Below are positions 1 to 54,652 of a stretch of DNA of 54,652 nucleotides, piece after piece. The stretch lies in the NCBI GenBank assembly GCA_021735685.1, contig JAIPGN010000005.1:1-54652 (forward strand), written 5' to 3'. Each line of letters opens with the position of its first letter. The first letter of the stretch is position 1. Below the pieces are notes generated by a model. It had not been told where the DNA came from. It did not search any database and saw nothing but the letters and a program-made list of their open reading frames with translations. The DNA is from Patescibacteria group bacterium. Its GTDB lineage: Bacteria > Patescibacteriota > Patescibacteriia > UBA2591 > UBA6264. Both the position numbers and the translations under genes were made by a program.

Positions 1-130
1 CATCTCGAGCACGAGCTCGCGCATTATTCAAGGCAACAACAGCTAAAGCAGCTAACATGCCCATAATGGCAACCACGACCAAAAGCTCAATCAAGGTAAA
101 ACCTTTTTTGGAATTCTTTTGTTGATTCAT
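1..130 (-). CDS. Type IV pilin-like protein, N-terminal part (runs off window edge)
   Basis: Manual translation [43 protein letters not shown]: class III signal G|FTLIE with Glu+5 and a hydrophobic helix. Not in the ORF track. Confidence 0.9.
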
Positions 131-169
131 AAAAATCTTATTAAAAAACTTTGTTAAATATCTATATCA

Positions 170-198
170 ATAATATAAAATGATTTTTCCTCTGTCAA
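170..198 (-). promoter_or_regulatory. sigma70-type promoter for the pilin gene
   Basis: Minus strand TTGACA (198-193), 17 nt, TATTAT (175-170), about 40 nt upstream of the pilin ATG. Confidence 0.6.
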
Positions 199-326
199 GA
201 GTATACCATATTTTTTAAAAAAGTTATACACATCCACTGTAAAGACATGAGACTTAGTTATTTAAAAATTGAATAACAGTTAATCATCAATCATCAACTA
301 TCACAATCATCACAAAAAATAAAGGC

Positions 327-355
327 TTGACTAAGGAAGAAAAATGTGCTATTCT
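327..355 (+). promoter_or_regulatory. sigma70-type promoter with extended -10
   Basis: TTGACT (327-332), 17 nt, TG-n-TATTCT (347-355). No + strand ORF follows; it points into a structured RNA candidate. Confidence 0.65.
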
Positions 356-361
356 TTAAAA

Positions 362-517
362 GATAAAACTAGTTTAGTTTTTCTTTAGTTTTCTGCCTAT
401 CAGTGGCAAAACCAGTCATCCCTCCTAACTGGGAAGTAGCCATTAGTCAAGGTTGATCTTGCTTGTCAAGCGTAGGCCTTGCGCTGATAGGCGGAAAAGT
501 GAAGAAAAATATCTAAG
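362..517 (+). ncRNA. Rod-shaped structured ncRNA candidate (6S RNA-like)
   Basis: 389-409 TTTTCTGCCTATCAGTGGCAA pairs with 479-498 TTGCGCTGATAGGCGGAAAA. The stem extends outward (TTTTTCTTT/GAAGAAAAA). Good promoter directly upstream; convergent with pth. Confidence 0.55.
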
Positions 518-1091
518 AATTGTATTGACTTTGCACCTTAGTAATTCCCTCTTGTTGAGCAAGGTTAAGGGCTTGGCTAGTTAAATCTAAAGACTGCTGA
601 ACAGTCTTTTTTTCTTTTCTTTTAAATTTTTTCAAAACAAAATTTTTAGCATCAATCAAATTTTTTTTCGAATCTCTAATGCCTAATCGAAAGCGAATAA
701 AATTTTTACTATTCAATTGATCAATAATTGACTGAACCCCTTTATGTCCTCCAGCTGTACTATTAAGAGAAATTTTAATTCTTCCCAAGTCTAAATCTAA
801 ATCATCGTGAACGACCCATAGATTAGGTAATTGGGTGCTTGGACAATTAGGTATTTGGGATTTATTTTTAATTAATTTATTTACACTAATCCCGGATTCG
901 TTCATAAAGACATTCGGCTTTACTAAAAGAAAATCTCCTTTTTGAGAAAGATAAGCTAAAGACAATTTATCTAACTTGAATTTAGGAAAATAAAAATCAG
1001 CGGCAAATTTTTCTAAAGCCATTTGTCCTATATTATGTCTGGTTTTTTCATATTCTTTGCCTGGGTTCCCCAGACCAACGACGAAAATCAT
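513..1091 (-). CDS. pth: Peptidyl-tRNA hydrolase
   Basis: GLGNPG..Y..TRHNIG, KP..FMNESG, VHDDLDL, GGHKG motifs. Start moved to MIFVVG (1091). Confidence 0.95.
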   Translation of the reverse strand: MIFVVGLGNPGKEYEKTRHNIGQMALEKFAADFYFPKFKLDKLSLAYLSQKGDFLLVKPNVFMNESGISVNKLIKNKSQIPNCPSTQLPNLWVVHDDLDLDLGRIKISLNSTAGGHKGVQSIIDQLNSKNFIRFRLGIRDSKKNLIDAKNFVLKKFKRKEKKTVQQSLDLTSQALNLAQQEGITKVQSQYNS

Positions 1092-1172
1092 AAGACATAA
1101 AAAGATTAGAAAGTAAGACTTGAACAATTAGGATTTTATCTTAATCAGCAATCCTTAATCCTTCCATTTATT

Positions 1173-2495
1173 CTATGTTCTTTTAATAATCTTAACTTTA
1201 AGAGGAGCGCCACTAAAATCCCATCTATTTCTTAATGCTTTTTTAATAATATTGATTTGAGCATCATTAATAGATTTTCTTTTGAAAATGATATTAGGAA
1301 CAAAAAGAGTGAATTGAGGAGGGTTGACTCCAGTCTGATAAATACGAACCCGGTCCCAAACTTTAACAGAAAAACCCTTTCTCTTGACTAATAGCCGTAA
1401 AAAGTTATTTAACTTCTCTTCTTCAATTCGGCGAGAACAATTTTGCCAAACCCGAACGATCAATTTAAAAATATCTTGAACATTTTTGTTATTTTTAGCG
1501 GAAATAAAAGCAGCTGGAGCCCAAGATCCCAATTCTAAGACAAAATCATTTCTTTTGAATTTTTGTTGAGAAATTAAATCACATTTATTTAAAACAAAAA
1601 TTAACCCCTTTTCTTTGCTGATAATTAAATCGGTCAGAGCTTTATCTTGATGGCTCAAAGATGAGGCAACGTCCAAAACCATCAAAACTACGTCCGCTTG
1701 AGCAACAGAAACTAAAGAGCGGTGTACCCCTTCTTTTTCAATGCTTAATTTAATGCGAGCTCGTCGACGAATGCCAGCCGTATCAATTAAAAGAAACTGA
1801 TGATTATCTTTAAGGACCAGACTGTCTTGGGGCCCTCGCGTAGTGTGGGCCAAGGGAGAAACAATGGCCTTTTCCTCACCAAGCAAAGCATTGAGTAAAG
1901 TAGATTTACCAACATTAGGTTTGCCTAAAATTGCCACTTTAATTAAAGGAACCTCTCTTTCTTCTAAAGAGTCTTCTTCTAATTTCTTTACTTTCTTCAT
2001 TTCGTTAACCACCTCATCTAAAAGATCTCCTACTCCGCTACCATTTAAAGCTGAGACGGAAAAAGATTGATCAAAGCCCATTTTTAACCAATGTTGGCTC
2101 TCCCCCCACTTTCTTTTTCGCGGATTGTCAGCTTTATTTAAAACTACAAAACACTTTTTTCGTGATTGCTTAATTAAACGAGAAATCTCTTGCTCTAAGT
2201 GAGAAATAGGTACTTCAGGAGGACGAATTTCTAAAATAAAAAAAAGAAAATCCGCCTCTTTGATGGCGATTTTGATGTGCCTCAGAACCTCTTCCTTAAA
2301 GTCCTCTGTCTTTTCATCAATGCCTCCCGTGTCAATAAAAGTAATATCCTCACCTCGCCAAGAGCAAAGCCCATAATTACGATCTCGAGTGGTCCCCGGC
2401 AAAACAGAGGTAATGGCCTTAGATTCAGAAATCAAACGATTAAATAAAGTTGATTTTCCGACATTAGTCTGACCAATTAAAGCAATTTTAAACAT
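1173..2495 (-). CDS. der: Ribosome biogenesis GTPase Der (EngA)
   Basis: Two tandem G domains (GQTNVGKST..DTGG; GKPNVGKST..DTAGIRRR) plus a KH-like C-terminus. Confidence 0.95.
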   Translation of the reverse strand: MFKIALIGQTNVGKSTLFNRLISESKAITSVLPGTTRDRNYGLCSWRGEDITFIDTGGIDEKTEDFKEEVLRHIKIAIKEADFLFFILEIRPPEVPISHLEQEISRLIKQSRKKCFVVLNKADNPRKRKWGESQHWLKMGFDQSFSVSALNGSGVGDLLDEVVNEMKKVKKLEEDSLEEREVPLIKVAILGKPNVGKSTLLNALLGEEKAIVSPLAHTTRGPQDSLVLKDNHQFLLIDTAGIRRRARIKLSIEKEGVHRSLVSVAQADVVLMVLDVASSLSHQDKALTDLIISKEKGLIFVLNKCDLISQQKFKRNDFVLELGSWAPAAFISAKNNKNVQDIFKLIVRVWQNCSRRIEEEKLNNFLRLLVKRKGFSVKVWDRVRIYQTGVNPPQFTLFVPNIIFKRKSINDAQINIIKKALRNRWDFSGAPLKVKIIKRT

Positions 2496-2510
2496 AAATA
2501 ATGATTATAC

Positions 2511-3728
2511 TCAAAAACTCAAATCTTGAGCTCCGGCTGAATCTAGAAAAGGAATAATTTGTTCGGAAACCGGTTCTGAGTTAATAAAAATATCACGAGC
2601 TAGGTCTTTTAAATCTTTAAAATCGCCACTCTTGGGGGTCAAAACATAAGCTCCATTAGTAAGAATTTTTTCTTGCAAGAGGCCCTCTTCTCCGTTTTCA
2701 ATAGTTTGAGTGATTATATTTTCTAAAGGGATATAACTGGCCAAACGAGCCAATCTAATCACTTGAGCAATGTCTAAGTTACTACTAATATTTTTATCTA
2801 AAACGCTATAAAAACGTAATATTTTCTGAGGTTTTGCTAAAATATTTTGGTCTAAAACCTTATTAGCAACAGCTTGCAAAAGTTTTTGCTGTCTTTTGCT
2901 TCGCGCAAAATCAGATCCTTCTCCGCTGTCACCGTGTCGAGATCGAACAAATCGCAAAGCTGTCTCGCCGTCCATAATTTGCGGTCCAGCTTCAAAACTC
3001 ACCACCCGATATTGATAATTGACGCCAGGAAACTGATAGTCTGTAAAAGATTTTTCCACATCTATTTTTACCCCGCCCAATTCATCTACCATTTCTTTAA
3101 AAATCTTAAAATCTGAACGAACCCAATAATGAACCGGAACGCTAAAAACATTACTAACGGTTTGGCTAGCTAATTCTCCGCCATCGCCAGAGCGGGCCAT
3201 GCCTAAGGCATTAGCGAAATTAATCTTTTGCCAACCATATTCAGGAATAGGGACATAAAGATCTCGAGGAATAGACAAAAGAGAAATTTGTTGACGAGAA
3301 GGTTTAATGCTTACTAGAATAATAGAATCAGTTAAATAGGGTCCCTCGTGCTCAACCCCTCCCATGCCTAAAAATAAAATATTAATCCGATCCGAAAGCT
3401 CCCCCTTTAAAACTCCGTTTTGTCCGGTGGCGACCTTAATTACTCCCCGCCAAAAAGAAAGTCTGCCCAAATGACGCAAAAAACTATTTTGAGAAACAAC
3501 AGCCTGAGAGAAGAAAATAACAAAAATCAAAAAAACAAAAAATGATATCTTCAAAGAACGAGATATTTTTTTTCTTTTTTCTTCTCGCTGATGACGATAA
3601 CGATCAGGACAAGGTGGGGTATAAACTTGATCAATTAAATTAATTCTTCGATCAGACATAAAATATTTGAACTTTGAAACAAAATTAAAAAAAATAAACG
3701 ACACAATTATTAACAATAATTCTAACAA
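2511..3728 (-). CDS. LytR-CpsA-Psr (LCP) family cell-envelope transferase
   Basis: NILFLG..TDSII..LSIPRDLYV..KIN.A..ALRFVRSRH..SDFARSKRQQ motifs and an N-terminal TM. The true start may be at 3659. Confidence 0.9.
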   Translation of the reverse strand: MLELLLIIVSFIFFNFVSKFKYFMSDRRINLIDQVYTPPCPDRYRHQREEKRKKISRSLKISFFVFLIFVIFFSQAVVSQNSFLRHLGRLSFWRGVIKVATGQNGVLKGELSDRINILFLGMGGVEHEGPYLTDSIILVSIKPSRQQISLLSIPRDLYVPIPEYGWQKINFANALGMARSGDGGELASQTVSNVFSVPVHYWVRSDFKIFKEMVDELGGVKIDVEKSFTDYQFPGVNYQYRVVSFEAGPQIMDGETALRFVRSRHGDSGEGSDFARSKRQQKLLQAVANKVLDQNILAKPQKILRFYSVLDKNISSNLDIAQVIRLARLASYIPLENIITQTIENGEEGLLQEKILTNGAYVLTPKSGDFKDLKDLARDIFINSEPVSEQIIPFLDSAGAQDLSF

Positions 3729-4840
3729 ACTTTTGTTTGCTTTGAAATGGCAACCAAGATTCCAAAAGAGGCCAAAAAAATAACTAAACTAGAACTACCA
3801 TAACTCATAAAAGGAAGAGGGACGCCAGTCACGGGAACCAAATTAAGCATGCCTCCCATATTAATAAAGGCTTGGAGAATAAACCAAAAACCAATTCCCG
3901 CAGCTAAAAGCTGACCAAATTTATCAGAAGAAAGCGAAGCTATTTTGAAAATCCGATAAAAAACAAAAAGATAAAGAAGTAATAAAAGAAAAGTCATTAA
4001 GAAGCCCAATTCCTCAGCGGTTACCGCAAAAATAGAATCACCAATTACTTCAGGAAGACGATAAAATTTCTGCACTGATCGACCCAATCCCGCTCCAAAA
4101 AAACCGCCAGCACTAACCGCTCGCAAAGCTTGGTCCAAATGATACCTGCTCCCCTCACTGACCTCGCTCGAACCAAAAAAAACTAAAATTCTCTCGGTGC
4201 GATAATTAACATAGCGCGTAGAAACTAAGAATAAAGTCCCTAAAAGCAGAAATAAAATTAATAAATGTTTCCAAGGAGTCCCTGCTAAAAAATAAACCAC
4301 CAAAGAAGACAAAATAATAATTAACAAAGTGCTTAAATCTCTTTGAGGTAAAATTAAAGCAGAAATCAGAGCCAAAAAAAACAAAAAAGGCAAAAAAGTC
4401 TGTCCCCAGCTTCGTAAATTAATTTGTTTTTTGGAAAGCCAAGCTGAAAGAAAAAACAAAAAGGCTAGTTTAACTATCTCTGAAGGCTGAAAATTAAAAC
4501 CAAAAATATTTAACCAACGCTGCGACCCTCCAATTTTAAAACCAAATTGAGGCAAAAGCACTAAAACTAAAAGTAAAATAGCGCCTCCCAAAAAAAATAA
4601 AGTCCATTTCCTTAAACGACGATAATCAATACGAGTAAGAAGAAAAAAAAGAAACAAACCCGGCAACAAACCATAGAGCAATTGATGTTTTAAATAAAAA
4701 TAACAATCATTTAATTTTTGGCATCCAATAAAATAACTGGCCGAAGTGAGCATAAAAAGGCCAACTATTAACAAAAAAAATAAACCAAAAATTAAAAAAT
4801 AATCCGGAGAATGACGAGAAGATTCTTTTTTAGTAATCAT
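3722..4840 (-). CDS. ftsW: SEDS family peptidoglycan polymerase FtsW/RodA
   Basis: Multi-TM; GSQRW, FQPSEIVK, PE..GDSIF, TGVPLPFMSYGSSS. Confidence 0.9.
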   Translation of the reverse strand: MITKKESSRHSPDYFLIFGLFFLLIVGLFMLTSASYFIGCQKLNDCYFYLKHQLLYGLLPGLFLFFLLTRIDYRRLRKWTLFFLGGAILLLVLVLLPQFGFKIGGSQRWLNIFGFNFQPSEIVKLAFLFFLSAWLSKKQINLRSWGQTFLPFLFFLALISALILPQRDLSTLLIIILSSLVVYFLAGTPWKHLLILFLLLGTLFLVSTRYVNYRTERILVFFGSSEVSEGSRYHLDQALRAVSAGGFFGAGLGRSVQKFYRLPEVIGDSIFAVTAEELGFLMTFLLLLLYLFVFYRIFKIASLSSDKFGQLLAAGIGFWFILQAFINMGGMLNLVPVTGVPLPFMSYGSSSLVIFLASFGILVAISKQTKVC

Positions 4841-5211
4841 AATTGATAAAAAACAATTAGAAGGAGGTGTAAAATTAAAATTAACTGAACTAAAAAGCTC
4901 GCTCCTAATAAAACAAAAGACAAACGGAATTCTTTGTTTTCGTAGAAACGAGAAGATAAAAAAGAATTAACTAAAAAAATTAATAACCCCAAAAGAGCTA
5001 AAGCTAAAAATCTAACCCAGGGGCCAAAGACAGAAACTCCAGAAAAAAGATCGTAACGTAAAAGAATAAGTCCTTCTTCTTTGGAAAAAACAAAAAATAT
5101 ATAAAAAAATAAAAAAAGATTTAGAGCAAGAGAACCTAAAAAAAGAAAACGGTGGCGAGAGTCTTTCCAGAAATTTACTAAAGGCCGAGAATGAGAAAAT
5201 TCTTTAATCAT
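4837..5211 (-). CDS. Hypothetical membrane protein (3 TM)
   Basis: Hydrophobic ORF; stop overlaps the ftsW start by 4 nt. Confidence 0.65.
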   Translation of the reverse strand: MIKEFSHSRPLVNFWKDSRHRFLFLGSLALNLFLFFYIFFVFSKEEGLILLRYDLFSGVSVFGPWVRFLALALLGLLIFLVNSFLSSRFYENKEFRLSFVLLGASFLVQLILILHLLLIVFYQL

Positions 5212-5233
5212 GAGATAAAAATTCTTAAAAAAT

Positions 5234-5262
5234 TTGACAGAAATTAAAAAAAGTTTTAAAAT
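5234..5262 (+). promoter_or_regulatory. sigma70-type promoter of rpmA
   Basis: TTGACA, 17 nt, TAAAAT. Confidence 0.6.
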
Positions 5263-5324
5263 AAAATTGAATTTAATACGCTGAGCAACAACAAAAATCT
5301 GTTTTGCTATTTAACTTACTAAAT

Positions 5325-5624
5325 ATGTCACACAAAAAAGCGGGCGGATCAACTTCTTTGGGACGCGATTCTCAAGGACAAAGACTAGGGATCAAAGCTT
5401 ACGGAGGAGAAAAAGTAAAAGCCGGGGCCATTCTCGTTAGACAAAGAGGAACTAAGTTTCACCCAGGAGAAGGAGTGCGGCGCGGCAAAGATGACACCCT
5501 TTATGCCTTAAAAGAAGGAAAGGTTACTTTTACTAAAAAGAAAACCATCCGCTTTGACGGTCATCTTCGTTTAAGAAAATTTATTAATATCAACGAACCG
5601 TCAACAAGTAAAAAGAAGAAATAA
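5325..5624 (+). CDS. rpmA: 50S ribosomal protein L27
   Basis: [39 protein letters not shown]. Start set at ATG 5325. Confidence 0.97.
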
Positions 5625-5646
5625 AAAAAGAAGAAATAATTTCTAC

Positions 5647-5679
5647 AAAAACCACGCTTTCTTTTGGCGCGGTTTTTTT
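5647..5679. terminator. Bidirectional intrinsic terminator
   Basis: AAAAACCACGC..GCGCGGTTTTTTT hairpin between convergent rpmA and ctpA. Confidence 0.65.
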
Positions 5680-6880
5680 AATTGCTTAATATTTCAACAG
5701 CCTTTTTCAGCTGCGGATCTCTTTCTTCTAGATAATCCTCTTTGGTCATTTCTACTTCTACTTCAGGAACAATTCCTTCTTCATTAAAAGATCTACCTAA
5801 AGGAGTATACCAATTAGCAATTGTTAGTTTTAAGGCAGACCCATCTGACAAATTTCTTAATTCTTGTACCGAGCCCTTGCCAAAGGTTTGTTGCCCTAAA
5901 ATAGTTGCTATCTCATAATCTTGCAACGCTCCAGCTAAAATCTCAGAAGCCGATGCTGACCCTTGATTAACCAAAACTATTGTAGGCAAATTCTCAAAAT
6001 AACCCGGCCCCGAAGATTTATATTCTCGTTCCCTACTTTCGGCATCTCGAGCCACCACCACCACGTCCTTGGCAAGCCAATAACCGGCAATATCTACAGC
6101 CGTATCTAAATAACCTCCGGGATTGTTACGTAAATCCAAAATTAATCCTTGGGGATTAGCTCCTAAAACCACTTGTGCGATGTTTTGAAAATCACCCCAA
6201 GTATCATCCGAAAAATGACTAATTTTAATATAAGCAATTTTATCTTCTGGTCCCATTAATTCCCAAGAAACAGATTCAACATCAATAGTATCCCGTGTAA
6301 TCGCTATGTCTAGAATTTCTTCTTCTGGTTCTCGAAAAATAGTTAAAATCACCTCCGTTCCTCTTTCTCCCCGAATTAACTCTGCGGCCTCATCCAAGCT
6401 AATTCCTAAAGTATTTTCTCCGTCAATAGCGTAAATTTTATCACCAGAACGAAGTCCAGCTCTAAAAGCCGGCGTATTATCTAAAGGAGCAATGACAGTA
6501 AGTCTTTCATCTTTAATGCCAATCTCAATACCCACGCCCTCGAAACTGCCAGAAACATCCTCTAAAAATCTTTTAGCCAAATCAGGTTTCAAAAAAGAAG
6601 AATAATCATCTCCCAATCCTTCAACTAAACCTTCCAAAGATCCATAAAAAAGATCTTCTTTAACAATGGGCTGCTGGACATAATCTTTTTCAACAATTTG
6701 CCAGACCTGATCAAATAAAGAAAAATCAAATTCCTCGCTAAAATCTTTTTGATCAAATCCCTCCTTAATCATTAACTCTGAAGAAACAACATTATTCTTC
6801 AGAGAAAACCCAAGGGCAAAAGAAAAAAAGGAAAAAGCGATAATTAAAATTATGTTTTTTCGAGAAGCGTTATTTTTCAT
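5678..6880 (-). CDS. ctpA: S41 family C-terminal processing protease
   Basis: N-terminal TM, PDZ domain (GVGIEI), LDLRNNPGG, SASASEILAGALQD, TFGKGSVQ. Confidence 0.92.
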   Translation of the reverse strand: MKNNASRKNIILIIAFSFFSFALGFSLKNNVVSSELMIKEGFDQKDFSEEFDFSLFDQVWQIVEKDYVQQPIVKEDLFYGSLEGLVEGLGDDYSSFLKPDLAKRFLEDVSGSFEGVGIEIGIKDERLTVIAPLDNTPAFRAGLRSGDKIYAIDGENTLGISLDEAAELIRGERGTEVILTIFREPEEEILDIAITRDTIDVESVSWELMGPEDKIAYIKISHFSDDTWGDFQNIAQVVLGANPQGLILDLRNNPGGYLDTAVDIAGYWLAKDVVVVARDAESREREYKSSGPGYFENLPTIVLVNQGSASASEILAGALQDYEIATILGQQTFGKGSVQELRNLSDGSALKLTIANWYTPLGRSFNEEGIVPEVEVEMTKEDYLEERDPQLKKAVEILSN

Positions 6881-7892
6881 TTAAATCTTTTTTATTATTT
6901 TCTAAATGCTGATAAGCTAAAGAGGTTGCTACTCTTCCTCGAGAAGTTCTGTTCAAAAAACCAAGACGAATTAAATATGGTTCGTAAATTTCCTCTAAAC
7001 TAGCCACATCCTCGCCAATGCTAGCTGCCAAAGTTTTAAGACCCACTGGACCACCAGAAAACTTTTGAATCAAAGAAGAGATAATTTCCCGATCAACAAA
7101 ACTAAGACCCAATTCATCAACCCCTAAAAGCTCTAAAAGTTGACCAAGTAAAGAAGTTTTAATAATTTTTTCTTTTTTAATTTGAGCAAAATCGCGAACT
7201 CTTTTTAATAAACGGTTAGCGATCCTTGGGGTGAAACGAGAACGTTTCGCCAATTCAGTTATTGTATCTGCCTTCAATTCTATTTCTAAAATTTTAGCTG
7301 AACGCTTAATAATATTTTCTATTTCCGGAATTTCATAAAAGTTAAGTCGATAAGTCATTCCAAAACGATCTCGCAAAGGAGGAGAAATCAAACTGGGCTT
7401 GGTAGTTGCCCCCACTAAAGTAAAGTGAGGGATATCCAAACGCAAAGTCTTAGCGCTAGGACCCTTGCCTACCACAATATCTAAAGCACATTCTTCCATA
7501 GCTGGATATAAAATTTCCTCAATGTTGCGAGGCAAACGATGTAATTCGTCAATAAACAAAACACCTCCTTCGGGCAAGCTGGTTAGAATGGCAGCTAAAT
7601 CTCCTGCTCTTTCCAAAGCCGGCCCAGAAGTAATTTGAAGATTAACTCCCATTTCCCGAGCGATGATATGAGAAAGAGTGGTCTTGCCTAAACCATGTGA
7701 ACCCTGAAATAAAACATGTTCTAAGGCCTCTCCTCTTTGACGAGCGGCTTCAATAAAAATTTTTAGACCAGCTTTTAATTTTTCCTGGCCAACAAATTCG
7801 TCTAAAGTCTGTGGTCTCAAGGTAAAATCAACAACCTGGTCTTCGGGTAATTCTTCTCGACTAATAATATTTTCTTTAGGCTCAAACGCCAT
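6870..7892 (-). CDS. ruvB: Holliday junction helicase RuvB
   Basis: LRPQTLDEFVGQ, GLGKTTL, FIDELHRL, GATT, RDRFG, EPYL. Confidence 0.97.
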   Translation of the reverse strand: MAFEPKENIISREELPEDQVVDFTLRPQTLDEFVGQEKLKAGLKIFIEAARQRGEALEHVLFQGSHGLGKTTLSHIIAREMGVNLQITSGPALERAGDLAAILTSLPEGGVLFIDELHRLPRNIEEILYPAMEECALDIVVGKGPSAKTLRLDIPHFTLVGATTKPSLISPPLRDRFGMTYRLNFYEIPEIENIIKRSAKILEIELKADTITELAKRSRFTPRIANRLLKRVRDFAQIKKEKIIKTSLLGQLLELLGVDELGLSFVDREIISSLIQKFSGGPVGLKTLAASIGEDVASLEEIYEPYLIRLGFLNRTSRGRVATSLAYQHLENNKKDLNEK

Positions 7893-7980
7893 AATTAAAA
7901 TAAATTTAAAAATAAATCAAATTACTTTCATTATAACAAAAAAACCCATTCTCACAAGTAAAAGAATTTGTCCATCTATT

Positions 7981-8009
7981 TTGACATCAAGGCAAAAAAG
8001 ATCTATGAT
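7981..8009 (+). promoter_or_regulatory. sigma70-type promoter upstream of the tRNA region
   Basis: TTGACA, 17 nt, TATGAT. Confidence 0.55.
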
Positions 8010-8071
8010 AATTAGGAAAGCATTTCCAAATAACAAGAGTGCATAACTCAAAGGCAATCTCTGCTGGCAGG

Positions 8072-8090
8072 CCTATCTGCCGATAGTCAG
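8072..8090. repeat. Degenerate copy of the CCTGCCTGCCGG(T/C)AGGCAGG palindrome
   Basis: CCTATCTGCCGATAGTCAG matches 15 of 19 aligned positions of the consensus; preceded by a partial CTGCTGGCAGG. Confidence 0.45.
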
Positions 8091-8151
8091 AAAATACCAC
8101 CCTTATGACAATAATCTTTTTTTTATTACAATTTCAAGTGAGTGTAAATGT

Positions 8152-8220
8152 GGGCGCATAGCTCAGGAGTACCTGCCTGCCGGTAGGCAGGCCTGCCTGC
8201 CGGTAGGCAGGGAGCGCCAT
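8152..8220 (+). pseudogene. tRNA 5'-half pseudogene interrupted in the D-loop
   Basis: GGGCGCATAGCTCAGGAGTA^GAGCGCCATC with a 40-nt insert; no T-arm or 3' acceptor strand follows. Confidence 0.7.
8172..8211. repeat. Tandem pair of 20-bp REP-like palindromes
   Basis: CCTGCCTGCCGGTAGGCAGG x2, exact. Confidence 0.9.
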
Positions 8221-8228
8221 CTTAAAAA

Positions 8229-8300
8229 GGGCATGTAGCTCAGAGGTAGAGCACTTGACTTATAATCAAGCGGTCCTGGGTTCGATCCCCAGCATGCCCA
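8229..8300 (+). tRNA. tRNA-Ile (anticodon UAU)
   Basis: GGGCATG/CATGCCC acceptor stem, CTTGA-CT TAT AA-TCAAG anticodon arm, GGTTCGA T-loop, discriminator A, CCA not encoded. Confidence 0.88.
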
Positions 8301-8380
8301 CTCCCTTTCAACAAAAATCACAATGTGGAGGTCAAACCCCCACAACATCCAAGTAAAGAAGAAAAAAATAACACAATAAT

Positions 8381-8623
8381 ATGACCAGAGTTTTGGTAGG
8401 AATTTTAATTACAGCTATTGGTTTTTGGGTAGTCTGGAAATCAGAAAAAGTTTTTCGTTTCTTTGGAAGAAGCGCTTGGGCTGAAAAATATCTTCGCTAC
8501 GAAGGTGGCAGTCATCTATTTTACAAATTAATAGGCATAGCAATTATTTTTCTCGGACTTTTTGTAATTAGCAATATCTGGGCAGATATTATGACAGGAA
8601 TTGCCGGGATTTTTGTACAATAA
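8381..8623 (+). CDS. Hypothetical small membrane protein (2 TM)
   Basis: 80-aa ORF with two hydrophobic helices; stop codon abuts tRNA-Ala. Confidence 0.7.
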   Translation: MTRVLVGILITAIGFWVVWKSEKVFRFFGRSAWAEKYLRYEGGSHLFYKLIGIAIIFLGLFVISNIWADIMTGIAGIFVQ

Positions 8624-8698
8624 GGGCCCGTAGTTCAGTGGCAGAACGCCTCATTTGCAATGAGGAAGTCGGCGGTTCAAATCCGCCCGGGTCCACCA
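8624..8698 (+). tRNA. tRNA-Ala (UGC)
   Basis: GGGCCCG acceptor, CCTCA-TT TGC AA-TGAGG, encoded CCA. Confidence 0.95.
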
Positions 8699-8767
8699 TT
8701 TTAAATTAGTCACCCTAAGGTTGAAAGCAAAAAAATTATCCTTTTTAAGGATATTATTTCTACAATT

Positions 8768-9943
8768 ATGTTAATAACCAATCAACAAATCATTGAGGGG
8801 ATTAATCGTAAAAATAAAAAAAATCCCCTTTGGTATATTACTCGGGAACGAGAGCGGGGCCAAGGACTAGAAAGAGTCCTTGAAAATTACAAAATAATTA
8901 CATCCTCTCAGCCGCAAAGTACTTTTCAAATTATTAAATCTCTGAAAGTAAAACCAAATCAGAAAATTATAGTTTTCAAAAATACTCCCCAAATTCAAAG
9001 AATAGCGCACGAAAAAAATATTAAACTGCTGAACCCTCCGGTGAATTTAGTGGAAAAATACGAAAATAAAATTAGTCAATATCATTGGTTAAAAAAAATT
9101 ATTCCCGATTATCTCCCCTCTACTATTATTACTATTCCTCAAGAAAAAAAATATCTAGAATTAAAAAAAGAAATTGGCGAAAAATTTATCTGCCAATTTA
9201 ATCATGGTCACAGTGGAAAAGGAACTCAAATTATTTCCAATCAGAAAAATTGGGGAAAATTACAAAAAAAATTTCCCAAAAGGCCGGTGCGCCTCTCTCA
9301 ATTAATTGAAGGAGAAAGCTTCACTATCAACGTCTGTCTTTGGGGAGATTGCATCTTGTTGGGTAACCCCAGCTATCAAATTACTGGTTTACCAGAATGC
9401 ACCGACTTTCCTTTTGCTACTATTGGCAACGACTGGCATTATGCCAACCAAAATCTTTCTGCTTCAGATTACAAAAAAATAAAAGCAATTTGCCAAAAAA
9501 TAGGAAAATTCATGAACTCAGATGGATGGCAAGGTTTATTTGGACTAGATTTTGTCAGAAACAAAAAAAAAGATTGGAAGGTAATTGAAGTTAATGCTCG
9601 TCAAGCGGCCTCTGTTAATCTAGAAACAATTTTTCAACAAAAAAGCGGACCAGGCTTAAGTATCTTGACCGCCCATTTCGCTGCTTTACTTAAAATACCT
9701 TTAAGGCTCAACCAGAAACAAATTGAAAGATCAGTGCAAGAAATAAAAGAAGGGGCTCGCATTTTAATTAGAAAAAAGAAAAAACAAAATACCAAAAAAA
9801 TAAAAAAGCTTTGGCCAGAAAGTGAGATCAAGAAAATTAAAATTAACGAAATTATTGGCTCTTGGCCAACCGCCCGTGGCGGATTCATTAAAGTCCACAA
9901 CCAATGGAATTCAAAAGCAAAGGAACTGTTAAGGGAGATGTAG
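8768..9943 (+). CDS. ATP-grasp domain ligase
   Basis: ENK, GHSGKGT glycine loop, GLFGLDF..VIEVNAR (ExN metal motif). Confidence 0.8.
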   Translation: MLITNQQIIEGINRKNKKNPLWYITRERERGQGLERVLENYKIITSSQPQSTFQIIKSLKVKPNQKIIVFKNTPQIQRIAHEKNIKLLNPPVNLVEKYENKISQYHWLKKIIPDYLPSTIITIPQEKKYLELKKEIGEKFICQFNHGHSGKGTQIISNQKNWGKLQKKFPKRPVRLSQLIEGESFTINVCLWGDCILLGNPSYQITGLPECTDFPFATIGNDWHYANQNLSASDYKKIKAICQKIGKFMNSDGWQGLFGLDFVRNKKKDWKVIEVNARQAASVNLETIFQQKSGPGLSILTAHFAALLKIPLRLNQKQIERSVQEIKEGARILIRKKKKQNTKKIKKLWPESEIKKIKINEIIGSWPTARGGFIKVHNQWNSKAKELLREM

Positions 9944-10647
9944 ATAAAGAGAAAAGAAGACTTTCTCTTTCACCTTCAGCCCAAGCAGTAATTAATTCTT
10001 ATCTAAAAATGAAAATTGGCAACAAAATTATTGCTTGCCCTTATTTCATTAATCGGCAAGGCGCAAAAGCTGCCTTGCGTGTTTTTTTAGGAAAAGCCTC
10101 ATCTCAAGAAATTAAAGAAGAGATAGAAATGATCGCTCAACAAAAAGAAATTGATTTAAACCAAATGAGCGAAGAAGAAATCTATCAACTCTTGAAGTCC
10201 AAAAGACTGGGCATTGATTGTTCTGGCCTAGTGGTTCATATCTTAAAAGCGGAATATCAAGAGCGCAAAAATATCAACATTCTCCGCCGAATTTACATTA
10301 CCGCCCCTTGGAAGAATCCTTGGCGTTACTTTATTTCTCGTTTCCGTCCCATTGAAAACATTAGCGTCCGCGTCTTAGCTCATCCTTATAACAGTCGGAT
10401 AGTTAAAAATCCAGAAAAAATTCAAGCTGGAGACTTAATTATCTACCAAAGCCTTAAACATGTTCTTTTAATAGAAGAAATAAAATTAAATCAAGAAAAA
10501 ACTATTAAAGAAATCAAAATTATTCACGCTCAAAGAATGAGCCCCGAAGAAGAAGGAGCTCGAGTTAAAAGAATAACTTACTCTTTTTCTGAATTAAAGA
10601 AAAAAATAGAACAAGGCGAAATAATTCTTCGTCGTTTAAAATTCTAA
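9904..10647 (+). CDS. NlpC/P60-like cysteine peptidase, no signal peptide
   Basis: GIDCSGLV catalytic Cys motif, then AGDLI..KHVLL His. Start uncertain (overlaps the upstream gene by 40 nt). Confidence 0.7.
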   Translation: MEFKSKGTVKGDVDKEKRRLSLSPSAQAVINSYLKMKIGNKIIACPYFINRQGAKAALRVFLGKASSQEIKEEIEMIAQQKEIDLNQMSEEEIYQLLKSKRLGIDCSGLVVHILKAEYQERKNINILRRIYITAPWKNPWRYFISRFRPIENISVRVLAHPYNSRIVKNPEKIQAGDLIIYQSLKHVLLIEEIKLNQEKTIKEIKIIHAQRMSPEEEGARVKRITYSFSELKKKIEQGEIILRRLKF

Positions 10648-10649
10648 AT

Positions 10650-11777
10650 ATGGACTTCTTGTATCAAAATTTATTAACTACCATCCTTTTCTTTATTATC
10701 TTTTCTTCGTTGATTGCTTTTGTTTTAGCGCCCCTGATCATTCATCTACTTTACAAATTGAAGATTCAAAGGAAAATGGAACTAGACCCCTCTTTGCAGG
10801 CAAATCAAAAGAGGGTAAAAAAGGCAGGCACTCCTATCATGGGAGGATTGTTGATTATCATCACTATTTTAATCGTCACCCTGCTTTTTAATTTTGAACA
10901 AAAATTTACCTATGTTCCGATTGGCGTTATGGGTCTCTCCGCGCTCTTGGGAGGAATAGATGACTTACTTAATGTTTTTGGGCAAAAAAGGAAAATTCGT
11001 TCCCTAAAATTAACTCTAAAATTAATTCGCTGCCATCGCAATAAATTTTATCGCCTCTGGCTAATTGTTACTATTCCTTGGATTATTTTTCGCAATACTT
11101 TTTTAATACTCAGCTCGCATCCTACTCGCGGCGTTTTACCTCATGAGAAAATAATTCTTCAACTGATTACTGGCTTAATCACTGCCTGGTGGATAGTCTT
11201 TAAACTCGGCAATCAATGGCTTTATATCTGGGTCCCTTTTAATGGAGAAATTTATCTTGGCTATTGGATGATCCCAGTAGTGGTTTTTACAGTCATGTTT
11301 TTCGCCAATGCTGTTAACATCTCTGATGGCCTAGACGGCTTATCGGGCGGAGTACTTCTTTCTGCCTTTGGCGGTCTAGCAATTATTAGTTTTTTGCAAA
11401 ATAATGCTCATTTTGCCATTTTAAACGCCACAGCTATTGGCGCTTTAATCGCTTATATTTATTTTAATATCAAGCCAGCTCGTTTTCAAATGGGAGACAT
11501 TGGCTCCCTTAGTATGGGCGCTTTGTTTGCGGTAACTGCTTTAGCCCAAAACAGACTTTTAATTATTCCCTTTTTCGGCTTTATTTTTATCGTAGAAATT
11601 TTTTCCGTTATTCTTCAAATCATTTGGCGGCACTTGCTCGGCAAAAGACTCTTCAAGATGGCCCCCTTGCATCATCATTTAGAATGCTTGGGATGGAGTG
11701 AAGAGAAAATAGTAATGCGTTTTTGGATTATTAATTTATTCATGATGTTCTTTGGATTATGGATGGCCATGCCTTAG
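10650..11777 (+). CDS. mraY: Phospho-MurNAc-pentapeptide transferase MraY (with loop insertion)
   Basis: KAGTPIMGG, GIDD, NAVNISDGLDGL, QMGDIGS, KMAPLHHHLE. Confidence 0.9.
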   Translation: MDFLYQNLLTTILFFIIFSSLIAFVLAPLIIHLLYKLKIQRKMELDPSLQANQKRVKKAGTPIMGGLLIIITILIVTLLFNFEQKFTYVPIGVMGLSALLGGIDDLLNVFGQKRKIRSLKLTLKLIRCHRNKFYRLWLIVTIPWIIFRNTFLILSSHPTRGVLPHEKIILQLITGLITAWWIVFKLGNQWLYIWVPFNGEIYLGYWMIPVVVFTVMFFANAVNISDGLDGLSGGVLLSAFGGLAIISFLQNNAHFAILNATAIGALIAYIYFNIKPARFQMGDIGSLSMGALFAVTALAQNRLLIIPFFGFIFIVEIFSVILQIIWRHLLGKRLFKMAPLHHHLECLGWSEEKIVMRFWIINLFMMFFGLWMAMP

Positions 11778-12859
11778 ACAATCAATCCTTTAATTTAAAA
11801 AACAAAAAAGTCCTCATTTACACCGGGGACACTTTTGGTTTAGAAGCTCGAAAAAAATTACCCAGCCGACCCAAAACGGCCGATGGAATTTTGCGTTACG
11901 CCCAATACAATATTGTCGGCCTAGTTGACTCTCATTGCTCAAAAAAATTCACCAACCAAATTCTCCCCGACCTCAAAAATAAAATTCCTATTTTTAAAAC
12001 CATTAACGAAGCACAGAAAAAAACATCTGCCCAAGTTTTAATCATTGGGGTAGCCCCTCAAAAGGGAGAAGTTCCTATGAGTTTTACTCGGGAAATAGTT
12101 AAAGCCTTAGAGAATAATCTCGATTTAGTGAGTGGCTTACATCAGCCGCTTTCTTCTTTTTCCTCTATACTAAAAGCCGCTCAAAAAAACTCTCGAAAAA
12201 TATGGGAAGTACGCTACCCTCCACAAAAATTACCCCTAGCTAGCTGCCAAACTTATAAAATCAAAAAACCAATTATACTTACCATTGGCACTGATGCTGC
12301 CTTGGGTAAATTAACCACCACCTACGAAATGTTCCAAAAGGCACGCGCAAAATATCAAGCAGCCTTAATCCCTACAGGACAAACTAGCGTTATTATTGAA
12401 GGCTGGGGAATCTGCGTTGATAAATGTGCTGGTGATTTTATGGCCGGAGCAGTAGAAAAAATGATTCTCCAAAAAGAAAAACAAGAAAATCCAGACTTAT
12501 ATTTTGTAGAAGGACAAGGTTCCCTTGCTCATCCAGCTTTCTCTACCACGGCTATTGCTTTAATGCATGGTGCCTGCCCCACTCACTTAGTCTTGGTTCA
12601 CCGGCCGGCCCGGAAAAGAATGACTCATTGCTCACTCTTGCCAACACCTAGTATCAAAAAATCTATAGAAATAGCAGAAAAAATAATTCTTCCTTCTTAT
12701 TTGAAAAGTAAAGTAGTAGCTATTAGTTTAAATACTCAAGGGATGAACGATAACGAAGCCAAAGAAGAAATTAAAAAAATAAAAAAAGAAACTAATTTGC
12801 CCACTACTGACCAAATTCGTTTTCCTCAAAATTGGACCGAACTATTCTTGAAAAATTAA
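11759..12859 (+). CDS. DUF1611 family protein (Rossmann-like plus P-loop-like domains)
   Basis: KTADGILRY, IIGVAP..G, LTIGTDAALGKLTT, TGQT, VEGQGSL.HPA..ALMHGA.P pattern. Confidence 0.8.
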   Translation: MDGHALDNQSFNLKNKKVLIYTGDTFGLEARKKLPSRPKTADGILRYAQYNIVGLVDSHCSKKFTNQILPDLKNKIPIFKTINEAQKKTSAQVLIIGVAPQKGEVPMSFTREIVKALENNLDLVSGLHQPLSSFSSILKAAQKNSRKIWEVRYPPQKLPLASCQTYKIKKPIILTIGTDAALGKLTTTYEMFQKARAKYQAALIPTGQTSVIIEGWGICVDKCAGDFMAGAVEKMILQKEKQENPDLYFVEGQGSLAHPAFSTTAIALMHGACPTHLVLVHRPARKRMTHCSLLPTPSIKKSIEIAEKIILPSYLKSKVVAISLNTQGMNDNEAKEEIKKIKKETNLPTTDQIRFPQNWTELFLKN

Positions 12860-12935
12860 ACTATTAAGAATTGAGTACACTAAATCATGTTAATCACTAC
12901 TCAAGAACACTAAGCATTAATATTTTTAAAACTTT

Positions 12936-14345
12936 ATGAAACATATTCATTTTATCGGCATTTGCGGAGTAGGTATGGGATCTTTAGCAATTATGTTCAA
13001 AAAAATGGGATGGAAAGTTACAGGTTCAGATAAAGGATTTTTTTCTCCAATGAGCAATCATTTGCGCCAAGCAAAAATAGATTTTTATCCCGGTTGGCAT
13101 CCAGAAAAAATGAAAAAACCAGATCTAATAGTAATGGGAAACTTTGCTTCTTTACATAATCCAGAATATCTTTACGCTCAAGAAAAAAAAATTACTATTA
13201 AATCTTTCCCCGAATTGGTGCAAGAATATATCATTAAAGAAAACTCCATTGTGGTAACCGGAACCTATGCCAAAACCACCATCACCTCTTTTTTGGCCCA
13301 CCTTTTAAAAATAGCCGAGAAAGACCCCAGTTGGTTTGTGGGTGGTTTAGCTCTTAATCTTGCTAACGGAGCTCACTGTGGTAAAGGTGAATGGAGTATA
13401 GTAGAAGGAGATGAGTACAGCACGGCTCGTTGGGATCTTCGCTCCAAATTTTTCTGGTATCAACCCACTCACCTTTTAATTACTTCTGTAATTTGGGATC
13501 ATTTTGACATTTTTCCTCAGAAAGAAAAATATTTAGACGCTTTTCGAAAATTAACCAAAGCCCTTCCTTCTCATGGTCAAATTTTAGCTAATCAAAAAAC
13601 CAGACCCGATAACCATATTGAAGAAATAATTAAAAAAACTTCATCGCCAGTCAAACGTTATGGAAAATTAAACCCTAAAAACAATAATGATTATTCTTAT
13701 CAAATAAATTCTTTTTCTCCCCAAAAAACTATTTTTACCGTCTATAAAAAAAATCAAGAATGGAGCTCATTTTCCACTAATTTATTTGGGGAACACATGA
13801 TCGAAAATTTAACTGCTGGAATTGCTCTCGGAGACTTAATTGGTATCGAGAAAGAAAAAATAAAAAAAGCAGTATCCTCTTTTCAGGGAGTAAAACGTCG
13901 CCTTGAGCTCCGAGGAAATAAAAAAAATATTTTAATTTTTGACGATTTGGCTCATTCTCCCAGTAAGGCTCAAGGCTCTTTAAAAGCCTTACGGCTATAT
14001 TTCCCTCAGGCCAGAATTATCGCCATCTACGAACCCAATGTCGGTAACCGGACTTTAAGTAGTAAAAAATTTTATCGAGACTCTTTCAATCAAGCTGATT
14101 GGGTTATCATTCCCCGATTATCAAAAACCAAAACTAACGCTCAGCAAGAAAAACGTTTGGACGGCGAAGAACTGGCCAAAACTATTAAAGAAAAAAATAA
14201 AAAAACTCTAAGAGTTTCTTATTTCAATAAAGACGATCAATTGGTTGAATCTGTTAAGAAAAAAGTAAAGCCTCAAGATGTAGTCATCTTCTTGGGCTCA
14301 CACAGTTTCAGAGGAATGATTGAAGAGCTGATAACTGAAATTTAA
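12936..14345 (+). CDS. Mur ligase of the Mpl/MurC type
   Basis: HIHFIGICGVGMGSLA, VTGTYAKTTITS, EGDEY, DHFD, GVKRRLE, DDLAHSP. The GICG start and the DD-x-AH motif resemble Mpl (DDFAHHP). Confidence 0.8.
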   Translation: MKHIHFIGICGVGMGSLAIMFKKMGWKVTGSDKGFFSPMSNHLRQAKIDFYPGWHPEKMKKPDLIVMGNFASLHNPEYLYAQEKKITIKSFPELVQEYIIKENSIVVTGTYAKTTITSFLAHLLKIAEKDPSWFVGGLALNLANGAHCGKGEWSIVEGDEYSTARWDLRSKFFWYQPTHLLITSVIWDHFDIFPQKEKYLDAFRKLTKALPSHGQILANQKTRPDNHIEEIIKKTSSPVKRYGKLNPKNNNDYSYQINSFSPQKTIFTVYKKNQEWSSFSTNLFGEHMIENLTAGIALGDLIGIEKEKIKKAVSSFQGVKRRLELRGNKKNILIFDDLAHSPSKAQGSLKALRLYFPQARIIAIYEPNVGNRTLSSKKFYRDSFNQADWVIIPRLSKTKTNAQQEKRLDGEELAKTIKEKNKKTLRVSYFNKDDQLVESVKKKVKPQDVVIFLGSHSFRGMIEELITEI

Positions 14346-14346
14346 G

Positions 14347-14511
14347 TTATTTTCCTTCGTCAATTACCTCTAAGTCAACACGTTCACCATTAATGCTGGT
14401 CACTTCTAGGGTAACACCACAAGTGTTACACTCGATAATGCTCCCCTCTTCTATTTCTGAAGGATCGTCAACATTAATATTGTTTTTACATTCTGGGCAA
14501 AATAATTTCAT
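14347..14511 (-). CDS. LysW-like zinc-ribbon small protein (amino-group-carrier fold), C-terminus DEGK
   Basis: Manual translation MKLFCPECKNNINVDDPSEIEEGSIIECNTCGVTLEVTSINGERVDLEVIDEGK (54 aa): CPEC..CxxCG.TLEV, acidic. Missed by the ORF track. Confidence 0.8.
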   Translation of the reverse strand: MKLFCPECKNNINVDDPSEIEEGSIIECNTCGVTLEVTSINGERVDLEVIDEGK

Positions 14512-14551
14512 ATTAATATTTTAGAAAAAAAGAATTTAATGTCAAGCTTTC

Positions 14552-15430
14552 ATGAAGTCGACTCCGCAAAAAAAATATCCCAATCTGGCTCAAATCCTAA
14601 AAGTTCCTGAAGTTTGGATCAAAGAAGAATACCTTAATAAGTCCGGTTCTCATAAAATCAGATTAATTAATTTTCTTTTTCAAAAATATGTTCGTCAAGG
14701 AAAAAAAGATTTTACCATCTCTTCTTCCGGGAATGCCGCAATTGCCGCAGCCTATTATCTCCAGAAAATCAAAAACCCTCAACTGAATTTAAGTATTTTT
14801 ATTTCGCCTCAAATTGAAAAATCTAAATGGCAACGTTTACTTAAGGTTTGCAATTCTTCTCCGCAAATAAAAATTAAAAAAGCTCGAAGACCAAAACAAG
14901 AAGCCTTTATTTTTGCCCAAAAAAATAAAGCTATTTTTTTACGAGGATCAACCGAGCCACAAGCTGAAAAAGCTTATAAGGGCCTAGGTCAAGAAATGCA
15001 AAAAATTCCCAACCTACAAGCCATTTTTGTTCCTACTTCTTCGGGTCTAACCGCTTTAGGGGTTTCTTCTGCTCTTTCTCAAACAAAGAACAAAACAGAA
15101 ATTCATATTGTGCAAACTGCCAAAATTCATCCTTTTTCTGCAAACTTTGACTCTGAATTTAATCCTCAAGAGACCTCTTTGGCTTCGGCTATTGTGGATC
15201 AAGTCGGAAAAAGAAAAAAAGAAATTATAGAAATGGTCAAAAGAACAAAAGGTTGGGGCTGGACAATTAACGACCAAGAATTAAAAAATGCCCGAAAAAT
15301 TGTTGAATTAAATACAAACCTTGGTAAAATAAACTATGACAGTCTTTTATCAATCGCTGGACTAATCAAAGCGCAAAAAAATGGATGGAATTTTGAAAGA
15401 CCAGTTTGTTGCCTTTTTACCGGAATTTAG
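14552..15430 (+). CDS. PLP-dependent fold-type II enzyme (threonine/cysteine synthase-like)
   Basis: KEEYLNKSGSHK (Schiff-base Lys), SSSGNAA, VPTSSG phosphate loop, C-terminal TG. Confidence 0.8.
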   Translation: MKSTPQKKYPNLAQILKVPEVWIKEEYLNKSGSHKIRLINFLFQKYVRQGKKDFTISSSGNAAIAAAYYLQKIKNPQLNLSIFISPQIEKSKWQRLLKVCNSSPQIKIKKARRPKQEAFIFAQKNKAIFLRGSTEPQAEKAYKGLGQEMQKIPNLQAIFVPTSSGLTALGVSSALSQTKNKTEIHIVQTAKIHPFSANFDSEFNPQETSLASAIVDQVGKRKKEIIEMVKRTKGWGWTINDQELKNARKIVELNTNLGKINYDSLLSIAGLIKAQKNGWNFERPVCCLFTGI

Positions 15431-15452
15431 GATATTAAAATAAATTTAATTT

Positions 15453-16748
15453 ATGAATCTAGAAATTAAGGGAGACAAAAAATTAAAAGGAACGGTAGTC
15501 ACCAATACCTCTAAAAATGCCGCTATGGGCTTAATGGCTGCTAGCCTTTTAAACAAGGGAACAACTCTTTTGCGACAAGTACCAAAAATTGAAGAGGTTA
15601 ACAGAATGATTGAAGTTTTGAGTAGTTTGGGAGTAAAGATACAATGGGTTCAAGACAATAATTTAAAAATTATCCCTCCTTCAAAAATATCTTTAGAAAA
15701 ACTTAATAAAAAATCAGCTATTAAAACTAGAAGTATTATCATGCTTTTGGGTCCGCTGATCCATGAATTCAAAAAATTCAAATTACCCCAACCGGGCGGT
15801 TGCAAGCTTGGTCGCCGCACTGTACGTCCTCACTTGTTTGCCTTGGAAAATCTAGGAGTTAAAATCGAAACCCGCTCCAAATATTATGAAGTTGCTCGCC
15901 AAAAACTAAAAGCTGCGGAAATAGTTCTTTACGAATCTGGAGACACCACCACGGAAAACGTTATTATGGCCGCCGCCAAAATTCCAGGCAAAACTACAAT
16001 TAAATTAGCTTCAGCCAACTATCAGGTTCAAGATCTTTGTCATTTTCTTTCTCTTTTGGGAGTTAAAATTAAGGGCATTGGCACCACCACTCTTACTATC
16101 AATGGTCAGCCAGAAATTCACAAAAATATAGAATATCATTTAAGCGAAGATCCAATAGAAAGTATGTTTTTTTTAGCAGTGAGCGCCACCACCAACTCTC
16201 CTTTATTGATCAAAAGATGTCCGATTGATTTCCTTGAGCTAGAGCTTCTAAAACTAGAGAAAATGAATTTTAAATTCAAAATAATTAAGAGATATAAGGC
16301 TAAAAATAAATTTACTAACCTAGTAGATATTAAAACTTATCCTTCTCAATTACAAGCCTTAGAGGAAAAAATATACGCCCGACCCTTTCCTGGTCTAAAT
16401 ATTGATAATTTGCCCTTTTTTGTACCCATCGCCACTCAAGCTAAAGGACAAACTCTTATTCACGACTGGGTTTACGAACATCGAGCCATTTATTATACTG
16501 AATTATCAAAACTAGGAGCAAAAATAATTTTAGCCGACCCTTACCGAGTTTACATTGATGGCCCCAGCAAACTTAAAGCTGCGGAAATTATTTGCCCTTC
16601 TGCTCTCCGGCCAGCAACAATTATACTTATCGCCATGCTCAATGCTAAGGGAACCTCAATTTTACGCAACATCTATTCTATTAATCGTGGTTACGAAAAT
16701 CTGAGCGAACGCTTGAATAATTTAGGGGCAGAAATTAAAATAATATAA
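15453..16748 (+). CDS. murA: UDP-N-acetylglucosamine 1-carboxyvinyltransferase
   Basis: SKNAA, PGGCKLGRR (catalytic Cys), TENVIMAA, PFPG, RGYE. Confidence 0.92.
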   Translation: MNLEIKGDKKLKGTVVTNTSKNAAMGLMAASLLNKGTTLLRQVPKIEEVNRMIEVLSSLGVKIQWVQDNNLKIIPPSKISLEKLNKKSAIKTRSIIMLLGPLIHEFKKFKLPQPGGCKLGRRTVRPHLFALENLGVKIETRSKYYEVARQKLKAAEIVLYESGDTTTENVIMAAAKIPGKTTIKLASANYQVQDLCHFLSLLGVKIKGIGTTTLTINGQPEIHKNIEYHLSEDPIESMFFLAVSATTNSPLLIKRCPIDFLELELLKLEKMNFKFKIIKRYKAKNKFTNLVDIKTYPSQLQALEEKIYARPFPGLNIDNLPFFVPIATQAKGQTLIHDWVYEHRAIYYTELSKLGAKIILADPYRVYIDGPSKLKAAEIICPSALRPATIILIAMLNAKGTSILRNIYSINRGYENLSERLNNLGAEIKII

Positions 16749-16840
16749 AAACCGTTAAAAAATTGACGCTTTTAAAAAATCACCCCAAAAAACCTTTCTC
16801 TGAGTAGTTTTTAAAGAAGCAGTTTTTGGGGTCTGGTCCC
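16748..16840 (+). repeat. Dispersed intergenic repeat ending in the GGGGTCTGG(T/C)CCC palindrome
   Basis: CGTTAAAAAATTGACGCTTTT..GAAGCAGTTTTTGGGGTCTGGTCCC; homologous to 26547-26694 and to the reverse strand of 52344-52578. Confidence 0.8.
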
Positions 16841-16865
16841 AATTAAATTAACTAATTTTATTTAT

Positions 16866-17429
16866 ATGTCTGGAGAAAAAAAACAAATTGTCAAAGACAA
16901 TGTAGTTGACGCTCGTAGCCTTTTAGAAGAAGCGGGCTTAGAGGAAAAAATGACTGTAGCTGATTTGGGCTGTGGTAGCCGCGGTTATTTTGCCATTCAA
17001 GCCGCCAAACTTATTGGAGAAGACGGATTAGTTTATGCCGTAGACATTGTAAAGCCAGCCCTCAAAAACGTTCAAAACACGGCTCATCTTTTCGGAATCA
17101 CAAATTTAAGAACAGTTTGGGGAGACTTAGAACGGCCCCAAGCCATTAAAATTCCCGCAGAAAGCTTAGATTTAGCCATGCTTAACAATATGCTTTTTCA
17201 AAACCAAAAAATAGAAGAAATTATTAAAGAAGCGACTCGTCTCTTGAAAAAACAGGGTAAACTTTTGATTACTGACTGGAAAAAAATAAAAACTCCCTTA
17301 GGACCGCCCTTAGAAAACCGCATCTCCCCAGAAGAAGTTAAAAAAAATGCCGAAAAAGCGAACCTTCAATATCAAAAAGAGTTAATAGCTGGTCCCTATC
17401 ATTATGCCTTAATGTTTGTTAAAAAATAG
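16866..17429 (+). CDS. Class I SAM-dependent methyltransferase
   Basis: VADLGCGSRG motif I, YAVDI, DLAML, LLITDW. Confidence 0.85.
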   Translation: MSGEKKQIVKDNVVDARSLLEEAGLEEKMTVADLGCGSRGYFAIQAAKLIGEDGLVYAVDIVKPALKNVQNTAHLFGITNLRTVWGDLERPQAIKIPAESLDLAMLNNMLFQNQKIEEIIKEATRLLKKQGKLLITDWKKIKTPLGPPLENRISPEEVKKNAEKANLQYQKELIAGPYHYALMFVKK

Positions 17430-17542
17430 AGAAAAAGAATGAAGAAGGGGTTGCCCTTTTCTAAAAAAGAATATATAATAAAAAAGAATTAACTAACCCG
17501 CCCAGGTTAGTTATATTTATCTAAAAAAATAAAATAATTAGT

Positions 17543-18829
17543 ATGGAAACAACTATTCTTTCCGCTATTCAACAAATTTGCGAAGAAAAAAACCTTTCAG
17601 CCGAACAGGTTTTAGGGGCTATTGAGCAAGCACTGGCAGCTGCTTTTCGCAAAGATTTTGGCGAAAAAAATCAAAATATTAAAGTAGAATTTAACCCCGA
17701 AAGCAAAAAAATGAAAGTCTTTGATGTCAAAACCGTAGTAGAAGATTTGCCAGAAGAAGACGAAGAAGAGAAGGGCGAAGAAAAGGAAGAGAAAGAAGAG
17801 CGAAGACGCTTTAATCCTCGCTCCGAAATACAAATTTCCGAAGCTAAACTTTTATCTCCCCAAGAACACGAAATGCCTTCTCGATCAAAATTGAAAGTTG
17901 GAGATATTATTCGCACTCCCCTTGAAGCCCCCAGTGAATTTGGGAGAATTGCAGCTCAAACCGCCAAACAAGTAATTACCCAAAGACTGAGAGAGGCCGA
18001 AAGAGAAATAATTTTTGAAAAATATCAAGAAAAAGAAGGAACAATTATTAACGGCACCATTCAAAGAAAAGAAAAATATGCCATCTTTGTAGATCTAGGT
18101 GACACCACCGCCATTCTTCCAACCCAACAACAAATTAGAGAAGAAAGGTACTCTTTGGAACAAAAAATTAAAGTTTTTGTTCTATCAGTTGACCAAGGGC
18201 CTAAAGGTCCTGAGATAATAGTTTCCCGTCGTCATCCCAATATTCTCCGAAATCTTTTCGAAACTGAAATTCCAGAAATTGCCAACGGAACTGTAGAAAT
18301 TAAAGCCATTGCTCGCGAACCAGGATCACGTACCAAAATTGCCGTTTGGAGTGACGAGAAGAACCTTGACCCTATTGGTAGTTGCGTTGGACAGAGAGGA
18401 ATTAGAATTCAAACCATTATTAATGAATGTGGCGGAGAAAAAATAGATATCATTAAATATTCTGAAGATCCCAAAGAATTCATAACCAATGCCCTTTCTC
18501 CGGCTAAAATCTACTCAATTGATTTAGACGAAAAAGAGGGAAACGCTTTGGTTAAAGTAAAAAAGGACCAACTTTCCTTAGCAATTGGTAAAGCTGGTCA
18601 AAATGTTCGCTTAGCCGCTCGTCTCAGTGGATGGAAAATCAATATCCAAGAACATATTGAAGAAGACGAAGAAGAGAAGGGCGAAGAAAAAGAAAAAGGG
18701 AAGAACGAAGAAGAGAAAGTTGAAGAAAAAAAGACTTTGGAAAAGAAAATCAAAAAAGATGATCAAGAAGAGAAAGAGAAAAAGAAAAGCACAAAGAAAG
18801 CAAAGAAAAGCACAAAATCTAAAAAATAA
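17543..18829 (+). CDS. nusA: Transcription factor NusA
   Basis: FGRIAAQTAKQVI, S1 and KH domains (AREPGSRTKIAV, CVGQRG, LAIGKAGQNVRLAA); acidic/basic tail. Confidence 0.97.
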   Translation: METTILSAIQQICEEKNLSAEQVLGAIEQALAAAFRKDFGEKNQNIKVEFNPESKKMKVFDVKTVVEDLPEEDEEEKGEEKEEKEERRRFNPRSEIQISEAKLLSPQEHEMPSRSKLKVGDIIRTPLEAPSEFGRIAAQTAKQVITQRLREAEREIIFEKYQEKEGTIINGTIQRKEKYAIFVDLGDTTAILPTQQQIREERYSLEQKIKVFVLSVDQGPKGPEIIVSRRHPNILRNLFETEIPEIANGTVEIKAIAREPGSRTKIAVWSDEKNLDPIGSCVGQRGIRIQTIINECGGEKIDIIKYSEDPKEFITNALSPAKIYSIDLDEKEGNALVKVKKDQLSLAIGKAGQNVRLAARLSGWKINIQEHIEEDEEEKGEEKEKGKNEEEKVEEKKTLEKKIKKDDQEEKEKKKSTKKAKKSTKSKK

Positions 18830-18858
18830 AGGATAATAAATAAAAAAAGAGGTGAAAA

Positions 18859-20133
18859 ATGCAAATTGAATCTAAAAAATTACCTAAAAATTTAATAGAA
18901 GTAAAAGTAGAGTTAACAAATAAAGAATTATTAACCTTTGAAGAGAAAGCACTAAAGAATCTAGCTAAAGAAACTAAGATAGAAGGCTTCCGCCCAGGAA
19001 AAGCTCCTTTAGAAATTTTAAAACAAAGAATACCAACTGCTAAAGTTATGGAAGAAACAGCTCACTTAGCTATTAACGAAAAATATCCAGAAATACTTGA
19101 AAAAGAAAACCTACAACCCGTCGCCCCTCCTCAGGTAGAAATCATTAAAATGGCCCCAGAAAATCCTTTGATTTTTAAATTAAAAATCCCTTTAATGCCC
19201 AAAATTAAATTAGGCAAATACCAAAACATTAAAGTTGAAAAAAAAGAAACTAAAATTGAAGAAACACAAGTTGAAAAAGTTATTACTGAATTACAGGCTA
19301 TGCGCGGACAAGAAAAAACAGTTCTCCGTGAAGCAAAAGAAGGAGATAAAGTAAAAGTTGACCTAGAATTATTCCACGACAAAGTTCTTTTAGAGAATGG
19401 CCAAATTAAAGACATGGAATTAATCTTGGGAGACTCTAAAGAATATTTCCCTGGGTTAAGTAAACAAATACTGGGAATGAAAAAAGGAGAAAACGCTGAA
19501 TTTTCCAACCCTTACCCCTCTTCTCATCCTGATAAAAAAGTAGCTGGCAAGAAAATTGACTTTAAAGTGAAAGTAAAAGAAATTTATCAAATTGATTTAC
19601 CAGAAATTAACGATCAATTTGCTCAAAATGTTGGGCCATTTAAGAACTTGGAAGAATTAAAAAAACAAATTAAAAAGAACTTAGAGGAAAACGCAGCTAC
19701 TAAAGAAAACCAAAGACAAGAAGTTGAGATTATTCAAAAATTGATAGCCCAAACTGAATTTGAAGAAATACCAGAGAGTCTAGTTAAGCACGAGGCAGAA
19801 AAAATGGTAGCCGAGCTTAAGGCCTCAATAGAACAATCTTCTGGAAATTTTGAAGACTACTTACAAAGTATTAAAAGCGATGCAAAAACTTTACGAGAAA
19901 AGTTTATTCCCAAGGCCGAAGAAAGGGTGAAAAGCGCTCTTTGTATCAGAGAAATTGCTAAAAAAGAAAATATAAAGATTAGCCCAGAAGAGATGGCAAC
20001 AGAAATGAAAAAAATATCTGATCTCTATAAAAATCAAGAAGAATTACTGAAAAACTTAGGAACTGAATCCGGCCAAAACTATCTTCGTAATTTATTGACT
20101 AACCGCAAAGTACTTGATATATTAAGAAAGTAA
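18859..20133 (+). CDS. tig: Trigger factor
   Basis: GFRPGKAP ribosome-binding motif, FKBP-like middle domain. Confidence 0.95.
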   Translation: MQIESKKLPKNLIEVKVELTNKELLTFEEKALKNLAKETKIEGFRPGKAPLEILKQRIPTAKVMEETAHLAINEKYPEILEKENLQPVAPPQVEIIKMAPENPLIFKLKIPLMPKIKLGKYQNIKVEKKETKIEETQVEKVITELQAMRGQEKTVLREAKEGDKVKVDLELFHDKVLLENGQIKDMELILGDSKEYFPGLSKQILGMKKGENAEFSNPYPSSHPDKKVAGKKIDFKVKVKEIYQIDLPEINDQFAQNVGPFKNLEELKKQIKKNLEENAATKENQRQEVEIIQKLIAQTEFEEIPESLVKHEAEKMVAELKASIEQSSGNFEDYLQSIKSDAKTLREKFIPKAEERVKSALCIREIAKKENIKISPEEMATEMKKISDLYKNQEELLKNLGTESGQNYLRNLLTNRKVLDILRK

Positions 20134-20144
20134 TAAAAAGAAGA

Positions 20145-20219
20145 GCGGGAGTAGTTCAGCGGTAGAACGTTTCGTTGCCAACGAAAAGATCGCGGGTTCG
20201 ATCCCCGTCTCCCGCTCCA
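20145..20219 (+). tRNA. tRNA-Gly (GCC)
   Basis: GCGGGAG/CTCCCGC acceptor, TTTCG-TT GCC AA-CGAAA, CCA. Confidence 0.95.
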
Positions 20220-20284
20220 TAACTTTTTATTATTAAGCAAAGAAGAGACAGCGCAAAAACTAAATTTTCAATAAATTTTATCAG

Positions 20285-20314
20285 AAAAGCACGAAGCCTT
20301 ATATTCGTGCTTTT
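20285..20314. terminator. Bidirectional terminator
   Basis: AAAAGCACGAA..TTCGTGCTTTT between convergent tRNA-Gly and alaS. Confidence 0.7.
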
Positions 20315-20389
20315 TTATTTATTTTAAACAAAAAAATGCCTAGGTCTAATCTAGGCAAATGACTTAAGGCTCAAACTCCTAAGTAAATA

Positions 20390-22180
20390 TTACTTTAGCA
20401 AAACTGCTTTGATTCGACGAACTCCAGCACTAGAAGAAGATTCTTTGATAATTTTAAACTTTCCTAGCTCCGCTGTATGTTTAACATGTGGACCAGCACA
20501 AATTTCTTTAGAAAAACTTCCTACAGAATAAACGCTGACCTTTTCTGGATATTTCTCTTTAAAAAAGGCTAAAGCTCCTGACTGAACAGCTTCTTGGTAA
20601 GACATTTCTTCTTTTTTTACCTTCAAATCCTCTTCAATTTTTTGATTAACCATTCTCTCCACATGATCAATTTCTTCGGAATCCATTTTAGTATTATGAA
20701 AAAAATCAAAACGCAAGCGTTCCGCATTAATATCAGAACCCATTTGCTGAACTTGCTTTCCTAAAACCACTCTCAAGGCCTGATGTAAAAGATGAGTGGC
20801 CGTGTGCAGTTTAGTAGCCATATAACCAGCCTCTCGATCCACACCTCCAAACTTTGCTTTTGAGCCCTTGCGAGAAATTTCTTGATGTTTTTTTAATTCT
20901 CGCTCAAAACCTTCTTGGTCGATCCCTACCTTTCTTTCTCGGGCCAATTCTTTGATTAATTCCAAAGGAAAGCCATAACTCTGATAGAGTTTAAAGGCCT
21001 CCTTGGCCCCAATTATCTTGGGATTCGAAATCATTAACTTGTCAAATTCTTTAAGCCCCCTTTGAAGGGTTTGATTAAATTTATTTTCTTCTTTTCGAAT
21101 CACTTTATTAATTTCCTCCTGCTTCTCCTCAAGCTCTGGATAAAAAGATGAATATTTTTTTATTACCTCTTTAGCTAAAAGAAGAAGGAAGTCACCAGGA
21201 GCCTTTATAATCTGACCATAACGAATAGATCTTCTGAGAATACGACGAAGAATATAACCTCTCTCCACATTGCTAGGCAAAATGCCTTCTGCGATCAAAA
21301 AAACAATTCCTCGAATATGGTCAGAAATAATTCTAAAAATCCTTTTTTGGTCTTCATACTTTTGCTGAACAACTTCCTCCATTTTTTTAATAATTCCCAC
21401 AAATAAATCTGTTTCAAAAGAAGATTTTTTCTTTTGTAAAATAGCAGTCAATCTTTCTAATCCGGCACCAGTATCAACATTTTTTTGCGATAATTTATGA
21501 TAGTTGCCCTTCTGGTCTTTTTCGTATTCCATAAAAACCAAATTCCAAGCTTCAACAAAACGATCACAATGGGGACAGTTAGGCCCACAATCTAAAGAAT
21601 CGCAACCAAATTCTGAACCTCGGTCATAATGTATTTCCGAACAAGGCCCACAAGGTCCGGTATCTCCGGCAATCCAAAAATTATCCTTTTCTCCAAACTC
21701 TTTAATTCTTTCTAAGGGAATGCCATTCTTTTGCCAAATTTGAATTGACTCCTCATCTTCTGGAATAAACTCATTCCCCTTAAAAACAGTAACCCAAAGT
21801 TTATCCTTATTTAAGCCCAATTCTTGAATAAAAAAATCAAGAGCTAATTCAATAGCTCCTGCCTTAAAATAACCCTTTTTCGAGTCTTCACCAATAGACC
21901 AATTCCCTAACATTTCAAAAAAAGTATGATGAATGTCATCGCCAACCGAATCAATATCTAGAGTGCGAAAACACTTTTGTGAAGAAGTCAAATGACGTGA
22001 TTTAAAATCTTGAAGAACGCTTTTTTCTCCGGAAAGATAGGGAACAAACTGTTGCATGCCCGCCGAAGTTAAAAGCACGGTCTGATCTAAAGGGATTAAA
22101 GAAGCAGAAGGCACTATTTGATGCCCTCTTTCCTGAAAAAACTTTAAAAATCTTTTTCTGATCTCTTCGCTAGAATACAT
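20390..22180 (-). CDS. alaS: Alanine--tRNA ligase, short form
   Basis: GMQQF, HHTFFEMLGNWS, GPCGPCSE, DTGAGLER, editing HTATHL..C.GPH; ends at GVRRIKA. Confidence 0.95.
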   Translation of the reverse strand: MYSSEEIRKRFLKFFQERGHQIVPSASLIPLDQTVLLTSAGMQQFVPYLSGEKSVLQDFKSRHLTSSQKCFRTLDIDSVGDDIHHTFFEMLGNWSIGEDSKKGYFKAGAIELALDFFIQELGLNKDKLWVTVFKGNEFIPEDEESIQIWQKNGIPLERIKEFGEKDNFWIAGDTGPCGPCSEIHYDRGSEFGCDSLDCGPNCPHCDRFVEAWNLVFMEYEKDQKGNYHKLSQKNVDTGAGLERLTAILQKKKSSFETDLFVGIIKKMEEVVQQKYEDQKRIFRIISDHIRGIVFLIAEGILPSNVERGYILRRILRRSIRYGQIIKAPGDFLLLLAKEVIKKYSSFYPELEEKQEEINKVIRKEENKFNQTLQRGLKEFDKLMISNPKIIGAKEAFKLYQSYGFPLELIKELARERKVGIDQEGFERELKKHQEISRKGSKAKFGGVDREAGYMATKLHTATHLLHQALRVVLGKQVQQMGSDINAERLRFDFFHNTKMDSEEIDHVERMVNQKIEEDLKVKKEEMSYQEAVQSGALAFFKEKYPEKVSVYSVGSFSKEICAGPHVKHTAELGKFKIIKESSSSAGVRRIKAVLLK

Positions 22181-22191
22181 ATTTTTTGTAA

Positions 22192-22278
22192 TGGTGGGCA
22201 GGGTAGGATTCGAACCTACGTAGGCATAAAGCCATCAGATTTACAGTCTGATGCGTTTGACCACTCCGCCACCTACCC
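22192..22278 (-). tRNA. tRNA-Tyr (GUA)
   Basis: TCAGA-CT GTA AA-TCTGA, long variable arm, CCA. Confidence 0.95.
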
Positions 22279-22296
22279 TCAAAAATCAAATAATAA

Positions 22297-22371
22297 TGGA
22301 GCCAACGGTCGGACTTGAACCGACGACCTACTCCTTACCATGGAGTTGCTCTACCACTGAGCTACGTTGGC
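22297..22371 (-). tRNA. tRNA-Thr (GGU)
   Basis: GCCAACG acceptor, ACTCC-AT GGT AA-GGAGT, CCA. Confidence 0.95.
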
Positions 22372-22406
22372 CTATCTTTTCACTTGAAAAACAAAAACAA
22401 AATTCA

Positions 22407-22471
22407 CCTTACCATGGAGTTGCTCCCTGCCTGCCGGCAGGCAGGTACCACTGAGCTCTACGTTGGCCTAT
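22407..22471 (-). pseudogene. Duplicate 5' half of tRNA-Thr(GGU) interrupted in the D-loop
   Basis: Copy of 22333-22375 with a 20-bp palindrome at GGTA^GAGC plus a 2-nt CT duplication; ends just past the anticodon loop. Confidence 0.85.
22426..22445. repeat. 20-bp REP-like palindrome
   Basis: CCTGCCTGCCGGCAGGCAGG, perfect inverted repeat. Confidence 0.9.
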
Positions 22472-22761
22472 TTTTTCTTCTTAATCAATTTTATCAAATT
22501 TTTAAGATAAAACAAGATTTCTTTAAAAAACTTTTGACCCAATAAATAAAAAAACCTTATCTTAATAAATAGTTTTTGCTGAAAATGAACCAAATCTCGA
22601 CTAATCTTTCTTTCTAGTAATCTCCTTTTCATTATATTCTCTCTTTCTTGGGGAATTTGGGAAAGATCAAGATGCAGAAGAAGAAAAAATTTACGGCCAA
22701 TAATAAAAATAATTCCCCCCCAGGCCAGAAAAAAAACAACTAAACAAATAAAATAAATCAT
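22468..22761 (-). CDS. Hypothetical membrane protein
   Basis: N-terminal TM; start overlaps the tpiA stop by 4 nt. Confidence 0.55.
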   Translation of the reverse strand: MIYFICLVVFFLAWGGIIFIIGRKFFLLLHLDLSQIPQERENIMKRRLLERKISRDLVHFQQKLFIKIRFFYLLGQKFFKEILFYLKNLIKLIKKKK

Positions 22762-23531
22762 TTTTTAGTAATTAATCGACAAAGAGCAATAAATTCATCG
22801 AGATCTAAAGAAGCCTTGCCTATTAAAAAACCATCAGTTAAACCTTTTTCAAAGAAAGGACTGGCGTTACAAGAATCAACACTTCCTCCATAAATAAACC
22901 TAATATTATTTTTAACCAGGGGACGAGGATAAAGATCAATCATTCTCTGAAAAATTATTTTATTCATGTAAATAGCCTCTTCAGGAGAAATGGCTTGTCC
23001 CGAATTTTTAACCCAAACTGGCTCATAGGCAATTATTATTTTCTGAGTAGCCCTTAAATTAATATTCTGTAAAGCGCCAGAGATTTGATCCAAAACTACA
23101 TAATCCTTAGCTCCTTTTCTCCTTTCCTCAATAGTTTCACCTACACAAATAATAGGAGTTAATCCGGCTAATAAAGCAGCTCCAACTTTGGCATTAATTT
23201 TTTGATTGTTTTCTTGGAAATAAATTCTTCTTTCCGAATTACCTAAAATAACATAATCGCAACCCAAATCTTTCAAAGCCGAAGGAGAAACCTCTCCCGT
23301 GTAATCCCCTTTTAATTTCCAAAAGCAATCTTGTGCTCCTAAGAATAAATTAGATTCCTTGGAAAAATTTCCCGCCTTGCTTATGCTTTCCAAGTCTAAA
23401 AAAGAAGGACAAAGCACCACGTCTAGTCCAGACCAACCAGATAGTCTTTGCTTTAAAGACATTGCTTTTTTTTGAGCTAGAGTGCCAACTAAATTCATTT
23501 TCCAGTTGACAACAATAATTGGTTTTTTCAT
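22758..23531 (-). CDS. tpiA: Triosephosphate isomerase homolog with degenerate active site
   Basis: VNWKMN, LGAQD, YTGEVS, AYEPVW, YGGSV present; GHSERR is GNSERR. Confidence 0.85.
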   Translation of the reverse strand: MKKPIIVVNWKMNLVGTLAQKKAMSLKQRLSGWSGLDVVLCPSFLDLESISKAGNFSKESNLFLGAQDCFWKLKGDYTGEVSPSALKDLGCDYVILGNSERRIYFQENNQKINAKVGAALLAGLTPIICVGETIEERRKGAKDYVVLDQISGALQNINLRATQKIIIAYEPVWVKNSGQAISPEEAIYMNKIIFQRMIDLYPRPLVKNNIRFIYGGSVDSCNASPFFEKGLTDGFLIGKASLDLDEFIALCRLITKK

Positions 23532-23535
23532 TGGT

Positions 23536-23997
23536 TTAAAAAAAAGATAAAGAAATGCCCAGAGTTAAAAAAGTAACCACAGCTCCAGAAATCAAAACTC
23601 CAATTGTAATCAAACCCAAAGCACGAGCATAAGGAATCCCAAAAAGAAAAGCCGCTAAACTGCCGGTCCAAGCTCCGGTAAATGGCAAGGGAATGGCCAC
23701 TAATAGAATTAGGGCTAAATCCCCATAAAGAGAATAATTTTTGTAAAAACGCTTCCTGGTTCTTTGTAGAATCCAATCAAGAAAATTCTTGATTAATCCA
23801 CTCTGTTGCGCTCCAAAACGAAAAATATGTTTCCAGAAAAAAAGCAGAAACAAAATAGGCAAAATGTTTCCTAAACAGGCCAAAAAAAAGGCTTTTAAAG
23901 GATCCAAATTATAAGCTATGATAGCCACGGGAATAGTTCCTCTCAATTCATTAATCGGAGCCATGGCTAAAAAAATTGTTTTTAATTCTGGCCACAT
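23536..23997 (-). CDS. Small multi-drug export-type membrane protein
   Basis: P..ELRGTIP, VAIPLPFTGAWTGSLAA pattern. Confidence 0.75.
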   Translation of the reverse strand: MWPELKTIFLAMAPINELRGTIPVAIIAYNLDPLKAFFLACLGNILPILFLLFFWKHIFRFGAQQSGLIKNFLDWILQRTRKRFYKNYSLYGDLALILLVAIPLPFTGAWTGSLAAFLFGIPYARALGLITIGVLISGAVVTFLTLGISLSFF

Positions 23998-24024
23998 TCT
24001 TTTCTAGTGAAAATTAAAAAGTTT

Positions 24025-24957
24025 TTATTCTTCTTGTTCTTGAAAATTCTTAGCTTCTTTCTCTTGTTGCGTTGCCCACCAAATCAAGGATTTAGCCTCT
24101 TGAAATCTATTCTCGTTGCTATCCGCCCCTAAAACTATTACAATCAACTTTTGGTCATCATAATTACTTACGCCGGCAAAACAATAACCACTAGCATCTA
24201 AATAACCAGTTTTGGCACCCTCAATTTTAATAAAATTTCCTAAAAGTTGATCGGTGTTATAGACCCGTTGATAAAGAGCGCGCCCGTTTCTTTTCAATTC
24301 TAAATCATAAGTAGCCTGTGACAGGGCTTCTTTAATTTCCTTATGTTGAAAAGCAGCTCGCACTAGCTTGGTTAAATCCCGAGCGCTGGAACGATTAGAA
24401 GAGCTTAAGCCAGTTGGTTCCAAAAAATAAGTATCTCGCATTCCCAACTCTTGAGCCTTTTCATTCATTAAGTCAGCAAAATTTTGACCGCAACAAACCA
24501 CTGTTCTCGCTAAAATCTTACTGGCATTATTAGCCGATCGAATCAAGCCAGAATTGAAAACGTCCCGCAAGGTCAGTTCATCTCCAATTAAAACATCTAA
24601 TAAGGCTGGCTGCATTTCTTCGCCACCCCCTTTATTAGTAAATTTAATCAAATCCTGTTCGGAAACTTGAATAATTTCATTCCAGTCTTTTTTATTGTTT
24701 TCCAAAAAAACCAAAGCAGTCATTAGTTTACTAATACTGGCAATGGGTAAAATTTCTTCAGAATTCTTTTCAAACAAAATCTTCCCCGAATTAAAATCCA
24801 CAACCAAAGCACTGCGGGCGCTTAATTTAGGACCCAAAGAATAAGAAGAATTAATTTCAGGGCCTGAGCTTTCAATTAAATTATTCCAAGTGATGACTTC
24901 TTGATAAAGAGGAGAGGCTGACAGAAAAAAAATTGTAGCTAAAATCGAAAAAAGCAT
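24025..24957 (-). CDS. S11 family D-alanyl-D-alanine carboxypeptidase/endopeptidase
   Basis: PIASISK (SxxK), RSANN (SxN), AKTGY (KTG); signal peptide. Confidence 0.9.
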   Translation of the reverse strand: MLFSILATIFFLSASPLYQEVITWNNLIESSGPEINSSYSLGPKLSARSALVVDFNSGKILFEKNSEEILPIASISKLMTALVFLENNKKDWNEIIQVSEQDLIKFTNKGGGEEMQPALLDVLIGDELTLRDVFNSGLIRSANNASKILARTVVCCGQNFADLMNEKAQELGMRDTYFLEPTGLSSSNRSSARDLTKLVRAAFQHKEIKEALSQATYDLELKRNGRALYQRVYNTDQLLGNFIKIEGAKTGYLDASGYCFAGVSNYDDQKLIVIVLGADSNENRFQEAKSLIWWATQQEKEAKNFQEQEE

Positions 24958-24965
24958 AATCAGTT

Positions 24966-25922
24966 TTATTTTTTAAAAATTTTGCCCACCCGATAAAGAT
25001 TATACCAAAAACTAGAGAAAGGTAAATCAAAGGTGCCGGGATAAGTGACTTGGCGACAACCAAAGTTCATTTTAAATTTCGTTAAACCTGGCCATTTTTG
25101 AGAATCAATCCCCCAAAAATCATAATACTCGCATTTATTATTGTTGGCAATTCGAATGGCCTCCCAATGTAAAAGATGAGGGGCCATCACCTGTGAAAAC
25201 TCACGAGAAGAACCACCGTGCACATAAAAAGCCCTTTGATTAAAAAAAATAACTAAATGAGCAGCTAAAATTTTATCCAAATAACGAGCTAGATACAATT
25301 TACTTTGGGAAAGATTTAATAATTCTCGATAATATTCAAAATCATGGATTTGAAATTCTTCCCTCTTGGCGGTTTCTTGTAAAAGTCTCCAAAAGCAATC
25401 TAAGCTTTGACTTTCTTCAATTTCCACCCCTTTTCTCTGAGCTAAACGAATGTTATAACGGGTTTTAGAGTGCATAGCTGATAAAAGATCGGCTTCCTTC
25501 TTTTGTAAATCCAAAAAAGCAGTCTGGCTAGGCTGAACATCTGAAGTTTTTTTTATTTTCAAAGAAAGACTTATCTCTTTCAAGGGCTCAAAACGAAAAA
25601 AAATCGCTTTTTCTTGATCAGCCAAAACCTTAATTTGTTTAAAGAAAAAATCAAGAGTAACTTGACCAGAAACATCTTGAAAAAAGGGACCACGCGGACA
25701 ATATAAATAACCAAAACCCAAGGGAAGAGAATTTTTAATTATTAGAGCCTGAACCAAGGTTTTGTTTTTCTCCTGCACGGCTAAGCGCCAAATTTTCCTT
25801 CCCATTTTTTTTTGAAAATCTCCCCACTCCCAAGATTGTAAAAACTGATCACCAGTTTGCCAATTTTCTTTTTCCTGAATCTCTCTAATTTCCATAAATA
25901 AATCTAATTTTATTTTTGTCAA
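24966..25922 (-). CDS. FemABX family peptidoglycan bridge peptidyltransferase
   Basis: FLQSWEWG, YCPRGP, KTRYNIRLAQRKGV, YDFWGI, GLTKFK. Confidence 0.88.
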   Translation of the reverse strand: MTKIKLDLFMEIREIQEKENWQTGDQFLQSWEWGDFQKKMGRKIWRLAVQEKNKTLVQALIIKNSLPLGFGYLYCPRGPFFQDVSGQVTLDFFFKQIKVLADQEKAIFFRFEPLKEISLSLKIKKTSDVQPSQTAFLDLQKKEADLLSAMHSKTRYNIRLAQRKGVEIEESQSLDCFWRLLQETAKREEFQIHDFEYYRELLNLSQSKLYLARYLDKILAAHLVIFFNQRAFYVHGGSSREFSQVMAPHLLHWEAIRIANNNKCEYYDFWGIDSQKWPGLTKFKMNFGCRQVTYPGTFDLPFSSFWYNLYRVGKIFKK

Positions 25923-25982
25923 AATTGCCCCCCCCTTAAAAGGAAAAACCTAAGATAGAATTTACAAGAATCGTCCTCTAGT

Positions 25983-26006
25983 AAAAAGGGCCGACAATGT
26001 CGGCCC
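25983..26006 (-). terminator. Intrinsic terminator
   Basis: Minus strand GGGCCGACA-T-TGTCGGCCC followed by a T run, just after the 26020 ORF stop. Confidence 0.7.
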
Positions 26007-26019
26007 GGGAAAGTTTGTT

Positions 26020-26256
26020 CTAAAACATGTCTTTATGTTTTAGAACCGGCTCCAAATGAGTAGGAGCCATGCGCAGCCGACCGTTGTTGGCCAGCCTTTT
26101 GATCCCTTCTCGTATTTTTACAAGAGGATAATCCTCTTCTAATTGTACGACAAGGTGTAACCCACACCCTTTGATTTCAACTTCCCGACCGGAGTCGGAA
26201 ACTTCAACTTCAATGGGATTAGTTACAACCTGAAAAGTGTGTTTCGGATCTTTCAT
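26020..26256 (-). CDS. Orphan hypothetical protein
   Basis: AAGGAGG SD before MKDPKH, TTGACA upstream, terminator downstream. Confidence 0.65.
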   Translation of the reverse strand: MKDPKHTFQVVTNPIEVEVSDSGREVEIKGCGLHLVVQLEEDYPLVKIREGIKRLANNGRLRMAPTHLEPVLKHKDMF

Positions 26257-26327
26257 TTTTCCTCCTTTGCTTGTCCCTAAGTTTAACAAAACAAAGTCTT
26301 TTTGTCAAGATTCTTTCTTTTTTTTAT

Positions 26328-26340
26328 GGGGACAGTCCCC
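26328..26340. repeat. GGGGACAGTCCCC short palindrome
   Basis: 6-bp arms; related to the GGGGTCTGGCCCC family. Confidence 0.5.
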
Positions 26341-26546
26341 CCAAAGTAAGGCCACCAAACCCGCTTCTTAAGCAAGAAGTAGAAGCAAAAATTCAATTTG
26401 GCGAGAAAATGACCTTTTTCGCTTGAACCCAAGAAATTCAACTCAGAAAATAGAACTGAAGAAAATATAGAAGCTCAATCTCTAGAGTACAGCCCCAAAA
26501 CACAGCTGAGTGCTGGAAAATAAAACAAAAAAACAACTAATCTTAC

Positions 26547-26694
26547 TTTGGGATCTGGCCCCAACTAAAAACGTTAAAAAACTAACGGTTTTGAAAAATT
26601 GCCATGGAAACAAGCACAGAGAGCTGGTTTCCGAGAAGCAGTTTTTGGGGTCTGGCCCCAAAAAAAGTGTTAAAAAATTGACGCTTTTAGGAAA
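26547..26694 (+). repeat. Dispersed intergenic repeat, about 1.5 tandem units
   Basis: Two GGG(G/A)TCTGGCCCC ends and two (C/T)GTTAAAAAA-x-T-x-ACG heads, period about 100 nt. Confidence 0.8.
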
Positions 26695-26780
26695 ATAAAA
26701 CCAATTATTTTCTAAGAATTTACTCCTGAAGATTTTTACTTTGAAATTTACTTTTAGGGGCTCACCCTCCAAGGGTTTAA

Positions 26781-27824
26781 TTATTTTTGAAGATAAAGGG
26801 TTTGGGTGGGATAGGCCATTTCTATCTTTTCCTGAGCAAACTTATCTTTAATTGCTAAAAGAATTTTTTGATGCAAGTCTCGATAAACATTATAATCTTG
26901 AGAAAGAACATAATAAACAACTTCAAGGCTAAGAGCAGAATCATCAAAACTTACAAAATGAGCCCGATCAAAACGAGCCATTTCTTGTCTTTTAATAATT
27001 TCTTCAATAAACAAAGGAATTTTCTTCAATTGGTCCGAAGTGGTTCCGTAAACCAATCCCAAAGAAAAAGCCACTCTTCTTTCTTCCATTTTTCTGAAAT
27101 TTTGAATTCGACTAGAAGTTAATTCTCGATTAGAAATCACAATTTGCTCTCCTTGTAAGGCCATTAAACGAGTGGTCTTTAACCCAATTTTCTGCACAAT
27201 GCCAGATTGCTGACCAACCACAATATAATCACCCACTTGAAAGGGTTTGTCAAAATAAATAGAAAAAGAGCTAAAAAGGTCTCCTAAAATATTTTGTAAA
27301 GCTAAAGCAACGGCTACACCCCCAATTCCTAAACCAGCCACCAAAGAAGTAATATTTACTCCCAGATTAGACAGAACCAAAAGTAAGCCCACTATCCAAA
27401 GAACTGCTTTTAAGATTTGACCAATAAGCTGAATCGCCATTTTAGATTCCTCCTCTTTTTTTTGAGACAAAAAATATTTTTTCAGCAAACGGTCAATTAA
27501 AACCTGAAGAAGTAAAATAAGCTGAATCACCAACCAAAGCACAAAAACTGCATTAGCAATTCTCTGAACCAGAGGGGAAGTTTCTAAAAACTGAAAACCA
27601 AGATAAAGAGAAAAAAGGAAATAAGAAAACGGCTTAATGGCTTTAATTAATTTAATAACAAAATCATCAAACTTTACTCTACTTTTATCAGCAATCTTAG
27701 TTAAACGCTTTAAAAAATAAAAGCGGAAAATCCGAAAAAATAAAAAAGAGCCCAAGAAAACTAGCAAAAAGGTGCTAATAGATCTAAAAAAATTAGTTAA
27801 ACTAACCATCAAAGAATAAAACAT
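26781..27824 (-). CDS. mscS: Small-conductance mechanosensitive channel
   Basis: GLGIGGVAVALALQNILGD..DKPFQVGDYI..IGLKTT. Confidence 0.92.
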   Translation of the reverse strand: MFYSLMVSLTNFFRSISTFLLVFLGSFLFFRIFRFYFLKRLTKIADKSRVKFDDFVIKLIKAIKPFSYFLFSLYLGFQFLETSPLVQRIANAVFVLWLVIQLILLLQVLIDRLLKKYFLSQKKEEESKMAIQLIGQILKAVLWIVGLLLVLSNLGVNITSLVAGLGIGGVAVALALQNILGDLFSSFSIYFDKPFQVGDYIVVGQQSGIVQKIGLKTTRLMALQGEQIVISNRELTSSRIQNFRKMEERRVAFSLGLVYGTTSDQLKKIPLFIEEIIKRQEMARFDRAHFVSFDDSALSLEVVYYVLSQDYNVYRDLHQKILLAIKDKFAQEKIEMAYPTQTLYLQK

Positions 27825-27840
27825 AATATATAACTTTTAT

Positions 27841-28056
27841 TTAATTAATTATTTCTATAATTTTATTTTGAGAACGTCCACCTTTTTTAATTTTTACTTT
27901 AGTGCCTGGAAAATGTTGAGACAAAAGAGAAAGCATTTCTTGGTTAGCTTGATTTTGCTGAGGTTTATTTTTTAAATAAATTTCCCAAGAATCATTTTGT
28001 TTCTTTAAAATCTTCCTTTGTTTAGAGTTAGGAAAAACTTTGACTTTAACTAACAT
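27841..28056 (-). CDS. DUF167 (YggU-like) protein
   Basis: MLVKVKVFPNS..ANQEMLSLLS..IKKGGRSQNKIIEI. Start moved to 28056. Confidence 0.7.
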   Translation of the reverse strand: MLVKVKVFPNSKQRKILKKQNDSWEIYLKNKPQQNQANQEMLSLLSQHFPGTKVKIKKGGRSQNKIIEIIN

Positions 28057-28070
28057 AAAAAATTTTAAAA

Positions 28071-28099
28071 TTGACAAATTAAAATTATTTTGCTTTAAT
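28071..28099 (+). promoter_or_regulatory. sigma70-type promoter
   Basis: TTGACA, 17 nt, TGn-TTTAAT. Confidence 0.55.
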
Positions 28100-28123
28100 A
28101 AAAGAATCAGAAAGGAGGACAAA

Positions 28124-28333
28124 ATGGAGAAAAAAACAAAGCTCTTTTTTTTATTGTCAGATCCAGACGCTTCCAACGTCTGGAAGCTGAACAGTAAATT
28201 AAAAGAAAAGGGAATTTTCTTCAAGCATGGCAAGTACGCAAACATGCATGCTTGGATTTTCTCATCGCAAGCCGACCTGGAGTTGGCTCGCGAAATTATT
28301 AAAGAATTTTTTCCGGCTGCCCAAGAATCTTAA
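28124..28333 (+). CDS. Orphan hypothetical protein
   Basis: AAGGAGG SD before MEKKTK; own promoter and terminator. Confidence 0.65.
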   Translation: MEKKTKLFFLLSDPDASNVWKLNSKLKEKGIFFKHGKYANMHAWIFSSQADLELAREIIKEFFPAAQES

Positions 28334-28355
28334 GGGCAGTAACTCTATGCGATAC

Positions 28356-28383
28356 GAGCAGGGAAATCCCTGCTCTTTTTTTT
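28356..28383 (+). terminator. Intrinsic terminator
   Basis: GAGCAGGG-AAAT-CCCTGCTC followed by a T run. Confidence 0.8.
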
Positions 28384-28993
28384 AAAGACTTTTTCTATTT
28401 TGAAGAGCAGCAGCTAAAGTTAAATCATCGGCATATTCTATTTCTGCACCTAAAGGCAAGCCTCGTGCCATCTGACTTAATTTTATTCTTTTTTTTAAAG
28501 AAAAATCTTTATTAATTAAATTAGTAAGATAAAGAGCCATACCCTCACCCTTAACATTAAGATCAAAGCCAAAAATTAACTCTTTAATTCTTTGATCTTC
28601 TTTTAAACGACCAATTAAGCCCTGACTGATATTTTCGATAAAATTATTGCTTTCTGTGCCTTGAGAAGCTTTGGTTAAAAGATAATAAAGGCCCTGATAT
28701 TGACCAGATTTTTCTAAAGCCATTAAATCCTGAGGTCGAGCTACCAACAAAAGTAAAGAAGGGTCTCGTCGTGGGTCCCTACAAAGAGGGCAAGGATCTT
28801 GATCAGAAAAGTTACGGCAAAGAGAACAAGATTTTATTTTTTCTAAATCTTTAATCGCTTTAGCTAAATTAACTCGCTTCTCTTTTTCCACTCTCAAAAG
28901 ATAAAAAACAAAACGCTGGGCAGCTTTAGGGCCAATCCCAGGAAAATGACTAAAAAAATCAATTAATTTCTGAATTTCAGAAGGATAGATCAT
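28382..28993 (-). CDS. recR: Recombination protein RecR
   Basis: PGIGPKAAQR HhH, CxxC..CxxC zinc finger, Toprim-like region, GLPLGAEIEYAD. Confidence 0.93.
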   Translation of the reverse strand: MIYPSEIQKLIDFFSHFPGIGPKAAQRFVFYLLRVEKEKRVNLAKAIKDLEKIKSCSLCRNFSDQDPCPLCRDPRRDPSLLLLVARPQDLMALEKSGQYQGLYYLLTKASQGTESNNFIENISQGLIGRLKEDQRIKELIFGFDLNVKGEGMALYLTNLINKDFSLKKRIKLSQMARGLPLGAEIEYADDLTLAAALQNRKSL

Positions 28994-29005
28994 ATAAAAA
29001 ATAAA

Positions 29006-30403
29006 CTAAAAAGGATCTTCTTCGGCCATAGACTCTTTGTGCTCTTTGTCTAAATTTTTGAAACTAGCGGTAGTGCTGTCAAAAAATAAAGGCACCATTA
29101 CTCCAGCTGGCCCATGACGATGTTTAGATATATGAACTTCGGCTATATTCTTTTCTTCTTCTGGACAATTCTTAATACCCTTGTCCATAAATTTACGATA
29201 GATAAACATTACCACATCGCTATCTTGTTCTAAGCTCCCACTTTCTCTTAGGTCAGACAAACGAGGAATAGCTGGGGTGCGAGCTTCAGGCGCACGAGAA
29301 AGCTGAGACAAAGCTAAAACTGGAATATTCAAATCCCGAGCAATGGCCTTTAGGGCCCGAGAAATTTCCGAAACTTCCTGAACTCTGCCATCACGAGACC
29401 TCTCTCCTTCCATTAATTGTAAATAATCGACTACTAATAATTCGATTTTATGCTCAAATTGCAATCGACGAGCCTTGGCTCTAATTTCAGCAACACTAAG
29501 GGTAGCCGAATCATCAATAAAAATAGAAGCCTCTGCCAAGCGACCAATGGCCTGGCCTAATTTCTTAAAATCTCCATCTCCTTTTTTCTTAGAAAGATTA
29601 CCGGTACGCAATTGCCAAAGATTAACTCCTGATTCTGCGCAAATTATCCGATCACTAACCTGTTCTTTAGACATTTCTAAGCTAAAAATTCCAACAGCGG
29701 CCTTGTGTGTTAAAGCAGCATGGCGAGCAATGTCTAAAGCCAAACTACTTTTACCAATAGAAGGACGAGCTGCCAAGATAATTAATTCTGATTTTTGTAA
29801 ACCAGCTAAAACATTATCTAAATCCGTGAAACCGGTAGAAATGCCTCGCACCGAACGATCGCCTCTTTGGAGCTCATCCAATCTTTCAAAAGAACTAGCT
29901 AAAGTATCTTTAAGGGAGGTAAAATTTTGTTTAGCAAAATTCTGAGAAATATTAAACAATTTTTGCTCGGCTTTATCTAAAATTTTTAAAGCATCCATTT
30001 CTTCTTCATAAGCCATTCTTACTATTTCCGTTGAAGCCTCAATAGATCGACGGAGAATAGATTTTTTTTGAACAATCTGAGCATAAGAAGCAATATGACT
30101 AGCCGTAGGCACACTATTGGCTAAAGAAGCTAAATAGCTACGACCACCAATTAAGTCTAAACTCTTTTTCTCTTGTAAGCGATTGGCTACGCTCAAAATA
30201 TCAATCGGCTCCCTTTGTTCCCAAATCTCTAAGATGGCATCATAAATTTTTTGATGAATTTCTCGATAAAAATCCTTAGCTACAATAAGATCAGCCACCC
30301 GCACAATCGCTTCTTGGTCAATCAAAAGTGAGCCCAAGAGAGCTTGCTCTGCTTCTATATTCTGTGGAGGAAGTTTTTCTATAATTTTTTCGGCATTAGC
30401 CAT
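29006..30403 (-). CDS. dnaB: Replicative DNA helicase DnaB
   Basis: PPQNIEAEQ, AARPSIGKS, VDYLQLM, LSQLSR, DLRESGSLEQD. Confidence 0.97.
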   Translation of the reverse strand: MANAEKIIEKLPPQNIEAEQALLGSLLIDQEAIVRVADLIVAKDFYREIHQKIYDAILEIWEQREPIDILSVANRLQEKKSLDLIGGRSYLASLANSVPTASHIASYAQIVQKKSILRRSIEASTEIVRMAYEEEMDALKILDKAEQKLFNISQNFAKQNFTSLKDTLASSFERLDELQRGDRSVRGISTGFTDLDNVLAGLQKSELIILAARPSIGKSSLALDIARHAALTHKAAVGIFSLEMSKEQVSDRIICAESGVNLWQLRTGNLSKKKGDGDFKKLGQAIGRLAEASIFIDDSATLSVAEIRAKARRLQFEHKIELLVVDYLQLMEGERSRDGRVQEVSEISRALKAIARDLNIPVLALSQLSRAPEARTPAIPRLSDLRESGSLEQDSDVVMFIYRKFMDKGIKNCPEEEKNIAEVHISKHRHGPAGVMVPLFFDSTTASFKNLDKEHKESMAEEDPF

Positions 30404-30617
30404 AAATTATATTTTACAATTTATTATTTTTGTTGTATAATTTCATTATATAAATAATTTCATTTTTATTCAAGCAATTGAAATTCTTTTTTTACACACT
30501 TTATTAACATTGATTCTATAATGTTGATTCTCAGAACCTTCCGTTATTCCACTCTTCCAGAGCCTTGAACCCTGCCTACCAAAATAGGCAGACTCTATAA
30601 AACCTTGAATTAAAAAT

Positions 30618-30845
30618 ATGCTCACAAAAAATGTGCATGGCTACACAGTTCATTATAAGAGAAAAGCCCGCAAAGGGGTTGATCACTTAGCCTACGTCTT
30701 AACTTATGACGAGGCCAATTCTCTCTTTCAATCAGCTCTCAACACAATGGAAAAAGTCAAATTTGAAGATCGAGTTGGACGAAATTTTACTCTAAGAAGA
30801 ATCGGAATCGCTAAATTTTCTTTGAAGAAAAGGAAAGGATGGTAA
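30618..30845 (+). CDS. Hypothetical small basic protein
   Basis: 75-aa ORF in an otherwise empty interval before tRNA-Lys. Confidence 0.6.
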   Translation: MLTKNVHGYTVHYKRKARKGVDHLAYVLTYDEANSLFQSALNTMEKVKFEDRVGRNFTLRRIGIAKFSLKKRKGW

Positions 30846-30872
30846 GTAATAAAAAAATAAATATCTCAATAA

Positions 30873-30943
30873 GCCCCCTTAGCTCAATGGCAGAGCAGCT
30901 GCCTTTTAAGCAGTTGATGTAGGTTCGATTCCTACAGGGGGTA
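30873..30943 (+). tRNA. tRNA-Lys (UUU)
   Basis: GCCCCCT/AGGGGGT acceptor, GCTGC-CT TTT AA-GCAGT; CCA not encoded. Confidence 0.92.
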
Positions 30944-30978
30944 TCTTTTTATATCTATTTCAAAATTAAAAAGTAAAC

Positions 30979-33570
30979 ATGGAAAACCTTTGGCACCATT
31001 TAAGCGGAGACCAAATTGAAAAAAGGCTGCAAACTTCTAAAAATGGGATCACGGAAAAAGAAGCTCAGAAAAGATTAAAAAAATACGGCCCAAATCAATT
31101 ACCAGCCAAGAAAAAACTTCCTGCTTTTAAATTATTTATTAATCAATTTAAAAGCCCTTTAGTTTATATTCTCTTAGGAGCCAGCATTATTTCCTGTTTA
31201 TTAAAAGAATTAAATGACGCCCTGATCATTGCTTTAGCCCTGCTAATCAATGCTCTGGTTGGCTTTATTCAAGAATCTAAGGCGGAAAAAACCTTTCTCC
31301 GTCTTAAATCTTTAGTCCATCATTCAGCTAAAGTAATTCGACAAGGAAAAACCAAAATTATCCCCAGTAGTCAACTAGTGCCTGGGGATATTATTATTTT
31401 AGGGGCTGGTGACTTAGTGCCAGCTGATGCTCGTCTACAAAAAAATTACGATCTCCAATCTCAAGAAGCTGCCTTAACCGGTGAGTCTGAAGCCTCTCGA
31501 AAAAAAAATGAAATTTTGCCAGCCAATACTAATTTAGCTGACCGAGAAAATATGGTCTACTTTGGAACCAACATCACCCAAGGCAAAGGACAAGCTATAG
31601 TAGTTAGCACTGGCCTTGAAACTAAATTGGGGCAAATCGCTCAATTAATCAAGGAAACAAAAGAAAGAAGCACGCCTTTGCAGAAAAAAATAACATCTCT
31701 AGCTCAAACTATTACTTTTATTTTAGGGGGATTGTGTTTGCTTTTATTTTCCTTAGGTTTAATTCGTGGCTATTCCTTAACTGAAATGATCTTAACCTCT
31801 GTGGCTGTAGCTGTGGCCGGAATCCCCGAAGGTCTTGCTATTGCGGTCACCGTTTGTTTGGCTATTGGAATGCAAAGCGTTCTTCGTAAAAAAGCCTTAG
31901 TGAAAAAATTAGTTGCCGCAGAAACTTTAGGTTCGGTGGATATTATTGCTGTTGATAAAACCGGTACCATTACCAAGGGCATTATGAGCGTAGATCAAAT
32001 TCATCCAGGAACGCAAAAAAACGCCAAAGATTTGATGAGAGTCGGCCTACTTTGCAATAACGCCATTATTAAAAATCTAGAAAAAAAAGAAATGCAGGGC
32101 GATACTACGGAAACAGCCCTTTTGAAAGCAGCTCTGGAATTTGGTTTAAAAAAAGAAAAAATCGAAAAAATTTATCCTCGCCTCGACGAAATACCTTTTG
32201 ACTCTCAAAATATGTATATGGCCACCCTTCACGCTCAACCAGAAAACAAAGGGCAAATTATTTTAGTCAAAGGGGCGCCAGAAAAAATCTTAGAATTTTG
32301 TAACCTGGAAAAGAAAAAAGAGAAAGAAATCAGGAAAGAGTTCGAACAATTAACCAAAAAAGGTTTAAGAGTCTTAGCTTTTGCCCAACAAAAAACCAGG
32401 GCAAAGGAAATCAAAAAAGAGCTTTTAGCTGACTTAGATTTTGTGGGGTTTATTGCCCTTAAAGACCCCTTGCGTCCCGCCATCAAAGAAACAATTAAAA
32501 ATTGCCAAGCAGCTGGCATTCGCCCTTTGTTAATCACGGGAGATCATAAATTAACCGCTGCTAACATTGCTCAAGAAATAGGATTATCAAAGAACTTCCA
32601 CCCCAAGATATTAGACGGAGAAGAGTTGGATCAAATCTCTGATCAAAAACTGGCAAAATTATTAAAATCTGAAGCAAATAATATCTTTGCTCGAGTAGAA
32701 CCTCGTCACAAAATAAGAATAGTTAAAATTCTTCAAAGCCAAGATCATGTTATTGCTATGACCGGTGATGGAATTAACGATGCTCCCGCCATTAAAGCCG
32801 CAGATATTGGCATTGCCCTGGGTTCTGGATCAGAGGTCACTAAAGAAACAGCAGATATCATTCTCTTAGATGACAATCTACAAACAATTATAGAGACGGT
32901 TAAAACTGGACGTAACATTTTCAGTAATATTCAAAGGGTTATTCTTTATCTTTTAAGTGGTGGGTTCTCTGAATTTATTTTAATTGGTGGAGCAATTTTC
33001 TTAGGCTTACCCTTGCCGGTTTTAGCCGCTCAAATTCTTTGGATTAACATCGTAGAAGACACTTTACCAGCTATGGCTCTTTCTTATGAAAAAGAAAAAA
33101 AAGGGGCTTTGGAGAAAAAAAATCTAAAAAAGAAAAGCAAAATTTTAGACAAAAAAATGAAACTCTTGATTACTTTAATTGCCTTAAGTACTGATTTCAT
33201 TTTATTAGCTTTATTTATTCACCTTTATAAAATTAATTGGGGCATTGAACATTTACGAACCCTCTTTTTTGCGGCCTTGGCTTTAGATGGCCTCTTCTTT
33301 GTTTTTTCCTGCAAAGATCTAAAAAAACCAATCTGGCGCTACAAGCTTTTCGACAACCTTCTTCTTAACCTAAGCGTGGTTATAGGCATTCTCTTGGTTT
33401 TAGGAGCAATTTATACCCCCTTCCTTCAAAATATACTGTCTCTTCATCCCTTAAATTTCTGGGATTGGATTATCTTAATAGCTATTGTTCTTTTTAATGT
33501 TCTTGTGATCGAACTAGGGAAAATAATTTTACTTAACAAGGAATCTCTCCAAATCAAAAAAACGAAATGA
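30979..33570 (+). CDS. Cation-transporting P-type ATPase (Ca2+-type, P-II)
   Basis: TGES, IPEGL, DKTGT, KGAPE, DPLRP, TGDH, TGDGINDAPA. Confidence 0.95.
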   Translation: MENLWHHLSGDQIEKRLQTSKNGITEKEAQKRLKKYGPNQLPAKKKLPAFKLFINQFKSPLVYILLGASIISCLLKELNDALIIALALLINALVGFIQESKAEKTFLRLKSLVHHSAKVIRQGKTKIIPSSQLVPGDIIILGAGDLVPADARLQKNYDLQSQEAALTGESEASRKKNEILPANTNLADRENMVYFGTNITQGKGQAIVVSTGLETKLGQIAQLIKETKERSTPLQKKITSLAQTITFILGGLCLLLFSLGLIRGYSLTEMILTSVAVAVAGIPEGLAIAVTVCLAIGMQSVLRKKALVKKLVAAETLGSVDIIAVDKTGTITKGIMSVDQIHPGTQKNAKDLMRVGLLCNNAIIKNLEKKEMQGDTTETALLKAALEFGLKKEKIEKIYPRLDEIPFDSQNMYMATLHAQPENKGQIILVKGAPEKILEFCNLEKKKEKEIRKEFEQLTKKGLRVLAFAQQKTRAKEIKKELLADLDFVGFIALKDPLRPAIKETIKNCQAAGIRPLLITGDHKLTAANIAQEIGLSKNFHPKILDGEELDQISDQKLAKLLKSEANNIFARVEPRHKIRIVKILQSQDHVIAMTGDGINDAPAIKAADIGIALGSGSEVTKETADIILLDDNLQTIIETVKTGRNIFSNIQRVILYLLSGGFSEFILIGGAIFLGLPLPVLAAQILWINIVEDTLPAMALSYEKEKKGALEKKNLKKKSKILDKKMKLLITLIALSTDFILLALFIHLYKINWGIEHLRTLFFAALALDGLFFVFSCKDLKKPIWRYKLFDNLLLNLSVVIGILLVLGAIYTPFLQNILSLHPLNFWDWIILIAIVLFNVLVIELGKIILLNKESLQIKKTK

Positions 33571-34502
33571 TTATCCATTTACTAACCATTGTCCTGGCCT
33601 CAATCTCCTTGGTTAAGGCCGCTCAATGGACAATTAATGCTTTGGTTTATTTAGCTCGCCGGCTAAGATTATCTAAATTTGTGATCGCCTTTGTGCTGGC
33701 CAGCTTTGCTAGCTCTTTGCCAGAATTTTTCGTGGGCATCTCAGCCGCCCTTGACCAAAAATCAATTCTTTCTCTCTCTAATGTTTTTGGTTCTAATATA
33801 GCTAACATCACTCTTGTTTTGGGACTTAGCGTTCTTTTGGTCAAAGGTCTTAAAATTAAAACCAAAACTATTCAAAGAAACATTATTTATACTCTTTTGC
33901 TTCTTTTCTACTCTGTTCTTCTGTGCTTAGATGGAGTCCTGTCACGCTTAGACGGAGTTGCTTTATTAATCAGCTTTACTTTATACAACATCATCTTAAT
34001 TTACCAGAATAAAGACCGCCGCCAAATTATTGAAAAAGCTAAAAAAGGAGAAACTTTTTATCAAATTTTAAAATTCATTCTAAGTATCTCCCTTCTTCTT
34101 CTAAGCTCAAAAATTATTGTGGAAACTTCCCAAAAACTAGCAGAAACAATTAATATCCCCCTTTTTATTGTTGGTCTCTTAGTAATAGCTGTCGGAACTT
34201 CTTTGCCAGAATTAATATTTGGCCTCCAGGCAATTCGAGGAAAGCACAAAGATATGATTTTAGGATCTCTTCTCGGCTCAACTATTGTTAATTCTACGGC
34301 AGTCATAGGCTTAACCGCCATTATTTACCCTATTACCATTCAAGAAAATAACCTCTTTCTAATAAGTGTTGCTTTTATGTTAGGCACTTATATTCTCTTC
34401 GCTGTTTTCTCTCGCTCTCATGAAAAGATTTCTTGGGGAGAGGCACTAATTCTAGTTTTTTCTTATGTGACTTTTATTATTGTCCAATTTTTGATAAAAT
34501 AA
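33567..34502 (+). CDS. Ca2+/Na+ antiporter (CaCA, YrbG-like)
   Basis: Two alpha repeats SSLPE..GSNIAN and GTSLPE..GSTIVN. Confidence 0.9.
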   Translation: MIIHLLTIVLASISLVKAAQWTINALVYLARRLRLSKFVIAFVLASFASSLPEFFVGISAALDQKSILSLSNVFGSNIANITLVLGLSVLLVKGLKIKTKTIQRNIIYTLLLLFYSVLLCLDGVLSRLDGVALLISFTLYNIILIYQNKDRRQIIEKAKKGETFYQILKFILSISLLLLSSKIIVETSQKLAETINIPLFIVGLLVIAVGTSLPELIFGLQAIRGKHKDMILGSLLGSTIVNSTAVIGLTAIIYPITIQENNLFLISVAFMLGTYILFAVFSRSHEKISWGEALILVFSYVTFIIVQFLIK

Positions 34503-34540
34503 AAAAAATAAAAAAAGAATATCTAAAATAAATTATCTTT

Positions 34541-35842
34541 ATGGCTTCTCTTACTTTAATCAAAAAAATTCAAAAAGAAACAGTCGGACAAACCGTAACC
34601 CTGCGAGGCTGGGCGCATAATATTAGATCCTCGGGATCAATTATTTTTATAGAAATCAGAGATGGAAGTGGTTTTATTCAGGGAATAATAGAAAAAAAAC
34701 AATTAGGAAAAAAAGGATGGGCCGAAGCGGAAAAAATTACCAGAGAAACTTCTTTAGAAATAGAAGGCTTGATTCAAGAGCACCCTCGTCAAAAAGGCGT
34801 TTTTGAAGCACAAATTAAAAAAATCTCCCTGAAGCAAGTGGCTGATGAATACCCTATTGGCAAAAAAAACCATGGGCCTGATTTTTTATTAGATCATCGC
34901 CACCTTTGGCTGAGAGATCAAAAACAGTGGGCTATTCAAAGTATTCGTCAAGAAATCATTAAAAGCACCTATCAATTTCTTTGGCAAAATGATTTTACAA
35001 AAATTGACTCACCAATTTTGACTCCTACGGCTTGCGAAGGGACAACCACTCTTTTCGAATTAGAATATTTTAATTTAGGAAAAGCTTATCTTTCTCAATC
35101 CGGACAACTTTATCTAGAAGCCGCTATCGCCGCCCATAATAAAGTTTTTGACTTTGGGCCCACTTTCCGTGCTGAAAAATCCAAAACCCGCAAACATTTA
35201 ATTGAATTTTGGATGATGGATGCTGAAATGGCTTTTGTGGAACACCAAGAAAGCATGAATATTCAAGAAAAATTAATCTCTTTTATCGTCCAAAGAGTTT
35301 TAAAAAATAAAGGGCCCGAACTCGACTTACTTGCCCGAAATAAAGAAAAATTAGAAAAAACAAAACCTCCTTTCTCGCGCTTAACCTATCAAGAGGCTAT
35401 TCAAAAATTACAAAAAATGGGCTCAAAAATTAAATTCGGAGACGACTTTGGAGCTGAAGACGAAACCTTAATTACCGCTGATAGCGAAATTCCTGTTTTT
35501 ATAGAAAAATGGCCAGAAAAAATTAAAGCTTTCTATATGAAGTCCGATCCCCAAAACAATAAACTGGTCTTAGGAGCAGATTTAATTGCTCCCGAAGGAT
35601 ATGGAGAAATTATCGGCGGCTCTCAACGAGAAGATGATTATCAAATTTTGAAAAAAAAGATGAAAGCAGCCAAAATTCCCTTACAATATTTCCAGTGGTA
35701 CCTAGACTTAAGAAAGTATGGGTCGGCTCCTCATTCTGGCTTTGGTTACGGTCTCGAGAGAATAGTGGCTTGGATTTGCGGCTGTCAACATATTCGCGAA
35801 ACCATCCCCTTTCCCCGATTAATTAATCGCTTAACTCCTTAA
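34541..35842 (+). CDS. asnS: Asparagine--tRNA ligase
   Basis: CEGTTTLF, YLSQSGQLY, FRAEKS..HLIEFWM, GEIIGGSQRE, GFGYGLER. Confidence 0.95.
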   Translation: MASLTLIKKIQKETVGQTVTLRGWAHNIRSSGSIIFIEIRDGSGFIQGIIEKKQLGKKGWAEAEKITRETSLEIEGLIQEHPRQKGVFEAQIKKISLKQVADEYPIGKKNHGPDFLLDHRHLWLRDQKQWAIQSIRQEIIKSTYQFLWQNDFTKIDSPILTPTACEGTTTLFELEYFNLGKAYLSQSGQLYLEAAIAAHNKVFDFGPTFRAEKSKTRKHLIEFWMMDAEMAFVEHQESMNIQEKLISFIVQRVLKNKGPELDLLARNKEKLEKTKPPFSRLTYQEAIQKLQKMGSKIKFGDDFGAEDETLITADSEIPVFIEKWPEKIKAFYMKSDPQNNKLVLGADLIAPEGYGEIIGGSQREDDYQILKKKMKAAKIPLQYFQWYLDLRKYGSAPHSGFGYGLERIVAWICGCQHIRETIPFPRLINRLTP

Positions 35843-35844
35843 AA

Positions 35845-37266
35845 ATGTTCCGAACTAAAATTAAAGAAACTTCAAAAAAGGCCAATCAAAAAGTTAAAAT
35901 TTGCGGTTGGGTCCAAAGAAGACGCAATTTGGGGAAAATTGTTTTTTTAACTTTGCGAGATCAATCCGGCTTAGTTCAAGTGGTAGCCGCGCCCCAAGAT
36001 CTTGATTCCGAGTCGCAAAAAACTTTAGAAAAGATTCGCCATGAATTCGTAATAAGCATAGAAGGACAAGTCAATCAAAGACCTCAAAGTCAAATTAATA
36101 AAGAAATGGAAACTGGATCTGTAGAGATTCTAGCCCAAAAGATTACTATTCTCAACGAATCTTTAACCCCTCCCTTTGAAATTGGCAATGAGGAAAAACA
36201 AGCCAAGGAAGAATTACGGCTTCAGTACAGATACCTAGACCTCCGCCAAGAAAGAATGAAAAAAAACATAATGGCCCGTTCTCAAGTAATTCATGCTATT
36301 AGGAATTTTTTAAATAAAAAAGGATTTACTGAAATTCAAACTCCTATTTTATCCAAATCTACTCCCGAAGGAGCTCGCGATTATTTAGTTCCTTCTCGAG
36401 TCCATTCCGGCAAATTTTTTGCCCTACCTCAAGCCCCCCAACAATACAAGCAAATGTTAATGATTGCTGGTATCGAAAAATATTTTCAAATTGCTCCTTG
36501 TTTTCGCGATGAAGACGCTCGCGCCGACCGTTCTCCCGGAGAATTTTATCAAATTGACATGGAAATGTCTTTTGTGGAGCAAGAAGAAATTCTTGACATA
36601 ACTGAAGAAATGTTTAAAAAAATTATCAGTCAGCTTTTCCCAGAGAAAAAAATTACCTCCTCTCCTTGGCCTCGTCTTGATTACGAAGAAGTAATAAAAA
36701 AATATAAAACCGACAAACCAGACCTAAGAAAAGACAAAGAAGATCCTCAGGAATTAGCCTTTGCCTGGATTTTAAATTTCCCCCTTTTGGTTCAACAAGA
36801 ACAGCAAAAGGAAAAATTTGTCGGAATAAAAAGCAAATGGGCTCCAAGTCACAATATGTTTACTCGGCCTCAAGAAAAAGATCTTTCTCTTTTAGATACT
36901 GACCCTGGTCAAGTTAAGTCTTATCAACACGACTTGGTTTTGAACGGAATAGAAGTGGGGGGAGGAGCTATGCGCATTCATCAAGCAAAGCTACAAGAAA
37001 AAATTTTCAAACTAATTGGATTAGAAGAAGAGCAGAAAAAAGAATTTTCTCACTTTCTCCGCGCTCTAAAATACGGAGCCCCTCCGCACGGAGGAATTGC
37101 TCCAGGATTAGACCGACTTTTATCTGTACTCTTGAATGAAAAAAATATACGAGAAACGATTGCCTTTCCTTTAACCTCAGACGCTCGCGACCCCTTAATG
37201 GATGCCCCTAGCAAAGTTGACCCCCAACAATTAAAAGAATTGGGTATTATAATCAAGAAAAAATAA
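35845..37266 (+). CDS. aspS: Aspartate--tRNA ligase, short form without the GAD insertion
   Basis: TPEGARDYLVPSR, LPQAPQQYKQ, CFRDED, YGAPPHGG. Confidence 0.95.
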   Translation: MFRTKIKETSKKANQKVKICGWVQRRRNLGKIVFLTLRDQSGLVQVVAAPQDLDSESQKTLEKIRHEFVISIEGQVNQRPQSQINKEMETGSVEILAQKITILNESLTPPFEIGNEEKQAKEELRLQYRYLDLRQERMKKNIMARSQVIHAIRNFLNKKGFTEIQTPILSKSTPEGARDYLVPSRVHSGKFFALPQAPQQYKQMLMIAGIEKYFQIAPCFRDEDARADRSPGEFYQIDMEMSFVEQEEILDITEEMFKKIISQLFPEKKITSSPWPRLDYEEVIKKYKTDKPDLRKDKEDPQELAFAWILNFPLLVQQEQQKEKFVGIKSKWAPSHNMFTRPQEKDLSLLDTDPGQVKSYQHDLVLNGIEVGGGAMRIHQAKLQEKIFKLIGLEEEQKKEFSHFLRALKYGAPPHGGIAPGLDRLLSVLLNEKNIRETIAFPLTSDARDPLMDAPSKVDPQQLKELGIIIKKK

Positions 37267-38162
37267 TGAAAATTCTAAAATTAGCTTTCCAAAATTTTTT
37301 TCGTAATTTTTGGTTATCTTTGACCAGCATCATTATTATTCTTTTAATGATTTTTGTTCTAACTTTTCTTTACAGCATCAATGCTTTGGGCAATCAAGCT
37401 CTGCAAAATATTTCCGATAAAATGGATTTAGGAATATATTTTAAAGAAAATATTAATCAAAACATTTTAAATGAAATGATAGCAGAATTAGAAAGTTGCC
37501 CCGAAGTTAAAGAAATTGAATATTTAAACTCAGCTGATTCTTTAATTAAATTCAAAGAAAGACATCAAGAAGATACCTTAATTCTAAAATCATTAGAAGA
37601 GCTTGGAGAAAACCCCTTAGGTTCATCCCTTTCTCTAAAATTAATAGATCCAACCAAGCATCAGACCACTCTAGCCATTGTCGGCCAAGAAAAATATCAA
37701 GAAATAATTCATAATCAAAATTTTTATGATTATCAAGAATTAATTGCTCTTTTTAATAATTTTAACAATAAAATATATCACCTGGGCTTGGTAGTTAGCG
37801 GAATCTTTCTCATTATCACCATTTTGGTCATTTTCACAGCCATTAAAATGGGAGCCATATCTCGTCAAAAGGAAATTAAAATTATGCGTTTAGTGGGAGC
37901 TTCTTCCTCTTTTATTCGCGCACCTTTTCTAATCGAAGGTTCTCTTTACGCTTTAACTGCCTGGCTCTTAAATCTGGCTTTAATTTGGCCTCTTTCTCTT
38001 TTTATTCAACCTCAAATTAATAATTTTTTGCAAATCGATTTTGATTTATTTTATTTCCTTCGTTTTCAAAGTCTACAATTCTGGATCATTCTTCTGATTT
38101 TCTCTATTTTAATATCCATGATGGCCAGCTTTTTAGCGGTTAATAAATATGCTCGCACCTAA
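37266..38162 (+). CDS. ftsX: FtsX-like permease
   Basis: 4-TM layout, EIKIMRLVGAS..IRAPFLIEG. Confidence 0.88.
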   Translation: MKILKLAFQNFFRNFWLSLTSIIIILLMIFVLTFLYSINALGNQALQNISDKMDLGIYFKENINQNILNEMIAELESCPEVKEIEYLNSADSLIKFKERHQEDTLILKSLEELGENPLGSSLSLKLIDPTKHQTTLAIVGQEKYQEIIHNQNFYDYQELIALFNNFNNKIYHLGLVVSGIFLIITILVIFTAIKMGAISRQKEIKIMRLVGASSSFIRAPFLIEGSLYALTAWLLNLALIWPLSLFIQPQINNFLQIDFDLFYFLRFQSLQFWIILLIFSILISMMASFLAVNKYART

Positions 38163-39180
38163 AATACTAAAATTAGAACAATTTGACTATTATCTTCCTC
38201 CAAATTTAATAGCTCAGAAACCAAGTAAGCCTCGAGATCATTCGAGGCTAATGATTTTAAACCGAGACAAAAAAACCATTAAACATGATTATTTTTACAA
38301 TCTTCCTCAATATCTTGACCCTGGTTCTTGCTTAGTGGCCAACAATTCAAAGGTGATTCCCGCCCGCTTAATAGGTGAAAAAGATTTGACTCAAGGAAAA
38401 ATTGAAATTCTTCTCCTAGAAGAAACAAAAAAATCTTGCTGGAAGATAATGCTTAAAGGAAAGGGCCACTCTGGCTTAAAAATTAATTTTAAAAATATTT
38501 TTTCCGGAATACTAGAAAAACAATTGAGCGAACAAACCTGGTTAATGCAATTTTCAAAAACTAAAAATTTCTTTTCAATAATAGAAAAAATTGGGCAAAC
38601 TCCCTTACCACCCTACATCAAAGAAAAGGCCAAGCCCCAAGAATATCAAACCATTTATGCTCAAAAACTCGGCTCAGCTGCGGCACCCACAGCCGGCTTT
38701 CACTTCACTTCTAATCTTATCCAAACCTTAAAACAAAAGAAAATAAAGCTTGAATTCATTACTCTCCATGTCGGCCTTGGCACTTTTCAACCCGTTAGAG
38801 TCACTAACATCAGGGAGCATCAAATGCATGCAGAATGGGGAGAAGTAGAAAAAAAAGTTACCCAAAATTTAAACCAAATTAAAAATCAAGGGCAAAAAAT
38901 AATTGCTATTGGCACCACTTCTTGTCGCGTATTAGAATCTTTTAGTAATTCTTCAAAAAAAATAAAAGCGCAAAGCAAAAAAATACAAACCTTCATCTAT
39001 CCCGGTTATAAATTCAAATTTATAGACGGCCTTATTACCAATTTCCATTTACCAAAATCTACTCTTTTGATGCTGGTCTCCGCTTTTGCCGGACGAAAAT
39101 TCATTCTTCAAGCCTATCAAGAAGCTATTCAAAAAAAATATCGCTTCTATTCTTTTGGAGACGCCATGCTCATCCTTTAA
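38149..39180 (+). CDS. queA: S-adenosylmethionine:tRNA ribosyltransferase-isomerase
   Basis: FDYYLP..IAQKP, PLPPYI, YQTIYA, AAPTAGFHF, NFHLPKSTL, FYSFGDAM. Confidence 0.97.
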   Translation: MLAPKILKLEQFDYYLPPNLIAQKPSKPRDHSRLMILNRDKKTIKHDYFYNLPQYLDPGSCLVANNSKVIPARLIGEKDLTQGKIEILLLEETKKSCWKIMLKGKGHSGLKINFKNIFSGILEKQLSEQTWLMQFSKTKNFFSIIEKIGQTPLPPYIKEKAKPQEYQTIYAQKLGSAAAPTAGFHFTSNLIQTLKQKKIKLEFITLHVGLGTFQPVRVTNIREHQMHAEWGEVEKKVTQNLNQIKNQGQKIIAIGTTSCRVLESFSNSSKKIKAQSKKIQTFIYPGYKFKFIDGLITNFHLPKSTLLMLVSAFAGRKFILQAYQEAIQKKYRFYSFGDAMLIL

Positions 39181-39230
39181 TTTTAAAATAATGGACAAAG
39201 GGTCTTTTTTGTGCTAAAGTGAAAATGTGG

Positions 39231-39303
39231 GGCCAGGTAGCCAAGTGGCTAAGGCGTCGGTCTGCAAAACCGATATACACGGGTTCGACTCCCGTCCTGG
39301 CCT
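39231..39303 (+). tRNA. tRNA-Cys (GCA)
   Basis: GGCCAGG/CCTGGCC acceptor, TCGGT-CT GCA AA-ACCGA, U discriminator. Confidence 0.93.
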
Positions 39304-39334
39304 TTTTTTAATCTCCAAGAAGAGGTATATTTTT

Positions 39335-40264
39335 ATGAAAAAATTTTACATTATTGACGCTTCAGCCATTTTACATCGATCTTGGCACGCCCTACCTCAC
39401 TTGAAAAATAATCGCGGAGAAACCATTAATGCTGTTTATGGATTCACCTCGGTCTTACTAAAAATATTAAACCAGGAAAAACCTCCTTTTCTCGCTATTG
39501 CTTTTGATACTAAAAGTCCCACTTTTCGCCACCAGGCCTACAAAGAATATAAAGCTAATCGCGTTACTCAACCTCCCGAATTCTATCAACAAATTCCTTG
39601 GGTTAAAAGAATACTAGACAGCCTAGAATTGAAATCCTTTGCCTGCCCTGGACTGGAAGCTGATGATTTAATTGGGGCCCTAGATGAAGCCAAAAAACAA
39701 TCTCCGCAAAACCTTAAATCCCACATTATTACTGGCGATCTAGACTTATTACAATTAGTGGAAGCCGAAACAGAGGTTTGTTTTCTACAACAAGGCTTAA
39801 AAGCTAATAAAATATACGATCCCTTTGAAGTTAAAAAAAGGTTTGGGGTAACACCTCAACAAATAACTGATTTCAAGTCTTTGGTAGGAGATACAGCTGA
39901 TAATATTAAAGGAGTAAAAAGTGTCGGCCCGAAAACGGCGGCTTTTTTAATTCAAAAATTCGAAAACATTGAGAACATCTATCAATGCTTATCAAAAAAT
40001 AAACAAAAGGAAGATAAAAATTTCCTCAAAGAATCTTTAAGAAAAAAACTTCTCGAAAATAAAGATCAAGTATTTCTCAATAAAAGACTAGTAACTATTC
40101 AAAAAAAAGCGCCAAACATCAATCCGCAAACCATCTTAGGATGTAAAGTAGAAAAACTAAATTTAGAAAAAGCTTTTCCTGTTTTAAAAGAGATAGGATT
40201 AAAAAAATTTAGCGAAAAAGTCAAGGAAATGAGTCAGGGACTAAAACAAAATAAACTATTTTAA
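39335..40264 (+). CDS. Stand-alone 5'-3' exonuclease (Pol I N-terminal-like)
   Basis: IIDAS, TFRH..YK.YKANR, EADD, GDLD, GDTADNIKGV..VGPKTA. Start moved to 39335 because the track ORF overlaps tRNA-Cys. Confidence 0.9.
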   Translation: MKKFYIIDASAILHRSWHALPHLKNNRGETINAVYGFTSVLLKILNQEKPPFLAIAFDTKSPTFRHQAYKEYKANRVTQPPEFYQQIPWVKRILDSLELKSFACPGLEADDLIGALDEAKKQSPQNLKSHIITGDLDLLQLVEAETEVCFLQQGLKANKIYDPFEVKKRFGVTPQQITDFKSLVGDTADNIKGVKSVGPKTAAFLIQKFENIENIYQCLSKNKQKEDKNFLKESLRKKLLENKDQVFLNKRLVTIQKKAPNINPQTILGCKVEKLNLEKAFPVLKEIGLKKFSEKVKEMSQGLKQNKLF

Positions 40265-40267
40265 AAA

Positions 40268-41260
40268 ATGATTATTTTTTTGTACGGCGGAGACGCTTAT
40301 CGCATTCAACAAAAATTAACCTTATTAAAAGAAAAATTTATCTCTGTTCGCTCCCAGAGTAAGCTTAATTTGTCCACTTTTGATCTCCCGAAATTAAATA
40401 TTAACGAATTGCGAGTCGCTCTTTTGAGTAAAGGACTGTTTTCAGAAAAAAGAATGACTATTCTGCACAACGCCCTCACTAAAAAAAGTAACGAATTATT
40501 TCGAAAAACTATCGCCCATTTAGTAGAGAACTATTCGCTACTCCAAAAAGATCAAAAAAACATCATTATTTTTCAAGAAGGAGAGATAAAATTAAAAGAT
40601 TTGGGAACAGAACAAAAAAAACTTTTCTCTCTATTAAAAAGAGAAAAGTTTTATCCAGAATTTCGGCCCTTAACCAAAGCTCAAGCCAAAAAATGGGCTC
40701 AGGACTATGCTGAAAAAAAGAAAATAAAAATAGAAAAAAGAGCCCTTGATTATATTGTTGATTCTCTAGGTAATGATCTTTGGGCGGTCAAAAACGAATT
40801 AGATAAAATTAAATGCTCCTTCAAGCCAACAACTAAAATCTCCTTAGAAAAAATAAAAACAACTATTAACACTCAACCAGAAGAAAATATTTGGAATTTA
40901 ATTGAAGCTTTTGGACAAAGAGACAAAAAACAAGCAAGCAAATTACTAATAGACCAAATTGAAGCGGGAATGGGCACTGATTATATGATTTCTATGCTCG
41001 CTTATCAATATCGCACTATCTTAAGGGTAAAATCTTATTTAGAAAGAAAAAAAAGGGAAAATTTTTCTTCTTCCCAAGCAATGGCCAAAGAATTAGGTCT
41101 CCATCCTTATGTTTTTCAAAAAGCCCTTAATCAACAAAAAAAATACGACCTTTCTGAGTTAAAGGACGTTTATCGAAACTTGTTAGAAATAGACATTTTA
41201 AAAAAAACTCGGCAAATTAATGCCGAAATTCTTCTTAATCTTTTGATTTTAAAAAATTAA
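40268..41260 (+). CDS. holA: DNA polymerase III delta subunit
   Basis: MIIFLYG.D, SKGLFSEKR, NELDK, LGLHPYVFQK. Confidence 0.88.
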   Translation: MIIFLYGGDAYRIQQKLTLLKEKFISVRSQSKLNLSTFDLPKLNINELRVALLSKGLFSEKRMTILHNALTKKSNELFRKTIAHLVENYSLLQKDQKNIIIFQEGEIKLKDLGTEQKKLFSLLKREKFYPEFRPLTKAQAKKWAQDYAEKKKIKIEKRALDYIVDSLGNDLWAVKNELDKIKCSFKPTTKISLEKIKTTINTQPEENIWNLIEAFGQRDKKQASKLLIDQIEAGMGTDYMISMLAYQYRTILRVKSYLERKKRENFSSSQAMAKELGLHPYVFQKALNQQKKYDLSELKDVYRNLLEIDILKKTRQINAEILLNLLILKN

Positions 41261-41520
41261 TTAAGCTTATTTACTTTTTTGAACAAACGAGACTTACTGC
41301 GACTAGCGGTATTTTTTTTAATAGCTCCCTTTTGAACAGCTTTATCTAAAGCTTTTTGCAATTTCAAATATAAGGACTGTGCTCCTTTTTTATCTTTAGC
41401 GTTAATTGCTTTTAAGAATTGTCGCCTCAGCCAATTAAGACCAGCTTTAACTTTGTTGTGACGAATTCTCTTTTTTTCGGATTGACGCAGCGCTTTCAAC
41501 GCTGATTTTTTAATCGGCAT
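41257..41520 (-). CDS. rpsT: 30S ribosomal protein S20
   Basis: MPIKKSALKALRQSEK..LDKAVQKGAIKKNTASRSKSRL. Confidence 0.95.
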   Translation of the reverse strand: MPIKKSALKALRQSEKKRIRHNKVKAGLNWLRRQFLKAINAKDKKGAQSLYLKLQKALDKAVQKGAIKKNTASRSKSRLFKKVNKLN

Positions 41521-41543
41521 AAGAAACTAAAATTACATTATTC

Positions 41544-41831
41544 TTAAAAAAGATCTTTTGAGTCTGTGTCTTCTTCTTCGTTAAAAATCTTCTCTTCTCG
41601 GGCAATCAAATCATCCCATTTATTGCCTCCTCCCACCAAGACATCCAAGCGAGACTTGAAATTATCATTAAATTCTTTAACCTTTTTTAAATCTTTACTA
41701 AAAATATTAAAAAGCTCTTCTAGGACACTTTCTGGTAAAATCGGCAAAAAAACCAACAAATCATTTTGATCGGTAGCGGAAATTGAAGAAGAAATAATGA
41801 CTTCTCTTAATTTTTGCAACACTTTTGACAT
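41544..41831 (-). CDS. Hypothetical acidic helical protein
   Basis: 95-aa ORF tightly packed with its neighbours. Confidence 0.65.
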   Translation of the reverse strand: MSKVLQKLREVIISSSISATDQNDLLVFLPILPESVLEELFNIFSKDLKKVKEFNDNFKSRLDVLVGGGNKWDDLIAREEKIFNEEEDTDSKDLF

Positions 41832-41840
41832 AAATTTATC

Positions 41841-42101
41841 TTAAAACCTTTCGGGATTCTCAACAATCATCCGACCCAATTTTTGACTGGCCCTAATGAT
41901 TCTAACCCGAGGATCTTGATCAGCAAACTTTTGCAACAATTCCTCTTCTTTTTGCTCTCCTTGAGAAACAGATTCCAAAGATAAAACCCCCTCTTGTTTT
42001 TTTTGTTGAATTTCTTTAACCAATAATTGCCCCTCTGAACTTAAAACATTTTCTTGGTTTTCGAATGGCGTTCCTCCTGATTCAAAGTTGTTGTAAATCA
42101 T
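41841..42101 (-). CDS. Hypothetical protein
   Basis: 86-aa ORF, co-oriented with rpsT. Confidence 0.55.
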   Translation of the reverse strand: MIYNNFESGGTPFENQENVLSSEGQLLVKEIQQKKQEGVLSLESVSQGEQKEEELLQKFADQDPRVRIIRASQKLGRMIVENPERF

Positions 42102-42200
42102 AACAATTATTATATTAAACCCATTTCTTGATTAGATAAAAATTATAATAACAAATTTTCTCTCTCTTGTCAAATCTAAAAAAACCTTTAAAATAAAACT

Positions 42201-42779
42201 ATGATTTCATCCATTGAAGGAACAGTTAGCCAAAAAAACAAAGAGTCAATTGAGATTAATGTCCAGGGACTAGGATATAAAGTTTTTGTTACCCAACCTT
42301 TGTTGAACAAGGTTAAAGTTGGCCAAAAAATGAAACTTTTAACAGAATTACGAATCAAGGATGAGGTCCCTAGCCTTTATGGATTTCTTTCTGACGCGGA
42401 AATGGAATATTTTCATTACTTAACATCTATTTCCGGCATTGGAGCTAAATCCGGCTTAAACATTCTTTCTCTAATTAGTCTTAAAAAATTACAATCAGCT
42501 ATTGCCAGCGAAAGGGCCGAAGTTTTAACTAAAGTTTCCGGCATTGGTAAAAAAACAGCAGAAAGAATTATTTTAGAATTAAAAGGTAAAATTAAAAAAA
42601 GTTGCTTTTCAGAAAAAGATATTCGCAACGACAATTTAGCCATTGATGCCTTGATCGGCATGGGTTATCCTGCCGAAGAAGCTCGTCGTGCTCTCCGAGA
42701 AATAAACATTGATCAAGCTTCCGACGAACTAACAGCTGAAGAAAAAATAAAAAAAGCTCTTCAATATTTATCTTCTTAA
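42201..42779 (+). CDS. ruvA: Holliday junction DNA-binding protein RuvA
   Basis: VQGLGY, LYGF, SGIGAKS, SGIGKKTAERIILELK. Confidence 0.95.
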   Translation: MISSIEGTVSQKNKESIEINVQGLGYKVFVTQPLLNKVKVGQKMKLLTELRIKDEVPSLYGFLSDAEMEYFHYLTSISGIGAKSGLNILSLISLKKLQSAIASERAEVLTKVSGIGKKTAERIILELKGKIKKSCFSEKDIRNDNLAIDALIGMGYPAEEARRALREINIDQASDELTAEEKIKKALQYLSS

Positions 42780-42798
42780 TTGTCCAATTATTAAATAA

Positions 42799-43188
42799 TT
42801 ATTTTTGAACTGACGGTTTCTTCTTTTTAGAAGCCGTAGTTTTTTTTGGAGTTGTTTTATTAGCAGACGATGACTTAATGCCAATAATTTTAATTTCGGT
42901 CTGTAACTGACGGTGCCCTTGTTTTTTGTGATAACGGGTCTTGGGCTTGTATTTTACAACCTCTATTTTTTTGCCTTTTTTTTGAGCTAAAATTTCCGCC
43001 TCTACCGATATTTTTAAAAAAGGAGAGCCGATTTCTACCTTTTCTTTGTCCAAATCAGCCCAAAGCAAAACCTCGGAAAAGGTAATTTTATCTTGAGGTT
43101 GACCTTCTAATTTTTCTATCAACAAAACATCTCCCTCTTTAACTAAATATTGTTTTCCGCCTGTCTTAATTACTGCTATTTTTTCCAT
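42799..43188 (-). CDS. rplU: 50S ribosomal protein L21
   Basis: AVIKTGGKQY.V, KKQGHRQ. Confidence 0.96.
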   Translation of the reverse strand: MEKIAVIKTGGKQYLVKEGDVLLIEKLEGQPQDKITFSEVLLWADLDKEKVEIGSPFLKISVEAEILAQKKGKKIEVVKYKPKTRYHKKQGHRQLQTEIKIIGIKSSSANKTTPKKTTASKKKKPSVQK

Positions 43189-43256
43189 ATTCTACGAATC
43201 TTAATTTAAATAAATATTCCTTTATTATAAAGAAAATTAAGAATTAAGCAAGTTTT

Positions 43257-45992
43257 CTAAAAACGTGAAGCTTTTTCCACTCTTAAGTTTCCTCCTTTCT
43301 CCAAAACTAGAGTATCTCGGCGCCCCACCTTTCCCTTAAGAAGGAAATCAGCGATAAGATTCTCTACTCGATCCTGAATAGCTCGTCGCAAAGGACGGGC
43401 CCCAAAAAGAGGATCAAAGCCAGCCTCAGCCAATTCCTGAATTGCCGCCTCGCTAGCACGGAAACCAATCCCCTTTTTTTCCAAGGTTTTCTCTAATTTT
43501 TTCAACATTAAGCTAGCAATTTGCTTAATCTCTTCCCTTTTTAAAGGTTTAAAAACAATCAAACCGTCAAAACGATTCAAAAATTCGGGACGAAAGGAAG
43601 TTCTTAATTTTTCTTTTAGTAAAATCTCACCAATCTCTTCAATGGAAAGACCCTTTTTTAAACTATCTTGAATGAAATTAGACCCCGCATTAGAAGTAGC
43701 AATCAAAATTATATTAGTGAAATCAATAGTTCTTCCCAGGGCATCTGTTAAGCGCCCATCCTCCATTACCTGCAAGAAAAGATTCAAAATATCTGGACTA
43801 GCTTTTTCAATTTCATCTAAAAGAAGGAGAGAGTAAGGATTATGGCGTACAGCCTCAGTTAAATATCCTCCCTTATTTTGACTAGCTGAGCCAAGAAGAC
43901 GTTCCACGCTGGCCGCACTCTGGTATTCACTCATGTCAATTCTAATCATTCTTTCCTCATCACCAAAATAAACTTCAGCCACTGTCTTCGCTAATTCGGT
44001 TTTACCGACACCCGTGGGCCCCAAAAACAATAAATTAGTAATTGGTCGTTTTTCGTTTCTTAGTTCTGTTCGGGCGCGTCGAAGAGCAGTAGCAACCGCT
44101 TTTACTGCTTCGGTTTGATCAATTAAACGTTGATGAATCCTTTCCTCTAGATCTAAAAGGTTAACTGTCTCCTCTTGCGTGAGCTTAGTAAGAGGAATCT
44201 TTACCTTTTGAGCAATTAATTTTGCTACATGCTCGGAACGGACAATGCTCTTTTTGCCTTCTGTCCTTTTAACCATAATCGCTACTTCTTTTAAAATATT
44301 AACCGCTTTTTCTGGGAAAAAACGGTCATGGACATAGCGTTCACTTAAATCAATAATCTTCTCTAGGGCTCGGTAAGAAAAATAAACCTTTTCTTCTGAC
44401 TCCACAAAGGCAGCATGAGCTTCTAAAATTTGAATATTAATATTTCTTTCTGGTTCTTCAATTTCAACTTTTTGCAAAGAATCTCCTAAAGATTGTCCTT
44501 CAATTAAACGATGATACTCCTTGGGAATAGAGGTGGCAATTAGAAGAAAAACTCTTGACTTTAGGGCGTTGGCTAAAATCTCTGAAGCGTCCATTTCTCC
44601 TTGAGTAGTTTTAACGCCAATCATGTTATGAATATCTTTAATAAAAAGAACAATATTGCCAGAGAGGGTGACTTCTTGAATAATGGCCTGTAAGCGAGCT
44701 TCTATTTCCCCCGATTGAGAAGCTCCGGCGATTAAACGAGCCAAGCTAAGACTAACTAACCTTTTGTCCTTTAAAATGGGCGGCACTTCTTCTGTGACCA
44801 TTAAACGAGCCAAACCTCCCACCAAAGTTGACTTACCCACTCCGGGCTGACCCACTAAGATAAGACTTTGTCGCTCTGTGCTAAAAATTCTAAAAATATC
44901 TTCTTTCTCTTCTTCGCGATCAACGCAAAATTGTAAATAATTGTTCCGCGCCAGTTGAGTTAAATCTTGGCTATAAGCATCAAGATTAGGAGTAGCAATT
45001 GCTGTATAAGCCTTGTTAATCGCCCCCTTGGGTTTAAAACGAGAACGTTGTGCAAAGAAACTTTGCCGAGACTGAAAATCTTTATAGAAATTCATCCATA
45101 AACAAACGTTCTTGATTTGATGAAAATCAATTTCAAAATCATAAAAAATTTCTCGGACCAAATCATCGTCCACAGAAAGAGCTTCCAGAATCTCCAAAGA
45201 AGAAATATTTTTTTTTCTTTTCTCGCCAGCCAAAATATAAGCAGACAGTAAAACTTTTTTAAGTCCCTTACTAGAAAAAATCGAAGAGCTTGATTTTTTT
45301 TCTTTAGAAATTTTTATTTTCTTTAAAGCTCGATCCACTACCTCCATTACCCTGCGATGATCTATTGCTAAACGAGCTAAAACTGACTTTACGTCAGAAT
45401 CTTTTAATGCGGCTCGGAAAAGGTGAATCGGATAAATAAAAGAATGGCCTTGTTGATGAGCTAAAGCCCAAGACTCTCGAACTAAAATTCTTGCCGGTCG
45501 GGACAAAGAAGAATAAACATTGATTTTGTATTTTTTTCCCATTTCTTGAGCCTCTTCAAAACTAGATATATCCTTGGTTCTAATAATTTTAGACTTAGGC
45601 CAAATTTTAATTTTTCTTTCTCGTCGAAAAGATCGCCAAAAATAGCCATAACAAAGCAAAAGCACCGCTCCCCAACAAACTAAATCCAGGTTATTAATTG
45701 GTAAAAAATCAAGTACAGCGACAGGAAAAACAGAAAAATTAAAAAAATCAGAAACAATCTTCAAGAAACAAGCTCCTCCCCAAATAAGAAAAACGAAAAA
45801 AACAATTTTAAAAATTATTCTTAAAAAAAACCTTCCCCGAGACTCTATTTTCTCGTGCGAGCTAAAAACTTTTCGAAAAAACAAAACATAACCACCAAAA
45901 AGAGAATAAATTCCCCTGCCTCGGCAAAATGAACACTTCTTATTATTTTGTCGGCTTTGGCCCTGACATTGAGGGCAAAAATAAAAACGCAT
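43257..45992 (-). CDS. ClpA/B-family AAA+ ATPase with N-terminal CxxC motifs and two TM helices
   Basis: Two AAA modules (GQPGVGKS; GPTGVGKT, RIDMSEY, LLDEIEK, FRPEFLNRFD, GARPLRR). Confidence 0.9.
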   Translation of the reverse strand: MRFYFCPQCQGQSRQNNKKCSFCRGRGIYSLFGGYVLFFRKVFSSHEKIESRGRFFLRIIFKIVFFVFLIWGGACFLKIVSDFFNFSVFPVAVLDFLPINNLDLVCWGAVLLLCYGYFWRSFRRERKIKIWPKSKIIRTKDISSFEEAQEMGKKYKINVYSSLSRPARILVRESWALAHQQGHSFIYPIHLFRAALKDSDVKSVLARLAIDHRRVMEVVDRALKKIKISKEKKSSSSIFSSKGLKKVLLSAYILAGEKRKKNISSLEILEALSVDDDLVREIFYDFEIDFHQIKNVCLWMNFYKDFQSRQSFFAQRSRFKPKGAINKAYTAIATPNLDAYSQDLTQLARNNYLQFCVDREEEKEDIFRIFSTERQSLILVGQPGVGKSTLVGGLARLMVTEEVPPILKDKRLVSLSLARLIAGASQSGEIEARLQAIIQEVTLSGNIVLFIKDIHNMIGVKTTQGEMDASEILANALKSRVFLLIATSIPKEYHRLIEGQSLGDSLQKVEIEEPERNINIQILEAHAAFVESEEKVYFSYRALEKIIDLSERYVHDRFFPEKAVNILKEVAIMVKRTEGKKSIVRSEHVAKLIAQKVKIPLTKLTQEETVNLLDLEERIHQRLIDQTEAVKAVATALRRARTELRNEKRPITNLLFLGPTGVGKTELAKTVAEVYFGDEERMIRIDMSEYQSAASVERLLGSASQNKGGYLTEAVRHNPYSLLLLDEIEKASPDILNLFLQVMEDGRLTDALGRTIDFTNIILIATSNAGSNFIQDSLKKGLSIEEIGEILLKEKLRTSFRPEFLNRFDGLIVFKPLKREEIKQIASLMLKKLEKTLEKKGIGFRASEAAIQELAEAGFDPLFGARPLRRAIQDRVENLIADFLLKGKVGRRDTLVLEKGGNLRVEKASRF

Positions 45993-45995
45993 ATT

Positions 45996-46355
45996 TTATA
46001 TTAATCTGATTACAATTTGCCAAGTGGCAATAATGGGCAAAAGGGTTAAACCCAAGAAAAGAAGCAAGAGGCTCAAAAAACCAATCAAAAACAAAAAAAT
46101 TCTCCAAAGAAGAAGAACCGTTCTCATAAAAAAACTAATCATTCTGCCTTGTCGAGAATAATCACCAAACATAGGCTTAAAATAATTAGTAAACATAATT
46201 TTAAGAGCTAATGCATTAGATAAAGCCTTAATTCGTTCCTTAAAAAAAAGAAACCTCTTCTTCAATCCTTTGGTGTACCACCAAATCGGAAAATAAAAAA
46301 TACTCAATAAAGTTTCAAAAAAAAATGATTTAACAATATTGAGTAACGCAAACAT
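45996..46355 (-). CDS. Hypothetical membrane protein
   Basis: Hydrophobic ORF between yidC and the Clp ATPase; 3-nt gap to the ATPase start. Confidence 0.7.
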   Translation of the reverse strand: MFALLNIVKSFFFETLLSIFYFPIWWYTKGLKKRFLFFKERIKALSNALALKIMFTNYFKPMFGDYSRQGRMISFFMRTVLLLWRIFLFLIGFLSLLLLFLGLTLLPIIATWQIVIRLI

Positions 46356-46369
46356 ATTACAAAAATAAT

Positions 46370-47083
46370 TTATTTTCTTTTAAAAACAATTTTTTGCTCA
46401 AGAAGAGTAAAAATTATTCCAACTAACCAATAAAGCATCAAACCACTAGGTAAAGTAGATCCAATAATCACGGTCATTAAGGGCATCATGAACCTCATCT
46501 GTTTGTTCATGGTAGTCATCATACTTTCGTCTTTTACTCCTTCTTTGTGAGCAACAGCGCGAGGGGGTGTAGAACCAGAAAGCATTTTGGTTTGAAAATA
46601 TTGCATTAATCCGGTAAAAGCAGCTAAGAAAATATTAGATTTCTCTAAGGCTAAAAATCCAAAACCTAAAGTATTTAAAGGGCCAGGATTAGAAAGAAAA
46701 GAATAAACCGGTAAGTCAACGCTAGTCAAACCAGTCCGAAAAACCTGAAAAACAGCAATTAAAATTGGCAACTGAATCAAAAGAGGAAGACAAGAAGAAA
46801 AAGGATTAACTTTGTTCTCTTTATATAAAGCCATGATAGCCTTAGTTTGCTTTTGCTTATCATCAGCGTATTTTTTCTTAATTAAATTCAATTTCGGCTG
46901 TAACTCCTTCAACTCTTTTTGTCCTTTGACGGCCTTTAGGGAAAGAGGAAGCAACAATAATTTGATGCTTAAAGTTAAAAAAATAATCGCTACTCCCAAA
47001 TCATGACCGGGAATTATATTATAGAAAAAAACCAATAAGTTTAGAAATGGTTCATATAAAACAACTTTAAAAAGTTCAATCAT
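46370..47083 (-). CDS. yidC: Membrane insertase YidC (short form)
   Basis: ELQPKLN.IKKKY, YKENKVNPFSSCLPLLIQLPI, PSGLMLYW. Confidence 0.95.
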   Translation of the reverse strand: MIELFKVVLYEPFLNLLVFFYNIIPGHDLGVAIIFLTLSIKLLLLPLSLKAVKGQKELKELQPKLNLIKKKYADDKQKQTKAIMALYKENKVNPFSSCLPLLIQLPILIAVFQVFRTGLTSVDLPVYSFLSNPGPLNTLGFGFLALEKSNIFLAAFTGLMQYFQTKMLSGSTPPRAVAHKEGVKDESMMTTMNKQMRFMMPLMTVIIGSTLPSGLMLYWLVGIIFTLLEQKIVFKRK

Positions 47084-47106
47084 AAATCAAATAATTCTTT
47101 AATAAA

Positions 47107-47367
47107 TTAAGGCTCATCCCAACCCCCAGAAGACCAAGGGTGACAACGCATAATTCTCCAACCGGCTTTGCCAATTCCTTTAATCAAGCCATATTTTTCG
47201 ATAGCTTGAATAGCGTATTCAGAGCAAGTAGGACGAAATTTGCAAACACCAAAGCCATTGGGAGAAAGAAAACGCAAAAAACCATGATCTCTGGAAATAG
47301 TTTTCTGATAAAAACGAATAATTTGCACAATCCAGAATTTCGGAGAAAAAATTAAAATTAATCGCAT
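47107..47367 (-). CDS. yidD: Membrane protein insertion efficiency factor
   Basis: IRFYQK.IS, CKFRPTCSEYA, RIMRCHPWS.GG.D. Confidence 0.93.
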   Translation of the reverse strand: MRLILIFSPKFWIVQIIRFYQKTISRDHGFLRFLSPNGFGVCKFRPTCSEYAIQAIEKYGLIKGIGKAGWRIMRCHPWSSGGWDEP

Positions 47368-47372
47368 TTTAA

Positions 47373-47720
47373 TTAAGAAGATAATAATTTATTTTTGCGT
47401 AAAATTTGCTCTAACCTTTTCTTCAATTCCGAAAAAGACAATTCTTTGATCTGAGGTCGAGCAATCAAAACAATGTCCTTTTGAAGAGGCCAAGAATTTA
47501 TATTTTCCCGCAAAATAGCCCGAAGGCGCCTTTTAATTTTATTTCTAATTACCGCTTTTTTATCAACTTTCCGCGAAACAATTATCCCCCAACGAGAACA
47601 TTCTTTTCTATTATCTTTTACCCATCTTAAAATTAATTCCGGAGAAAAAAATTTGTAGCCATAACGATAAATTCGATTAAAATCTCGAGTTTTTTTCAAA
47701 CGATTTTTAGGGGGAAGCAT
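47373..47720 (-). CDS. rnpA: RNase P protein component
   Basis: NRLKK..DF, IVSRKVDKKAVIRNKIKRRLR (RNR motif). Confidence 0.93.
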   Translation of the reverse strand: MLPPKNRLKKTRDFNRIYRYGYKFFSPELILRWVKDNRKECSRWGIIVSRKVDKKAVIRNKIKRRLRAILRENINSWPLQKDIVLIARPQIKELSFSELKKRLEQILRKNKLLSS

Positions 47721-47730
47721 AACTAAAAAA

Positions 47731-47868
47731 TTACACCGATAATTTTTGGCGTCCCTTAGCTCTTCTTCTTTTCAAAATTTTCTTTCCAGCTAAAGTTCTC
47801 ATTCTTTTAAGAAAACCATGTTTACGAGCTCTTTTTCTTTTTTTCGGTTGATAAGTTCTTTTAGGCAT
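47731..47868 (-). CDS. rpmH: 50S ribosomal protein L34
   Basis: Manual translation [45 protein letters not shown]. Not in the ORF track. Confidence 0.96.
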
Positions 47869-47925
47869 AACATTAGTATATAATAATTCCTTTAATTAAA
47901 CAACATACGTTCTTGAATCCTCTCT

Positions 47926-49440
47926 CTATCGCGCGTATTCACTAATTCTATTTTCTCGAATGACCGTCACTTTAATTTCTCCAGGATATTTCAATTCTTC
48001 TTCAACTCGATCCGCTATTTTACGAGCTAACTTACTAGCTCCCAAGTCATCGGTCTTAACGGGAGAGACAAAAACCCTTAACTCTCGTCCTGCCTGAATA
48101 GCGTAAACCCTCTCCACTTCATTAAACTTGCGAGCTATATTTTCTAATTCTTCTAATCTTTGAATATATTCTTGATAAGATCCTTTTCTGGCTCCGGGCC
48201 GTGCACTAGAAATAGCATCAGCCACCTTAACAATTATTGCCTCTAAAGTGGGTGGATGATCGTCGTGGTGAGTAGCAATCGGTGTAATAACCTCAGGAGC
48301 AAGATTATATTTTTCTCCAATATCCTTGCCAATCTCGGGATGAGTTCCTTGAATTTCAAAATCCATAGCCTTGCCAATATCATGCAATAATCCTGCCTTA
48401 CGGCAAATGGCCACCTTGGCCCCTAATTCTTCGGCTAACATTGCCGATAAATTGGCGACCTCTAGAGAATGTTGCAAAACATTTTGACCATAACTGGTTC
48501 GATATTTTAACCTTCCCAATAATTGTACCAATTTGGGATCTAAGCCCGTAACCCCAACTTGATAAATAGCGTCTTCGCCTGCCTTACGAATATCTCGAGC
48601 CAACTCTTTCTTAGTATCTTGAACCACTCTTTCAATCCGTGCTGGCTGAATTCTCCCGTCTAAAATCAGCTTATCTAAAACCAATTTAGCTAATTGGCGA
48701 CGAATTGGATTAAAGGCAGAAACAAAAACCACTTCTGGCGTGTCGTCCACCACAATCTCCACTCCTGTCAATTGCTCTACCACTCTGATGTTACGTCCTT
48801 CTCGACCAATGATTCTTCCTTTAATCTCATCTGAAGGCAAAGAAACAGAGCTGGTGGTCACTTCTGCCGTATGAGCAGCAGCGCAACGTTCAATTACACT
48901 AGTAATTAAACTTTTGGCCCGTTCCTCTATTTCCTCTGATCCATATTTCTCTAACTTTTTAATTCTTTCCAGAATATCATCCTTAATTTTTTCTTCTGTA
49001 CTCTCCAATAAAAGCTCTTTAGCTTCTTCAACGCTTAAGCTAGAAATTCTCTCCAACTCTGCACGTGCTTTCTCATAAATCTGACGAATCTTATCTTTGG
49101 CTTGTTCAATGCTGTCTTTTTCTTGATTCAGTTTTTTTCTATTCTCCTCTAATTCTAAAATTTTTTCCTCGAAAACTGTTTGCCGTCTCTCCATCCTTTG
49201 TTCGGTTTTTTTGATCTCTCTTCTTCGTTCATCTTCTTCTTTTTTGGCTTGGTCCAAAATTTTTAAAGAATCTTCTTTGGCTTTTAATAAGATTTCTTGT
49301 TGCTTAGCTTTAGCTTTATTTAGAATTTCCTTAGCTTTTGCCTCCGCAGATTGAGTCAAATGACTAGCAATCTTTTGTCTAATCACCCAGCCCAGCAAAA
49401 TTCCACCTAAGAGGGAGATAACTATTTGTATGTAAATCAT
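47926..49440 (-). CDS. rny: Ribonuclease Y
   Basis: N-terminal TM, coiled coil, KH (KGRIIGREGRNIR), HD (LLHDIGK). Confidence 0.96.
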   Translation of the reverse strand: MIYIQIVISLLGGILLGWVIRQKIASHLTQSAEAKAKEILNKAKAKQQEILLKAKEDSLKILDQAKKEEDERRREIKKTEQRMERRQTVFEEKILELEENRKKLNQEKDSIEQAKDKIRQIYEKARAELERISSLSVEEAKELLLESTEEKIKDDILERIKKLEKYGSEEIEERAKSLITSVIERCAAAHTAEVTTSSVSLPSDEIKGRIIGREGRNIRVVEQLTGVEIVVDDTPEVVFVSAFNPIRRQLAKLVLDKLILDGRIQPARIERVVQDTKKELARDIRKAGEDAIYQVGVTGLDPKLVQLLGRLKYRTSYGQNVLQHSLEVANLSAMLAEELGAKVAICRKAGLLHDIGKAMDFEIQGTHPEIGKDIGEKYNLAPEVITPIATHHDDHPPTLEAIIVKVADAISSARPGARKGSYQEYIQRLEELENIARKFNEVERVYAIQAGRELRVFVSPVKTDDLGASKLARKIADRVEEELKYPGEIKVTVIRENRISEYAR

Positions 49441-49470
49441 AAGCTTGAATTAATAAGATCTTAATTAATA

Positions 49471-49496
49471 AAACCGAGTATCAAAAACTCGGCTTT
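49471..49496 (-). terminator. Hairpin/terminator between clpP and rny
   Basis: AAACCGAGT..ACTCGGCTTT inverted repeat. Confidence 0.5.
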
Positions 49497-49538
49497 CAAA
49501 AAAAGCATTAAGCTCAACAATTTACAAGACAAAATTTT

Positions 49539-50117
49539 CTACTTTTTGATAATCTTGTCGATTAAACCGTATTTTTTTGCGTCTTGCGGGCTCATAAAAA
49601 AATCTCGATCCGTATCTTTCTCGATCTTTCCCAAGGGCTGTTTAGATTTTGCGGCTAAAATTTTATTTATCCGATTTCTTACCTTAAGAATATGCTCAGC
49701 TCCGATTTTTACATCCGCAGCTGGGCCTTCAGTTCCACCAATAACTTGATGAAGCATAATTTCTGAATTAGGCAAAGCTAACCTTTTGCCTCTTGAGCCA
49801 GCAGCCAAAAGAACGGCGCCCATAGAAGCCGCAATACCAACGCAAATTGTACTTACTGAAGGATTAACATATTGCATGGTATCATAAATAGCTAATCCAG
49901 CTGTTACTGAGCCTCCGCGTGTATTGATATAAAGCTTAATGTCTTTATTTTTGTCTTCGCTTTCAAGAAATAAAAGTTGGGCAATAATAGTATTAGCGAC
50001 ACTATCAGTGACAGTGTCTCCCAAAAAAATAATTCTCTCTCTTAAAAGCCGAGAATATATGTCATAAGCCCTTTCTCCGTGAGCAGACTTTTCAACAACT
50101 GTAGGGACAAAATGCAT
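49539..50117 (-). CDS. clpP: ATP-dependent Clp protease proteolytic subunit
   Basis: [17 protein letters not shown] (Ser), MLHQ (His), DRD. Confidence 0.97.
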
Positions 50118-50193
50118 ATATTTTATTAAAAAAATTTATAAATTATATTTAATATTTTACCATGAACAAAAATAATGTCAAACTATTCAAAAA

Positions 50194-51429
50194 TTATTTT
50201 TTCCTCTTAATTTTAGCCCTCACTACAGCCAAAGAAGGGAAACTAAATGAACTAGGTATTTTCACATAGTAACTATTATGAGCGGATTCAGCTTGTTTTT
50301 CTTTCTTCAAGTCAAAGATTTCTCGCACTTTAAATTTAACTATCTTTTTGTTTTGATAATTTAAAATTTCTATAACTTGACCCCTTTTAATTTCATTGCG
50401 AACCCGCAAATAAAGTTCTTTTTGTCGGGGATCATGCTTTTCCACCAAGCCAACTAAATTATATTTTTGAATATAGCCAGAAGAAACCTGATTTAAGGTG
50501 TTATCATTAAATCCTTCCCAGAAATTTATAGTATAATCGCGATGAGAAACATTAATCAATTCTTTTTGATAATAATTCAAATTTTGCTGAAATAAGGCCG
50601 AAGAAGAGAAATAGTCATCAATAGCTTGACGATAGATCATCGTAACCAAAGCCACATAATAAGGACTCTTCATCCGCCCCTCTACCTTCAGGGCAGTGGG
50701 CCGAAGCTTGATAATTTCCGGCAATTTCTTTAATAAACACAAATCTTTAGAATTCAAAATATAATTAAGGCCATTTTCTTGCTCAAATCTTAATTTTCTC
50801 TCAGGATTAATGGTTTCTTGGCCTTGCCACTCCCAACGACAAGGCTGAACGCAATTACCTTGATTGGCGTCTTGATCAATCAAATATTTACTTAAATAAC
50901 AACGACCCGAATATGAAATACAAAGCGCCCCGTGAACAAAAATCTCAATCTCAATGTTCTTGATCGCTTTTCTAATTTTTTGTAACTGAGAAAAAGAAAG
51001 CTCGCGGGCTAAAATAATCCTTTGAACTCCATTTTTTCGCCAAAATTTAACACTTTCTGAATTAAGGGTATTAGCCTGAGTAGAAAGATGAAGAGGAATT
51101 TTATTTTCAACTTTTTGAGCCAAAGCAATAACCCCTGGGTCAGCGATAATCAAACCATGGGGCTTTAATTGATTTATTTTTTTCAACAACTTTTCTATTT
51201 CTTTAAGGTCTTGTTCATAAACAAAAGAATTAAGAGCTAAATATATTTTCTTATCATATTTTTTAGCTAAATTAATGGCTTTTTCTAATTCCGAGCACTT
51301 AATCTCTGATTTCTCCGCTCTCAAGGAAAAACCCTGCACTCCTAAATAACAAGCATCCGCGCCATATAAATAGGCGACTTCCTGTTTTTCTAAATTGCCG
51401 GCTGGAACTAATAATTCTGGTTTAAGCAT
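50194..51429 (-). CDS. U32 family protein (TrhP/YegQ-like tRNA hydroxylation protein)
   Basis: PELLVPAG, LSTQAN, LARELS, HGALCISYSGRC, CVQPCRW, KVEGRMK. Confidence 0.85.
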   Translation of the reverse strand: MLKPELLVPAGNLEKQEVAYLYGADACYLGVQGFSLRAEKSEIKCSELEKAINLAKKYDKKIYLALNSFVYEQDLKEIEKLLKKINQLKPHGLIIADPGVIALAQKVENKIPLHLSTQANTLNSESVKFWRKNGVQRIILARELSFSQLQKIRKAIKNIEIEIFVHGALCISYSGRCYLSKYLIDQDANQGNCVQPCRWEWQGQETINPERKLRFEQENGLNYILNSKDLCLLKKLPEIIKLRPTALKVEGRMKSPYYVALVTMIYRQAIDDYFSSSALFQQNLNYYQKELINVSHRDYTINFWEGFNDNTLNQVSSGYIQKYNLVGLVEKHDPRQKELYLRVRNEIKRGQVIEILNYQNKKIVKFKVREIFDLKKEKQAESAHNSYYVKIPSSFSFPSLAVVRAKIKRKK

Positions 51430-51452
51430 TGATTCTATTTTTACAAAATAGT

Positions 51453-51526
51453 TGGTGGACCTAGGGAGAATCGAACTCCCGTCTCCGCAATGCGAATGCG
51501 ATGTACTACCACTGTACTATAGGCCC
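51453..51526 (-). tRNA. tRNA-Ala (CGC)
   Basis: GGGCCTA/TAGGTCC acceptor, TCGCA-TT CGC AT-TGCGG, CCA. Confidence 0.92.
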
Positions 51527-51605
51527 CATAAGCTTAAGATATCAAAAAAAAACAAGTTTGGCAATTTAATAATTTAATTAAATTTTAGTTATCCACAACC
51601 TAAAT

Positions 51606-51639
51606 TTGACAAAAAAGAATTATGAGTATATACTCATAA
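51606..51639 (+). promoter_or_regulatory. Promoter with an overlapping perfect 20-bp operator palindrome
   Basis: TTGACA, 17 nt, TATACT; TTATGAGTAT/ATACTCATAA (51620-51639) covers the -10. Confidence 0.75.
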
Positions 51640-51689
51640 CAGCAAGGTCGAATTATTATCAAAAAATTAAAAACAAAAAGAGGTAAAAT

Positions 51690-51926
51690 ATGCCTAGATT
51701 AGATGGAACTGGTCCTCAAGGACAAGGTCCAACAACCGGCCGAGGCTTTGGTCCCTGCGGAGCTGGATTCAGACGAGGCTGTGGCTATGGTCGTGGCTGG
51801 GGAAGACAAAGATTCATTTCCCCTAAAAATGAATTAAGCGCCTTAGAACAAGAAGAAAAGGCTTTGCAAGAAGAATTAGAGGCAATCCAAGAAGAAAAGA
51901 AGGCCTTAAAGGACCAGCAAAAATAA
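51690..51926 (+). CDS. DUF5320-like Gly/Arg-rich small protein
   Basis: MPRLDGTGPQGQGPTTGRGFGPC..GRG plus a coiled-coil tail; GAGG SD. Confidence 0.8.
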   Translation: MPRLDGTGPQGQGPTTGRGFGPCGAGFRRGCGYGRGWGRQRFISPKNELSALEQEEKALQEELEAIQEEKKALKDQQK

Positions 51927-51985
51927 AAGAAGGCTTGGGAGTCCAGTCCTTCGCTCAAAGCAAAGGGCTGGTCAGCCTTCTTTCT
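51927..51985 (+). terminator. Long hairpin/terminator
   Basis: AAGAAGGCT/AGCCTTCTT outer stem and CCAGTCCTT/AAGGGCTGG inner stem, followed by Ts. Confidence 0.6.
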
Positions 51986-52024
51986 TATTAAATTAACACA
52001 AAAAATAAAAATAATCAACTTTAT

Positions 52025-52303
52025 ATGCCTAGACCTAGACTTTGTCGAAAAATTAAATTCAACCCGCACGTTACCTATTTTAAACCCCAAGGCGTGCCCA
52101 TGAGAAATTTAAAAATAATTAAATTGAGCCTAGAAGAGGCCGAGGCTTTGCGTCTCAAGAACATTGAAAGGCTGGAACAAATAAAATGCGCTCAGAAAAT
52201 GAATACTTCGCAAAGTACTTTTCAAAGAATTCTAACCTCTGCCTACCAAAAAACCTCTTTAGCGCTGATCAAAGGCTACGCCATCCAAATCATCAACAAA
52301 TAA
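52025..52303 (+). CDS. DUF134 family HTH DNA-binding protein
   Basis: MPRPRLCRKI..FKPQGVP..EEAEALRLK..Q..A..M..SQSTFQRIL.SA..K. Confidence 0.85.
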   Translation: MPRPRLCRKIKFNPHVTYFKPQGVPMRNLKIIKLSLEEAEALRLKNIERLEQIKCAQKMNTSQSTFQRILTSAYQKTSLALIKGYAIQIINK

Positions 52304-52315
52304 AATAATCAAATT

Positions 52316-52340
52316 ATGTACGAGGTTCGACCTCGTACAT
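52316..52340. repeat. Perfect 11-bp-arm palindrome (REP-like)
   Basis: ATGTACGAGGT-TCG-ACCTCGTACAT. Confidence 0.75.
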
Positions 52341-52343
52341 TAT

Positions 52344-52578
52344 TTTTTGAGGGGCCAGACCCCAAAAACCGCTTCCTTGAAACCGAGACAGAGAAAGGGT
52401 TCTGGGAACGATTTTTCAAAAACGTTAATTTTTTAACGCTTTTCTGATTTGCTGAAAAATATTTTGAGGGGCCAGACCCCAAAAACCGCTTCCTTGAAAC
52501 CGAGACAGAGAAAGGGTTCTGGGAACGATTTTTCAAAAACGTTAATTTTCTAACGCTTTTCTGATTTGCTGAAAAATA
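52344..52578 (-). repeat. Two tandem 117-bp copies of the dispersed repeat
   Basis: Units begin at 52349 and 52466 and differ by one substitution as far as I could see; both carry GGGGCCAGACCCC. Confidence 0.9.
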
Positions 52579-52610
52579 TGGACGAAATGAAATAAAGCTA
52601 AACATACGCT

Positions 52611-52916
52611 GTTAGGCGAAGATTCTCTGAGCAGAACGGCGTTGGTAACATCGGGCTTAAGGGAAGTTTTTTGCGTAGCAAAAAATTTAGGAGAGCGAAG
52701 TGCAACGAGCGAACCCTTTAAGCCCTGTTAAATCCGCCGACGAATGAAGTGAGGAGAGTGCAACGTGCCCGAGCGGAATGAAATGGAGCGAAGGAGTAAT
52801 TTTGAGAGGCGTCCTATCCAGAGAACAAAGTGATACATAACGGACAAGAATCAAGGGGACAATTTCTTTTTATCAAGAGCGAAGCTCCTTTTATTATTAC
52901 ATCAAGGGGCAATTTC
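52611..52916 (+). other. Structured attC/REP-like element, left flank of the radical-SAM cassette
   Basis: GTTAGGC; stem CGGCG..TAACA..GGGCTTAAGGG / CCCTTTAAGCCC-TGTTA..CGCCG; inner TTTTTTGC-GTA-GCAAAAAA; then TAATTTTGAGAGGC and two AAGGGG(A)CAATTTC. Confidence 0.55.
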
Positions 52917-52918
52917 GT

Positions 52919-53953
52919 TTAGTTAGTTATTTCTAAAACTTCTTTTAAACAGTTTGAATTTAGAACCCTCATAACCTTACATCCCCCTCTGCATTTTGAG
53001 AAGTGATCACAAGAATAGCAATTATCTTTAAATTTCATATTTCGAAATTTGTTTAAGCCTTTTTCCCAGATTTTTTTAAATGATTTTTTCCTAATATTTC
53101 CTTCAATGTAATCATTTTCTTCAAAAATTGGACAAGCCATTATATCTCCATTTGCCATAATCGCACAAGAAGTCCAACCACATCCGCAAAAAAATGAGCC
53201 ATTTCTGATTTTTTTATCCCAGTCTCCTAAATATCCTGCTTCAGAACAAATATCAATTCTGTATTTTTTCTTGTTTTCTTCTATGAAGTGGAATAAATCT
53301 AATATTTTATTTTTGTCTAAATGAAGCCAATCCTTATTCTTTGCTCTACCTTCAGGAAGGATAATATTAATATACCAATGATTACATCCGATGGAAAAAA
53401 TCAAATCTCTTAATTGTTCCAGTTCTTTTAAATTAGATTTATACACTGTTGTACAAACACTTATTTTAGGCGTTTTTATCTTTTTAAAATATTTTATTGC
53501 ATTAATGGTATTATCAAAATTATTATTTTTGCCTCTTATTTTCTTATGACTATATTTTAACCCATCTAAACTAACCATAACCGCATTCAATTTTAAATTT
53601 TCTAATTCTTTTTTAAAATTAGAAATGAGTGAACAATTAGTTGATAATCCTATTTTCAAACCTTTATTTTTGGCATAAGATAATACTTCAAAAATGTCTT
53701 TTCTTAATAGTGGTTCTCCTCCTGTGGCAATAAAATATTTTACTCCCATGAGAGCCATATCATCAATTGCTTTTTTTATTTCTTCGTAAGCTAATTCATC
53801 CTTTAATGGTTTTCCAGCATTAACCATACAATGCTCACAAGAAAAATTACATGAATGGGTAGAAATCCACTGTACTGAAATGGGCGCTTCAAGTAAACCG
53901 ATTTTATTTCTTATTCTAAAGATTGATTCTTTTATCTTGCTTTGTGAAATCAT
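52919..53953 (-). CDS. Radical SAM protein with SPASM domain
   Basis: CNFSCEHC, TGGEPLLR, STN, SLDG; C-terminal CGCG..C..DIMACP..C..C..C.GGC. Confidence 0.92.
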   Translation of the reverse strand: MISQSKIKESIFRIRNKIGLLEAPISVQWISTHSCNFSCEHCMVNAGKPLKDELAYEEIKKAIDDMALMGVKYFIATGGEPLLRKDIFEVLSYAKNKGLKIGLSTNCSLISNFKKELENLKLNAVMVSLDGLKYSHKKIRGKNNNFDNTINAIKYFKKIKTPKISVCTTVYKSNLKELEQLRDLIFSIGCNHWYINIILPEGRAKNKDWLHLDKNKILDLFHFIEENKKKYRIDICSEAGYLGDWDKKIRNGSFFCGCGWTSCAIMANGDIMACPIFEENDYIEGNIRKKSFKKIWEKGLNKFRNMKFKDNCYSCDHFSKCRGGCKVMRVLNSNCLKEVLEITN

Positions 53954-53978
53954 AAGAATGAAGTATAAGGGGAGTTAT

Positions 53979-54380
53979 TTATTTGTTTCTTAAATTCTCA
54001 AGACAATTATTTATACAATCTCTTGTTGCATTAGTTATTTCTTGAGTAGTATTTCTACACATTTCATAACATTGTTCATGGAGAGGATCAATCATAGCTA
54101 CTCCAGCAGTTCTTTCACCACCTGCACCTATGTACCAAAATCCTAAAACAAAGATAATACCTGCTGGGATAAAAAAAGCGATACTCGCGTATTTGAATGC
54201 TCTAAATGTATCAAATTTTTTGACTTTTTTTGTGATGAAAAATGTAATTAAACCAATAGCTAATGGAATCATCATAATTAAGCCTGTAGATGGTTCCTTG
54301 AATAAAACGAATATGCTGAAACCTAACCAAATTAGATTCAATACAGTTAGTATTCCAACAAATATTTTTTGACCATTCAT
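53979..54380 (-). CDS. Hypothetical 3-TM protein with a Cys-rich C-terminal tail
   Basis: Three hydrophobic helices, then CYEMC..CINNC. Confidence 0.75.
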   Translation of the reverse strand: MNGQKIFVGILTVLNLIWLGFSIFVLFKEPSTGLIMMIPLAIGLITFFITKKVKKFDTFRAFKYASIAFFIPAGIIFVLGFWYIGAGGERTAGVAMIDPLHEQCYEMCRNTTQEITNATRDCINNCLENLRNK

Positions 54381-54443
54381 AATATTATTCTTATTAATTA
54401 GCTTCTATTTAAATATTCCGGTGACTTCAAATTGAGTTGAATA

Positions 54444-54652
54444 GAGATTGCCCCTTTCATAGTTTAAGAAATTGTCCCCCTTCTACTTTTTAGCCTCTCA
54501 AAATTATTGGATTTAATGGGCGGCGGTATGATCCGACGTCCTGAAGAAATTGTAGCACAATTTCGAAAGGATGTTGGATATACCGCAGTTAGACGACGTC
54601 GCGTAGCGAGGAGTCTAACAAGGCGAAGCCGCCGCCCATTAGCCAACGAGCG
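54444..54652 (-). other. Structured attC/REP-like element, right flank of the cassette (inverted relative to the left element)
   Basis: Minus strand reads hairpin, TTAAATCC, TAATTTTGAGAGGC, AAGGGGGACAATTTC, AAGGGGCAATCTC; GTTAGAC/GTCTAAC pair. Confidence 0.55.

Follow-up and report, generated by a model that had tools for sequence, protein, structure and literature searches.

Results

A palindrome-bearing 5′ half of tRNA-Thr lies beside the intact gene

The stretch of DNA analyzed here (54,652 nucleotides of a Patescibacteria group bacterium; the window) carries a tRNA cluster on its minus strand, in which an intact tRNA-Thr(GGT), the working gene (22297-22371; Rfam tRNA, 71.7 bits; hereafter T), is followed by an intact tRNA-Tyr(GTA) (22192-22278; tRNA call and Rfam). 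T is preceded on the same strand by a partial copy, T′, which spans positions −4 to +44 of tRNA-Thr(GGT) and contains a perfect 20-bp palindrome, CCTGCCTGCCGGCAGGCAGG (PAL). Read on the minus strand from 22471 to 22407, this locus (locus 2) consists of ATAG, GCCAACGTAG[AG]CTCAGTGGTA, CCTGCCTGCCGGCAGGCAGG (22445-22426) and GAGCAACTCCATGGTAAGG. The 5′ segment of T′ (22446-22471) comprises the ATAG flank, which contains the stop of a 97-aa ORF, then tRNA-Thr bases 1-20 and a 2-nt AG indel at about 22456-22457; the 3′ segment (22407-22425; repeat D15) covers the region of tRNA-Thr bases 21-44 and ends in the anticodon loop or the first bases of the 3′ anticodon stem. With PAL and the AG indel set aside, T′ matches the tRNA-Thr gene at 44/44 bases and at the 4 preceding bases. 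T starts 35 nt further on, after an A/T-rich spacer (22372-22406, minus strand), the last ~10 nt of which repeat the flank upstream of T′. A preliminary description of this DNA had noted a repeat of the tRNA-Thr segment from the 5′ flank to the anticodon about 35 nt upstream of the gene, and the alignment agrees with it.

PAL occupies 22426-22445, at the D-loop/D-stem junction of T′ (GGTA^GAGC), and its insertion there without target duplication, also described earlier, is evident from the bases on either side. The palindrome is GC-rich against a window GC of 35% and folds into an 8-bp hairpin with a CCGG loop. Searching for the pattern gave three matches in the window (two in tandem at 8172-8211 and one at locus 2), compared with none in 100 shuffles.

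A palindrome next to repeated tRNA sequence could arise as an assembly or sequencing artefact, and De Bruijn unitigs of one run indeed break at the palindrome. Locus 2 was, however, reproduced without differences in Logan contigs of two lake-water runs, and in a second run a single 726-nt contig covers gene, spacer, half-copy and palindrome. The same structure was found in a strain from another study and in an 81% relative, and cultured bacteria with complete genomes show this architecture too. The independent assemblies thus refute an artefact at locus 2, the probability of which is negligible.

The unit is present in some relatives and absent from others

Relatives of locus 2 were fetched through homologues of TIM, and the identities given here are, unless stated otherwise, those of TIM to the window at the nucleotide level. 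The site is filled in the strain of runs X3/X4 (~97% over the aligned region), where the AG indel is missing, so that T′ carries a 2-nt indel polymorphism, and in L204/205 (80.6%), where T′ has equal boundaries, PAL has one change and a 36-nt spacer is 64% like that of the window. It is empty in L210-213 (88.6%), L214 (82.3%) and L206-209 (71-73%); L210-213 are probably the source of the empty allele, which run contigs show by skipping 93 nt. No ORF occurs at the tRNA-Thr site in any relative examined. This presence/absence polymorphism implies that the unit either is old and was precisely lost more than once or was gained repeatedly. Precise loss would be a possible product of recombination between T′ and T. 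A comparison of the window with L204 shows 0 changes in the 44 nt of T′ and 19/20 identical positions in PAL, against 64% identity of the spacer, and such a difference fits constraint or repeated acquisition better than plain decay. Gene conversion by the tRNA gene could account for the conservation of T′, but that of PAL needs another explanation.

The retention of T′ (44/44) and PAL (19/20) between lineages beside a spacer at 64% could also be expected if both formed part of a functional RNA, be it a leader of the tRNA-Thr/Tyr cluster, one half of a split tRNA or an intron-containing tRNA. A 148-nt metatranscriptome contig (run X22, record 5, aligned to window 22420-22457) contains a D-arm with PAL from another organism and weakly hints that such copies are transcribed, with DNA carry-over as a possible source; T′ itself had no clear coverage in metatranscriptome contigs. 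Against a functional RNA, several close relatives retain the tRNA cluster without T′ and PAL, and T′ tolerates the 2-nt indel. Everything 3′ of the anticodon loop is absent from T′, no matching tRNA 3′ half was found, and a complete gene lies adjacent, which is not the structure of a split or intron-containing tRNA. Furthermore, T′ with PAL folds no better than shuffles (z of −0.6 as RNA and −1.1 as DNA), no Rfam family besides tRNA scored above threshold, and the ends of T′ vary widely among the cassettes described below. A functional RNA is therefore very improbable, and the 65 bp at locus 2 most likely have no role today beyond being part of the tRNA-cluster leader.

A separate structure was observed after tRNA-Tyr in the 88.6% relatives (L210:3758-4000; also L211, L212 and L213), where one or two tandem 111-nt units occur, each made of spacer and a tRNA-Tyr 3′ part whose T-loop contains a 39-nt double GC-rich hairpin (CCCGGTCATACGACCGGG + GGGGGGTCGCATGACCCCCC). 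Their copy number varies between samples, and they look like a mirror-type unit without a gene, built on a different palindrome family.

At locus 1 a resident tRNA-Ile was split and replaced

Locus 1 lies on the plus strand. The 5′ half of an ancestral resident tRNA-Ile(TAT), cut in the anticodon loop, occupies 8152-8224 (pieces 8152-8171 and 8212-8224) and is interrupted at AGTA^GAGC by two tandem PAL copies (8172-8191 and 8192-8211; CCTGCCTGCCGGTAGGCAGG), each with one mismatch. It is followed by an intact tRNA-Ile(TAT) at 8229-8301. Independent lake-water contigs reproduced this arrangement as they did that of locus 2. Upstream, at 8038-8110 (repeat D4), lies an older decayed unit, which consists of a tRNA-like 5′ piece, a degenerate PAL-like sequence (8064-8091) and remains of an anticodon arm (CCACCCTTATG), and is separated from the half-copy by a conserved ~43-nt spacer ending at 8151. 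Homologues of this unit are present in relatives L217-L222.

These relatives were fetched through homologues of RuvB, for which the best named matches to the window protein, 65-70% identical, belong to Patescibacteria group bacteria, Kuenenbacteria, Falkowbacteria and Buchananbacteria. The locus-1 half matches the tRNA-Ile of related genomes at 31/33 positions, compared with 24/33 for the adjacent tRNA-Ile, and the intact gene itself, of a different sequence type, is identical to the relatives' gene at 50/73 positions and has another anticodon stem. These comparisons indicate that the resident tRNA-Ile gene was broken within its anticodon loop and that a complete tRNA-Ile(TAT) of another kind took its place. 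The earlier view of locus 1 as a second broken 5′ half upstream of a working tRNA therefore stands as to the arrangement, but the half is no copy of its neighbour. The anticodon TAT (UAU) of the gene at 8229-8301 is unusual for bacteria, and the gene is here a product of horizontal replacement.

In the relatives L220-222 the series begins with a PAL-bearing 5′ half and a 43-nt spacer. A 5′ half lacking PAL comes next, with the same spacer, and then the intact tRNA-Ile(TAT), a further spacer and a 3′ half. The 5′ and 3′ halves meet in the anticodon loop with ~4 nt of overlap, and the PAL-bearing and PAL-free 5′ halves share their boundaries. Since the same half-copy occurs with and without the palindrome, PAL is a separate and later event, and in this lineage the half-copy formed first. 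A single-insertion element with the order PAL, tRNA bases 21-44, cargo and tRNA bases 1-20 would fit the general architecture and was rejected, because it is contradicted by the halves of L220-222 with and without PAL and because the downstream tRNA of locus 1 is wholly foreign.

It had been proposed that PAL hit a working tRNA-Thr and that local duplication of the 5′ half rescued the cell. The identity of T′ and T over 44 nt and their common last bases of upstream flank agree with a local duplication. However, duplicating the 5′ half cannot restore a gene with an interrupted D-arm unless the arm is also replaced, and the proposal fails at locus 1, where the working tRNA-Ile is no duplicate of the broken one. 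Half-copies without PAL also exist, and the duplication is thus independent of a PAL hit. We regard rescue as improbable. A simple tandem duplication was rejected as well, as the sequences after the two copies differ.

PAL is conserved across phyla and mostly lies outside tRNA sequence

PAL was searched for in one genome per species, with R/Y allowed at two central flank positions of the 20-mer. It occurred at at least 120 loci in Bacteroidota, Patescibacteria, Omnitrophota, Planctomycetota, Gammaproteobacteria, Nitrospirota and Chloroflexota, and the hosts among the matches listed include cultured isolates. A crude tRNA profile scored 4/127 PAL-excised flanks as tRNA-like, compared with 7/2,400 controls, and two to three more were recognized by eye. 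PAL is thus enriched at tRNA copies yet mostly lies elsewhere: ~95% of the genome copies are outside tRNA-like sequence and have no nuclease gene of the kind described below within 4 kb, so PAL could also be moved by something else.

Three of the loci, all from CPR genomes, show the arrangement of the window with a tRNA 5′ half, a palindrome and an intact tRNA. In L044 a PAL-bearing 5′ copy of tRNA-Val is separated by a 32-nt spacer from the intact tRNA-Val; in L021 a tRNA-like 5′ piece with PAL lies 30 nt from tRNA-Met; both lack an ORF. The third, L052, contains one and is described in the next section.

The flank bases of 125 solo PAL copies showed no consistent target duplication. The bases next to these copies (L001-L120) are biased (G..G, 25; A..T, 24; C..C, 17), with T on the left (8) and A on the right (9) depleted, which may reflect the insertion site or a longer element. 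A few examples had suggested that PAL inserts at the tips of larger hairpins; this was rejected, since flank complementarity of the 125 copies is no higher than that of controls, except for a tail of ~4%, mostly nested PAL-in-PAL. Word depth over PAL in the window (8165-8206 and 22433-22473; runs X1-X4) is 5-10 times the local depth, with loose ends leading to other flanks, which points to many PAL copies of other organisms in the same lake and aquatic communities.

Two further features of the window are recorded here. A second perfect 20-bp palindrome, A/T-rich (TTATGAGTATATACTCATAA; 51620-51639), occupies a divergent intergenic region ~95 nt upstream of tRNA-Ala(CGC); it may serve as an operator, and its sequence is unrelated to PAL. 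The interval 52342-52575 consists of two 117-nt repeats in tandem with 98% identity.

Small GIY-YIG nuclease genes accompany PAL at tRNA genes

All-against-all clustering of the ORFs around the at least 120 PAL loci singled out small GIY-YIG ORFs. In the complete WWE3 genome L052, a 79-aa ORF (Pfam GIY-YIG, E=7.6e-14) lies between a PAL-bearing tRNA-Lys 5′ copy and the intact tRNA-Lys, with its last base directly preceding the tRNA. PAL is found 20-70 nt upstream of the GIY-YIG ORF in L025, L052, L089 and L093, and a variant PAL in L118. In L089 (3861-4160), PAL and the GIY-YIG domain lie in frame within an ORF resembling type I restriction HsdS, between two target-recognition halves, and no tRNA is involved.

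The nuclease is an ~80-aa protein of the Slx1/YhbQ (UPF0213) type, consisting of the catalytic domain only and lacking a DNA-binding domain. Among solved structures, the UPF0213 proteins BH0048 and EF2693 are closest and SLX1 comes next, with I-TevI matching more weakly. Residues Y5, Y15, R25, H29 and E61 are invariant in the alignment, a pattern compatible with an active GIY-YIG site. The family comprises 6,871 clusters at 50% identity (E<=1e-10) and is named in databases only as "GIY-YIG nuclease family protein" or "endonuclease"; defence-system and NCBIfam libraries gave no match, and PHROGs returned only weak homing-endonuclease matches. Gene callers often extend the ORFs upstream through PAL (giving the peptide PACRQAG) or fuse tandem cassettes (P0121, P0122, P0123 and many entries of 100-130 aa), so that database lengths of the family are inflated.

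By tblastn and HMM searches, no GIY-YIG gene or remnant was detected in the 54.6-kb window, nor was a GIY-YIG gene found at locus 1 or locus 2 in the relatives examined. The best tblastn candidate for a remnant (E=0.012) was rejected, as it falls in an ORF resembling, by eye, an LCP-family protein.

A survey by nuclease homology recovers tRNA-gene cassettes

Metagenome contigs were then scanned with the nuclease alignment alone, ignoring PAL. Confirmation retained 553 of the 600 pattern hits, from which the 80 best loci were taken. Among these 80, an intact tRNA gene lies directly beside the nuclease gene in 68: in 60 a same-strand tRNA starts −40 to +150 nt from the ORF stop, and in 8 an intact tRNA lies just upstream (mirror form). 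Six others are cut by a contig end, and six have no tRNA. The tRNAs are Leu (31), Arg (23), Lys, Phe, Gly, Asn, Met and Ser. An exact PAL is present near the ORF in 46/80 loci, and one with up to 3 mismatches within ~130 nt in 61/80. Inserts that did not pass this filter proved to be variants of PAL, namely a 19-mer, hairpins that have the same arms but are longer, or PAL nested in PAL. Upstream of the ORFs, the 5′ part of the local tRNA is copied, and PAL is exactly the 20-nt gap in its alignment.

The site of PAL was tabulated for 57 cassettes from elsewhere than the window. In 28 it lies where the D-loop passes into the 3′ strand of the D-stem (..TA^GAGC, ..GA^CGCG), and in three more it falls 2 nt within the stem. 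In 9 it is found inside the tRNA-Leu D-loop (GAA^ATTGG), in 8 at the anticodon stem/loop boundary and in 3 at position 9|10, other sites being single cases. The base preceding PAL is nearly always A. The ends of T′ vary widely, the anticodon loop being commonest, with some near the T-arm and some at full length. Both PAL sites of the window (GGTA^GAGC and AGTA^GAGC) and its T′ ends fall in the commonest classes, and the earlier supposition that a tRNA D-loop site is really targeted is thus upheld by 28 of the 57 cassettes, or 31 with the three inside the stem. Some half-copies without PAL (in L178 and L123) have an internal deletion with one end exactly at a usual PAL site (21|22 or 23|24), for which a palindrome-linked deletion is a possible cause.

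Pairwise identity is 0.96 for PAL, compared with 0.57 (nucleotides) and 0.51 (amino acids) for the nuclease ORFs, indicating that PAL is either strongly constrained or continually replenished by a conserved source. Cassettes commonly occur in tandem arrays, as mirror forms or with older units in decay, and the displaced part of the tRNA may be 5′ or 3′. The nuclease ORF often has no stop of its own and continues into the flank or the tRNA, and the tRNA promoter therefore probably drives its transcription. Among cultured bacteria, Croceiramulus getboli has two tandem cassettes before tRNA-Arg(TCG) and Namhaeicola litoreus has one. The loci can be arranged as a decay series, from the full cassette of L052 through the truncated ORF of L112 to the forms without an ORF in L021, L044 and the window. 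A role of PAL as a homology breaker stabilising T′ and T was considered and set aside, being weakened by the frequency of tandem arrays with ~300-nt repeats.

Discussion

Locus 2 as a probable gene-less member of the cassette family

Locus 2 resembles the complete cassettes in several respects. Its palindrome is exact at 22426-22445, and the copies at 8172-8211 have one mismatch each, within the one to three changes allowed for the family; PAL follows an A at a loop/stem junction (GGTA^GAGC) of an incomplete copy of the neighbouring tRNA; and the partial copy ends in or near the anticodon loop beside the intact cognate tRNA on the same strand. The 35-nt spacer takes the position of the GIY-YIG ORF in complete cassettes, but no ~80-aa ORF lies between the partial copy and the tRNA. 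With only a spacer there and zero GIY-YIG matches by tblastn and HMM, locus 2 is at most a derivative without the ORF or a unit made in trans, and the lack of a nuclease gene at either window locus leads to the same choice between decayed cassettes and non-autonomous units. We consider it likely that locus 2 is a member or relic, in gene-less form, of this widespread family of tRNA-gene cassettes with a GIY-YIG nuclease; by analogy with the complete cassettes, a nuclease ORF may once have been present.

The preliminary description had alternatively proposed an att-like scar with an anticodon-loop crossover, hit later. Such a history would have a tyrosine-integrase element once residing in tRNA-Thr and since mostly deleted, with an unrelated REP- or MITE-like palindrome inserted afterwards. 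Partial beside complete tRNA copies are the usual signature of integrated elements (PMC9897764), the T′ breakpoint is in the anticodon loop, and T′ without PAL occurs in a relative. The part of the claim concerning a scar broken in the anticodon loop, with PAL arriving later, agrees with the tRNA-Ile halves with and without PAL, but its att nature does not hold up. Neither locus has an integrase or transposase nearby, and the surrounding genes are housekeeping genes (RuvB, a CtpA-like protease, trigger factor, AlaRS and TIM); there is no island bounded by direct repeats of a tRNA 3′ end, since the 5′ part is duplicated and the copies are merely 35 nt apart; in 68 of the best 80 survey loci the gene lying between the copies or next to them encodes a GIY-YIG nuclease rather than an integrase; and PAL is identical across phyla, whereas REPs are species-specific. 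An integrase scar is accordingly unlikely.

Locus 2 is best read as the scar, or a non-autonomous form, of a cassette driven by a nuclease and later hit by its associated mobile hairpin, the mechanism being inferred. First, an event driven by the nuclease would act on a tRNA gene at its anticodon loop and yield a displaced half-copy and a restored or replaced working gene; put otherwise, the nuclease, or an event triggered by it, would break the tRNA gene, and repair or insertion would displace the half. PAL would then insert after the last A of the D-loop in the now dispensable copy, while hits in working tRNAs would be lethal and hence unseen. The cassette would use the tRNA promoter. Near-invariant beside the nuclease family and also spreading alone, PAL is probably the cognate DNA element of the nuclease. 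The intact tRNA beside each cassette retains the presumed target, which is a misfit with simple homing-endonuclease logic.

A broader proposal can be put forward only tentatively, and we hold it with less than even confidence: PAL and the ~80-aa Slx1/YhbQ-type GIY-YIG nuclease may constitute a new class of mobile DNA, in which the nuclease, minimal and specific for a structure or a site, would move the hairpin into loop/stem junctions and drive the splitting and replacement of tRNA genes at the anticodon loop, with the gene-less units of T′ and PAL being non-autonomous and produced or moved in trans. If so, it would be among the smallest autonomous mobile elements known, common to CPR bacteria, Bacteroidota and other phyla. 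The cassette interpretation, if true, would explain recurrent bacterial tRNA gene fragments that confuse tRNA annotation and a 20-bp sequence conserved across phyla, give a role to thousands of proteins annotated just as "GIY-YIG nuclease family protein", and provide a route of horizontal tRNA gene replacement, as for tRNA-Ile(UAU) at locus 1. It would also offer a minimal nuclease with a defined 20-bp DNA partner, testable in cultured Bacteroidota.

Comparison with known systems

Full-text searches of a limited literature collection, including one for the exact 20-mer, found no description of the cassette, and the combination of a minimal Slx1-type nuclease, a cross-phylum 20-bp palindrome and a partial tRNA duplication occurs in none of the closest known systems; the cassette thus appears to be undescribed. 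REP/BIME elements with RAYT transposases and hairpin elements of the IS200/IS605 type are short GC-rich palindromes with a presumed trans-acting enzyme. Like them, PAL is scattered, inserts without target duplication and forms tandem and nested copies. Unlike them, it is a perfect 20-mer identical across phyla rather than an imperfect species-specific palindrome, prefers loop/stem junctions of tRNA gene copies, and has as its recurrent neighbour a GIY-YIG hydrolase, not an HUH/Y1 transposase. A MITE would have terminal inverted repeats and a target-site duplication, and no duplication is present at GGTA^GAGC.

Dunin-Horkawicz et al. (2006; PMC1564403) described Slx1-like GIY-YIG domains in type I restriction subunits and called the one in HsdR "very recently inserted". 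These domains belong to the same nuclease branch, and the HsdS-like ORF of L089 with PAL and the domain resembles them, but that report mentions neither a palindrome nor a tRNA association. Tyrosine-integrase elements target tRNA genes (PMC9897764, citing Williams 2002 and Reiter 1989). As in the cassettes, one complete and one partial tRNA copy form direct repeats, and the anticodon loop is a frequent crossover site. The cassettes differ in having no integrase, an insert of 0.03-0.3 kb rather than kilobases, usually a duplicated 5′ part, and common tandem arrays.

Free-standing GIY-YIG homing endonuclease genes are known from the seg and mob genes of phage T4, for example, SegB in a tRNA gene cluster. 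With these the cassettes share a small selfish nuclease gene beside a conserved gene, presence/absence polymorphism between strains and, at locus 1, a sequence-variant target copy accompanying the event. Unlike them, the cassette protein is an ~80-aa Slx1/YhbQ catalytic domain lacking a DNA-binding domain, and the cassettes are chromosomal, occur in many phyla, and include a partial target duplication and a conserved 20-bp palindrome. A mobile ORF in the mitochondrial atp6 of Allomyces, reportedly described by Paquin, Laforest and Lang in 1994, is said to bring a replacement gene end and to displace the resident one. That case concerns an organellar protein-coding gene, displaces the 3′ end and involves no palindrome, whereas the cassettes lie at tRNA genes and displace the 5′ or the 3′ part; in both, the insertion would restore the target with its own copy and leave the displaced resident piece as a pseudogene, which matches locus 1.

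Follow-up and report, generated by a model that had tools for sequence, protein, structure and literature searches.

Near the right end of a 54,652-nt stretch of DNA from a Patescibacteria group bacterium (contig JAIPGN010000005.1, positions 1 to 54,652; hereafter, the window), two AT-rich genes are bracketed by motifs that recur in inverted order on their two sides. A first-pass annotation, made from the sequence alone, took them for a mobile or invertible cargo unit with iterated protein-binding sites and folded ends. The locus therefore raises the questions of what kind of unit this is, how it might move and where it came from. We consider it likely that the two-gene unit, which covers 1,868 bp from window position 54516 down to 52649 on the minus strand, is a single gene cassette belonging to an integron-like system of site-specific capture. 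The features of the unit are listed below in the direction of the minus strand, with stem arms as predicted by folding and an arrow (↓) marking the crossover.

54517..54652, minus strand: upstream hairpin, a three-way junction closed by ATGGGCGGCGG and CCGCCGCCCAT and cut by the window end
54509..54516, minus strand: first cassette bases, TTAAATCC, the 3' half of an R' box (G↓TTRRRY type)
54493..54506, minus strand: IR5, TAATTTTGAGAGGC, 5' arm of the outer stem; exact inverted copy of 52797..52810
54468..54482, minus strand: M2f-1, AAGGGGGACAATTTC, 5' arm of the second outer stem
54444..54456, minus strand: M2f-2, AAGGGGCAATCTC, 5' arm of the outermost stem
54406..54413, minus strand: TATA-box-like TTTAAATA, 26-33 nt upstream of the first gene's ATG
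53979..54380, minus strand: cargo gene 1, an ORF for a 133-aa protein that has three hydrophobic segments and ends in a CX3C...CX3C tail
52919..53953, minus strand: cargo gene 2, encoding a SPASM-domain radical SAM enzyme (Pfam), 344 aa
52904..52916, minus strand: M2r-2, GAAATTGCCCCTT, 3' arm of the outermost stem
52853..52866, minus strand: M2r-1, GAAATTGTCCCCTT, 3' arm of the second outer stem
52811..52845, minus strand: branch hairpin, in the 3' module only; closing stem GTCC...GGAC (fold)
52797..52810, minus strand: IR3, GCCTCTCAAAATTA, 3' arm of the outer stem
52737..52793, minus strand: variable linker with a hairpin, between IR3 and R''; two sequence families among copies
52649..52736, minus strand: attC-like site of the cassette, from a covariance model (R1) built from related sites
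52576..52648, minus strand: post-crossover flank, TTACCAACGCC..., an insertion flank that joins the host's 117-bp repeat

Extent, recurrence and cargo of the unit

About 1.72 kb of the cassette recurs at 86-89% identity in five other contig contexts (L002-L006) and also in soda-lake, marine, biofilm and oil-field metagenomes. L002-L006 align to window positions 54516-52794 with 85.5-88.5% identity and then diverge, the alignment of L006 alone continuing to 52719. The right homology limit is 54516 (G↓TTAAATCC) in every context compared, the left limit is 52794 in all but one, and contigs from four unrelated metagenomes (X3, X5, X10 and X17) end at the same bases. In the window itself the right-hand crossover lies between 54517 and 54516 (...CCCA↓TTAAATCC). 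An extent of 52727-54516 had been proposed at first; the right limit stands, while 52727 belongs to the R'' box of the attC-like site and the unit defined by its crossovers reaches 52649. The same cassette in several contexts with sharp homology limits bears out the view that the unit is mobile cargo, and the absence of a recombinase from it was likewise confirmed; the window contains no recombinase gene. Strains also vary exactly at the predicted junction, as contigs of X11 and X22 break at 52648 and continue with another partner. Neither the circle junction (expected as ...CCCTTAAGCCCGATG↓TTAAATCCAATAATTTTGAGAGGC) nor the empty site (expected as ...CCGCCGCCCA↓TTACCAACGCC) was seen in assembled contigs. 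No end modules were present among the viral contigs searched, and Rfam, at gathering and permissive thresholds, returned only tRNAs and chance matches for the region. Beyond 52794, copies of the cassette differ in their linker and attC sequences, with indel variants of the linker in X2. A simple integron model does not predict such differences; we ascribe them to exchange within a shared 3' module.

The suggestion that the unit is invertible did not hold. A segment of the inverton or shufflon type, flipping between inverted repeats, would explain why the genes are bracketed as they are, but the five independent copies have one orientation relative to the ends and the attC-like site, and contigs of X1, X2, X11 and X22 show no inversion joints. 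We regard this explanation as hardly credible.

Among the cargo, the radical SAM enzyme is well delimited by Pfam (Radical_SAM, 1.3e-25; SPASM, 2.7e-09), its best NCBIfam matches being under cutoff (TIGR04133, 191 vs. 425 bits). The 133-aa protein matched no Pfam or NCBIfam family above cutoff; its gene lies beside the radical SAM gene in all homologous cassettes, and radical SAM homologues with 86-89% identity occupy the same cassette elsewhere. The two genes are indeed more AT-rich than the core genes, by a modest ~5-7 GC points (GC 0.281 for the radical SAM gene and 0.303 for the small gene vs. 0.350 +/- 0.027 for 42 core ORFs; GC3 0.21 and 0.20, respectively, vs. 0.287 +/- 0.030). Boxes like TTTAAATA occur at the same place in L002, L003 and L006, 25-35 nt before start codons, and TTTAAATA may be the cassette's own archaeal-type promoter, for which such a box is weak evidence in AT-rich DNA. 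Across related cassettes, cargo ORFs are found in both orientations with respect to the end modules. Together with the TATA-like boxes, weak as that evidence is, this departs from the mostly promoterless, co-oriented cassettes, read from a platform promoter, that are typical of integrons.

The attC-like site, its arrays and their recombinase

Model R1 matched window positions 52641-52735 with 85.2 bits (E 4.8e-15). On the minus strand, the site consists of R'' GGATTTAAC (52735-52727), an A, L'' GGGCTTAAAGGG, a three-way variable part, L' CCCTTAAGCCC and GATG (52652-52649), so that the crossover falls directly after the G at 52649 (R''-L''...L'-GATG↓TTA). Its boxes read ATTTAAC ... GATG↓TTACCA, with TTAAAT at the cassette's own 5' end, and 26 related sites read (A/T)TAAC...GATG↓TTA. 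The set of sites was defined by stem filtering together with the covariance model; a loose regular expression gave many false sites within genes. In all, R1 gave 56 matches (~50 distinct sites) in same-strand arrays, one of them in the window; the bacterial relatives L045 and L047 gave no match. No second canonical site was found in the window. Related sites span 24 to ~190 nt with a constant asymmetry between R and L boxes (A / GAT), and the stretch 52649..52736 reaches 100-1000x depth in X3, X10 and X17.

The inner L''/L' stem is maintained by structure rather than sequence. Complementarity of L'' and L' among 26 unique sites was 8/10 for own pairs and 5.1 for cross pairs, and RNAalifold on 15 sites gave 17 L-box stem pairs, 8 of them with compensatory changes. 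The R'' box likewise matched the cassette's own 5' end (8.35/9) better than its neighbour's (6.18/9); 13 of 17 cassettes, with seven different box sequences, favoured their own (Wilcoxon p = 0.002). In the window, TTAAATCC including the crossover G is complementary to GGATTTAAC at 9/9 positions, and the two are predicted to pair as the R box. That R'' complements the first bases of its own cassette and not those of the neighbour is the footprint expected if a circular intermediate has recombined at G↓TT.

A large hairpin had been noted outside each set of motifs, and we found a GC-rich hairpin on both sides. The one upstream of the cassette (54517-54652) folds with z = -3.96 in the three-way layout of attC-like sites, yet R1 gives it 2.6 bits, and its crossover base is A, not G. 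We read it as a putative resident or preceding recombination site of divergent, attC-like type. In run X1 it has two different left partners at about equal depth, and it also occurs in X11 and X22, both of which lack the cassette. A hybrid-site signature was considered here and rejected, as the R''-like arm pairs with TTACCAACG (10 bp with a 1-nt bulge) slightly better, but no more than that, than with the TTAAATCCAA now present (8 bp). On the other side, contigs of X11 and X10 match through 52648 and then carry other sequence, and a unitig of X1 spans 52520-52675.

In related loci, R1 detected same-strand arrays of 3-8 sites. These arrays start beside a divergent tyrosine recombinase in ten contig contexts that were fetched, which represent eight distinct loci; two of these contexts lie in GTDB archaeal MAGs. 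Relatives of the window's cassette system reside in DPANN archaea (Pacearchaeota and Woesearchaeota). The cognate recombinase that the first-pass annotation had proposed to look for is thus encoded outside the unit. In L003, L043, L007, L009, L042 and L030, which were found by DNA motif alone, recombinase homologues are divergent and lie 70-600 bp upstream of the first cassette junction; in L048 and L050, array sites occur on the recombinase's divergent side no more than ~0.9 kb away, and in L049 and L051 within ~2-4 kb. The recombinase of L049 is identical to that of L048/L050, but the sequences part right after ATG↓TTATA. A short hairpin ("attI") ending in ATG↓TTA adjoins the start of the array in related loci. 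The layout of an integron platform, i.e., an array, a divergent tyrosine recombinase and an insertion site, is therefore present in related loci, and the window holds one site and one variant hairpin.

The array-linked recombinase resembles XerA from end to end (PDB 4a8e, 1.5e-45; gap-free alignment) and passes the NF040815 (XerA_Arch) model (235.5 vs. a cutoff of 220). The integron-integrase model TIGR02249 matched it below cutoff (182 vs. 265 bits) in two stretches, and the IntI-specific domain near patch III is absent, 45 residues standing where VchIntIA (2a3v) has 90. The enzyme may be simply the housekeeping XerA. This similarity, the existence of modules without a recombinase and the size of the shortest sites (24-29 bp near-palindromes, as long as dif) would suit a module mobilised by Xer in the manner of pdif modules on Acinetobacter plasmids, in which housekeeping XerA acts on duplex dif-like cores in inverted orientation. 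Sites within the arrays are direct, however, and their length of up to ~190 nt with co-varying stems suggests a folded strand. The break in homology falls on the palindrome's outer edge, at G↓TT, rather than at a central 6-bp spacer, and the sites did not conform to a dif-type duplex core (two 11-bp arms and a 6-bp spacer, with exchange at the spacer). We give a Xer module of this kind a slim chance and retain the integron-like cassette.

Predicted pairing of the cassette ends

All four motifs of the first-pass annotation lie where it placed them, in inverted order. TAATTTTGAGAGGC is exact at 52797-52810 (+) and 54493-54506 (-), its sole exact copies in the window; AAGGGGACAATTTC at 52853-52866 faces AGGGGGACAATTTC at 54468-54481 (-), AAGGGGCAATTTC at 52904-52916 faces AAGGGGCAATCTC at 54444-54456 (-), and TTAAATCC occurs at 52728-52735 (+) and 54516-54509 (-). 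The spacers are unequal, as had been noted (~25 nt between the terminal repeat and the inner motif at the 5' end vs. 57 nt at the 3' end), because the branch hairpin is confined to the 3' module; in another module subfamily its closing stem is GTTC...GAAC. The first-pass annotation had suggested a search for the motifs around different cargo. We found the same ordered arrangement around at least 19 other cassettes on other contigs, so that it is not due to chance. M2f-2 was met only in the radical-SAM cassette family.

Folding suggests that the four motifs are nested arms of one long split palindrome, i.e., the two halves of a split hairpin site. When the two ends were joined as in a circular junction and folded as DNA (MFE -56.3 kcal/mol, z = -6.9), IR5 paired with IR3 and all nested stems were recovered. 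TAATTTTGAGAGGC would thus pair with its inverted copy in the outer stem, and the two AAGGGG(G)ACAATTTC copies with their own inverted counterparts in the outermost stems. Within a cassette, the bases flanking M2f-1 co-vary with M2r (TTTCT/AGAAA vs. TTTTA/TAAAA). The terminal repeat is GCCTCTCAAAATTA/TAATTTTGAGAGGC in most cassettes, GCTCCCGAAAAAA/TTTTTTCGGGAGC in L006a and GCCCTTGAAAAAA/TTTTTTCAAGGGC in L038. Of 25 cassettes that lack the window's repeat, 15 carry their own perfect 12-nt end repeat, each of distinct sequence at a fixed position, compared with 3 of 290 cross pairs (p = 1e-13); end complementarity was counted by script, since a MAFFT alignment of joined end modules mis-registered variant repeats. 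As the sequence of the terminal repeat varies while its complementarity is kept, pairing rather than a fixed sequence appears to be selected, and the notion of iterated protein-binding sites does not hold for this repeat. ORF-less cassettes, with inner motifs abutting, were absent from the fetched loci; X3 and X17 gave mere unresolved hints of them.

The inverted motifs could instead work at the level of RNA or transcription, through pairing of 5' and 3' UTRs that affects RNA processing or stability, or as shared promoter, terminator or regulator sites, since they directly flank the coding region at either end, the 3' module beginning 3 nt past the stop codon. Cargo in either orientation relative to the modules speaks against this, as does the position of the TATA-like box downstream of the 5' motifs, which the cassette's own transcript would therefore exclude. 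The modules are, moreover, locked in register with the recombination site, and we judge a function in RNA highly improbable.

Inverted ends with iterated motifs, unequal spacing, no enzyme inside and the same ends around many cargoes in either orientation are also what one would expect of a non-autonomous, MITE-like transposon with passenger genes, whose transposase would act in trans on terminal and subterminal repeats, as at the ends of Tn7 or Mu. The flanks of the conserved unit lack a target-site duplication, however, and the repeats are not terminal: IR5 has 10 nt (TTAAATCCAA) before it that move along with the unit, and 3 nt follow IR3 within it before homology with L002-L005 stops at 52794. 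The boundary is G↓TTRRRY beside a structured site, repeats vary between cassettes of one array with complementarity kept, and a tyrosine recombinase, not a transposase, is seen near arrays. We consider a transposon very unlikely.

For an integron-like cassette, a mechanism can be outlined. On excision as a circle, or when the strand becomes single-stranded, the two ends would zip into a hairpin of ~360 nt with the crossover site inside it. This hairpin may stabilise the folded substrate or juxtapose the cassette boundaries for a recombinase that would act in trans, encoded outside the window; these roles of the outer stems are suggested by inference only. An archaeon living alongside was probably the donor, and insertion would have taken place next to a resident hairpin at the margin of a small bacterial genome. 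Since unrelated cargo, in either orientation, is enclosed by conserved end modules, these modules could be a relic of cassette formation.

Host genome and relation to known systems

The location of the cassette in a bacterium rests on an assembly that runs through repeats. A 658-kb contig of a bacterial relative (L045) is syntenic with the window up to 52457 and different beyond; since it has neither cassette nor site, it provides no empty-site sequence. When the radical SAM and DUF134 proteins were looked up by exact match, the only contigs returned were short ones of the same sample, which did not extend the window to the right. The cassette could come from a co-occurring DPANN archaeon and have been joined to the bacterial contig through repeats, a matter that concerns the host and not the nature of the unit. 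The join runs through the multi-copy 117-bp host repeat and the very abundant attC-like hairpin, depth is 9 in the linking unitig but 19.8 in the genome and 17 in the cassette, branches occur at 52715-52744, and the last 100 nt of the window are absent from X1 contigs. Against a chimera, one X2 contig extends from 52168, in the DUF134 gene (52025-52303), as far as 52744, within the 3' end of the cassette; X1 and X11 each have the end of the 117-bp repeat with 52576-52648 up to the crossover; and cassette depth follows genome depth in X1 and X2. We assign the chimera a small but real probability.

The first-pass annotation had raised the possibility of an undescribed gene-capture system. In kind, the system is an integron, which has already been reported in Archaea (PMC9668308). 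What seems to be undescribed is the variant, in which the integrase is XerA-like, the attI sites are hairpins and the recombination hairpin reaches across the crossover into the 5' end of the cassette. Tentatively, and with a little less than even confidence, we propose a distinct DPANN integron lineage that has a XerA-type integrase without the IntI domain, a hairpin attI and, in every cassette, a split hairpin with a cassette-specific, crossover-spanning outer stem, and from which one cassette has passed to a bacterium with a small genome, probably a member of the CPR. Integrons are classic gene-capture platforms, and how cassettes form and how sites fold in the cell are still open questions; a crossover-spanning hairpin with free sequence but conserved end pairing is a structural feature open to direct testing. 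The IntI-specific domain is what defines integrons in surveys; if large cassette arrays in DPANN archaea are served by a plain XerA-like enzyme, many of the attC clusters now classed as integrase-less may have their integrase alongside.

Like bacterial integrons (class 1, or the Vibrio cholerae superintegron with its VCR repeats), the system has a divergent tyrosine recombinase beside the insertion site of a same-strand array, cassettes ending in an imperfect palindrome with R''/L''/L'/R' boxes, a crossover at G↓TT such that the first bases of a cassette complement its own R'', and strain-variable cargo often of unknown function. It differs from them in that the recombinase of related loci lacks the IntI-specific domain, their attI-like site is itself a short hairpin, and cargo lies in either orientation, seemingly with its own TATA-type promoter. 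Canonical attC sites end 6 nt past the crossover. Here, the folded site extends further, through a cassette-specific stem of 12-18 bp between the 5' leader and sequence that lies 40-60 nt upstream of R'', and through further stems in the window's cassette family.

In Archaea, attC arrays occur in MAGs including those of Nanoarchaeota (DPANN), most of them without a detectable IntI (the CALIN state); integrases were defined by the IntI-specific domain and only six were found (Ghaly et al., 2022; PMC9668308). Since the array-linked enzyme here is XerA-like, that criterion would miss it, and split outer stems are absent from the description of these integrons (PMC9668308). Transfer of cassettes between Archaea and Bacteria has been proposed and shown experimentally (PMC9668308). 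A DPANN-type cassette in a small bacterial genome would be a natural instance of archaea-to-bacteria transfer, so far known from the laboratory only (PMC9668308), and the window would then be a natural example of an archaeal-integron cassette in a bacterial genome. With pdif modules and IMEX, finally, the unit shares cargo that lacks a recombinase of its own and is moved, as proposed here, by a Xer-family enzyme; those elements use 28-bp duplex dif-like sites, in inverted pairs in pdif modules, whereas the present sites form structured hairpins, are directly oriented and have their crossover at the palindrome edge.

The cassette, its spread and its host locus

The inverted motifs that a first-pass annotation had described around a two-gene cassette were all found where it had placed them: TAATTTTGAGAGGC, with no further exact copy elsewhere in the window, and the AAGGGG(G)ACAATTTC, AAGGGGCAAT(T/C)TC and TTAAATCC pairs. 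The large hairpin noted there on each side also lies outside the motif set and is GC-rich (folding z = -3.96 for the right one).

52797-52810 (+) and 54493-54506 (-), exact inverted copies of TAATTTTGAGAGGC
54380-53979 (-), cargo gene 1, 133-aa membrane protein, between the motif sets
53953-52919 (-), cargo gene 2, 344-aa radical SAM/SPASM enzyme, between the motif sets

The enclosed genes are indeed more AT-rich, with GC of 0.30 (133-aa protein) and 0.28 (radical SAM) against 0.350 +/- 0.027 for 42 core ORFs. The remainder of the window is bacterial, with genes for RNase Y, DnaB, Mur ligase, NusA, Der, ClpP and ClpB-type proteins. ARAGORN also placed a tRNA-Ile with anticodon UAU at 8229-8301; this tRNA is an uncommon bacterial means of reading AUA.

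The cassette is a discrete unit. One run yielded a 1,770-nt Logan contig identical to window 52774-54543, and the cassette genes occur at ~90% identity in soda-lake, marine, biofilm and oil-field metagenome runs, where alignments end at 52794 and 54516 with unlike sequence beyond. Related contigs L002-L006 encode radical SAM proteins 87-89% identical to the window's, and match 54516-52794 at 85.5-88.5% identity with divergent sequence outside, L006 matching on to 52719. The same end modules flank at least 19 cassettes carrying unrelated cargo of 1-3 genes in either orientation. Readings of the unit as a transposon or as an invertible segment, the latter suggested by the first-pass annotation, each failed a specific test. 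The hairpin stretch 52616-52773 reached a depth of 100-1000x in the four types of metagenome named above and so is part of a highly abundant repeat family.

Synteny between the window and a bacterial relative (L045, 88% identity) ends at 52457, and closer strains in sequencing runs X11 and X22 are without the cassette, their contigs breaking at 52648|52649 with other sequence beyond. Between cassette and chromosome the link crosses the abundant hairpin and a 117-bp host repeat present in several copies, a point in favor of a chimeric join; however, one contig of run X2 (52168-52744) and one unitig of run X1 (52520-52675) span parts of the join, and we consider a chimera improbable. The 117-bp unit, which starts ATTTTGAGGGGCCAGACCCC, is duplicated in tandem at 52342-52575 (98-99% identity), and diverged copies lie in two further intergenic regions (16748-16836 and 26567-26688, both -). 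It is single-copy in X2 and L045 and has a depth 3-6x the genome's. Rfam gave no match, and the unit resembles a dispersed host repeat or a small RNA; a 98-aa ORF at 52309-52605 was rejected as an artefact of it. A DUF5320-DUF134 gene pair (51690-52303) directly adjoins the insertion region, with a perfect terminator-like hairpin at the DUF134 gene end (52311-52345). Past a conserved 299-aa ORF, bacterial relative L047 carries an HTH protein, an N6/N4 methyltransferase and a DEAD/ResIII helicase (136-4892) and L045 carries polysaccharide genes. This flank of the locus is a hotspot of variation.

The recombination site and its crossover

On the gene strand, the unit starts ...GATG|TTAAATCC in L002, L003 and L006 and ...CCCA|TTAAATCC in the window. 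At each locus a structured site follows the genes. It opens with (A/T)TAAC and A, continues with a stem, a variable central part and the stem's complement, and closes with GATG|TTA. Across 26 unique sites, complementarity between the ten bases behind 'TAAC A' and the ten ahead of 'GATG' averaged 8/10 positions, mostly 9-10, against 5.1 for cross pairs, and RNAalifold on 15 sites gave 17 pairs, 8 with compensatory changes. A covariance model from related sites matched window 52641-52735 at 85 bits, with no second canonical attC-like site in the window and none in L045 or L047. Its 56 matches in related loci (~50 distinct sites) are arranged as same-strand arrays, for example:

L019, 8 attC-like sites
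L048, 7 attC-like sites
L020, 5 attC-like sites
L030, 4 attC-like sites

The nine-base R'' box of the site complements the first bases of its own cassette at 8.35/9 positions, compared to 6.18/9 for those of the next cassette (p = 0.002); 12 of 17 cassettes show perfect complementarity to their own 5' end, with seven different sequences. In the window, GGATTTAAC pairs with G|TTAAATCC at 9/9 positions but with the presently following TTACCAAC at just 5/9. Judged from sequence, this complementarity is the footprint expected when a cassette recombines at G|TT as a circle, and the unit's boundaries are integron-type crossover points. A duplex Xer module failed a specific test as an alternative, and no circle junction was seen in assembled contigs.

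The upstream hairpin (54517-54652) has the three-way layout of attC-like sites, yet it scored 2.6 bits with the site model and was not recognised. Its core, TAAT...A|TTA versus the family's TAAC...G|TTA, looks like a compensated substitution at the crossover position. In X1 the hairpin is joined to two different partners on its left, at equal depth, and 54553-54652 has zero depth in X1's contigs and 30-42x in X11/X22.

Pairing of the cassette ends

As a mimic of the circle, the 3' end (52925 down to 52649) was joined to the 5' end (54516 down to 54430). Folded as DNA, the joined ends are predicted to form one long branched hairpin (MFE -56.3 kcal/mol, z = -6.9) in which each motif pairs with its own inverted copy:

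GAAATTGCCCCTT with AAGGGGCAATCTC
AGAAATTGTCCCCTT with AAGGGGGACAATTTCT
GCCTCTCAAAATTA with TAATTTTGAGAGGC
GGATTTAAC with GTTAAATCC, the L stem next

The unequal spacing of the two ends is explained by an additional hairpin branching off in the 3' module. Changes in the terminal repeat are compensated within single cassettes (TTTTTTCGGGAGC/GCTCCCGAAAAAA in L006a; TTTTTTCAAGGGC/GCCCTTGAAAAAA in L038), and bases flanking the inner motif also co-vary. Among 25 cassettes bounded by covariance-model matches, all without the window's repeat, 15 had a perfect 12-nt repeat shared by the 5' leader and the 110-nt stretch ahead of their own R'', against 3/290 cross-cassette pairs (p = 1e-13). These repeats differ in sequence from cassette to cassette and mostly begin 9-10 nt past the crossover and end 38-62 nt before R''. 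Since sequence is free while pairing is kept, even inside one array, the base-paired stem is the selected feature, and the fixed protein-binding sequence first proposed for the terminal repeat is not upheld. Pairing at the RNA level failed a specific test. The role of the outer stems may be to stabilise the folded site once the circle is excised or, in single-stranded DNA, to bring the two boundaries of a cassette together.

A second inner-motif family, GGGGAGTTC / GAACTCCCC, replaces or accompanies AAGGGGGACAATTTC in L002 (2045-2133), L011 (7168-7285), L013, L015, L042 and L051 (4413-4505); in L011, L013 and L028 its motifs make a cargo-cargo junction without an attC-like site. In runs X3 and X17, the inner motif's two inverted copies are joined directly (52865->54487, 52866->54467), and these may be cassettes without cargo.

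The array-linked recombinase and relation to integrons

No tyrosine recombinase was found in the window; a probable cognate recombinase is encoded beside the arrays, outside the cassette. In L003, a tyrosine recombinase of 278 aa is encoded divergently to the first cassette, and homologues occupy the equivalent position in L043, L007, L009, L042 and L030, loci retrieved solely with a DNA motif taken from the 3' module of the cassette. For distant homologues (62-72% identity), array sites lie on the divergent side, within ~0.9 kb in L048 and L050 and within ~2-4 kb in L049 and L051. The insertion point adjoining the recombinase is a short hairpin with an 8-11-bp stem that co-varies between loci, followed by NNATG|TTA:

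L043, 935-965, hairpin insertion site
L009, 2470-2495, hairpin insertion site
L048, 9890-9925, hairpin insertion site
L051, 9860-9895, hairpin insertion site

The recombinase is identical in L048/L050 and L049 and the insertion site is shared, but the loci part right after ATG|TTATA, as insertion at an attI site would yield. Their radA-side genes are conserved too and their cassettes differ (recombinase P0108); L049 has ~5 extra genes, including an Eco57I-type methyltransferase, inserted exactly at the recombinase-proximal site.

The array-linked enzyme passed the NCBIfam archaeal XerA model (235.5 vs 220 bits), failed the integron-integrase model (182 vs 265 bits) and aligned end to end with Pyrococcus XerA (4a8e). 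A stretch of 90 residues in Vibrio IntI (2a3v) corresponds to only 45 in this enzyme, which is therefore without the IntI-defining domain. Exchange would be catalysed by this XerA-like enzyme. GTDB matches to the module were 5/5 archaeal, the MAG sources of L007 and L009 being Pacearchaeota and Woesearchaeota, and the cassette may have come into this bacterium from an archaeon.

The system behaves as an integron does and has the cassettes and arrays of one, but it is without the IntI domain and the co-oriented, promoterless cassette pattern, and its insertion site is a short hairpin whereas attI of bacterial integrons is duplex. Archaeal integrons are already known from a study that made the IntI domain a requirement and identified six integrases in 75 genomes (PMC9668308). 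In the open-access literature, we found no paper on XerA-like enzymes linked to cassette arrays and no description of site stems spanning the crossover. The integron kind is already known; what differs here is the XerA-like enzyme and the crossover-spanning stems.
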